From: Deinococcus radiodurans R1 = ATCC 13939 = DSM 20539
GTDB lineage: Bacteria; Deinococcota; Deinococci; Deinococcales; Deinococcaceae
Assembly: GCF_000008565.1 (NCBI RefSeq)
Contig: NC_001263.1
Location: forward strand, 1,057,360-1,089,359
Length of the DNA stretch: 32,000 nt
Direction: 5' to 3'
The notes beneath the pieces are model-generated. The model saw only the letters and a program-made list of their open reading frames with translations. It was not told where the DNA came from and did not search any database. Made by a program: the position numbers and the translations under genes. Within the stretch, counting starts at the first letter, position 1. Each line of letters starts with the position of its first letter. Shown here one piece after another: positions 1 through 32,000 of this stretch.

Positions 1-1
1 A

Positions 2-469
2 CAGGTTCAGCAAAAGGGGCAGCCTGTTTCCACCGTCCCCATCGCTGAAACTGGGCAGCGGGGCGCCACAAAACTCGCCTTCGTCAACCTGAAAGCCCTG
101 TCCGGCCCGCTGGGGTATGCCGTCACCTGGCTCCCCGACGCGCGCCGCGCGGATGTGGAACGGGTGCGGAAAATTCCGGGTGGACTGTCACAGACACAGG
201 GCGAACTGGCGGGCCTTAAGCTAAAGCCGACGCGCCTGAATGCCTCCGCAGAAGTACGGTTTCAACCTCTGAAGAACGAACCAGCATTTGAGGAGCTGTT
301 TCTCTCGTCACCAGCGCGAGAATTGGTGCGTATCTGGCCGTTTTTTCCACGCGGCCGTATGAGTGCAGCGTCTTGCGAGAGCAGTCCGCGCATTTGCCAA
401 ATCAGCTATGACAAGACCTATCTCTGGACGCTGGGTTATGTGGAACTGAAAGAGTCGGCCTGGCAATAA
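2..469 (+). CDS. 3' part of a hypothetical protein gene entering from the left edge (partial)
   Basis: This frame is open from base 2 to TAA 467..469 (156 codons, no stop). The track ORF 155..469 is only the GTG-initiated tail of it. The distal ~300 nt are visibly less GC-rich than the rest of the window. No domain recognised. Confidence 0.4.
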   Translation, partial: QVQQKGQPVSTVPIAETGQRGATKLAFVNLKALSGPLGYAVTWLPDARRADVERVRKIPGGLSQTQGELAGLKLKPTRLNASAEVRFQPLKNEPAFEELFLSSPARELVRIWPFFPRGRMSAASCESSPRICQISYDKTYLWTLGYVELKESAWQ

Positions 470-3139
<2,670 letters not shown>

Positions 3140-3153
3140 TTTGCGAAGATGAA

Positions 3154-3187
3154 GGAAGCTGGGGCTTGGGCTCCGGCTTTTTTTATT
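3154..3187 (+). terminator. probable intrinsic terminator after clpB
   Basis: GGAAGCTGGGGC-TTGG-GCTCCGGCTTT hairpin containing several G-U pairs, followed by a T7 run at 3178..3184. Confidence 0.5.
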
Positions 3188-3222
3188 GGCAACTTCCGCC
3201 CGCTCAACCTCGTAGCGTGGTC

Positions 3223-3648
3223 ATGCAGCTCAAGATCAGGGTGCCCAAATTCATTGGCCGCTGGCTGGACCAACGCTTTCAAGCCAGCTTGCCGCGGCCT
3301 GGGAGCACCGTCATTCCGCCTAGCGAACTCGGGTTGACGCGGCGCACCCTGCTTTATTTCAAAGCCGAACACTGCGTGGCGTGCGGGCCCCTGGAGATGT
3401 TCGTCGGACAGTTGGCAGCCCAAAACGGGCTTGACCTGCGCGTGATCGATTTTCGCAGGGGTGAGTTGCCCGAAACGGTGTACGGCGACCAGCTACTTCT
3501 GGATAAAGACGGCAGCGTCGGCAAACGCTACCGGGTGAGCGTCTTTCCCACCCTCGTCCTGACCGACGAACACGGTTTGATCGGTGGGGCGCTGGCAGGC
3601 GTGAGCGAGCGAGACAAAGTGGCGGCGGGACTGGGCTTGACTGCCTGA
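3223..3648 (+). CDS. thioredoxin-fold protein with CxxC (CVAC) motif, 141 aa
   Basis: The translation contains ...LLYFKAEHCVACGPLE... and ...YRVSVFPTLVL..., typical of the thioredoxin/TlpA fold. ATG at 3223 chosen over the upstream track start. Confidence 0.7.
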   Translation: MQLKIRVPKFIGRWLDQRFQASLPRPGSTVIPPSELGLTRRTLLYFKAEHCVACGPLEMFVGQLAAQNGLDLRVIDFRRGELPETVYGDQLLLDKDGSVGKRYRVSVFPTLVLTDEHGLIGGALAGVSERDKVAAGLGLTA

Positions 3649-3736
3649 CGTGGTCTGAGGGGGCTGGGGCGTCGGCTCGGGCTTTTTTCTTCTGTTCTCG
3701 CGTGGCGCTGGCATCAGACGCCCGTCACCCCCCCTC

Positions 3737-3742
3737 TACACT
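3737..3742 (+). promoter_or_regulatory. -10 box TACACT, 6 nt before ATG 3749 (leaderless-type)
   Basis: TACACT-ttgtcc-ATG with no SD. Confidence 0.45.
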
Positions 3743-3748
3743 TTGTCC

Positions 3749-4231
3749 ATGAAACGAATTTTCCCGCTGCTGGCCGCGCTTTTTCTCGCCTCTGCCCAGG
3801 CGCAAAACACAACGCCTGCCACGTTCACCCTCGATGGGCGCACGCTGGGGCAGACCACGGTTTACGTTTCCGGCGGGCAGTTGATGCTTCCGCTCACCGC
3901 TTTCGCCCAGATGGGCTGGAAGCCGCTGCTGGACACGGACAATGGTCTGATTGACCTCGCCGGCTGCCTGCGCGTCAGCACCGTCAGGCCGAACATGTGG
4001 TTGATTGGTGGCCTTTCTCACATCGGAGTCAGTTCAGCGTCGGCTCTGGCACCGCTGCCCGTCAACGCTCAATTTCGTGGCGGGCGCTGGTATCTCCCGG
4101 CGTGGGCGGTGGCCGGGCAACTGCTCTACACCGTGACCTTTGACAAGGCGAATGCCCGGGTGGACGTGAAAAAGCCTGCTGACCCGGCCAAAATCACTCC
4201 GACGGTGGAGGCGTGCCTGCTGCGTCTTTAG
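3749..4231 (+). CDS. secreted hypothetical protein, 160 aa
   Basis: N-terminal signal peptide MKRIFPLLAALFLASAQA/Q. GC3-rich frame. The TAG stop (4229..4231) lies inside the terminal repeat of the following element. Confidence 0.7.
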   Translation: MKRIFPLLAALFLASAQAQNTTPATFTLDGRTLGQTTVYVSGGQLMLPLTAFAQMGWKPLLDTDNGLIDLAGCLRVSTVRPNMWLIGGLSHIGVSSASALAPLPVNAQFRGGRWYLPAWAVAGQLLYTVTFDKANARVDVKKPADPAKITPTVEACLLRL

Positions 4232-4398
4232 AGCATTTGACAAAAAGATGGCACAGCTTTTTGGCGAGCGGACTGGAACAGCTCGCAGAGAGCGAGTGCA
4301 AAACGTTGAGCAGGACGGACTTGCAAAGCTGCGAAGCAGAGAATGGGGCGGGTGGCGGCGCTGTTACGACGCACGCGTAATTCGGAGAACTGCTCTAG
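4228..4398. repeat. mosaic small non-coding repeat (MITE-like), copy E
   Basis: Left end TTAGAGCATTTGACAAA (4228..4244), right end TGCTCTAG (4391..4398) inverted. The internal module AGCTGCGAAGCAGAGA (4327..4342) matches 6745..6760 at 15/16. CTCGCAGAG (4282..4290) matches 6738..6746. Confidence 0.6.
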
Positions 4399-4402
4399 GA
4401 GC

Positions 4403-4408
4403 CATACT
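4403..4408 (+). promoter_or_regulatory. -10-like CATACT, 6 nt before ATG 4415
   Basis: CATACT-ccagcc-ATG with no SD. Confidence 0.35.
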
Positions 4409-4414
4409 CCAGCC

Positions 4415-4717
4415 ATGTCCCTCAACCCCGCCGAAAAACAGCGCACCCGCCAGGACCTTCAGGCCAACCGCCAACTGTGCCCACTCAGCGACGAAGCCAT
4501 CGCCACCGCCCTTGGCTGGACGCCGGGGCACTTGCAAGCCACACTCCAGGTCACGTCTCATCCCGCCGACGTGTGGCGGCTGCGCGATTTTTTGGTGCAG
4601 GCGATTCGGGAGTCAGGTGGCACGCCTGCGCCTTTTTCGGTGCTGACCGATGACAAACGCGGCGCGGCGCAGGGCTGGTTCGGGAGCTGGACGGTGCCGC
4701 CCACGCCCCGGGAGTAA
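4415..4717 (+). CDS. small hypothetical protein, 100 aa (tentatively DUF2316-like)
   Basis: MSLNPAEKQRTRQDLQANRQL...; GC3-rich. The family assignment is from memory of the N-terminal pattern only. Confidence 0.6.
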   Translation: MSLNPAEKQRTRQDLQANRQLCPLSDEAIATALGWTPGHLQATLQVTSHPADVWRLRDFLVQAIRESGGTPAPFSVLTDDKRGAAQGWFGSWTVPPTPRE

Positions 4718-4730
4718 ACAGTATTGCTGC

Positions 4731-5164
4731 TCAGTCAAACGAAGAACCGACAAAATACAGCAATTCCGGCTGCCCACCCCGGTAAGTCGTGACCACGTAG
4801 CCCTCACCGCGCCCGATGAAAGCGGGGGACGTCCGGCGGGCCTGACCTGCGCCAGCGTGGGCTGCTGCTCCGGCATCAGTTCGCGCAGGCCCCAGGCGTC
4901 CTCGCTGCTGGCCAGGGCCTCGAAATCCAGGATGCTGCGGGTGCCGGTGTCCTCGGCGGCCTCCACAGCCTCTTCGATGCTGCCATGCTGCGGCCCCGAC
5001 GCGAGCGACTGCGGCGCGGGTGACTGTGGCGTGACCGGAAAAGGCGGAAAGTCCAGCGCCGGGAAGTATCGTCCGGCCTGAAACTCGCGCTCCCGCAAGG
5101 CGTCGAGGGCCTGCTGAAGGTCGGGCTGATAGTCGACCACATACCACCACGGCGAACTTCCCAT
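4731..5164 (-). pseudogene. hypothetical protein gene with an apparent frameshift
   Basis: ATG 5164 overlaps the MOSC stop by 1 nt (TGATG). The N-terminal frame reads MGSSPWWYVVDYQPDLQQALDALREREF... and runs on to 4613, antisense into the convergent gene. A second frame gives a sensible C-terminus, ...AFIGRGEGYVVTTYRGGQPELLYFVGSSFD*, ending at 4731. Confidence 0.5.
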
Positions 5165-5709
5165 CAGCCGCCCCCGAACGCCGTCACGAACTGCTTGAAG
5201 ATGGTCGGCGCGTACTCGGACGGCTCGGGGCCGAGTTCCGCGTCCTGCCCGGCTTCCAGCCAGCCTCCGCGCAGCACCCGGCAGTAGAAGCCGGGGCGCT
5301 CCATCTCGCGGAACTTGTGGACAAAATCCGGGTCGCCCATCCGCACCGCCAGCGTCACGCAGGGAATGCGCGGCGCGGTGATTTCCAGTTCGGTGTCTCC
5401 CACGCGCAGCGTTTGCCCAATCCGCAGCGGAGCCGATTCGAGGTCGGAGAGCAGCAGGTTTTCCCCGAAGGTGCCCGGCGGCAGTGTCCGCCCCAGGGCC
5501 GTTTCCCAGGCGGCGTAGTCGGGCTGCGTGAAGACATAGACCGCCTGACTCAGCCCGCCGTGATGCCGGGTGTCGGCGATGTGGTCGCCGGCCAGGCCGA
5601 ACTCGCCGAGCTGTACCGGGCCGGACACAGGCTCCTTGAAAATGCCGCTGTAACCGCTTTTGGCACGGATGGGCCGCCGCTCCCCGACATTCACGCTCAG
5701 CACTCGCAT
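5164..5709 (-). CDS. MOSC domain-containing protein (YiiM-like), 181 aa
   Basis: Typical MOSC pattern: ...GLAGDHIADTRHHGG...AVYVF... and ...ITAPRIPCVTL.... Confidence 0.9.
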   Translation of the reverse strand: MRVLSVNVGERRPIRAKSGYSGIFKEPVSGPVQLGEFGLAGDHIADTRHHGGLSQAVYVFTQPDYAAWETALGRTLPPGTFGENLLLSDLESAPLRIGQTLRVGDTELEITAPRIPCVTLAVRMGDPDFVHKFREMERPGFYCRVLRGGWLEAGQDAELGPEPSEYAPTIFKQFVTAFGGG

Positions 5710-5714
5710 GTCGC

Positions 5715-5720
5715 AGGATA
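5715..5720 (-). promoter_or_regulatory. -10 box TATCCT, 5 nt before ATG 5709
   Basis: Minus strand reads TATCCT-gcgac-ATG with no SD. Confidence 0.4.
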
Positions 5721-5759
5721 AGGCGTTGACTTTCTCCGCCGCTGCTACCCTGACGCCAT

Positions 5760-6452
5760 GTGTGCCGGAGCCTTCCGTTGATTCCCCGCGTCCTGCTCGG
5801 CTCCGCGCCGGTGCCCGGTGGGGAGGGCGAACTGCACCTGTTTCGCCGAGGCGCCGACTTTGCCATCAGTGTGAGCACCATGCCCGGCGAGCTGATGAAC
5901 AGCCGGATGCACGCCTCCGAAGACGCGCTCGCCCAGCTCGGGTGCGCTCCGGTGGCGGGGCGACAGGCGGCGCGGGTGCTTGTCGGCGGCCTCGGCATGG
6001 GCTTCACGCTCGCCGAGGCGCTGCGGCAGCTCGGGCCGGATGCCCGCGTGGTCGTCGCCGAACTCGTGCTGCAGGTCGTGGACTGGAACCGGGGCGAGTT
6101 GGGCGAATGCGCCGGGTGGCCGCTGCGTGACCCGCGGGTGGAGGTGCGGGTCGGGGACGTGGGCGCGGTCATGCGCGAGGCGGGGCCGTTCGACGCGATT
6201 GTGCTCGACGTGGACAACGGGCCGGAGGGCCTCACCCGCGACGAAAACGGGCGGCTCTACAGTCCCGCCGGATTGCGTTCGGCGTGGGCAGCGTTGCGGC
6301 CCGGTGGGGTGCTGGCGGTCTGGTCGGCGCATCCGGCCCCGGCGTTCACGCGCAAGCTGGAGCGGGCGGGGTTCCGGGTGCGCTTAAAGCAGGTGCGGGA
6401 AAGGGTGGGGAAGGGGGCGGTGCATACGGTGTGGGTGGGGGAGAAGGGGTGA
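5760..6452 (+). CDS. spermidine synthase-like SAM-dependent methyltransferase, ~225-230 aa
   Basis: ...ELMNSRMHASEDALA...RVLVGGLGMGFTL...DAIVLDVDNGPEGL... matches the spermine/spermidine synthase-like fold. The start is GTG 5760 or TTG 5778. The TGA stop sits inside a GGGGTGAGGG repeat fragment. Confidence 0.85.
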   Translation: MCRSLPLIPRVLLGSAPVPGGEGELHLFRRGADFAISVSTMPGELMNSRMHASEDALAQLGCAPVAGRQAARVLVGGLGMGFTLAEALRQLGPDARVVVAELVLQVVDWNRGELGECAGWPLRDPRVEVRVGDVGAVMREAGPFDAIVLDVDNGPEGLTRDENGRLYSPAGLRSAWAALRPGGVLAVWSAHPAPAFTRKLERAGFRVRLKQVRERVGKGAVHTVWVGEKG

Positions 6453-6530
6453 GGGTGTTGAAGCCAGGGCTTTAGCTGTAGGCCCCAACCCCAAACCCCT
6501 ATCCCCAGAGGGGACAGGGGCTTAACGCTG
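6445..6530. repeat. partial repeat copy F (GGGGTGAGGGTG end module plus CCCCAAACCCC module)
   Basis: AAGGGGTGAGGGTG (6445..6458) equals the 3' end of the repeat core seen at 15715..15729. CCCCAAACCCCT recurs at about 25570..25581. Confidence 0.5.
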
Positions 6531-6716
6531 GCGCTGTGCACATGGCGGTGATTTCGCGTGTCGGGCGGTGCTCCGTAGTTGAGTGGGGGGCTGGTTGCCT
6601 GAACCTTCCAAATCGTGTCAGGCCCGTGCGCCTTCAGCGCCCGACGGCCCTTCCGTTCTGCGTTTCACGATTTTCTGTGGACGGCGTAGATAAAAGCTGA
6701 GGCGCAAGCATTTCTC

Positions 6717-6817
6717 TGACCCTCTCCCCTTGCGGGACTCGCAGAGCTGCGGAGCAGAGAGGGCCTTTGCGAAAGCAAAGGGGTGAGGGGGCGTCCACAC
6801 CCCATAAACCCTCACCC
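6717..6817. repeat. mosaic small non-coding repeat, copy A (core with an inserted module)
   Basis: TGACCCTCTCCCCTTGCGGG[ACTCGCAGAGCTGCGGAGCA]GAGAGGGCCTTTGCGAAAGCAAAGGGGTGAGGGG. The bracketed module is present inverted at 25458..25472. GGGTGAGGG (6781..6789) and CCCTCACCC (6809..6817) form an inverted pair. Confidence 0.65.
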
Positions 6818-7566
6818 CCCCCGCAAAAACCGCACCGTCTCCCGCTGCAACATCTCTATCTGTTCGAGCGAGTCATACGTGTGCCCCGCGCCGGGAATCG
6901 CGGTGGCGTCGCAGCGCAGGGCTTCGGCGTACGCACGCCCCACTCCACCGGGCAGGTCTGGTCGCGGTCGCCGTGAAAGACGTGGGCGACCCCACCCCAG
7001 CGGGCCGCGGCCTCCAACGGGCGCGTCTGCACGACTTCTTGCAGGAACGCGCGGCCCAGCGGCCAGCCGCCGTAGTCGCTGATGACCGGGGGCAGCAGTC
7101 CGCCGCGCAGGTGCCGCAGCCACAGCTCGGGCAGCGCGGGCGACCACAGGGCGAAGCGGTGAGGCCGCACTTTTTCGGCGGCCAGGGCGCTGACCAGTCC
7201 GCCCATGCTGTAGCCGAGCAGCATCACCCGCTCGGGGTCGAGGCCGGGTTGGTGGCGCACATAGTCGAAGGCGGCCTCCACGTCCTGCACCTCGCGGCCC
7301 ACCGTCATCTCGGAAAAGTCGCCCTGGCTCTCGCCGCTGCCCCGGCAGTCGAAGCGCAGCGCGGCTATGCCAGCGGCGGTGAGGCGGCGGGCCAGCAGCA
7401 CCAGCAGGCGGTGGCTGCTCACCTTGTCGCCGGTAAACCCATGCACGATGACCACGCTCGGCCAGCCTTGCGGCGGCGCCTGCTGTCCAGTGGCGGAACC
7501 GTCCGGCGTGTGGAGCATTCCGTACATCCGCTGACCCTCGACGCTGAACTGCGCGAACATTTCCAT
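6812..7566 (-). pseudogene. alpha/beta hydrolase with an apparent 1-nt frameshift
   Basis: Nucleophile elbow GYSMGG. After ...HGDRDQTCPVEWG the frame decays. The conserved C-terminus RAYAEALRCDATAIPGAGHTYDSLEQIEMLQRETVRFLRGG*, which carries the catalytic His, is in another frame (track ORF 6812..7147). The junction is at the C4 run 6938..6941. Confidence 0.8.
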
Positions 7567-7573
7567 GCCGCCG

Positions 7574-7579
7574 AGTGTA
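7574..7579 (-). promoter_or_regulatory. -10 box TACACT, 7 nt before ATG 7566
   Basis: Minus strand reads TACACT-cggcggc-ATG with no SD. Confidence 0.45.
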
Positions 7580-7688
7580 CGGGGGCGGGCGCGTCAGACT
7601 GTGCGCCGGGGGACGGTCGGGCGGGTCAGGCAGCGCCGCGACAATGTTTGATGGAGGCGGCGCTTAGCCGGGGCGGCGTGCTACCGGC

Positions 7689-7694
7689 AACAAT
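7689..7694 (+). promoter_or_regulatory. -10-like AACAAT, 6 nt before ATG 7701
   Basis: AACAAT-caggcc-ATG with no SD. Confidence 0.4.
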
Positions 7695-7700
7695 CAGGCC

Positions 7701-7895
7701 ATGAACCAGAATGTCGGGAACCTTGACCGCCTCGTCCGTGCCACCGTCGGCATCGGGCTGCTGATTGTCGCCACCCGCCGCCACGGCCTCGGCAAGCTCG
7801 CTGCGCTGGGCCTGGGCGCCGCGCTGCTTACCACCTCGGCCACCGCCCACTGCCCCGCGTACTCGGCGCTAGGGACCGATACCCTCGACCACTGA
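7701..7895 (+). CDS. DUF2892 (YgaP-like) small membrane protein, 64 aa
   Basis: MNQNVGNLDRLVRATVGIGLL...TSATAHCPAYSALG matches the characteristic DUF2892 pattern (N..DR..R...G and CP.Y...G). Confidence 0.85.
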   Translation: MNQNVGNLDRLVRATVGIGLLIVATRRHGLGKLAALGLGAALLTTSATAHCPAYSALGTDTLDH

Positions 7896-7901
7896 GTCCA
7901 C

Positions 7902-7949
7902 AAAAACCGGGAGAGCCGCAGGCTGTATGCCACGGCTCTCCCGGTTTTT
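7902..7949. terminator. bidirectional intrinsic terminator
   Basis: AAAAACCGGGAGAGCCG - 14-nt loop - CGGCTCTCCCGGTTTTT. Perfect 12-13 bp stem flanked by an A-run and a T-run, between two convergent genes. Confidence 0.85.
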
Positions 7950-7958
7950 AATGATCAT

Positions 7959-9266
7959 TCAGGGCGTCAGCCGGTGCCGGTCACGCGGGAAAGCGCGGGC
8001 ATAGCGCACGTTGGCGATGCCGAGCAGCTTGGCGGTCAGTCGCTCGGCGCCGATGGCGAAGCCGCCGTGCGGGGGCATCCCGTATTTGAAGACCTCGGTG
8101 TAGCCCTCCAGCGATTCGGGTTTGAGTTTGTACGCCGCGATGGAGTCCATCAGCATCCCGTAGTCGTGGATGCGCTGCCCGCCCGAGGTGATTTCGATGC
8201 CCCGGAACAGCAGGTCGAAGCCGCGCGTCACTTCACCGTTCACGCTGCCGTCCTCGTTCAGTTCGGGGTGCGCATAGAAGGGCCGGGCGGCGCGCGGGTA
8301 CTTCGTCACGAACACGAAGTCGCTGCCCTCGGTTTCGGCAAAATGCTGCGAGAGCAGGCGCTCGGCTTCGGGGTCGAGGTCTTTGCCGCCGACCGGGTGG
8401 CCGTATTTTTCCGTCACCAGTTGCCGGGCGTCCATCAGCGTGATGCGGGGAATGTGCGCCGGCACGTCGGGAATCGTCGCGCCCAGCAGCTCAAACTCGG
8501 CCTGCGAGGTGGCCCGCAGCCGCTCCATGATGCTCGCCAGCAGGCGGTTCTCGAGGCCCATCACGTCTTCCTCGTCCTCAATGAAGCCCATTTCCACGTC
8601 GAGCGACAGGTATTCGTTGAGGTGACGGCTGGTGGCGTGCTCCTCGGCGCGGTAGACGGCGGCGACTTCGAAGACGCGCTCGAACACGCCGACCATAATC
8701 TGCTTGTAGAGCTGCGGGCTCTGCGCGAGGTAGGCCGGGTGCCCGAAATAGTCGATGGGGAAGAGGTTCGCCCCGCCTTCCGCGCCCGCCGACACGATTT
8801 TGGGCGTGCTGATTTCGGTAAAGCCCTCGCCGCGCAGGTGCGCCCGGAAGGCGTCCACCAGTTCGGCCTGCACCTTGAGCGCCGCCCGCTCCTTGAGCCC
8901 GCGCACCGTCACCACGCGGTAGTCGAGCATCGTTTCGGGGTTGACGTTCCACTCCATTTTGGGGATTTCCACCGGGGTGGCCTCGGTCGCCGCCGAGATG
9001 ACGCGGAAGTCTTCCACCTGCACCTCGAAGCCGCCGGGCGCTTTGGGGTGGGCCTTGACCTTGCCGACGACTTCCACGCTGCTCTCGGCCAGGGGAAGGG
9101 TCAGGCCGCTGCCCACGCACTGGGTCACGCCGGTCACGTCGCGCAGCACCAAAAATTGCACGCCCCCCAGGTCGCGGCGGGCGTGGACGAAGCCTTGAAG
9201 TTTAACGGTCTGCCCCTCATGTTGGGGCAGTTCACGGGTCAGCGTGCGTTTGAGTGGGCTGGTCAT
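7959..9266 (-). CDS. aspS: archaeal/eukaryal-type aspartyl-tRNA synthetase (AspRS2, non-discriminating type), 435 aa
   Basis: Short AspRS lacking the bacterial GAD insertion. Class II motifs: ...FRAEEHATSRHLNEY..., ...GGQRIH..., ...GGFAIGAERL.... ATG 9266 is preceded by AAGGAG (9278..9273). The track start at 9413 is inside the leader. Confidence 0.96.
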   Translation of the reverse strand: MTSPLKRTLTRELPQHEGQTVKLQGFVHARRDLGGVQFLVLRDVTGVTQCVGSGLTLPLAESSVEVVGKVKAHPKAPGGFEVQVEDFRVISAATEATPVEIPKMEWNVNPETMLDYRVVTVRGLKERAALKVQAELVDAFRAHLRGEGFTEISTPKIVSAGAEGGANLFPIDYFGHPAYLAQSPQLYKQIMVGVFERVFEVAAVYRAEEHATSRHLNEYLSLDVEMGFIEDEEDVMGLENRLLASIMERLRATSQAEFELLGATIPDVPAHIPRITLMDARQLVTEKYGHPVGGKDLDPEAERLLSQHFAETEGSDFVFVTKYPRAARPFYAHPELNEDGSVNGEVTRGFDLLFRGIEITSGGQRIHDYGMLMDSIAAYKLKPESLEGYTEVFKYGMPPHGGFAIGAERLTAKLLGIANVRYARAFPRDRHRLTP

Positions 9267-9283
9267 GAGTCTCTCCTTGAACG

Positions 9284-9310
9284 AAAAACCCCCGCCGGGG
9301 TGGGCGGGGG
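9284..9310 (-). terminator. intrinsic terminator (attenuator 3:4 hairpin) in the aspS2 leader
   Basis: Minus strand reads CCCCCGCC-cacccc-GGCGGGGG-TTTTT. 8-bp all-GC stem. The T-run ends 17 nt before the aspS2 ATG. Confidence 0.8.
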
Positions 9311-9334
9311 CGCGGCCATACGACGAGGCGTCCC

Positions 9335-9376
9335 CTAGCGGGAATCGTCGTTGTCGTTGTTCAGTGCCGCGAACAT
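9335..9376 (-). CDS. candidate leader peptide MFAALNNDNDDSR (13 codons)
   Basis: ATG TTC GCG GCA CTG AAC AAC GAC AAC GAC GAT TCC CGC TAG. Six consecutive Asn/Asp codons. The start lies 7 nt after a TACACT -10 box. The stop codon abuts the antiterminator segment. Confidence 0.6.
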   Translation of the reverse strand: MFAALNNDNDDSR

Positions 9377-9383
9377 GGTGCAG

Positions 9384-9413
9384 AGTGTAGCCGCCGCAGC
9401 GCAGCGGGGTCAA
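9384..9413 (-). promoter_or_regulatory. promoter of the aspS2 leader (-35 TTGACC, 18 nt, -10 TACACT)
   Basis: Minus strand has TTGACC at 9413..9408 and TACACT at 9389..9384. The leader ATG follows 7 nt downstream. Confidence 0.6.
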
Positions 9414-9466
9414 AGGGGGCGGCTAGGCAGGGGGGAGTGAGGAAAAAATTTGGTTTGCGGACTCCC

Positions 9467-10750
9467 TCACCCCGCCTTCCGCACCTCCGGTACGTTGCGG
9501 ACCAGCACCACGCCGAGCAGGAAAAACAGCGCCGCGCTGCCGAAGACGAGCACATACCCGAAGTTGTCGCCGTGCCGGTTGCCCCAGTCGAGGAGTGCGC
9601 CCATCGGCAGGTTGACGAACTGCGGCGCGACGAAGGCGACGTGCCAGATGCCCATGTCGCGGGCGTAGCTGCTGCGGCTCGGCATGGCGTCGGCGCCCAG
9701 CGCCCAGTCCACGCTGGTAAACGCCCCGAAGCCCAAGCCGAAGCAAAACGCCAGCAGCAGCGCGAAGGTGAAGCTCGGCGCGACGAGCAGCAGCAGCGCC
9801 GTGACCGTCATGACCGTGCCTGCGAAATAAATGACCGGCTTGCGCCCGATGCGGTCACTCAGCCGCCCGCCCACCACGGCGGAGATGATGGACGCGATGA
9901 CGATGCACGCGAGCAGCAGGGAACTGCTCATCACCGGGTCTTTTTGCCGCAGCACGTCGCCTGCGTAGAACTGCAAAAACGGCTGCACGCTGTACTGCCC
10001 GAGTGCGAACAGCACCCGCGTGATAAACACCCATTTGAACGGCGCGTAGGCGAACAGCTCGCGCCAGGGGAGCACCTCACCCGGCGCGGCGGGGGCCACC
10101 GCTTCGGCCTGCTCCACCACCCCCCGGATAGTGATAACTGCCGCCACGAGCAGCAGCGCCGCCATCAGCACAAAGGGGAGGCTCGCCCCGTAGTGGCTGC
10201 CGATGGCGACGCCCGCCGCCGCGCCCAGCAGTTGCCCCAGCGCTTGCAAGGTGCCCATCGCCCCGCTGTAGCGCCCGCGCTGCTCCGGCGGCACGAGCTG
10301 CGGAATCAGGGCCGAATACGGCGCGGTGGCGTAGTTGTTGCCGAACTGCACCAGCACGAAGCCGAGCACGTATACCCAGAAGCCCGTACTCCCGGCGAGC
10401 AGGCCCACCGCCGCGCCCATCACCGCCAGCCCCGCCACGTTGATGCCCACGCCCAGGCGCAGGTAAGGCAGCCGCCGCCCCGTCTTGTCCGAGTGCGCCC
10501 CCACCAGCGGCGGCACGACCAGCGCAATCGCCGCGCCGATGGCCCCCAGCAGCCCCAGGTACGTGCCCTTGTGCGCCGCGCCCATGAACCCCACCACATG
10601 CGCAGGCATGTAGATGGTCAGCAGCATCAGCCACAGGAAGGCCGTTCCGAACCAGAACGCCGACAGCACCCAGGGGCTGGGCAATGGGGGGCTGGGCAAC
10701 GGGGAATGGGGCAAGGCAGCGGCGGGCCGCGCAGCAGGAGGAAGTGTCAT
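9467..10750 (-). CDS. MFS transporter, 427 aa
   Basis: About 12 predicted hydrophobic helices. The MFS loop motif ...[12 protein letters not shown]... lies between TM2 and TM3. ATG 10750 (MTLPPAARP...) chosen. The stop lies in a GGGGTGAGGGAG motif. Confidence 0.9.
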
Positions 10751-10775
10751 GTGGGGAACAGTGTAGGGAGTTGCG

Positions 10776-11768
10776 TCAGTCCTGTGCCAACGTCCGAACC
10801 TGCTCCCCGAGGCCGCCCCACACCATCTCAATGAACGCCGGTTCGGGCTGGAACCCCAGCCGTGTGTTGATGGCGAGCATGGGCGCGTTGGCGGTCGCGT
10901 TGTGGGTCACGACCCGGCGGATGCCCTGGGCGTGCGCGAGGTTCAGCGAGTGGCGTTTGAGCGCCAGCGCCAGCCCCCGGCGACGGTGCGCGCGGGCGGT
11001 GCCGGTCAGGCCGGTGTTCAGCGCGTGCGGGTCGGCGAGGTCGCGCCACAGTTCGGTGAGCGCCGCCACCTCGCCCGCCTGCGTGACTGCCAGCCAGAGG
11101 CCGTCCGGGAAGAAGGTGGGGTGCTGCACGTAGGCCCGAATGTCGTCCAGGCTGTACGGCTGCGCGGGAATGCGGCGCGGCTCGTCGGCGCGGGCCTCGT
11201 TGAAGGTGCGGCGGAAGGCGCCCAGCGCGGGCGTCTCCCCGAGGTCGGCCACGAAGTCCGGCAGGCTCCGCAGGCGGTATCCGGCGGGCAGGTCGGCGGG
11301 TTGCGACGTCCAGGTGGTCAAGTCCAGGACGTTGGTGAACTCGCGTTCCAGTTCGCTGAACCCGCGCGCTTGCAGGAAGGCGACGGCGTGCGGCTCGTCC
11401 TCCCGCGCGCCGGCCAGCACTTCGCGGGCGCCGCGTTCCTTCAGATGGGTGCGTACCGTCGCCGCCAGCACCGCGCCGACACCCCGTCGCCCGTGCTCCG
11501 GCGGCACTGTGACCGTGACGTTGTAGCGGTCGGGCTGGTGCGACCCGGCCCACTGCGTGACACCCGCGAAGCCCACGATTTTACTGCCGCGCTCGGCCAC
11601 CCACTGCGCCAGGTGCAGGCCCTTGGGGTGGGTGCGGGTGTTCTCGGCGGCGACCCGCAGTTGCTCGGCGGTCACCGTCTGGCCGGGCCGCGCGGCGGTG
11701 AGGACGGCCCCGACCGCCGGATAATCGGCTTCCGTCGCTTCTCTGATGTGAACTGTCCTGTCGTTCAT
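10776..11768 (-). CDS. two-domain GNAT family N-acetyltransferase, 330 aa
   Basis: Two acetyl-CoA binding motifs ([17 protein letters not shown]). Paralogous to the upstream gene. ATG 11768 overlaps the restored stop of that gene (ATGA). Confidence 0.9.
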
Positions 11769-12729
11769 AGCTTCCCCCAGCGGTATTCCACGTAGCCCAC
11801 GTCGTTCTGAAAGCCCAGCCGCCTGTTCAGCGTCACATGGGCGCGTTGCCGCTCTCGGCATTGGTGGTGATGCGCCGGACGCCCTGCGCGTGGGCGTCGC
11901 GCATCGCCGCCACCTTCAGGGCCAGCGCCAGCCCACGCCGCCGCCACTCACGCCGCACGCCGGTAAAGCCGATGCTCAGGCGGGTTGGGTCGTCCTCCCA
12001 GGACTTGAGTTCGGTGAAGGCGGCGGCCTGACCGTCCGGTATCAGGGCGAACAGGACGCCGCCGGGCCGGAAATGCTCATCCTCGGTGCGTTTGCGGAAC
12101 TGTTCGAGGTCGGGCAGCGTGCGCGGCGCAGGGGCGGGCACGTCGGGAACGGTGGCGCAGTACACGTCGTAATAGGTGCTCAGCGCGGCGTCCTCCCCCT
12201 GTTCGGCTCGCAAGTCAGCATAGGAGGCCACACGCACACCAGCGGGAAGCGGCGCCGACCACGCGCCGAAATCAAACGCGGTCAGGTCAAGGTGGCTGTC
12301 AAAGTACCGCTGCACCTCCTCCAACCCGCAGCGCCGCAGCAGCCCGCAGCGGGCGGCGGGGTCGTCCTCGTACATCCCGGACAGCACTTCGCGGGCGCCG
12401 CGTTCCGTCAGGTGTGCCCGCAGTGTCTCTGCCAGCGCCGTGCCGAGGCCCTGCCCGCGCCCGCGTTCCAGCACCTGCACCTCGGCGTGATAGCGGTCGG
12501 GGTGGAACAGGCCCGCGTACTGAATGACACTCGCGTAGGCCAGAGTCTCGCCGCCGAGTTCGGCCACCCAGTACGCCTCGTGCAGCCCCAGCGGGTGGTC
12601 GCGCGCCTCCTGCATCTCGCGGGCAAAAGTCTCGGCGGTCATCGGATGGTTGGGGTTCAGCGCCGTCTGAATCGCCGCCATCGCGGGAATGTCGGCGTCG
12701 GTGGCGGGGCGAAGGGTGAATGGCGTCAT
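11765..12729 (-). pseudogene. two-domain GNAT N-acetyltransferase, paralog, with an apparent 1-nt frameshift near the 3' end
   Basis: The frame stops at ...TTNAESGNAPM* (11833). The next frame continues (L)[22 protein letters not shown] to 11765, which aligns with the paralog's ...[27 protein letters not shown]. Confidence 0.85.
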
Positions 12730-12821
12730 GGTGACATGCTCGCACTGGGAGTAGGCGCCGCGCTTACGCCGAATGGCGGAGCACCGCGTTTGGCAGCGAC
12801 CCCTGGGCCGAACGTTTCAGG

Positions 12822-12827
12822 CATCCT
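12822..12827 (+). promoter_or_regulatory. -10-like CATCCT, 6 nt before ATG 12834
   Basis: CATCCT-gtcctc-ATG with no SD. Confidence 0.35.
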
Positions 12828-12833
12828 GTCCTC

Positions 12834-13436
12834 ATGCCTTTTCCCACCCCCGAGGCCGCCGAAGCCCTCTTGCTGGAAGCCGCGACTTGCAACGCCGGGG
12901 CCTGGGTCGCCCACTCACGGAATGTGGCGCTGGCGGCGCAACGGATTGCCGAGCATCACCCCGACCTCGACCCTGCGCGGGCGCACACGCTGGGGCTGCT
13001 GCACGACATCGGGCGCCGAACCGGACCGAACAAGGACCGGCACATTCTGGACGGCTACGAGCAGCTTCTCGCGCTCGGATATGCGGATGCGGCGCGGGTC
13101 GCGTTGACCCACAGCTTTGTCATCCCTTCGCTCGACACCCTGCAAGGCGAGTGGGACGGCACCCCCGCCGAGTGGGAGCGGCTGCGGGTCGCCCTGGATG
13201 AGGCCCAGCAAACGGAAGAAGACAGCCTGCTGCAACTGTGTGACGCCCTGGCCCTCGCCGACGGCTTTTGCACCGTGCAGGAAAGGGTGGTGGACGTGGC
13301 CCTGCGCTACAGCGTCAATGAAACGACGCCAGAGAAATGGCGGGCGCTCCTTAACCTCAAGAGCCACTTCGACGAGGCGTGCGGCGTCAACATCTACCGC
13401 CTGCTGCCGGGTCTTTGTGAACGGCTCCTCGCCTGA
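12834..13436 (+). CDS. HD domain-containing phosphohydrolase-like protein, 200 aa
   Basis: H...LLHDIGR motif and an all-helical pattern. Confidence 0.88.
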   Translation: MPFPTPEAAEALLLEAATCNAGAWVAHSRNVALAAQRIAEHHPDLDPARAHTLGLLHDIGRRTGPNKDRHILDGYEQLLALGYADAARVALTHSFVIPSLDTLQGEWDGTPAEWERLRVALDEAQQTEEDSLLQLCDALALADGFCTVQERVVDVALRYSVNETTPEKWRALLNLKSHFDEACGVNIYRLLPGLCERLLA

Positions 13437-13437
13437 T

Positions 13438-13511
13438 ACGTGCTGCGTCCAATTCCCTAAAACCCGGAAAAGCGCCGGATTGGAGTCCATTTCCCACAGC
13501 ACGTATTTTTT
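13438..13511 (+). terminator. long nested hairpin plus T-run (terminator-like)
   Basis: Three nested inverted repeats: ACGTGCTG (13438..13445)/CAGCACGT (13497..13504), TCCAAT (13448..13453)/ATTGGA (13479..13484), and CCGG/CCGG. These are followed by a T6 run at 13506..13511. The structure starts 2 nt after the HD-gene stop. Confidence 0.5.
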
Positions 13512-13534
13512 GCCACTCGCTCCGCTCCGGTTTC

Positions 13535-13553
13535 ATCGCTCAAACTGAGCGAT
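13535..13553. promoter_or_regulatory. perfect palindrome ATCGCTCA-aac-TGAGCGAT upstream of meaB
   Basis: 8-bp arms with a 3-nt spacer, ending 21 nt upstream of the TATCCT -10 box at 13575. Possible operator. Confidence 0.35.
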
Positions 13554-13574
13554 TCAACCGCAATTCGTATGACT

Positions 13575-13580
13575 TATCCT
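13575..13580 (+). promoter_or_regulatory. -10 box TATCCT, 6 nt before ATG 13587
   Basis: TATCCT-cctccc-ATG. This favours 13587 (MSATPPP...) over ATG 13569 as the meaB start. Confidence 0.45.
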
Positions 13581-13586
13581 CCTCCC

Positions 13587-14553
13587 ATGTCCGCTACCCC
13601 GCCCCCCGCCTCTCACCCGCTCGCCGCGCCGCTGCTCTCGGGGTCGCGCCGCGCCCTGGCGAAGGCGATTACGCTCGTCGAGTCCCGTCGCCCCGCCCAC
13701 GAGCAGGAGGCGCAGGCTTTGCTGACCGAGCTGCTGCCCCACGCCGGCAGGTCGCTGCGCGTCGGTCTGACGGGAGTGCCGGGAGTAGGCAAAAGCACGC
13801 TGATTGAGGCTTTGGGTCTGTTTCTGGCAGACGCTGGGCACCGGGTGGCGGTGCTGGCGGTGGACCCGTCGAGCCAGCGCACCGGCGGCAGCATCATGGG
13901 CGATAAGACGCGCATGCCCCGGCTTACTGTGCACGAGGGCGCCTTTATTCGCCCCAGTCCGTCGGGCGGCACCCTCGGCGGCGTGGCGCGGCGTACCCGA
14001 GAAACCATCACGCTCTGCGAGGCGGCGGGCTACGACGTGTTGCTCATAGAAACGGTGGGCGTCGGCCAGTCCGAGACGCAGGTGGCGGGCATGACCGACC
14101 TTTTCGTGCTGCTTACCCTGCACGGTGCGGGCGACGAGCTTCAGGGCATCAAGCGCGGCATCATGGAACTCGCCGACCTGTGCGTGGTGAACAAGGCCGA
14201 CACCAACCCCAGAGCCGCCATTCGCGCCCAGACCGAGTTGCGCTCGGCCCTCACGCTGCTGACCCCCCACGACGCTCCCTGGCGCCCCGCCGCGCTGCGG
14301 GCCTCGGCGGTCACGGGCGAAGGCATTCCCGAGCTGTGGGCCAAAGTGCAGGAGTACGCGGAAACGGTGGACCTCGCCGCCAAACGCCGCGCCCAGACCG
14401 CCGTGTGGTTCGACGACCTGTGCGCGAGGCGGTGTGGCGGGCCTTCCTGAGTGAGCAAGACCCGGCGCGGTGCGCGAACTGCGGGCGCAAGTCGAGCGCG
14501 GCGAAAAGGCGGCGGTGGCAGCGGTGGGCGAGGCCGTCAGTCCCCAGACGTAG
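13587..14553 (+). pseudogene. meaB: MeaB/ArgK-type G3E GTPase (methylmalonyl-CoA mutase chaperone) with two apparent 1-nt frameshifts in the last ~45 codons
   Basis: P-loop GVPGVGKST, ...DPSS..TGGSILGDKTRM-like segment, and NKAD. The as-is ORF ends at 14450 (...[15 protein letters not shown]). The family-typical tail [16 protein letters not shown] / VRELRAQVERGEKAAVAAVGEAVSPQT* lies in the other two frames, ending at TAG 14551..14553. Confidence 0.85.
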
Positions 14554-14584
14554 ACGGCCCGCCCCCTGTTCCCTGGCGGCCCGC

Positions 14585-14590
14585 TATCTT
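14585..14590 (+). promoter_or_regulatory. -10 box TATCTT, 6 nt before ATG 14597
   Basis: TATCTT-ccccct-ATG with no SD. Confidence 0.45.
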
Positions 14591-14596
14591 CCCCCT

Positions 14597-15586
14597 ATGT
14601 CTGAAACGATGAAGGCTATTGTGGTCGAGCGCATTGGCACGCCCGACGTAATGGAACTGCGCGAAGTCCCCCGCCCCGCCCCCCGCGCCGGGCAGGTGCT
14701 GCTGAGAGTCGAAGCGGTCGGCGTGAACTTTGCCGACGCCCTGAGCGTGGGCGGACAGTACCTGACGGCGACCAAGGTGCCCTACGTGCCCGGCATGGAA
14801 CTCGCCGGCACGGTCGTCGAACTCGGCGAAGGGGTCACGAACGTGCAGGTCGGCCAGCGCGTCGCGGCCCTCGGCGGCACGGGCGGCCTCGCCGAGTACG
14901 CGGCGGTCCCGGCGGCGGGCGTGGTGCCGGTGCCCGAGTCGTTTACCCCCGCGCAGGCGGCGGCGTTTCCGGTGTCGTTCATGACCGCCTACCACGCGCT
15001 CAAAACTCTGGGGCGCGGCGAAGCGGGCGAATGGGTGCTGGTGCAGGCGGCAGCAGGGGCGCTGGGCACGGCGTCGGTGCAGCTCGCCAAGGCGCTCGGC
15101 ATGAACGTGATTGCCCTCGCCAGCACCGAGGAAAAACTGCAACTCGCCCGCAACCTCGGCGCCGACGTGACGATTTTGCAGGACGACCCCGACCGCGTGC
15201 AGAAAGTCCGTGACGCAGCGGGCGGCAAGGGCGTGCCCCTGCTGCTCGAAGTCGTGGGGGGCTCGCGCTTCGACGAAAGCTTGAAGATGGTTGCGCCGCT
15301 TGGCCGCATCATCTTCATCGGCAACGCCAGCCGCGAGGAAGTGAGCATGAACCCCGCCGCCCTGATGAAGCGCAACGTCAGCGTAATCGGGCTGTGGCTC
15401 ACCTCGCTGATGCTCGACGCCGAAGTCTCCGCCGCCGCTTCCCAGGGTCTCGCCCCGCTGATCGCCAGCGGCAAGGTCGTGCCGCAGGTCGGCCCCAGCT
15501 ACGGCCTCGCCGACAGCTCGCGCGCCTTTCAGGACATCCTGGACCGCAAGACGACCGGCAAAGTCGTGATCGAGCCGCAGCGCTGA
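14597..15586 (+). CDS. NADPH:quinone oxidoreductase / zeta-crystallin-type MDR, 329 aa
   Basis: MKAIVVERIGTPDVMEL..., a nucleotide-binding AAAGALG motif, and no zinc-ligand pattern. Confidence 0.92.
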   Translation: MSETMKAIVVERIGTPDVMELREVPRPAPRAGQVLLRVEAVGVNFADALSVGGQYLTATKVPYVPGMELAGTVVELGEGVTNVQVGQRVAALGGTGGLAEYAAVPAAGVVPVPESFTPAQAAAFPVSFMTAYHALKTLGRGEAGEWVLVQAAAGALGTASVQLAKALGMNVIALASTEEKLQLARNLGADVTILQDDPDRVQKVRDAAGGKGVPLLLEVVGGSRFDESLKMVAPLGRIIFIGNASREEVSMNPAALMKRNVSVIGLWLTSLMLDAEVSAAASQGLAPLIASGKVVPQVGPSYGLADSSRAFQDILDRKTTGKVVIEPQR

Positions 15587-16185
15587 AGCTGGCAAAAAGG
15601 GGGCGGGCCGTGGAAACTTCCAGGCCCGCCCCTTTTTCCCTCCCTTAGAGCATTTGACAGAATGATCTGGGCTGTCGTTGACCCTCTACCTTGATGGGAG
15701 AGGGCCTTGCGACGCAAGGGGTGAGGGTGTCTTTTAAATGCCTCAGAGGTTGAAAAAGCGCACAGCGGACGCCACCAGGGAATCCCCGCCAGCGCGACCA
15801 CCAGCGACAGCGCCGTCCACAGCGCGGCGGCGCGGTACTTGCCCTGGTCGGTGGCGGCCTTGCGGCTTTGCACGCTGGCAAGTGTGGCGAACACGGCGGC
15901 CAGCACCCCCAGGGCCAGGTGTTCCCACTGGAAGCTCGCGCGCGGGGCGCTGGCAAAGACCGGCACCTTGTTCATGCCGAGGTACGCGAACAGCAGCAGC
16001 CCCAGCAGCAGTTGCAGGTGCACGCTGCCCATGAACATGCCCACCGGGCGGCGCTCGGCGGGGGTAAAGGGCCGCGAACCGTTCAGGCCCGGCACGTTTT
16101 GCAGCAGCGCCCAGATGCCAAAGATCAGCACCAGCCAGCGGTTGAGGTTGTGCAGGGTCAGCAGGATGACATAGACAGTCGCCAT
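15529..16185 (-). CDS. integral membrane protein (about 4 TM); 3' end uncertain
   Basis: Hydrophobic N-terminal ~145 aa (MATVYVILLTLHNLNRWLVLIFGIWALL...IPWWRP). The last ~72 codons are read through repeat copy B, the terminator, and 58 nt antisense to the convergent gene. Confidence 0.65.
   Translation of the reverse strand: MATVYVILLTLHNLNRWLVLIFGIWALLQNVPGLNGSRPFTPAERRPVGMFMGSVHLQLLLGLLLFAYLGMNKVPVFASAPRASFQWEHLALGVLAAVFATLASVQSRKAATDQGKYRAAALWTALSLVVALAGIPWWRPLCAFSTSEAFKRHPHPLRRKALSHQGRGSTTAQIILSNALREGKRGGPGSFHGPPPFCQLQRCGSITTLPVVLRSRMS
15594..15637. terminator. bidirectional intrinsic terminator
   Basis: AAAAA-GGGGCGGGCC-13-nt loop-GGCCCGCCCC-TTTTT. Perfect 10-bp stem. Confidence 0.85.
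15645..15749. repeat. mosaic small non-coding repeat, copy B (complete MITE-like unit, ~105 bp)
   Basis: Left terminus TTAGAGCATTTGACAG (15645..15660). Core TGACCCTCTACCTTGATGGGAGAGGGCCTTGCGACGCAAGGGGTGAGGGTG (15679..15729). Degenerate inverted right terminus TTTTAAATGCCTCAGAGG (15732..15749). Confidence 0.7.
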
Positions 16186-16191
16186 GCGGTC

Positions 16192-16197
16192 AGCTTA
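16192..16197 (-). promoter_or_regulatory. -10 box TAAGCT, 6 nt before ATG 16185
   Basis: Minus strand reads TAAGCT-gaccgc-ATG with no SD. Confidence 0.4.
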
Positions 16198-16255
16198 ACG
16201 GTTACCGGGCGGTCAGGGGGCAAACGGTTTGCTTATGCTCGGCAGATATCCCGCG

Positions 16256-17329
<1,074 letters not shown>

Positions 17330-17336
17330 GGGGGGG

Positions 17337-17345
17337 ATTGTAGCA
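17337..17345 (-). promoter_or_regulatory. extended -10 TGCTACAAT, 7 nt before GTG 17329
   Basis: Minus strand reads TGcTACAAT-ccccccc-GTG with no SD. Confidence 0.55.
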
Positions 17346-17360
17346 GGGGCGGGGCACGGT

Positions 17361-17388
17361 GCCCGCTGCCGATTGCCCGCTGCCGATT
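17361..17388. repeat. perfect 14-bp tandem direct repeat (GCCCGCTGCCGATT x2) in a divergent promoter region
   Basis: 17361..17374 is identical to 17375..17388. Confidence 0.9.
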
Positions 17389-17425
17389 GACCGCCGCTGA
17401 CCGTCCGCGCTTTTGACAAATGCTC

Positions 17426-17431
17426 TAGAGT
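17426..17431 (+). promoter_or_regulatory. -10 box TAGAGT, 7 nt before ATG 17439
   Basis: TAGAGT-gcccccc-ATG. It is embedded in TTTTGACAAATGCTCTAGAG (17411..17430), which resembles an inverted solo terminus of the repeat family. Confidence 0.45.
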
Positions 17432-17438
17432 GCCCCCC

Positions 17439-18464
17439 ATGAAAAACCTTGTCCTGACCCTGGCGCTTCTCACGGGCGGCGCGGCCCTGGCCCAGACGAG
17501 CCAGCCGACGCCGGCCCCGCAACCTGCAACGACCCCGGCGACTTCCACGCAACCCGCAGCTCAGCCTTCGACCACCCAGTCGCCCGACGCCGTGGTGGCC
17601 CGCGTGGGCAACCAGACCTTGACGCTCGCCGATTTTGACCGCTCCTTCCGCGTGGCCGTCGCCGGGGTCGTCAACGCCCAAGGACTGCCGCTGAGCGACG
17701 ACCTGCTGGCCGAGTTCGCCTCCAGCCGTCCCGAGTACCTCAAGCAGTTCGTGCGCGAGCAGGCGCTGACCCAGCTCGCCCGTGCCAGCGTGAAGCCCGA
17801 CGCGGCAGCCATCGACGCCCAGCTCGCCCAGGCCCGCGCCGGGTTCGGCAGCGACGCCGACTTTCAGCAGGCGCTGACCCAGACCGGCTACGGCAGCGCC
17901 GACGACCTGCGCGCGGGTCTGGAGCGTCAGGCGGTCATCGCGCCTTACCTCCAGAGTGTGCAAAAGCGCTTCACTTTTGGCGACGCCATCGTGAACGGGT
18001 ACTACAACCTGCACCGCGACGCCTTCACGCGTGACGCCGAAGCCTGTGTCAAGCACATCCTGGTCGCCACTGAAGCCGAGGCGAAGACCATCGTCACCGA
18101 CCTCAGCGCGGGCAAGGACTTCGCCGCCGTCGCCAAGGCCAAGAGCCAGGATCCCGGCAGCGCCGCTGAGGGAGGCGACCTCGGCTGCATCGCGCCCGGC
18201 GACACCGTGGCCGCCTTCGACAAGGCGAGCTTTTCCGGCCCGCTGAACCAGCCCCAGGTCGTGCAGACCGAGTACGGCTGGCACGTCCTGACGGTCAGCC
18301 GCCGCAGCGCCGCAGGACTCCTGCCGCTCACCGAGGCCGCCCCCCTCATCCGCGAGCAGCTTTCGCGTGAAGCCGCCCAGAAGTACCTCGACGCCCAGAT
18401 TGCCCGCATCAAGGTGGAAACGTTCCCCGATGTGGTGAAGGTCGCCGCGCCCGCTGGCAAGTAA
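17439..18464 (+). CDS. secreted parvulin-type peptidyl-prolyl isomerase (SurA/PrsA-like), 341 aa
   Basis: Signal peptide MKNLVLTLALLTGGAALA/Q, a Pro/Thr-rich linker, a SurA-like N-domain, and a PpiC domain (...HILV...GGDLGC...F...GWHVL). Confidence 0.9.
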   Translation: MKNLVLTLALLTGGAALAQTSQPTPAPQPATTPATSTQPAAQPSTTQSPDAVVARVGNQTLTLADFDRSFRVAVAGVVNAQGLPLSDDLLAEFASSRPEYLKQFVREQALTQLARASVKPDAAAIDAQLAQARAGFGSDADFQQALTQTGYGSADDLRAGLERQAVIAPYLQSVQKRFTFGDAIVNGYYNLHRDAFTRDAEACVKHILVATEAEAKTIVTDLSAGKDFAAVAKAKSQDPGSAAEGGDLGCIAPGDTVAAFDKASFSGPLNQPQVVQTEYGWHVLTVSRRSAAGLLPLTEAAPLIREQLSREAAQKYLDAQIARIKVETFPDVVKVAAPAGK

Positions 18465-18475
18465 ACCAGCTCAAG

Positions 18476-18512
18476 AAAACCGCCGCCGGGCAGCTTTCCT
18501 GGCGGCGGTTTT
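18476..18512. terminator. bidirectional intrinsic terminator
   Basis: AAAACCGCCGCC-13-nt loop-GGCGGCGGTTTT. Confidence 0.85.
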
Positions 18513-18545
18513 CTTATTCGCGCAGCAACCTATTCCTCCAGCAAC

Positions 18546-19296
18546 CTATTTCCCCAACAAGAACGCCAGCGCCGCGTCGCGCAGGCCCACGCTGGTGTAG
18601 TGGGCGACGCCGGGAAAATTCTGTTCCTCGAAAGCGCCCGTCGCGTCCGCGTAGGCTTCGCGGTAGGCCGCCGCCGTCGGCTGATGGTGCGCGACGAGCG
18701 AAAACACCGGGTCTTCCTCCCCGCTCGCGATCAGCAGTGGCGTGGGGGCCGCGCGCCAGGCGTGGGTCAGGGGCCGGTGCGCTTCCAGAAACGCCCGCAG
18801 CTCCGGCGCCCGCACCTGCGGTTCCTGCCAGACACCCGAGGTGATGAGCGCAGCGGGCGCGGGTCAGGCGCGGCTCGGTTTGCAGCAGCGTCTGCACCAC
18901 GTACCCGCCCATGCTTGAGCCCACCGCCAGCACCGGCCCCGCACCGAAGCGCCCCGCCAGCGCGTCCAGCAGCGCTGGAGCCTCGACCACCGTCCGGCGC
19001 ACGCTGTCCCAGACATATTCGCGGGCATTAAGCCCTGGCGGCGTGTCCCCCTGTCGCTCACCGTGCAACGCGGCGTCGGGGATGACCACCGCAATCCCGT
19101 GTGTCGTCAGCGCAGAGTACACCCCGAGTTTGCCTTCCTTGGCGGCCCAGGCCCCGTGGTAGACGAGGCAGACGCCGCGCACGTCGCTGTCTTTCGGCGG
19201 CAGTTCAAGGAGACATGGGACGCCCGCGAGCACCGCCCGCTCGACGCGGTAGGGATGGCCTTCCGTCAGCGGCGTGGCGTGGTCGGTCGTGTTCAT
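18546..19296 (-). pseudogene. alpha/beta hydrolase (esterase / dienelactone-hydrolase-like) with an apparent 1-nt frameshift
   Basis: Nucleophile elbow GSSMGG. After ...LLQTEPRLTRA the frame becomes Arg/Gly junk. The other frame (track ORF 18546..18815 and upstream) gives AALITSGVWQEPQVRAPELRAFLEAH...LLIASGEEDPVF...FPGVAHYTS...FLLGK*, carrying the Asp and His regions. Confidence 0.8.
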
Positions 19297-19862
19297 CCTC
19301 CCTCCTCTGGCGCGAGCACCTGCCGCAGCAGCCGCAGTTGCCCCCGGTGGTTCACCTCATCTTCCATCACGTGAAACCAGGCCCAGTGCTGGTTCGCCCA
19401 GCCTGGCCCCAGCGGCTCGGCCAGCCAGGCGTCGTCTTTTGCGGCAAAGACCCGCAGCGTCTCGGCGCGGGCGTCGGCAAGCTCAGCCCGCAACTCGTCC
19501 AGGGTTGGCAGCCGAGCCGGAGCGGTGCCTTCTTTCCCCATCGTCAGGCCCCAGTACGCGGCGCCGTCGTCTTCGGGCGTCACGTCGCGGCCCTGAAACG
19601 ACAGGACGTGGTAGACGCGCTCCACCGCCGCGATGTGAGCGAGCAGCGTCCCGATGGAATTGGCGAAGCCGGGAGCCGTGGCCCACAACTGGTCCTCCGG
19701 CAAGCCTTCCACTGCTTGCAGGGTGGTCAGCCGGGCGTAGGTCAGCATCTCCACCAGGGCGCCGATGTGAGGCGTGAAGGCGGGGTCGGCGTCCGGCTGC
19801 ACAAAATAAGCCCGCTCGCTGTTCAGGGTCTGCGCGTGAAGTTCGGGATTGAAGGTCGGCAT
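19293..19862 (-). CDS. DinB-family (DinB_2/DUF664-like) four-helix-bundle protein, 189 aa
   Basis: ...TLLAHIAAVERVY... and ...HVMEDEVNHRGQL... (His triad pattern). SD GGAG before the ATG. The stop overlaps the next ATG (ATGA). Confidence 0.88.
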   Translation of the reverse strand: MPTFNPELHAQTLNSERAYFVQPDADPAFTPHIGALVEMLTYARLTTLQAVEGLPEDQLWATAPGFANSIGTLLAHIAAVERVYHVLSFQGRDVTPEDDGAAYWGLTMGKEGTAPARLPTLDELRAELADARAETLRVFAAKDDAWLAEPLGPGWANQHWAWFHVMEDEVNHRGQLRLLRQVLAPEEGG

Positions 19863-19960
19863 CTGGTCTCCTTGTCGGGTTGGTGCTTACAGATTGGCGC
19901 CCAGGCGTCTCGATTCGCCTGCGCCGTTCTTCGACAGCCACACTACTGGGACACAGGCGA

Positions 19961-20167
19961 TTATTCGCGGCCTACCAGCTCGCGTTTGATGACCACCAGC
20001 ACTTCACGGGTTTTGCCCCAGCGGTGGCTGGTGGTGGTCGCACTCGCCACTTCCCAGCCCTGCTCGCCCCATTCGCACAGCACCTGTTGCAGCTCGGTGT
20101 GGTTGATGACGATGGGAAACGGCGGCTGCGGGGGAAATGAAAACGTGACGTACTCGTAGCGTTTCAT
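19961..20167 (-). CDS. DUF4177-like small protein, 68 aa
   Basis: MKRYEYVTFSF...LQQVLCEWGEQGWEVASA...VLVVIKRE pattern. ATG 20167 chosen. Confidence 0.7.
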   Translation of the reverse strand: MKRYEYVTFSFPPQPPFPIVINHTELQQVLCEWGEQGWEVASATTTSHRWGKTREVLVVIKRELVGRE

Positions 20168-20268
20168 CTTGTGGACAGTGTGCACCTGCCCGGCAGTGTT
20201 CGCTCTTGACGGTGTCCTCCAGACCCTTCATGAAGTTCTCAAAAGTACGAAGCCGTGCCAGCGACCAC

Positions 20269-20294
20269 AAAAAACCCCGCCCAGGCAGGCGGGG
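20269..20294 (-). terminator. intrinsic terminator
   Basis: Minus strand reads CCCCGCC-tgcctg-GGCGGGG-TTTTTT. Confidence 0.75.
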
Positions 20295-20312
20295 AAAGCT
20301 TCTAAGCAGGTC

Positions 20313-20549
20313 TTAGCGGCGGGTGGTGGTCGTGGTGGTGTGCACGGTCGGGGCGGGCTGCTGACGGCCCAGGCCCAGCAGACCGGCGAGACCCAGCAGA
20401 CCGAGCCAGCCCCAGTCGAAGCCGCGCTTCTCGGTGGTGGTCGTGGTGGTGGTCTGGGTCGTGCCGGTGGTGTTGTTGGTGTCCTGGGCGGACGCCGCGA
20501 CAGGCAGCGCGAGGGCGGCGACGACGGCAACGGTCTTGAGCAGTTTCAT
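20313..20549 (-). CDS. small secreted Thr-rich protein with WGWLGLLGLAGLLGLG hydrophobic segment, 78 aa
   Basis: Signal peptide MKLLKTVAVVAALALPVAASA/Q. Poly-Thr tracts lie on both sides of a Gly/Leu-rich hydrophobic stretch. C-terminal RR. Confidence 0.75.
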   Translation of the reverse strand: MKLLKTVAVVAALALPVAASAQDTNNTTGTTQTTTTTTTEKRGFDWGWLGLLGLAGLLGLGRQQPAPTVHTTTTTTRR

Positions 20550-20665
20550 GCTCCGCAGTTTGACGGCTGCGCCGCCGCTTGTCCTTGATGGAGCCTTTAG
20601 ACGGTCATGGGTCTGACATTTGTGTCCGTCTCATCTGCGCTGGGTGCCAGGCGAGTGGCAGGCAC

Positions 20666-20694
20666 AAAAAAGCCGCCCCCAGGGGAGGAGGCGG
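20666..20694 (-). terminator. intrinsic terminator after hbd
   Basis: Minus strand reads CCGCCTCC-tcccct-GGGGGCGG-CTTTTTT (one G-U pair). Confidence 0.7.
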
Positions 20695-20727
20695 ACCCTT
20701 TCCAGGCAGCTCGAACGCAGCCGGGGC

Positions 20728-21564
<837 letters not shown>

Positions 21565-21590
21565 GGTTGCTCCTTTGAAATGTTGAATTC

Positions 21591-22022
21591 CTACGCTCTG
21601 CCGATTTGGTCTGCCAGCTTCCGTGCTTCCCGTGTGCCGATGACCAGCCGGGAGCCGTCGCTGAGGCGGACTTCCACATATTCTGCCTGCGGGCGCAGCG
21701 AGTAGAGCCAGCCGTCGCTCAGCAGGCGCACCCCCACGCCGAGGGGCGACGGGGCCGGCACCACGCGAACGCCCGCAATCGCCCCACGAGGAATTCGCCG
21801 GGTGAACAGGCCCGCGCCGAGGCTGACGCGCAGTTCGTCGGCAGTCAGGCGGACGCTCAGCCAACTCATGACCAACGTGACCGCGCCGAGCAGCATCAGC
21901 ATGACGGCTATCCCGGTCCTCTGCTCGGCGGACGCCTGACCCCAGACCACAGCGGCACACAGCAGGCTCAGGAGCGCGGCATAAGCCCACACGAGATCGT
22001 CACGCTGCTCGGCGTAGGTCAT
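21591..22022 (-). CDS. hypothetical membrane protein, 143 aa (2 TM plus small soluble domain)
   Basis: Two hydrophobic helices followed by ...ELRVSLG...[12 protein letters not shown].... GC3-rich. Confidence 0.7.
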
Positions 22023-22029
22023 GGTGACT

Positions 22030-22077
22030 CTACCAGCGGCACGCCGTCCGCCCTTTTCCGATGACTCCGAAGTTCAT
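22030..22077 (-). other. chimeric remnant: duplicated hbd 5' end fused to duplicated YciI-gene 3' end (15-codon ORF MNFGVIGKGRTACRW*)
   Basis: 22057..22077 matches 21544..21564 at 20/21. 22020..22049 matches 22715..22744 at 28/30. Confidence 0.6.
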
Positions 22078-22117
22078 TCGTATCGCTCCATTCAAAAGAA
22101 TGTGTTGTGCCCTTTCG

Positions 22118-22717
22118 TCAATTCAGCAACCTGACTTCTCCGTCTTCTATCCAGAGCGCCTGACCATCCCGCAGAAGACACAGAGGCCAGCGTTCCCCAT
22201 ACGTCCGGACCGTGTCAGCAATGGTTTCAATGGGGAACTGAGAAATGCTGCCCGAGGCGTGGGGAATGACCGCCAACTCTGTCAGGCCCAGACCGGTGTA
22301 GTCTTTTAAATCCGGCGCTATATCTGGAGAATCCATCAAGCTGACTGCTTCAATGGTTGGTCCAGCAACGACGGAGCCGGCGCTGCAACCGATATAAGGC
22401 AGCCCCTGCCGGACGCGCCGGGTGATGACTTTGTCCGACCCCGTTGATCTGAGGACTTGCAAGAGGTCGAAGGTTTCTCCTCCAGCGACGTAGACCCCAT
22501 CTACAGCATTCAGGGTCGTTTCGACTGCGGCCAGATCAGTGTGTGACAGGGGCAGGTTGATCAGCTCCAGCCCTTGTTTCTCCAGGCCCTCCCGCTCTTT
22601 TTGCACGAAGGGCGCGTCTGCATAGGAACGGGCGGCATCCGGGATGTACGCTACCCGTTTGCCCCCGATGAACTGCGCCATAGACGGATGCTGGAAGGAA
22701 GTCAGCAGAAGTCGCAT
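22118..22717 (-). CDS. peptidase S51 family (dipeptidase E-like), 199 aa
   Basis: ...[12 protein letters not shown]..., ...PYIGCSAGS... (nucleophile Ser context), ...IPHA.... Noticeably lower GC than the flanking genes. Confidence 0.85.
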
Positions 22718-22719
22718 GG

Positions 22720-23037
22720 TTACTCCACCAGCGGCACGCCGTCCAAGTCCAGCGCCCGGCCACGCTTGACCGGGGTGAACGGCATGTATGCGTACTCGGC
22801 AAAACCGCCCTGCACGAAGGGGTCGTCGCGGAACAGGTCGCGCAACTCCTGCTCGCTGTCGGCCCGGCAAATCAGGACGCCGCCGGTGCCATCGAGCTTA
22901 CGCCCGCTGGTCAGGAACACGCCGCTGCGGTAGTGCTGGTCGAGCCATTCGCGGTGCTTCGGCGTGGTGGCGTTCAGCTCGTCGCCGGTCTTGAGGTAGG
23001 TGCTGTGGACGACCCAGAGGGTAGGAGTTTCGCTCAT
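22720..23037 (-). CDS. YciI family protein, 105 aa
   Basis: ...HREWL...G.FL.SG...GG.L......E...L...DPF......EY... pattern of the YciI-like fold. Confidence 0.85.
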
Positions 23038-23055
23038 ACGCTCAGCCTAATCCCT

Positions 23056-24237
<1,182 letters not shown>

Positions 24238-24243
24238 GCGGAA

Positions 24244-24249
24244 AGTCTA
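24244..24249 (-). promoter_or_regulatory. -10 box TAGACT, 6 nt before ATG 24237
   Basis: Minus strand reads TAGACT-ttccgc-ATG with no SD. Confidence 0.5.
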
Positions 24250-24260
24250 GCGCGGCGAGA

Positions 24261-24274
24261 CTAACGAGCGTTAG
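24261..24274. promoter_or_regulatory. perfect palindrome CTAACG-AG-CGTTAG (TetR/PaaR-type operator candidate)
   Basis: 14-bp dyad centred 30 nt upstream of the thiolase ATG, covering the expected -35 region. Confidence 0.55.
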
Positions 24275-24324
24275 GCATACGGTGTGAGACGGCTCCGGTG
24301 AGGCGCTTGTGATGACCTGCCCTC

Positions 24325-24330
24325 TACGGT
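24325..24330 (+). promoter_or_regulatory. -10 box TACGGT, 6 nt before ATG 24337
   Basis: TACGGT-gcggca-ATG with no SD. Confidence 0.4.
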
Positions 24331-24336
24331 GCGGCA

Positions 24337-24702
24337 ATGACCACCCTGCTCCTCATCGTGGGCCTTTCGGTGCTTCTGCTGGGGCTCATGCTGTTGTCGC
24401 GCCCGAAAAGGCCGCCGCAGGAAACGCAACCTCTGGCCCCACGCAGAGTCCGCTGGCTCGACCCGGCGGTGCAGGCTGTTTTTGATCGTTCATCGGGGAA
24501 AACCACGCCTGTTCGCCGGGGTCAAAGAGTTGTCTGGGAGCCTCGGGTTCTGCTGAAACTGCGCGGTGACCGGGCCGAGATGGAACGGCTCATTCTTCAG
24601 CAGACTGACCTGTTTCCGCGTGCCAGTCGGGAACAACTCCTTAAAATCATCTACGACACCCGCTGCGGAATCGGAACCTGTAGGAGTGGTTCAGACGCTT
24701 AG
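24337..24702 (+). CDS. hypothetical protein with N-terminal TM helix, 121 aa
   Basis: MTTLLLIVGLSVLLLGLMLL anchor. The stop lies 1 nt before the next ATG (TAGAATG). Confidence 0.5.
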   Translation: MTTLLLIVGLSVLLLGLMLLSRPKRPPQETQPLAPRRVRWLDPAVQAVFDRSSGKTTPVRRGQRVVWEPRVLLKLRGDRAEMERLILQQTDLFPRASREQLLKIIYDTRCGIGTCRSGSDA

Positions 24703-24703
24703 A

Positions 24704-24989
24704 ATGCCTCCGATGCGCTGGCTTCCCTCCGTTCTCCTGCTCCTCACCGGTCTGCTGCTCGCGGCCCTCGCGCTCGGCGTGTTTGCCGTGCTGGGCGGCA
24801 GCGGCCCGCTGTGGCTGCGTTCGCTCGGCAGCGTGACGCTCGGCGGCCCTGGCCCGAACGGCTTCGCGCGCGGGCTGGCGCTGATGCTGCTGGCAAGCAC
24901 GCGCCCTCGCGCTGGCGACGCTGCGCCGTCCGGAACCCAGATATTTAGAACCCGAGCCCGCACTGGAGCCCGCGCCGCCGCAGGGCTGA
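24704..24989 (+). pseudogene. possible small 2-TM membrane protein, frame-switched before fabZ
   Basis: MPPMRWLPSVLLLLTGLLLAALALGVFAVLGG... is GC3-rich up to about 24890. After that GC3 preference moves to the +1 frame (...ARALALATLRRPEPRYLEPEPALEPAPPQG*), which ends at TGA 24987..24989. In the original frame there is no stop before fabZ. Confidence 0.35.
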
Positions 24990-25003
24990 GGTCGGGCCTT
25001 ACC

Positions 25004-25441
25004 ATGTCCCTCATGACCCCTCTGCTGATTCGGGACGTTCTGAAGGCCCTGCCCCACCGTTATCCCTTCGTGCTGGTGGACCGCGTGTTCAGCACGGAAA
25101 ATGGCGAAGTCCATGCGCTGAAAAACGTCACCATCAACGAGCCGTTTTTCATGGGGCACTTTCCCACCGAGCCCGTCATGCCCGGCGTGCTGATTACCGA
25201 GGCACTGGCGCAGGCGAGCATGTTTTGCCTGCACGGGCAGATGGAACCGGGCCAGATCGGCTATCTGGCGGGCATCGAGGGCGCCCGCTTCAAGCGCAAG
25301 GTGATTCCCGGCGACCAACTGCACCTGCACGCCAAACTGGAATTTCTGCGCCGGGGCCTGGGCAAAACCACCTGCCGCGCCGAGGTAGACGGCGAAGTGG
25401 CGGCGGAGATGCAGATTCTGTTTGCAGTGGCGAAGGGCTGA
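25004..25441 (+). CDS. fabZ: 3-hydroxyacyl-ACP dehydratase FabZ, 145 aa
   Basis: ...LPHRYPFVLVDRV..., ...NEPFFMGHFP..PVMPGVL..EALAQ.... Confidence 0.93.
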   Translation: MSLMTPLLIRDVLKALPHRYPFVLVDRVFSTENGEVHALKNVTINEPFFMGHFPTEPVMPGVLITEALAQASMFCLHGQMEPGQIGYLAGIEGARFKRKVIPGDQLHLHAKLEFLRRGLGKTTCRAEVDGEVAAEMQILFAVAKG

Positions 25442-25562
25442 GAAGACCCCTTTGCGGCGCAGCTCTGCGAGTTCCTATCGCCCTAGGGAAGGGCTTTGTC
25501 GTCTTTTGACCCTCTACCCAGGGGAGAGGGCCTTTGCAGAGCAAAGGGGTGAGGGGTCTTCT
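25441..25562. repeat. mosaic small non-coding repeat, copy C
   Basis: Starts at the last base of the fabZ stop. AGAAGACCCCTTTGC (25441..25455) is complementary to GCAAAGGGG...TCTTCT (25541..25562). Core TGACCCTCTACCCAGGGGAGAGGGCCTTTGCAGAGCAAAGGGGTGAGGGG (25507..25556). The module CGCAGCTCTGCGAGT (25458..25472) is the inverse of 6737..6751. Confidence 0.7.
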
Positions 25563-25652
25563 GCCCCCGCCCCAAACCCCCTCTCCCTGACACTGTTACC
25601 CTGAACCCGTGCGTTGTTCCTTTCTGACCCTCTGCCCGCTGGCGGCGACCCT

Positions 25653-32000: not shown

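What the first reader, a model, noticed from the sequence alone, without database searches (positions are those of the whole stretch)
9267..9413. Asn/Asp-rich leader peptide with a terminator/antiterminator switch: a trp-style attenuator in front of the archaeal-type AspRS
All sequences here are read on the minus strand, 5'->3', so coordinates descend.

Promoter and leader ORF:
- TTGACC (9413..9408), 18 nt, TACACT (9389..9384), 7 nt, then the ORF.
- The ORF is ATG TTC GCG GCA CTG AAC AAC GAC AAC GAC GAT TCC CGC TAG (9376..9335), which translates to MFAALNNDNDDSR*.
- It has six consecutive Asn/Asp codons in 13 codons. It has no SD, but the -10 box is placed exactly as in the other leaderless units of this window.

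Pairing segments:
- Segment 1, ACGACGA and TCCC (9351..9340), lies inside the N/D codons. It can pair with segment 2, GGGA ... TCGTCGT (9334..9320), giving 7 + 4 bp.
- Segment 2, GGGG(A)CGC (9335..9328), begins at the last base of the stop codon. It can alternatively pair with segment 3, GCGCCCC (9313..9307), giving 7 bp with one bulge.
- Segment 3, CCCCCGCC (9310..9303), pairs with segment 4, GGCGGGGG (9296..9289), followed by TTTTT (9288..9284).
- That 3:4 hairpin is an intrinsic terminator ending only 17 nt before the aspS2 ATG (9266). The AAGGAG SD (9278..9273) lies between them.

This is the 1:2 / 2:3 / 3:4 logic of classical leader-peptide attenuators.

Inference: a ribosome stalled on Asn/Asp codons frees segment 2 to sequester half of the terminator stem, which raises expression of the enzyme that aspartylates both tRNAAsp and tRNAAsn. 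A ribosome that reaches the stop codon covers segment 2, so the terminator forms. I am not aware of a described leader-peptide attenuator for an AspRS or for the tRNA-dependent asparagine pathway.
Basis: partly seen in the sequence, partly recalled or inferred. Interest (0 to 1): 0.9.

Follow-up and report, generated by a model that had tools for sequence, protein, structure and literature searches.

The report
Asn/Asp leader-peptide attenuator before aspS2
A 13-codon mini-gene packed with asparagine and aspartate codons, followed by a switchable transcription stop signal, sits in front of the enzyme that starts the only asparagine-making pathway of Deinococcus and its relatives; it is conserved across the whole phylum and most likely lets the cell raise that enzyme when charged tRNA-Asn or tRNA-Asp runs low.

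Summary
On the minus strand the window has a sigma-70-type promoter (9413-9384), a leaderless mini-ORF MFAALNNDNDDSR* (9376-9335), a strong hairpin plus U5 terminator (9311-9284), an SD and aspS2, the non-discriminating AspRS.

The trp-style attenuator reading is well supported by comparison. About 66-69 of 80 aspS2 loci from Deinococcus, Thermus, Meiothermus, Calidithermus and Trueperaceae carry the same unit: TTGAC-17/18-TANNNT-6/7-ATG, a short ORF with an Asn/Asp cluster, then a terminator. The cluster stays in frame although ORF length and nucleotide sequence vary. A G-rich strand complementary to the terminator's 5' arm always lies at or over the stop codon. In nascent-RNA folding with a ribosome mask, the antiterminator forms only with the ribosome on codons 7-11.

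Refinements: an extra covarying helix joins the mRNA 5' end to the terminator flank, and the conserved 1:2 core is CGAUYCCC:GGGGACG.

Caveats: the antiterminator shows no significant covariation, and there are no transcript or reporter data. The class is already published: 14 leaderless leader peptides before aaRS and amino-acid biosynthesis genes in D. deserti. Whether aspS2 is on that list could not be read. Verdict: a real, probably undescribed member of a known kind.

The parts
9423..9430 (-). Conserved octamer CTGCCTAG, 9 nt upstream of the -35. Possible extra regulatory or UP-like site; function unknown.
   Evidence: Present at the same place in most Deinococcus aspS2 promoters although the sequence further upstream differs. 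Occurs once in the 32-kb window.
9384..9413 (-). Promoter: -35 TTGACC (9413-9408), 18-nt spacer, -10 TACACT (9389-9384).
   Evidence: Only sigma-70-like site in 7500-11500. TTGAC(C/A)-17/18-TANNNT-6/7-ATG is conserved in all 66 leaders.
9335..9376 (-). Leaderless leader ORF MFAALNNDNDDSR*. The ATG is 7 nt after the -10. Stop codon TAG at 9337-9335.
   Evidence: Orthologous ORFs in 22 of 23 Deinococcus loci and in Thermaceae and Trueperaceae. Frame conservation.
9344..9361 (-). Regulatory codons 6-11: AAC AAC GAC AAC GAC GAT (N N D N D D).
   Evidence: Asn makes up 13.6% and Asp 13.8% of leader residues, against 1.5-1.7% and 4.5-4.8% in long ORFs. N and D interchange at homologous positions and third-base C/T varies.
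9366..9371 (-). P0 5' strand CGCGGC (codons 2-4).
   Evidence: Pairs with 9316-9311 in the MFE. Compensatory variants in other species, mean z 2.5 against shuffles.
9340..9351 (-). Segment 1 (P1 5' strand) ACGACGAUUCCC. The conserved core is CGAUUCCC, 9347-9340.
9320..9335 (-). Segment 2: GGGGACGC (9335-9328) is the P1 3' strand and also the antiterminator 5' strand. UCGUCGU (9326-9320) is the lineage-specific extension of P1.
   Evidence: GGGGACG is invariant or nearly so in 23 Deinococcus leaders. It pairs alternatively with segment 1 or segment 3.
9311..9316 (-). P0 3' strand GCCGCG. It overlaps the GCG of the antiterminator 3' strand.
9303..9313 (-). Segment 3: GCGCCCC (9313-9307) is the antiterminator 3' strand. 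It overlaps the terminator 5' arm CCCCCGCC (9310-9303).
   Evidence: CGCGCCCCC is nearly invariant in Deinococcus.
9284..9296 (-). Segment 4: terminator 3' arm GGCGGGGG (9296-9289) plus the U-tract TTTTT (9288-9284).
   Evidence: Hairpin energy -20.0 kcal/mol.
9273..9278 (-). Shine-Dalgarno AAGGAG of aspS2, downstream of the terminator and not sequestered.
7959..9266 (-). aspS2, the regulated gene: archaeal-type non-discriminating aspartate--tRNA(Asp/Asn) ligase, 435 aa.
   Evidence: NF003483, 562.8 bits (cut-off 353), and TIGR00458 aspS_nondisc, 380 bits.

Best explanation
This is a ribosome-mediated (leader-peptide) transcription attenuator that controls aspS2.

Proposed sequence of events:
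- Transcription starts at or next to the A of the leader ATG, giving a leaderless mRNA, and a 70S ribosome translates the 13-codon ORF while RNA polymerase moves on.
- If no ribosome loads, the 5' end pairs with GCCGCG (P0) and CGAUUCCC pairs with GGGGACG (P1). The terminator's C-rich 5' arm stays free, so the terminator forms and transcription stops at about 9284.
- If Asn-tRNA(Asn) or Asp-tRNA(Asp) is scarce, the ribosome stalls with one of codons 7-11 in its A site. Its footprint melts P0 and P1 but leaves GGGGACGC exposed.
- GGGGACGC then pairs with GCGCCCCC as soon as that strand is made. This sequesters the start of the terminator arm, and polymerase reads through into aspS2.
- If charged tRNAs are plentiful, the ribosome reaches UAG and covers GGGGACGC, P0 re-forms behind it, and the terminator forms.

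The output is more non-discriminating AspRS, the enzyme that charges both tRNA(Asp) and tRNA(Asn) and feeds GatCAB. This is the sole route to asparagine in these organisms.

Shown here: all sequence elements, their phylum-wide conservation, the reading-frame constraint, the geometry, and the in-silico folding states.
Inferred: the transcription start site, translation of the ORF, stalling, the kinetic competition (including any polymerase pause), and the physiological signal.
For: - Sequence and folding: the elements are present as described, and aspS2 identity is confirmed.
- Conservation: 22 of 23 Deinococcus loci have M[FI]AA..NN[DVS][ND][ND]D[PS]x* followed by GGGGACGC ... CGCGCCCCCGAC-loop-GUCGGGGG-U(n).
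- Other clades keep the logic with different sequences. Thermus has MRPRLRNNER* and MCPRLLNNG*. Meiothermus and Calidithermus have MLR[TA]DNN[PL]* and MLRRWDDNP*. Trueperaceae have ...DDNxxxxxLGA*, with the antiterminator strand CUCGGGG inside the last codons.
- Promoter: TTGAC-17/18-TANNNT-6/7-ATG is present in all 66 leaders.
- N/D cluster: found in 57 of 66 leaders, against 1 of 519 and about 6 of 1160 control short ORFs.
- Reading frame: 168 of 176 RAYRAY hexamers are in the frame of the ATG, although the distance from ATG to cluster varies from 3 to 19 codons.
- Geometry: the antiterminator strand starts -12 to +4 nt from the stop codon in all 66 leaders, and a median of 21 nt after the first N/D codon.
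- Nascent-RNA folding with a ribosome mask: in Deinococcus the fraction of the terminator arm already paired is 0.05-0.3 (free), 0.5-0.7 (ribosome on N/D codons) and 0.1-0.2 (ribosome at the stop). In Trueperaceae it drops right after DDN.
- Terminator: covaries in Trueperaceae (94% paired, 0 of 500 shuffles reach the observed score).
- P0: shows compensatory changes.
- Not an upstream gene's terminator: in L015-L017 the upstream gene is divergent.
- Codon choice: wobble codons AAU and GAU are over-used in leaders.
- Biology: ND-AspRS/GatCAB is the sole Asn route in D. radiodurans and T. thermophilus (PMC2330236).
- Parallel: a Limnochordia homologue carries a T-box instead, so charging-dependent control of this gene class evolved more than once.
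Against: - There is no direct evidence for the start site, the short terminated transcript, translation of the ORF, or a response to Asn/Asp.
- At equilibrium the terminator dominates at every ribosome position in most leaders, so the model needs kinetic control that was not tested.
- Antiterminator complementarity is largely G-run against C-run. In Deinococcus it is no better than dinucleotide shuffles when only the terminator arm is scored (z -0.3).
- In Trueperaceae the antiterminator's covariation is not significant (31 of 500 shuffles reach the observed score).
- Four Thermus loci lack a U-tract after the hairpin.
- In some Thermaceae the last N codon lies only 3-7 nt from the antiterminator strand, so only stalls on the first codons of the cluster would free it.
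- L018 has a decayed leader with a single N.
- The sequences are phylogenetically related, so the counts overstate independence.
Confidence: 0.8

Rival explanations
1. A translation-coupled attenuator that reports general translation capacity or ribosome loading, in the way coupling-type attenuators do, and not Asn/Asp-tRNA charging specifically. On this view the N/D codons are a by-product of RNA-structure constraints on the RAY-rich segment.
For: - Several N/D codons lie inside pairing strands: GAU in the P1 core, and GACGAU opposite GUCGUC-like strands.
- In Trueperaceae and Thermaceae the free RNA already favours the antiterminator, so the main variable could be whether a ribosome reaches the stop codon in time.
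Against: - The N/D cluster survives in clades where the pairing partners differ completely and where the cluster is not part of a conserved helix.
- N and D interchange, and synonymous C/T changes occur at the same positions.
- Asn is enriched 8- to 9-fold.
- The amino acids match the enzyme's two tRNA substrates exactly.
Confidence: 0.08
2. A ribosome-independent RNA switch. The leader RNA would bind a protein (for example AspRS2 itself, as ThrRS binds its operator) or uncharged tRNA (T-box-like), and the mini-ORF would be incidental.
For: - GGGGACGC and CGCGCCCCC are more conserved than needed for a generic hairpin.
- aaRS autoregulation and T-boxes are known, and a T-box precedes the Limnochordia homologue.
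Against: - No Rfam family, T-box included, matches the window leader.
- The ORF frame is conserved in 65 of 66 loci despite length changes.
- The start codon sits at a fixed distance from the -10.
- The stop codon is tied to the antiterminator strand in every clade.
- No anticodon-like loop is present; the P1 loop is GCUA.
Confidence: 0.06
3. An ordinary promoter followed by a leaky terminator, or the terminator of the upstream MFS-transporter gene. The mini-ORF and alternative pairings would be chance features of G+C-rich DNA.
For: - G-run/C-run complementarity is common in this composition.
- The whole-leader fold has only z = -2.0.
Against: - The promoter lies between the upstream gene and the hairpin.
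- The unit is kept where the upstream gene is divergent and in about 66-69 of 80 loci with unrelated upstream sequence.
- N/D clusters are almost absent from control short ORFs.
Confidence: 0.03
4. The mini-ORF encodes a functional micropeptide, acting in trans as reported for the rhizobial peTrpL, and that function is its main role.
For: - The peptide is conserved within Deinococcus (MFAA...NDPR).
- A leader peptide with a trans function is published (PMC7298713, listed).
Against: - Across the phylum only the N/D cluster and the position of the stop codon are kept.
- Length varies from 8 to 30 residues.
- The C-terminal residues follow the RNA strand they overlap (LGA* = CUCGGGGCNUAG).
Confidence: 0.03

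Closest known systems
E. coli trp operon attenuator (trpL) and the his, leu, thr, ilv and pheA leader-peptide attenuators
   Same: - A short leader ORF with clustered cognate codons.
- 1:2 / 2:3 / 3:4 alternative pairings.
- An intrinsic terminator just upstream of the regulated gene.
- The terminator is the most stable helix, so control is kinetic. Here the energies are -15.0, -14.5 and -20.0 kcal/mol. From my memory of the trp leader the values are about -11, -12 and -20.
   Different: [quoted passage not shown]
- It senses two amino acids (Asn and Asp) through interchangeable codons.
- It has an additional 5'-end helix (P0).
- The target is an aaRS that works as an amino-acid biosynthesis enzyme on tRNA.
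- There is no sequence or Rfam relationship.
E. coli pheST attenuator (leader peptide pheM controlling phenylalanyl-tRNA synthetase). From my own knowledge, not checked here.
   Same: A leader-peptide transcription attenuator placed in front of an aminoacyl-tRNA synthetase gene. It senses charging of the tRNA that the enzyme itself produces.
   Different: - Phe codons, an SD-led ORF, in Proteobacteria.
- Here both tRNA substrates of a non-discriminating enzyme are read out, and the pathway also makes the free amino-acid pool.
Leaderless leader peptides of Deinococcus deserti (de Groot et al. 2014, PMC4007540): 14 predicted, before aaRS and amino-acid biosynthesis genes, with cysS and trpEGD shown
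   Same: - Same genus and the same architecture.
- The -10 lies directly upstream of a 5'-AUG, and a tiny ORF is rich in the cognate residue.
- The downstream aaRS gene has its own SD.
   Different: - That paper's main text names cysS and trpEGD only, and 'aspS', 'Asn' and 'asparagine' do not occur in it.
- Its Table S9 could not be read, so the aspS2 leader may or may not be listed.
- In the main-text passages retrieved, no structure analysis, comparative analysis or phylum-wide conservation of such leaders appears.
Polycysteine leaderless short ORFs of mycobacteria (bioRxiv 10.1101/834739, listed)
   Same: Leaderless short ORFs rich in one amino acid's codons that act as amino-acid-responsive attenuators of downstream genes.
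   Different: - Cys, not Asn/Asp, and in Actinobacteria.
- I did not read the paper's mechanism in detail, so the comparison rests on its title and abstract.
T-box leaders with Asn or Asp specifiers before asnS and aspS in Firmicutes. One precedes the Limnochordia aspS2 homologue L080 (RF00230, 79.9 bits, E 6.6e-18).
   Same: Same regulatory purpose: readthrough of a terminator when the cognate tRNA is uncharged, in front of the same gene family.
   Different: A T-box senses uncharged tRNA directly, without a ribosome. The window leader has no T-box features.

Membership tests
Ribosome-mediated (leader-peptide) transcription attenuators | Short translatable ORF in the 5' leader of the regulated gene | tested here: met
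   13-codon ORF at 9376-9335. Orthologous ORFs of 8-30 codons are present in about 66-69 of 80 loci.
Ribosome-mediated (leader-peptide) transcription attenuators | Clustered codons for the amino acid(s) linked to the regulated gene | tested here: met
   Six consecutive N/D codons in the window. Clusters occur in 57 of 66 leaders against at most 0.5% of control short ORFs. Asn is enriched 8- to 9-fold and Asp 3-fold.
Ribosome-mediated (leader-peptide) transcription attenuators | Intrinsic terminator between the leader ORF and the structural gene | tested here: met
   Nine-pair hairpin plus U5 at 9311-9284. Conserved in orthologues, and covarying in Trueperaceae. Exception: four Thermus loci have the hairpin without a U-tract.
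Ribosome-mediated (leader-peptide) transcription attenuators | Antiterminator helix mutually exclusive with the terminator | tested here: inconclusive
   Complementarity is present in all 66 leaders (median -16.9 kcal/mol). In Trueperaceae it is register-specific: 89.7% paired against about 65% when slid by one column. However, covariation is not significant, and in Deinococcus the match is not above the dinucleotide-shuffle expectation.
Ribosome-mediated (leader-peptide) transcription attenuators | Geometry: a ribosome stalled on the regulatory codons permits the antiterminator, and a ribosome at the stop codon blocks it | tested here: met
   In silico only. The antiterminator strand starts -12 to +4 nt from the stop codon, and a median of 21 nt after the first N/D codon. 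Masked folding gives the expected states.
Ribosome-mediated (leader-peptide) transcription attenuators | The leader ORF is actually translated | tested here: inconclusive
   The evidence is indirect. Frame conservation holds for 168 of 176 hexamers and 65 of 66 loci, and N/D interchange occurs together with synonymous changes. No ribosome-profiling or proteomic data are available.
Ribosome-mediated (leader-peptide) transcription attenuators | Readthrough responds to charging of the cognate tRNA | not testable with these tools
   Needs reporter, Term-seq or in-vitro coupled assays.
Deinococcus leaderless leader peptides (de Groot et al. 2014) | Transcription start at or within 1 nt of the leader AUG, with the -10 motif directly upstream | not testable with these tools
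   The sequence is consistent: TACACT, 7 nt, then ATG, and the same spacing in all 66 leaders. The general rule is taken from PMC4007540. No TSS data exist for this locus.
Deinococcus leaderless leader peptides (de Groot et al. 2014) | Small peptide rich in the residue cognate to a downstream aaRS or amino-acid biosynthesis gene that has its own SD | tested here: met
T-box leaders (RF00230) | Stem I specifier loop and the conserved T-box sequence that pairs with the tRNA acceptor end | tested here: not met
   No T-box match in the window at the gathering score. No T-box match in 9200-9480 up to E = 10.
Curated Rfam amino-acid leader families (Trp, His, Leu, Thr leaders and others) | Match to a family covariance model | tested here: not met
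   Zero matches at gathering score in the window. Only chance-level hits to unrelated families in 9200-9480.

The most novel reading that the evidence does not exclude
An ancient, phylum-wide, dual-input attenuator governs tRNA-dependent asparagine biosynthesis. Interchangeable Asn and Asp codons, preferentially the wobble-read AAU and GAU, would let one leaderless mini-ORF read both the precursor pool (Asp-tRNA-Asp) and the product pool (Asn-tRNA-Asn) of the non-discriminating AspRS/GatCAB route. That would make it the first attenuator described for Asn or Asp, and the missing regulatory link between amide aminoacyl-tRNA synthesis and cellular asparagine supply in organisms that lack AsnA and AsnB. 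The Deinococcus-specific CTGCCTAG element could add a second, transcription-factor layer.
Probability: 0.45. Interest if true: 0.7.

Novelty: new member of a known kind. Interest (0 to 1): 0.6.

Why it matters
In Deinococcus and Thermus the non-discriminating AspRS plus GatCAB is the only way to make asparagine (PMC2330236). That review states that how amide aminoacyl-tRNA formation is tied to cellular needs is unclear. A conserved Asn/Asp-codon attenuator in front of aspS2 gives a concrete, testable answer: the pathway's first enzyme is set by the charging state of the two tRNAs it serves.

It would also:
- extend classical leader-peptide attenuation to Asn/Asp, for which I found no description in the searchable literature;
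- give a well-replicated example of a leaderless attenuator, with three clade-specific architectures that implement the same logic, useful for studying how such switches evolve;
- offer a compact asparagine/aspartate-responsive part for Deinococcus and Thermus engineering.

Tried and rejected
- Rfam: nothing at gathering score in the window or in 11 loci without an obvious leader. Only chance-level hits in 9200-9480 at E up to 10.
- Equilibrium folding with a ribosome mask on full-length leaders: the terminator wins almost everywhere, so this test does not discriminate. I replaced it with nascent-RNA folding.
- RNAalifold on 23 Deinococcus leaders: P1 and the terminator are recovered but with no two-sided covariation, because the sequences are too conserved.
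- My first hairpin finder failed on the bulged Deinococcus terminators. I redefined them by local MFE.
- Shuffle test of the antiterminator against the terminator arm alone: not significant in Deinococcus.
- Literature: nine searches found no Asn/Asp leader peptide and no aspS2 regulation paper. The supplement of PMC4007540 (Table S9) is not held.
- D. deserti and D. radiodurans were not among the named AspRS2 hits, so their annotation could not be checked.
- 'Terminator of the upstream gene' is rejected because the promoter lies in between and some upstream genes are divergent.
- A search of the window for other units of the same type found none.
Full report
**1. What is in the window**

Read on the minus strand, the region holds these elements:
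- TTGACC (9413-9408), 18 nt, TACACT (9389-9384), 7 nt, then the ORF.
- The ORF ATG TTC GCG GCA CTG AAC AAC GAC AAC GAC GAT TCC CGC TAG (9376-9335) reads MFAALNNDNDDSR*.
- The hairpin CCCCCGCC-CACCCC-GGCGGGGG (9310-9289) is followed by TTTTT (9288-9284).
- AAGGAG lies at 9278-9273, and the ATG of a 435-aa ORF at 9266.

That ORF is a non-discriminating aspartate--tRNA(Asn) ligase (NF003483, 563 bits, cut-off 353; TIGR00458, 380 bits). The gene upstream, ending at 9467, is an MFS transporter. No Rfam family matches. The organism is a Deinococcus whose AspRS2 is 91% identical to those of D. xinjiangensis and Deinococcus sp. VB343.

**2. Is it more than chance?**

- Background frequencies in long ORFs of the related loci are Asn 0.017 and Asp 0.045. 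Six or more N/D in 12 codons then has a probability of about 4e-5 (my arithmetic).
- An N/D cluster, defined as at least 3 N/D in 4 residues including an N, occurs in 1 of 519 non-leader short ATG-ORFs of the Deinococcus loci.
- In the other loci it occurs in about 6 of 1160. Three further hits there turned out to be true leaders I had missed: L035, L036 and L067.
- The window has only one '-10 + leaderless short ORF + terminator' unit.

**3. Comparative evidence**

A scan of one genome per species returned 80 aspS2 loci. L001-L023 are Deinococcus. The rest are Trueperaceae, Thermus, Meiothermus, Calidithermus and unnamed Deinococcota, plus one Limnochordia.

The unit is present in 22 of 23 Deinococcus loci. 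It consists of:
- the promoter;
- a leaderless ORF M[FI]AA...NN[DVS][ND][ND]D[PS]x*;
- GGGGACGC overlapping the last base of the UAG stop;
- CGCGCCCCCGAC-loop-GUCGGGGG and a U-tract.

The other clades keep the logic with different sequences:
- Thermus: MRPRLRNNER*, MCPRLLNNG*, MRLPQGNDA*.
- Meiothermus and Calidithermus: MLR[TA]DNN[PL]*, MLRRWDDNP*, MRGLLNNDR*.
- Trueperaceae: ...(R)DDN(S)xxxxxLGA*. Here the G-rich strand CUCGGGG is encoded by the last codons (L-G-A-stop), and the DDN codons lie 6-8 codons upstream of the stop.

Further points:
- All 66 leaders analysed share TTGAC(C/A)-17/18-TANNNT-6/7-ATG.
- Leader residues are 13.6% Asn and 13.8% Asp.
- Within Deinococcus, N and D interchange at homologous positions and AAC/AAT and GAC/GAT alternate, so the constraint is RAY codons and not a fixed sequence.

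Frame test. I first located promoter plus start codon without looking at ORF content, then looked at all RAYRAY hexamers in the next 110 nt. Of 176 hexamers, 168 are in frame with the ATG, and 65 of 66 loci have frame 0 as the majority. The distance from the ATG to the cluster ranges from 3 to 19 codons. A non-coding motif would give one third in frame.

The hairpin is not the terminator of an upstream gene. The promoter lies between them, and in L015-L017 the upstream gene is divergent.

Exceptions:
- L018 has a decayed leader with one N.
- In L027, L031, L032 and L049, aspS2 directly follows another ORF.
- Five A+T-rich loci show no leader.
- L080 (Limnochordia) has a T-box (RF00230, 79.9 bits, E 6.6e-18) with a probable GAC specifier.

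**4. Structure**

In the window the MFE has three helices:
- P0: CGCGGC (9371-9366) with GCCGCG (9316-9311).
- P1: ACGACGAUUCCC (9351-9340) with GGGGA...UCGUCGU (9335-9320).
- The terminator.

Across the genus:
- The conserved P1 core is CGAUYCCC:GGGGACG. Only C-to-U (G-U wobble) changes occur, all on the coding side. The ACGACGA:UCGUCGU extension is lineage-specific.
It is present in most Deinococcus leaders, with mean z 2.5 against shuffles.
- P0 shows compensatory variants: CGCGGC/GCCGCG, CACGGCG/CGCCGUG, CGUGCGGC/GCCGCACG and GCGGCUG/CAGCCGC.

In Trueperaceae (alignment A2):
- The terminator is 94% paired with significant covariation (0 of 500 shuffles).
- The antiterminator CUCGGGG:CCCCGAG is 89.7% paired and register-specific, falling to about 65% when slid by one column. 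Its covariation is not significant (31 of 500).

In Deinococcus, antiterminator complementarity to the terminator arm alone is not better than dinucleotide shuffles (z -0.3). The antiterminator therefore rests on three things:
- conservation of both strands;
- clade-specific complementary flanks (ACGC:GCG, CUC:GAG);
- geometry.

**5. Does the geometry fit attenuation?**

In all 66 leaders the antiterminator 5' strand starts between -12 and +4 nt of the first base of the stop codon. A terminating ribosome therefore covers it. The strand lies 9-32 nt (median 21) after the first N/D codon, so a ribosome stalled early in the cluster leaves it free.

Equilibrium folding of complete leaders gives the terminator whatever the ribosome position. 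From my memory this is also true of the E. coli trp leader, where 3:4 is the most stable helix. The decision must therefore be kinetic.

I then folded the nascent RNA, truncated before the terminator 3' arm, with a mask from A-15 to A+11. The values below are the fraction of the terminator 5' arm already paired.

| Clade | Free RNA | Ribosome on N/D codons | Ribosome on last codons or stop |
|---|---|---|---|
| Deinococcus | 0.05-0.3 | 0.5-0.7 | 0.1-0.2 |
| Trueperaceae | high (mostly 0.6-0.98) | high up to and including DDN | about 0.4, dropping immediately after DDN |

For the window, the states by A-site codon are:

| A-site codon | Predicted state |
|---|---|
| 6 | P1 kept, no antiterminator |
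| 7-11 | antiterminator forms |
| 12, 13, stop | P0 re-forms and the terminator arm is left free |

This is the three-state behaviour of a classical attenuator.

U-ending wobble codons are over-used in leaders relative to aspS2:

| Codon | Share in leaders | Share in aspS2 |
|---|---|---|
| AAU (of Asn codons) | 33-73% | 6-15% |
| GAU (of Asp codons) | 39-67% (Thermaceae excepted) | 10-14% |

This could tune sensitivity or could reflect structural constraints.

**6. Mechanism and biology**

The best explanation is ribosome-mediated transcription attenuation that senses Asn-tRNA(Asn) and Asp-tRNA(Asp), as set out under Best explanation.

The biology fits. ND-AspRS with GatCAB is the sole asparagine route in D. 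radiodurans and T. thermophilus, which lack AsnA and AsnB. [quoted passage not shown]

Steps not shown here are:
- the transcription start;
- translation of the ORF;
- stalling;
- a polymerase pause that would synchronise the two machines;
- the response itself.

**7. Comparison with what is known, and novelty**

The kind is classical: trp, his, pheST and related attenuators. In Deinococcus itself, de Groot et al. 2014 reported that 47% of D. deserti mRNAs start exactly at the start codon, with the -10 directly upstream. They predicted 14 leaderless leader peptides before aaRS and amino-acid biosynthesis genes, and showed cysS and trpEGD (PMC4007540). Their main text never mentions aspS, Asn or asparagine, and Table S9 is not available here. 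The aspS2 leader may therefore already be listed as a bare prediction.

Nine full-text searches found no description of an Asn/Asp leader peptide or of aspS2 regulation.

I therefore file it as a new member of a known kind. The phylum-wide conservation, the dual N/D read-out, the P0 helix and the three clade-specific architectures are, as far as I could find, new.

**8. Verdict**

- Confidence in the mechanism is 0.8.
- Interest is 0.6. A specialist would not be astonished. The finding does give a testable answer to how tRNA-dependent asparagine synthesis is regulated, and it adds a new specificity to attenuation.

Noticed in passing
window 9423-9430 (minus strand); same position in L001-L013, L022, L023: The octamer CTGCCTAG lies 8-10 nt upstream of the -35 in most Deinococcus aspS2 promoters, although the sequence further upstream is unrelated. 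It occurs only once in the 32-kb window and is absent from Thermaceae and Trueperaceae promoters. It may be a transcription-factor or UP-like site.
   Followed up: partly
L080:2200-2457: The aspS2 homologue of a Limnochordia MAG (51% identity) is preceded by a T-box leader (RF00230, 79.9 bits, below the gathering score of 93, E 6.6e-18). The probable specifier is GAC (Asp), in GGAAGGACACC. The same gene class is therefore under charging-dependent control by a different device.
   Followed up: partly
L029, L034, L046, L072 (genus Thermus), leader regions about 100 nt upstream of aspS2: These loci keep the leaderless NN-containing mini-ORF, the G-run/C-run alternative pairing and a 10-14 bp hairpin, but no U-tract follows the hairpin. 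Other Thermaceae have U5-6. How the hairpin works here, or whether it terminates at all, is unexplained.
   Followed up: no
L027, L031, L032, L049, immediately upstream of aspS2: In these uncultured relatives (about 62% identity) there is no separate leader. aspS2 starts 1-4 nt after a long upstream ORF that ends ...TGC AAT AAT CAC TGA (C-N-N-H-stop). Two Asn codons therefore sit just before a coupled start. This may be coincidence.
   Followed up: no
all leaders (window 9344-9361; L001-L079): U-ending codons are strongly over-used for Asn and Asp in the leaders compared with the adjacent aspS2 gene. AAU is 33-73% against 6-15%, and GAU is 39-67% against 10-14%, except in Thermaceae. In Trueperaceae the triplet block GAC GAU AAU is nearly fixed.
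   Followed up: partly
L018:1308-1409: One Deinococcus MAG has a decayed version. The promoter and a hairpin remain, but the ORF reads MCAVAVSRRANFGH* with a single Asn, GGGGACGC has become CAGGGACGC, and the U-tract is poor.
   Followed up: no
window 9311-9316 with 9366-9371; Deinococcus loci: Helix P0 joins codons 2-4 of the leader to the strand abutting the terminator. This explains why the peptide N-terminus M-F/I-A-A (UCGCGGC) is conserved at the nucleotide level.
   Followed up: yes
L050, L062, L064, L065, L070, L076 (Trueperaceae leaders, between DDN and LGA codons): A CGAG(G) run inside the codons between DDN and LGA can pair with the CUCG of the antiterminator strand. GACGAU can pair with a GUCGUC-like strand just after the stop codon. 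Together these are a possible P1-like anti-antiterminator analogous to the one in Deinococcus. Seen by eye only.
   Followed up: no

Follow-up and report, generated by a model that had tools for sequence, protein, structure and literature searches.

An operon on chromosome 1 of Deinococcus radiodurans raises the question of why two unrelated genes should each be bounded by the same short sequences at both ends. The operon lies on the minus strand of the window (the whole 32-kb stretch of DNA analysed here), as do all features below, and consists of thl, a yciI-like gene, gene P, a 15-codon mini-ORF, gene M, hbd and a terminator. The first gene, thl (23056..24237), codes for acetyl-CoA acetyltransferase (thiolase; Pfam Thiolase_N, E 1e-98, and Thiolase_C, E 8e-47) and forms the left conserved flank, with a protein identity of 78–98% across all related loci. 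The right flank is hbd (20728..21564), which codes for a 3-hydroxyacyl-CoA dehydrogenase of 278 aa (Pfam 3HCDH_N and 3HCDH; 76–99% identity in related loci); a terminator-like hairpin with a T run (20673..20694) follows it and ends the operon. Between the flanks are the yciI-like gene (22720..23037; 105 aa; Pfam YCII, E 1e-17), the upstream cassette P (22118..22717; 199 aa), an S51 peptidase or PepE-like gene (Pfam Peptidase_S51, E 3e-56), and the downstream cassette M (21591..22022), which codes for a 143-aa protein with two hydrophobic N-terminal segments. The best Pfam match of M, a weak one to the bacterial PH-like family bPH_6 (E 6e-4), was under the cut-off, and beyond it nothing was found in Pfam (E up to 10) or NCBIfam. 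Homologues of M formed only five protein clusters, for which D. radiodurans was the sole organism named; of the rest, one derives from a Deinococcus MAG and three adjoin Deinococcus-like yciI or hbd.

The first repeated block, J1 (22715..22744; GGACGGCGTGCCGCTGGTGGAGTAACCATG), comprises the last seven yciI codons with the first two bases of the preceding codon, the stop, CC and the ATG of P. Its source is the conserved C-terminal end of yciI (...DGVPLVE before the stop), including a GGAG that serves the next gene as Shine-Dalgarno (SD) sequence. The second copy, J1' (22020..22049), repeats the yciI 3' end, CC and the ATG, here that of M, and differs from J1 at two positions (28/30 identical); M is preceded by the last 25 nt of yciI and the former yciI stop. 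The second block, J2, is the true hbd start. Its first seven codons (21544..21564) recur almost perfectly at 22057..22077 (20/21), and the ungapped likeness runs on into hbd codons 8–11, giving 28/34 matches between J2 (21531..21564, codons 1–11) and J2' (22044..22077). Codons 8–11 are degraded in J2', whose distal 11–13 nt contain 5–6 mismatches and are far more diverged than the remaining part of J2' or J1'. The coordinates, sequences and match counts of the initial annotation were all reproduced, as was the order that it gave for the minus strand: yciI, J1, P, J2', 7 nt (22050–22056), J1', M, SD, J2, hbd. It had also described weaker similarity in the SD region beyond J2. Some likeness does exist there, but it amounts only to GGAGC, and the stronger extension goes the opposite way, into the hbd coding sequence.

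Since translation signals (GGAG, stop, ATG) occur in both blocks, the likeness might be thought to reflect chance, convergence on ribosome-binding or coupling signals, or an assembly artefact. The matches of 28/30 and 28/34 reach far into yciI codons and hbd codons, which stand out of context there, each block occurs twice in the whole window, and no J1 or J2 match appeared in any of 100 dinucleotide-preserving shuffles with 3 mismatches allowed, so that the shuffled expectation is zero. Mismatch-tolerant searches together with the shuffles gave no further copies, which ruled out both chance and a generic motif, the latter having been raised at the outset as a threat to any cassette interpretation. 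Moreover, several complete D. radiodurans genomes (CP150840, CP031500, CP094462 and CP050116) were identical in arrangement, and the two cassettes were also found stacked in three metagenomic strains (L063, L060 and L061) with 2–6% nucleotide difference, so the arrangement is not an assembly artefact. The probability of this whole group of explanations is practically nil, and we regard it as already refuted. Identity to L063 was 94–98% per feature and uniform, save for the 41 nt that separate P from the scar, where it was 88%; the stack is therefore older than the split between D. radiodurans and L063.

We then compared about 50 Deinococcus loci, as the initial annotation had proposed, and both alternative single-cassette forms exist. 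The locus of D. piscis has the order thl-yciI-P-hbd, with P at 81% protein identity. A close metagenomic relative of D. radiodurans, L059 (yciI 91%, M 87%), has thl-yciI-M-hbd, and the MAG L019 likewise has yciI-M-hbd. In D. piscis and L059 the cassette starts 2 nt past the yciI stop, the same gap as in J1 and J1'. Neither a duplicated junction nor an hbd-5' scar was found in the single-cassette loci. A 40-nt spacer before M in L019 was considered as a decayed J2', but the likeness was not convincing. Similarly, another P homologue (74% identity) was rejected as a clue to the donor, as it sits outside any yciI-hbd locus.

Composition and spacing further distinguished the two cassettes. P is compositionally foreign, with a GC3 of 0.64 as against 0.81–0.89 in neighboring genes, and its nearest homologues outside Deinococcus are from Corynebacterium and Gordonia (60–67%); M, with a GC3 of 0.81, is native-like. 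In addition, the sequence between the P stop and J2' is collinear with the one that separates P and hbd in D. piscis, down to the 8-nt spacer between SD and ATG (GGAG, 8 nt, ATG; P-to-J2' spacer 22078..22117), whereas the M-to-hbd spacer of D. radiodurans (21565..21590) has AAGGAG followed by 5 nt before the hbd ATG. Because the P-to-J2' spacer matches a genuine P-hbd locus, J2' entered along with P and does not derive from the resident hbd; J1' belongs with M.

Taken together, these data make it likely that the repeats are the scar of a head-to-tail illegitimate joining of two alternative alleles of one hypervariable locus. Each cassette has the same 5' and 3' junction since each unit is a complete segment of yciI end, cassette and hbd start. 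The ancestral state of the D. radiodurans lineage would have been yciI-M-hbd. DNA of another Deinococcus carrying yciI-P-hbd would have been taken up, most plausibly through natural transformation, for which D. radiodurans is known, and M would not have been replaced. Instead, a single illegitimate joint would have connected about codon 11 of the P-allele hbd to the M-allele yciI, some 7 codons short of its end, with GGCG as the microhomology, the remainder being ordinary homologous recombination in the conserved flank. Both suggestions of the initial annotation fit here. It had proposed a tandemisation of two alternative cassettes, which the occurrence of both single forms, each lacking a duplicated junction, supports, and a duplicative insertion of the peptidase gene, which is the same event viewed from the side of P and agrees with P as a foreign newcomer.

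Alignment of the joint with L062, L016, L059 and hbd placed it at 22044..22053, that is, at about +32 of hbd and about -21 to -25 of yciI. GGCG is common to hbd +29..+35 and yciI -21..-17 at the joint, a position that is approximate with the distal J2' degraded, and the microhomology used was probably GGCG or GGAYGG. The far greater divergence of the distal J2' keeps the joint from being mapped to an exact nucleotide. With this part degraded, filler DNA at the joint is also possible.

How the DNA entered, where precisely it was joined and in which order the events took place are what we infer. Three routes would lead to the same yciI-J1-P-J2'/J1'-M-J2-hbd: homology-facilitated illegitimate recombination (HFIR), integration of a circularised fragment by a single crossover, or, in a polyploid cell, unequal crossing-over of a chromosome copy that carried P with one that carried M. 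As in HFIR and circle integration, one side of the event would be homologous and the other a new joint at a probable short microhomology, and the insert is compositionally foreign (PMC3240628). It has been reported that HFIR junctions typically have a microhomology of 3–10 bp, and that integration of circles by a single crossover produces duplications of the homologous region, as also seen here (PMC3240628). However, classical HFIR usually deletes recipient DNA and does not duplicate it (PMC3240628). In D. radiodurans the recipient lost no DNA, where HFIR would have removed roughly an insert's length; yciI is instead duplicated over 30 nt and hbd over 34 nt, which better matches circle integration or unequal crossing-over. 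Unlike for classical HFIR (PMC3240628), the evidence in D. radiodurans is the product of the process.

A search for the boundary of the donor tract by sliding-window identity of thl-yciI against L059, VB343, L064, L050 and L055 gave no clean breakpoint; the sole change was that identity to L059 fell modestly beyond about L001:3790. Against a joining of two alleles it should be mentioned that yciI-P-hbd did not turn up in any close relative, the sole P-only locus being that of D. piscis, whose P is just 81% identical. The spacer between the yciI stop and the ATG also reads GT in D. piscis, versus CC in D. radiodurans. The CC common to J1 and J1' may point to a very close donor or to later homogenisation by gene conversion.

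This lineage-specific CC in both J1 and J1' would also be expected from an intrachromosomal event, in which the segment from the yciI 3' end through M to the hbd 5' end was first duplicated in tandem by unequal crossing-over at GGCG and the upstream M was later replaced by P. A head-to-tail joint of right end to left end is indeed the classic signature of tandem duplication. Nevertheless, two rare steps are required, the left edge of the replacement must have fallen precisely on the ATG and its right edge within the 34-nt J2', and the collinearity of the P-to-J2' spacer with a genuine P-hbd locus indicates that J2' came with P. We consider this history very unlikely.

The scars of other lineages bear on whether the joint is older than P. 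Among the fully readable gaps, an hbd-5' scar was present solely in two-cassette loci, namely those of the D. radiodurans group and L016, which has a WapI-like gene and M. In L016, a 27-nt hbd start and then a shortened linker precede M (60% identical), behind the WapI gene. A third lineage, L062 (M 83% identical), also has a scar before M, with the joint within about 1–5 nt of the D. radiodurans position and AT-rich DNA upstream in place of P; its contig ends about 105 nt upstream of the scar. Given L062 and L016, the joint of D. radiodurans may have existed before P arrived, with a later swap of the upstream cassette, or the event may be a recurrent one. In the former case, the joint would have formed once in an ancestor of the M lineages, after which scar and M remained fixed while the upstream cassette was exchanged by homologous recombination, with yciI/thl as left arm and the 21–32-nt J2' as right arm; equivalently, scar and M could have hopped into other alleles via J2' and hbd. 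Consistent with this, ATTG at the joint is common to L062 and L016 where hbd has ATGG, and J2' of D. radiodurans looks recent over its proximal 21 nt and old over its distal 11–13 nt. However, J1' of D. radiodurans is just 2/30 off J1 and has the same CC spacer, whereas the L062 copy is diverged at about 6/24 positions. The scar is absent in L059, whose M (87%) is closer than that of L062, and a loss would be needed. An arm of 21–32 nt is also a poor substrate for homologous recombination, and L062, a metagenomic contig of 1.1 kb whose end is 85% AT, may be chimeric. An origin of the joint before P is thus a credible but unlikely alternative. The informative metagenomic contigs were obtained via exact-protein look-ups; the joint pattern GGAGTSATYGGAN{9,15}GGCGTGSYGYTRRTRRA had 0 matches in JGI metagenome contigs.

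The joint also forms a feature that may have acquired a use. As first described, the J2'-J1' hybrid is a 15-codon ORF (22077–22030), which translates to MNFGVIGKGRTACRW and uses the hbd translation start, with GGAG, 8 nt and ATG. The TAG that ends it precedes the ATG of M by 7 nt and was created by the first of the two changes in J1' (GGTGGAG to GGTAGAG), which at the same time abolished the SD; the second change turned TAA into TCA. The +7 spacing was also found in L063, L060 and L061, the stop being TAG in L063 and L060 and TAA in L061, while in L062 and L016 the mini-ORF stop overlaps the M start as ATGA (-4). Thus, in all three lineages, the mini-ORF ends at the M start codon or 7 nt before it. 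Stop-to-start distances of about -4 to +25 nt have been reported as the efficient range for translational coupling, which is lost at a 23-nt overlap (PMC12548453), and the unmutated frame of the mini-ORF would overlap M by 23 nt. As M's own SD, located inside the yciI end, was mutated away, the mini-ORF, with the ribosome-binding site and start of hbd, would now deliver ribosomes to M, and we infer that it probably relays translation into this gene. This would resemble termination-reinitiation coupling, in which a mini-ORF with SD and ATG stops shortly before, or with a 4-nt overlap at, the next start; unlike known leader peptides (PMC12548453), the present mini-ORF is a recombination-made chimera of two gene ends. 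On the other hand, the position of the mini-ORF was rejected as strong evidence for a selected relay: any of the three frames entering J1' either ends near the M start (two of three) or fuses to M (the third), and the statistical weight for a coupling role is accordingly low. Neither a terminator-like site nor a sigma-70-like promoter was found in the P-to-M interval. An RNA element in this linker was also considered and rejected, as the fold was no better than that of shuffles (z = +1.5).

We further examined the gap between yciI and hbd across the genus. In the set of about 50 loci it was either empty (27–155 nt) or filled by a small gene from one of 7 or more unrelated types, each starting at, or a few bases from, the yciI stop codon. 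The contents were often WapI-like genes (Pfam PF24716, E to 4e-32), and otherwise families A, C, D and E, M and P; families A, C, D and E received no annotation from Pfam (E up to 10) or NCBIfam. Two gap states were found with an identical YciI protein within one metagenome series. In several species the identity of YciI was also incongruent with that of the flanks, which suggests a mosaic locus: identities of thl, yciI and hbd were 92.6, 64.8 and 96.0 in L025, and 81.9, 86.7 and 91.4 in L055. Such mosaics are expected where flanking homologous recombination moves alleles, as reported for hotspots that lack mobile elements (PMC5635113). From these comparisons, the yciI-hbd gap is a hypervariable hotspot of horizontal gene acquisition that has no linked mobile element. 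As in those hotspots, different accessory genes occupy one core-gene interval in different genomes, integrases and transposases are missing (within about 4 kb either side in D. radiodurans), the flanks are probably mosaic and the host is naturally transformable (PMC5635113). The yciI-hbd site differs in that it is tiny, with one gene and rarely two, and inside an operon, that every cassette is placed with its start abutting the yciI stop, and that the D. radiodurans allele keeps the actual joint of a stacking event, a feature outside the published hotspot model (PMC5635113).

The occurrence of many unrelated genes in exactly one position, all of them beginning at the yciI stop, and the bracketing of the two D. 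radiodurans cassettes by the same sequences might also be explained if a dedicated site-specific cassette system, akin to an integron, used J1 and J2 as its attachment sites. This is extremely improbable. The initial annotation had seen no integrase, transposase or attC-like site, and our searches agree. No integrase or transposase domain was recorded among the Pfam families of called genes about 4 kb either side of the locus in D. radiodurans, the cassettes themselves being P, M, WapI-like genes or uncharacterised small proteins, and neither an intI-type integrase nor an attI site was found over the same distance. Inverted repeats in 21300–23100 were scattered pairs at chance level, none of them bracketing the cassettes, so that an integron-like site with attC-like repeats was rejected. 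Moreover, the blocks consist simply of yciI and hbd coding ends, no repeated site occurs in single-cassette loci, and the 3' junctions vary in length and sequence.

Another known arrangement with displaced cassettes is that of orphan rhs/cdi toxin/immunity modules (Koskiniemi et al. 2014, PMC3967940), in which the displaced cassette also retains a fragment of the upstream conserved gene; this fragment is the homology that lets the array resolve or rearrange. A further likeness is the presence of WapI-like immunity genes at the same site in other Deinococcus species (PMC3967940). In contrast to rhs/cdi loci, yciI and hbd are metabolic or housekeeping genes and not toxin delivery genes, the fragments measure 30–34 nt as against hundreds of bp, a fragment of the downstream gene is kept as well, and P and M are no toxin-immunity pair (PMC3967940): the upstream gene codes for a YCII-domain protein, P for an S51 peptidase and M for a weakly PH-like membrane protein.

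The D. radiodurans stack is thus a clear case, found in nature, of recombination of a known kind and no new mobile system, and it leaves current concepts unchanged. Gene addition at hotspots lacking mobile elements has mostly been inferred statistically; here the joint can be read in a model organism, and it shows alternative alleles combined rather than exchanged, with both parental-type alleles surviving in relatives. It may also illustrate how a recombination scar is put to use, a translation-start fragment having become a mini-ORF positioned to drive the next gene. A broader and decidedly speculative idea, which we think more likely wrong than right by a wide measure, is that the gap serves the whole genus as a recombinase-free cassette site, an "integron without an integrase", holding mainly orphan immunity or resistance genes (WapI-like, uncharacterised small families, possibly M and P) in a constitutively expressed metabolic operon; the yciI and hbd ends would act as portable recombination arms to swap, stack and resolve cassettes, and the retained hbd start would be a selected expression relay. 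Being small, with conserved flanks and a tractable transformable host, the locus offers a convenient place to measure translational coupling, cassette resolution and illegitimate recombination. That other Deinococcus species so often have WapI-like immunity genes here may in addition interest researchers of interbacterial antagonism.

The operon, on D. radiodurans chromosome 1, is read on the minus strand, where a thiolase gene (thl, 24237-23056), a yciI-like gene (23037-22720), an S51 peptidase gene (P, 22717-22118), a gene for a 143-aa hydrophobic protein (M, 22022-21591) and the 3-hydroxyacyl-CoA dehydrogenase gene hbd (21564-20728) follow one another. A terminator-like hairpin lies after hbd (20694-20673), and the P-M interval contained no terminator-like site. 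In a repeat search, two junction blocks were the two top direct-repeat families. J1, the yciI 3' end plus the next ATG (22715-22744), was identical at 28/30 positions to a second copy before M (J1', 22020-22049), and J2, the hbd start (21531-21564), at 28/34 positions to a second copy after P (J2', 22044-22077), with a core of 20/21. Each block had exactly two copies in 32 kb with 3 mismatches permitted, and none in shuffled sequence. A chimeric mini-ORF, MNFGVIGKGRTACRW followed by a stop codon, is read across the J2'-J1' joint (the scar), with GGAG and then 8 nt upstream of it. The repeats described in the initial annotation were thus recovered in all details.

YciI orthologues were aligned, and the alignment was used to scan one genome per species, which gave 43 loci. 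Further loci were added via exact-protein look-ups, and thl, yciI, P, M and hbd were placed in each by tblastn. We found that the order thl-yciI-...-hbd was kept in all loci compared and that the content of the yciI-hbd gap differed. The gap was empty (27-155 nt) in about 17 species and held a WapI-like immunity gene, intact or decayed, in at least 13 loci including Deinococcus radiophilus (Pfam PF24716, E down to 4e-32). Family A (MYEAxF...WYTTA) occupied it in 3 loci, and families C, D and E (the last of 108 aa) in 2 loci each. M alone was present in loci L059 and L019, an internal M remnant in Deinococcus sp. VB343 (L007), and P alone in D. piscis (L029). Within one metagenome series an identical YciI protein accompanied two gap states, empty (L064-L067) and with a WapI gene (L068), so the site differs among very close relatives and the variation is probably at strain level. 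Almost every single cassette starts -4 to +10 nt from the yciI stop, either overlapping it (ATGA, GTGA or TGATG) or leaving a gap of 0-10 nt, and a GGAG within the last yciI codons is its ribosome-binding sequence (SD). In D. radiodurans, genes up to about 4 kb away in either direction encode no integrase or transposase domain. An integron cassette was also considered and rejected, as neither an integrase in that range nor attC was found.

The identity of YciI to its D. radiodurans counterpart was out of step with that of the flanking proteins, strongly so in L025, L019, L035 and L055. For example, thl, yciI and hbd products were 92.6%, 64.8% and 96.0% identical in D. taklimakanensis (L025), 93.5%, 67.6% and 94.0% in L019, and 81.9%, 86.7% and 91.4% in D. 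radiophilus (L055). Judged from these sequences, the thl-yciI-hbd locus looks like a mosaic, and yciI alleles seem to pass from lineage to lineage along with the content of the gap.

The initial annotation had proposed a tandemisation of two alternative yciI-X-hbd cassettes, and the comparison across Deinococcus that it called for supports this. Both of the single-cassette alleles that it foretold exist, yciI-P-hbd in D. piscis and yciI-M-hbd in L059 (yciI 91%, M 87% identity). The junctions read yciI-TGA-GT-ATG-P...hbd in D. piscis, yciI-TGA-GC-ATG-M...hbd in L059, and TAA-CC-ATG-P (J1) and TCA-CC-ATG-M (J1') in D. radiodurans, with a spacing of 2 nt in all four. When each gap was searched for internal copies of its own hbd start or yciI end, these occurred only in the D. 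radiodurans group and in L016, a MAG with two cassettes (WapI and M) in the gap. Among loci with the whole gap readable, scars accompanied stacking and never a single cassette. From the P stop onwards and including J2', the sequence is collinear with the D. piscis interval between the P stop and hbd, which argues that J2' moved along with P. An unusual 8-nt SD-to-ATG spacer is common to J2' and D. piscis hbd, whereas the SD-to-ATG spacer between M and hbd in D. radiodurans is 5 nt. Similarly, the L059 junction indicates that J1' and its ATG belong with M.

At the head-to-tail joint, about 32 nt of hbd start run straight into the final 21-25 nt of yciI (hbd ...CAGATGGGCGGCGG; yciI ...CTGGACGGCGTGCC), and the change-over probably falls in a GGCG common to both (alignment A4 of the joint). 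We propose that the start of hbd from a P allele was joined by one illegitimate crossover to the end of yciI from an M allele, and that homologous recombination completed the event. The crossover could have taken place on DNA entering the cell, via a circularised fragment, or, after an allelic replacement in a polyploid cell, between chromosome copies that were heterozygous; the data are compatible with all three routes. D. radiodurans is polyploid and naturally transformable. Illegitimate joints in homology-facilitated illegitimate recombination (HFIR) typically show 3-10 bp of microhomology, and a circular molecule that integrates by a single crossover leaves a portion of the homologous region in two copies (PMC3240628). 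The event is similar to both, yet classical HFIR mostly deletes recipient DNA (PMC3240628), whereas here nothing was deleted and both gene ends were duplicated, and for this reason we describe it in general terms and not as classical HFIR. The stacked structure is itself resolvable by recombination: J1 x J1' would remove P and restore a clean yciI-M junction, and J2' x J2 would remove M, leaving yciI-P-hbd.

The stack is not an assembly artefact. YciI and P proteins were identical in sequence on chromosomes CP150840, CP031500, CP094462 and CP050116, all with the same five-gene order, and P-scar-M was also present on three metagenomic contigs (L063, L060 and L061; protein identity 97% for P and 91-98% for M). 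Nucleotide identity between L063 and D. radiodurans was even over the whole locus (thl 0.960, yciI 0.956, P 0.968, scar 0.981, M 0.942), which, with the same layout, places the stack before a sequence divergence of ~4%.

Two further loci bear on the age of the joint. L062, a metagenomic contig of 1.1 kb whose M shares 83% identity with the D. radiodurans M, reads AGGAGG-N5-ATGAAATTCGGAGTCATTGGAGCAGAACAGAT|TGGCGTGCCGTTAATGGAATGA before M, a joint of hbd start and yciI end that lies only a few nucleotides from that of D. radiodurans. Directly upstream, to the contig end, are ~105 nt of roughly 85% AT that are not P (L062:1-105); they represent a foreign cassette or spacer of very high AT content, or else a chimeric assembly. 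In L016 a 27-nt hbd start follows the WapI gene, then an 11-nt linker and M, and the alignment suggests, though not with certainty, the same joint minus 18 nt. It follows that either the joint predates P or stacking upstream of M recurred, in the latter case with the same microhomology. We consider it unlikely that the joint is older than P, with upstream cassettes later swapped and J2' acting as a short homology arm. Such a history would fit the ATTG in both L062 and L016 where hbd reads ATGG, as well as the fresh-looking first 21 nt of J2' followed by 11-13 heavily diverged nt; however, J1' differs from J1 at just 2/30 positions, with a lineage-specific CC in both, and the M of scar-free L059 is closer to D. 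radiodurans M than that of L062. An older joint would refine tandemisation of two alleles without contradicting it.

Composition sets P apart: GC3 in D. radiodurans was 0.640 for P, compared with 0.865 (thl), 0.887 (yciI), 0.812 (M) and 0.839 (hbd). The D. piscis P was also compositionally foreign (0.555 vs 0.76-0.83), as was the L016 WapI gene (0.454 vs 0.79). The nearest P homologues beyond Deinococcus were from Corynebacterium, Gordonia and other Mycobacteriales (60-67% identity), which suggests a transfer of P between phyla. M formed only 5 protein clusters in the whole database; D. radiodurans was the only named source, and the rest came from a Deinococcus MAG or from contigs whose yciI or hbd resembles that of Deinococcus. 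VB343 and L064 still keep traces of M or of the spacer downstream of it. Most likely, M was resident in the clade and P arrived later. The VB343 fragment (L007:5319-5440; about residues 62-134, 40% identity) begins directly after the yciI stop and is a pseudogene remnant, showing that M is undergoing loss in this relative, whose hbd is the most similar among relatives still with a trace of M. A P copy of 74% identity was also seen in an unrelated context (L069).

Stacking put M 95 nt from the nearest upstream stop codon. Two changes separate J1' from J1: GGTGGAG became GGTAGAG, by which the SD was lost and the mini-ORF TAG was made, 7 nt before the M ATG, and TAA became TCA. Without the former change the mini-ORF would overlap M by 23 nt. 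In L061 the corresponding mini-ORF stop codon is TAA. In L062 the mini-ORF has 17 codons, shares the reading frame of the yciI C-terminus and ends in a TGA overlapping the M ATG as ATGA. In L016 the mini-ORF is linked to both neighbours by ATGA overlaps, its start codon with the stop of WapI and its stop codon with the start of M. Translational coupling is best at -4 to +3 nt, persists to about +25 to +40 nt and is lost near -25 nt (PMC12548453). The P-to-M linker RNA had no notable fold (z = +1.5), making reinitiation more plausible than RNA unfolding. With moderate confidence at best, we suggest that the captured hbd translation start relays ribosomes into M. This geometry is partly built in, because every frame entering J1' either stops beside the M start or fuses to M.

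Cassette stacking here is a process of known kind. The locus resembles a small, intra-operon example of HGT hotspots without mobile elements (PMC5635113). Its architecture is also like that of orphan rhs/cdi modules, in which a displaced cassette retains part of the conserved gene that lay upstream of it, permitting later recombination (PMC3967940), but here the conserved genes do not encode toxins and the fragments span only about 30 nt. No description of the yciI-hbd locus was found in the searched literature. It leaves current ideas unchallenged and offers a clean natural record of how cassettes were stacked, one that is open to experiment and has a scar that was possibly co-opted. A broader view of the gap as a cassette platform that works without a recombinase and serves mostly orphan immunity genes, with core-gene ends as portable arms, seems to us quite unlikely.

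Several additional features were observed. A 78-aa ORF downstream of the operon (20313-20549, minus strand) is publicly annotated as a gene, has no Pfam match, and combines a signal-peptide-like N-terminus, a threonine run (TTQTTTTTTTEK) and a hydrophobic GLLGLAGLLGL tail. In cassette-free species (L009, L013, L017, L023, L030, L032, L042 and L057) the yciI-hbd spacer contains a long imperfect palindrome with units GGGTCTAAG / CTTAGACCC and hairpins predicted at -25 to -57 kcal/mol. This unit recurs in other intergenic spots of several loci, thus resembling a dispersed REP-like repeat, and has no copy in the D. radiodurans window. Its right arm alone lies downstream of M in the M-bearing or M-derived loci L007, L016, L019 and L064, and is absent from D. 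radiodurans, L059 and L062. The palindrome might make the gap site fragile. The WapI-like gene is the commonest gap occupant across Deinococcus (L015, L016, L018, L021, L037, L038, L050/L052, L055 and L068; decayed in L020, L024 and L036), with several copies frameshifted or truncated. No toxin gene lies beside it inside the yciI-hbd gap, and these genes appear to be orphan immunity genes within the thiolase-hbd operon. The family C cassette of L008 and the WapI cassette of L018 are each split into two ORFs through apparent frameshifts, so cassettes here decay besides turning over.
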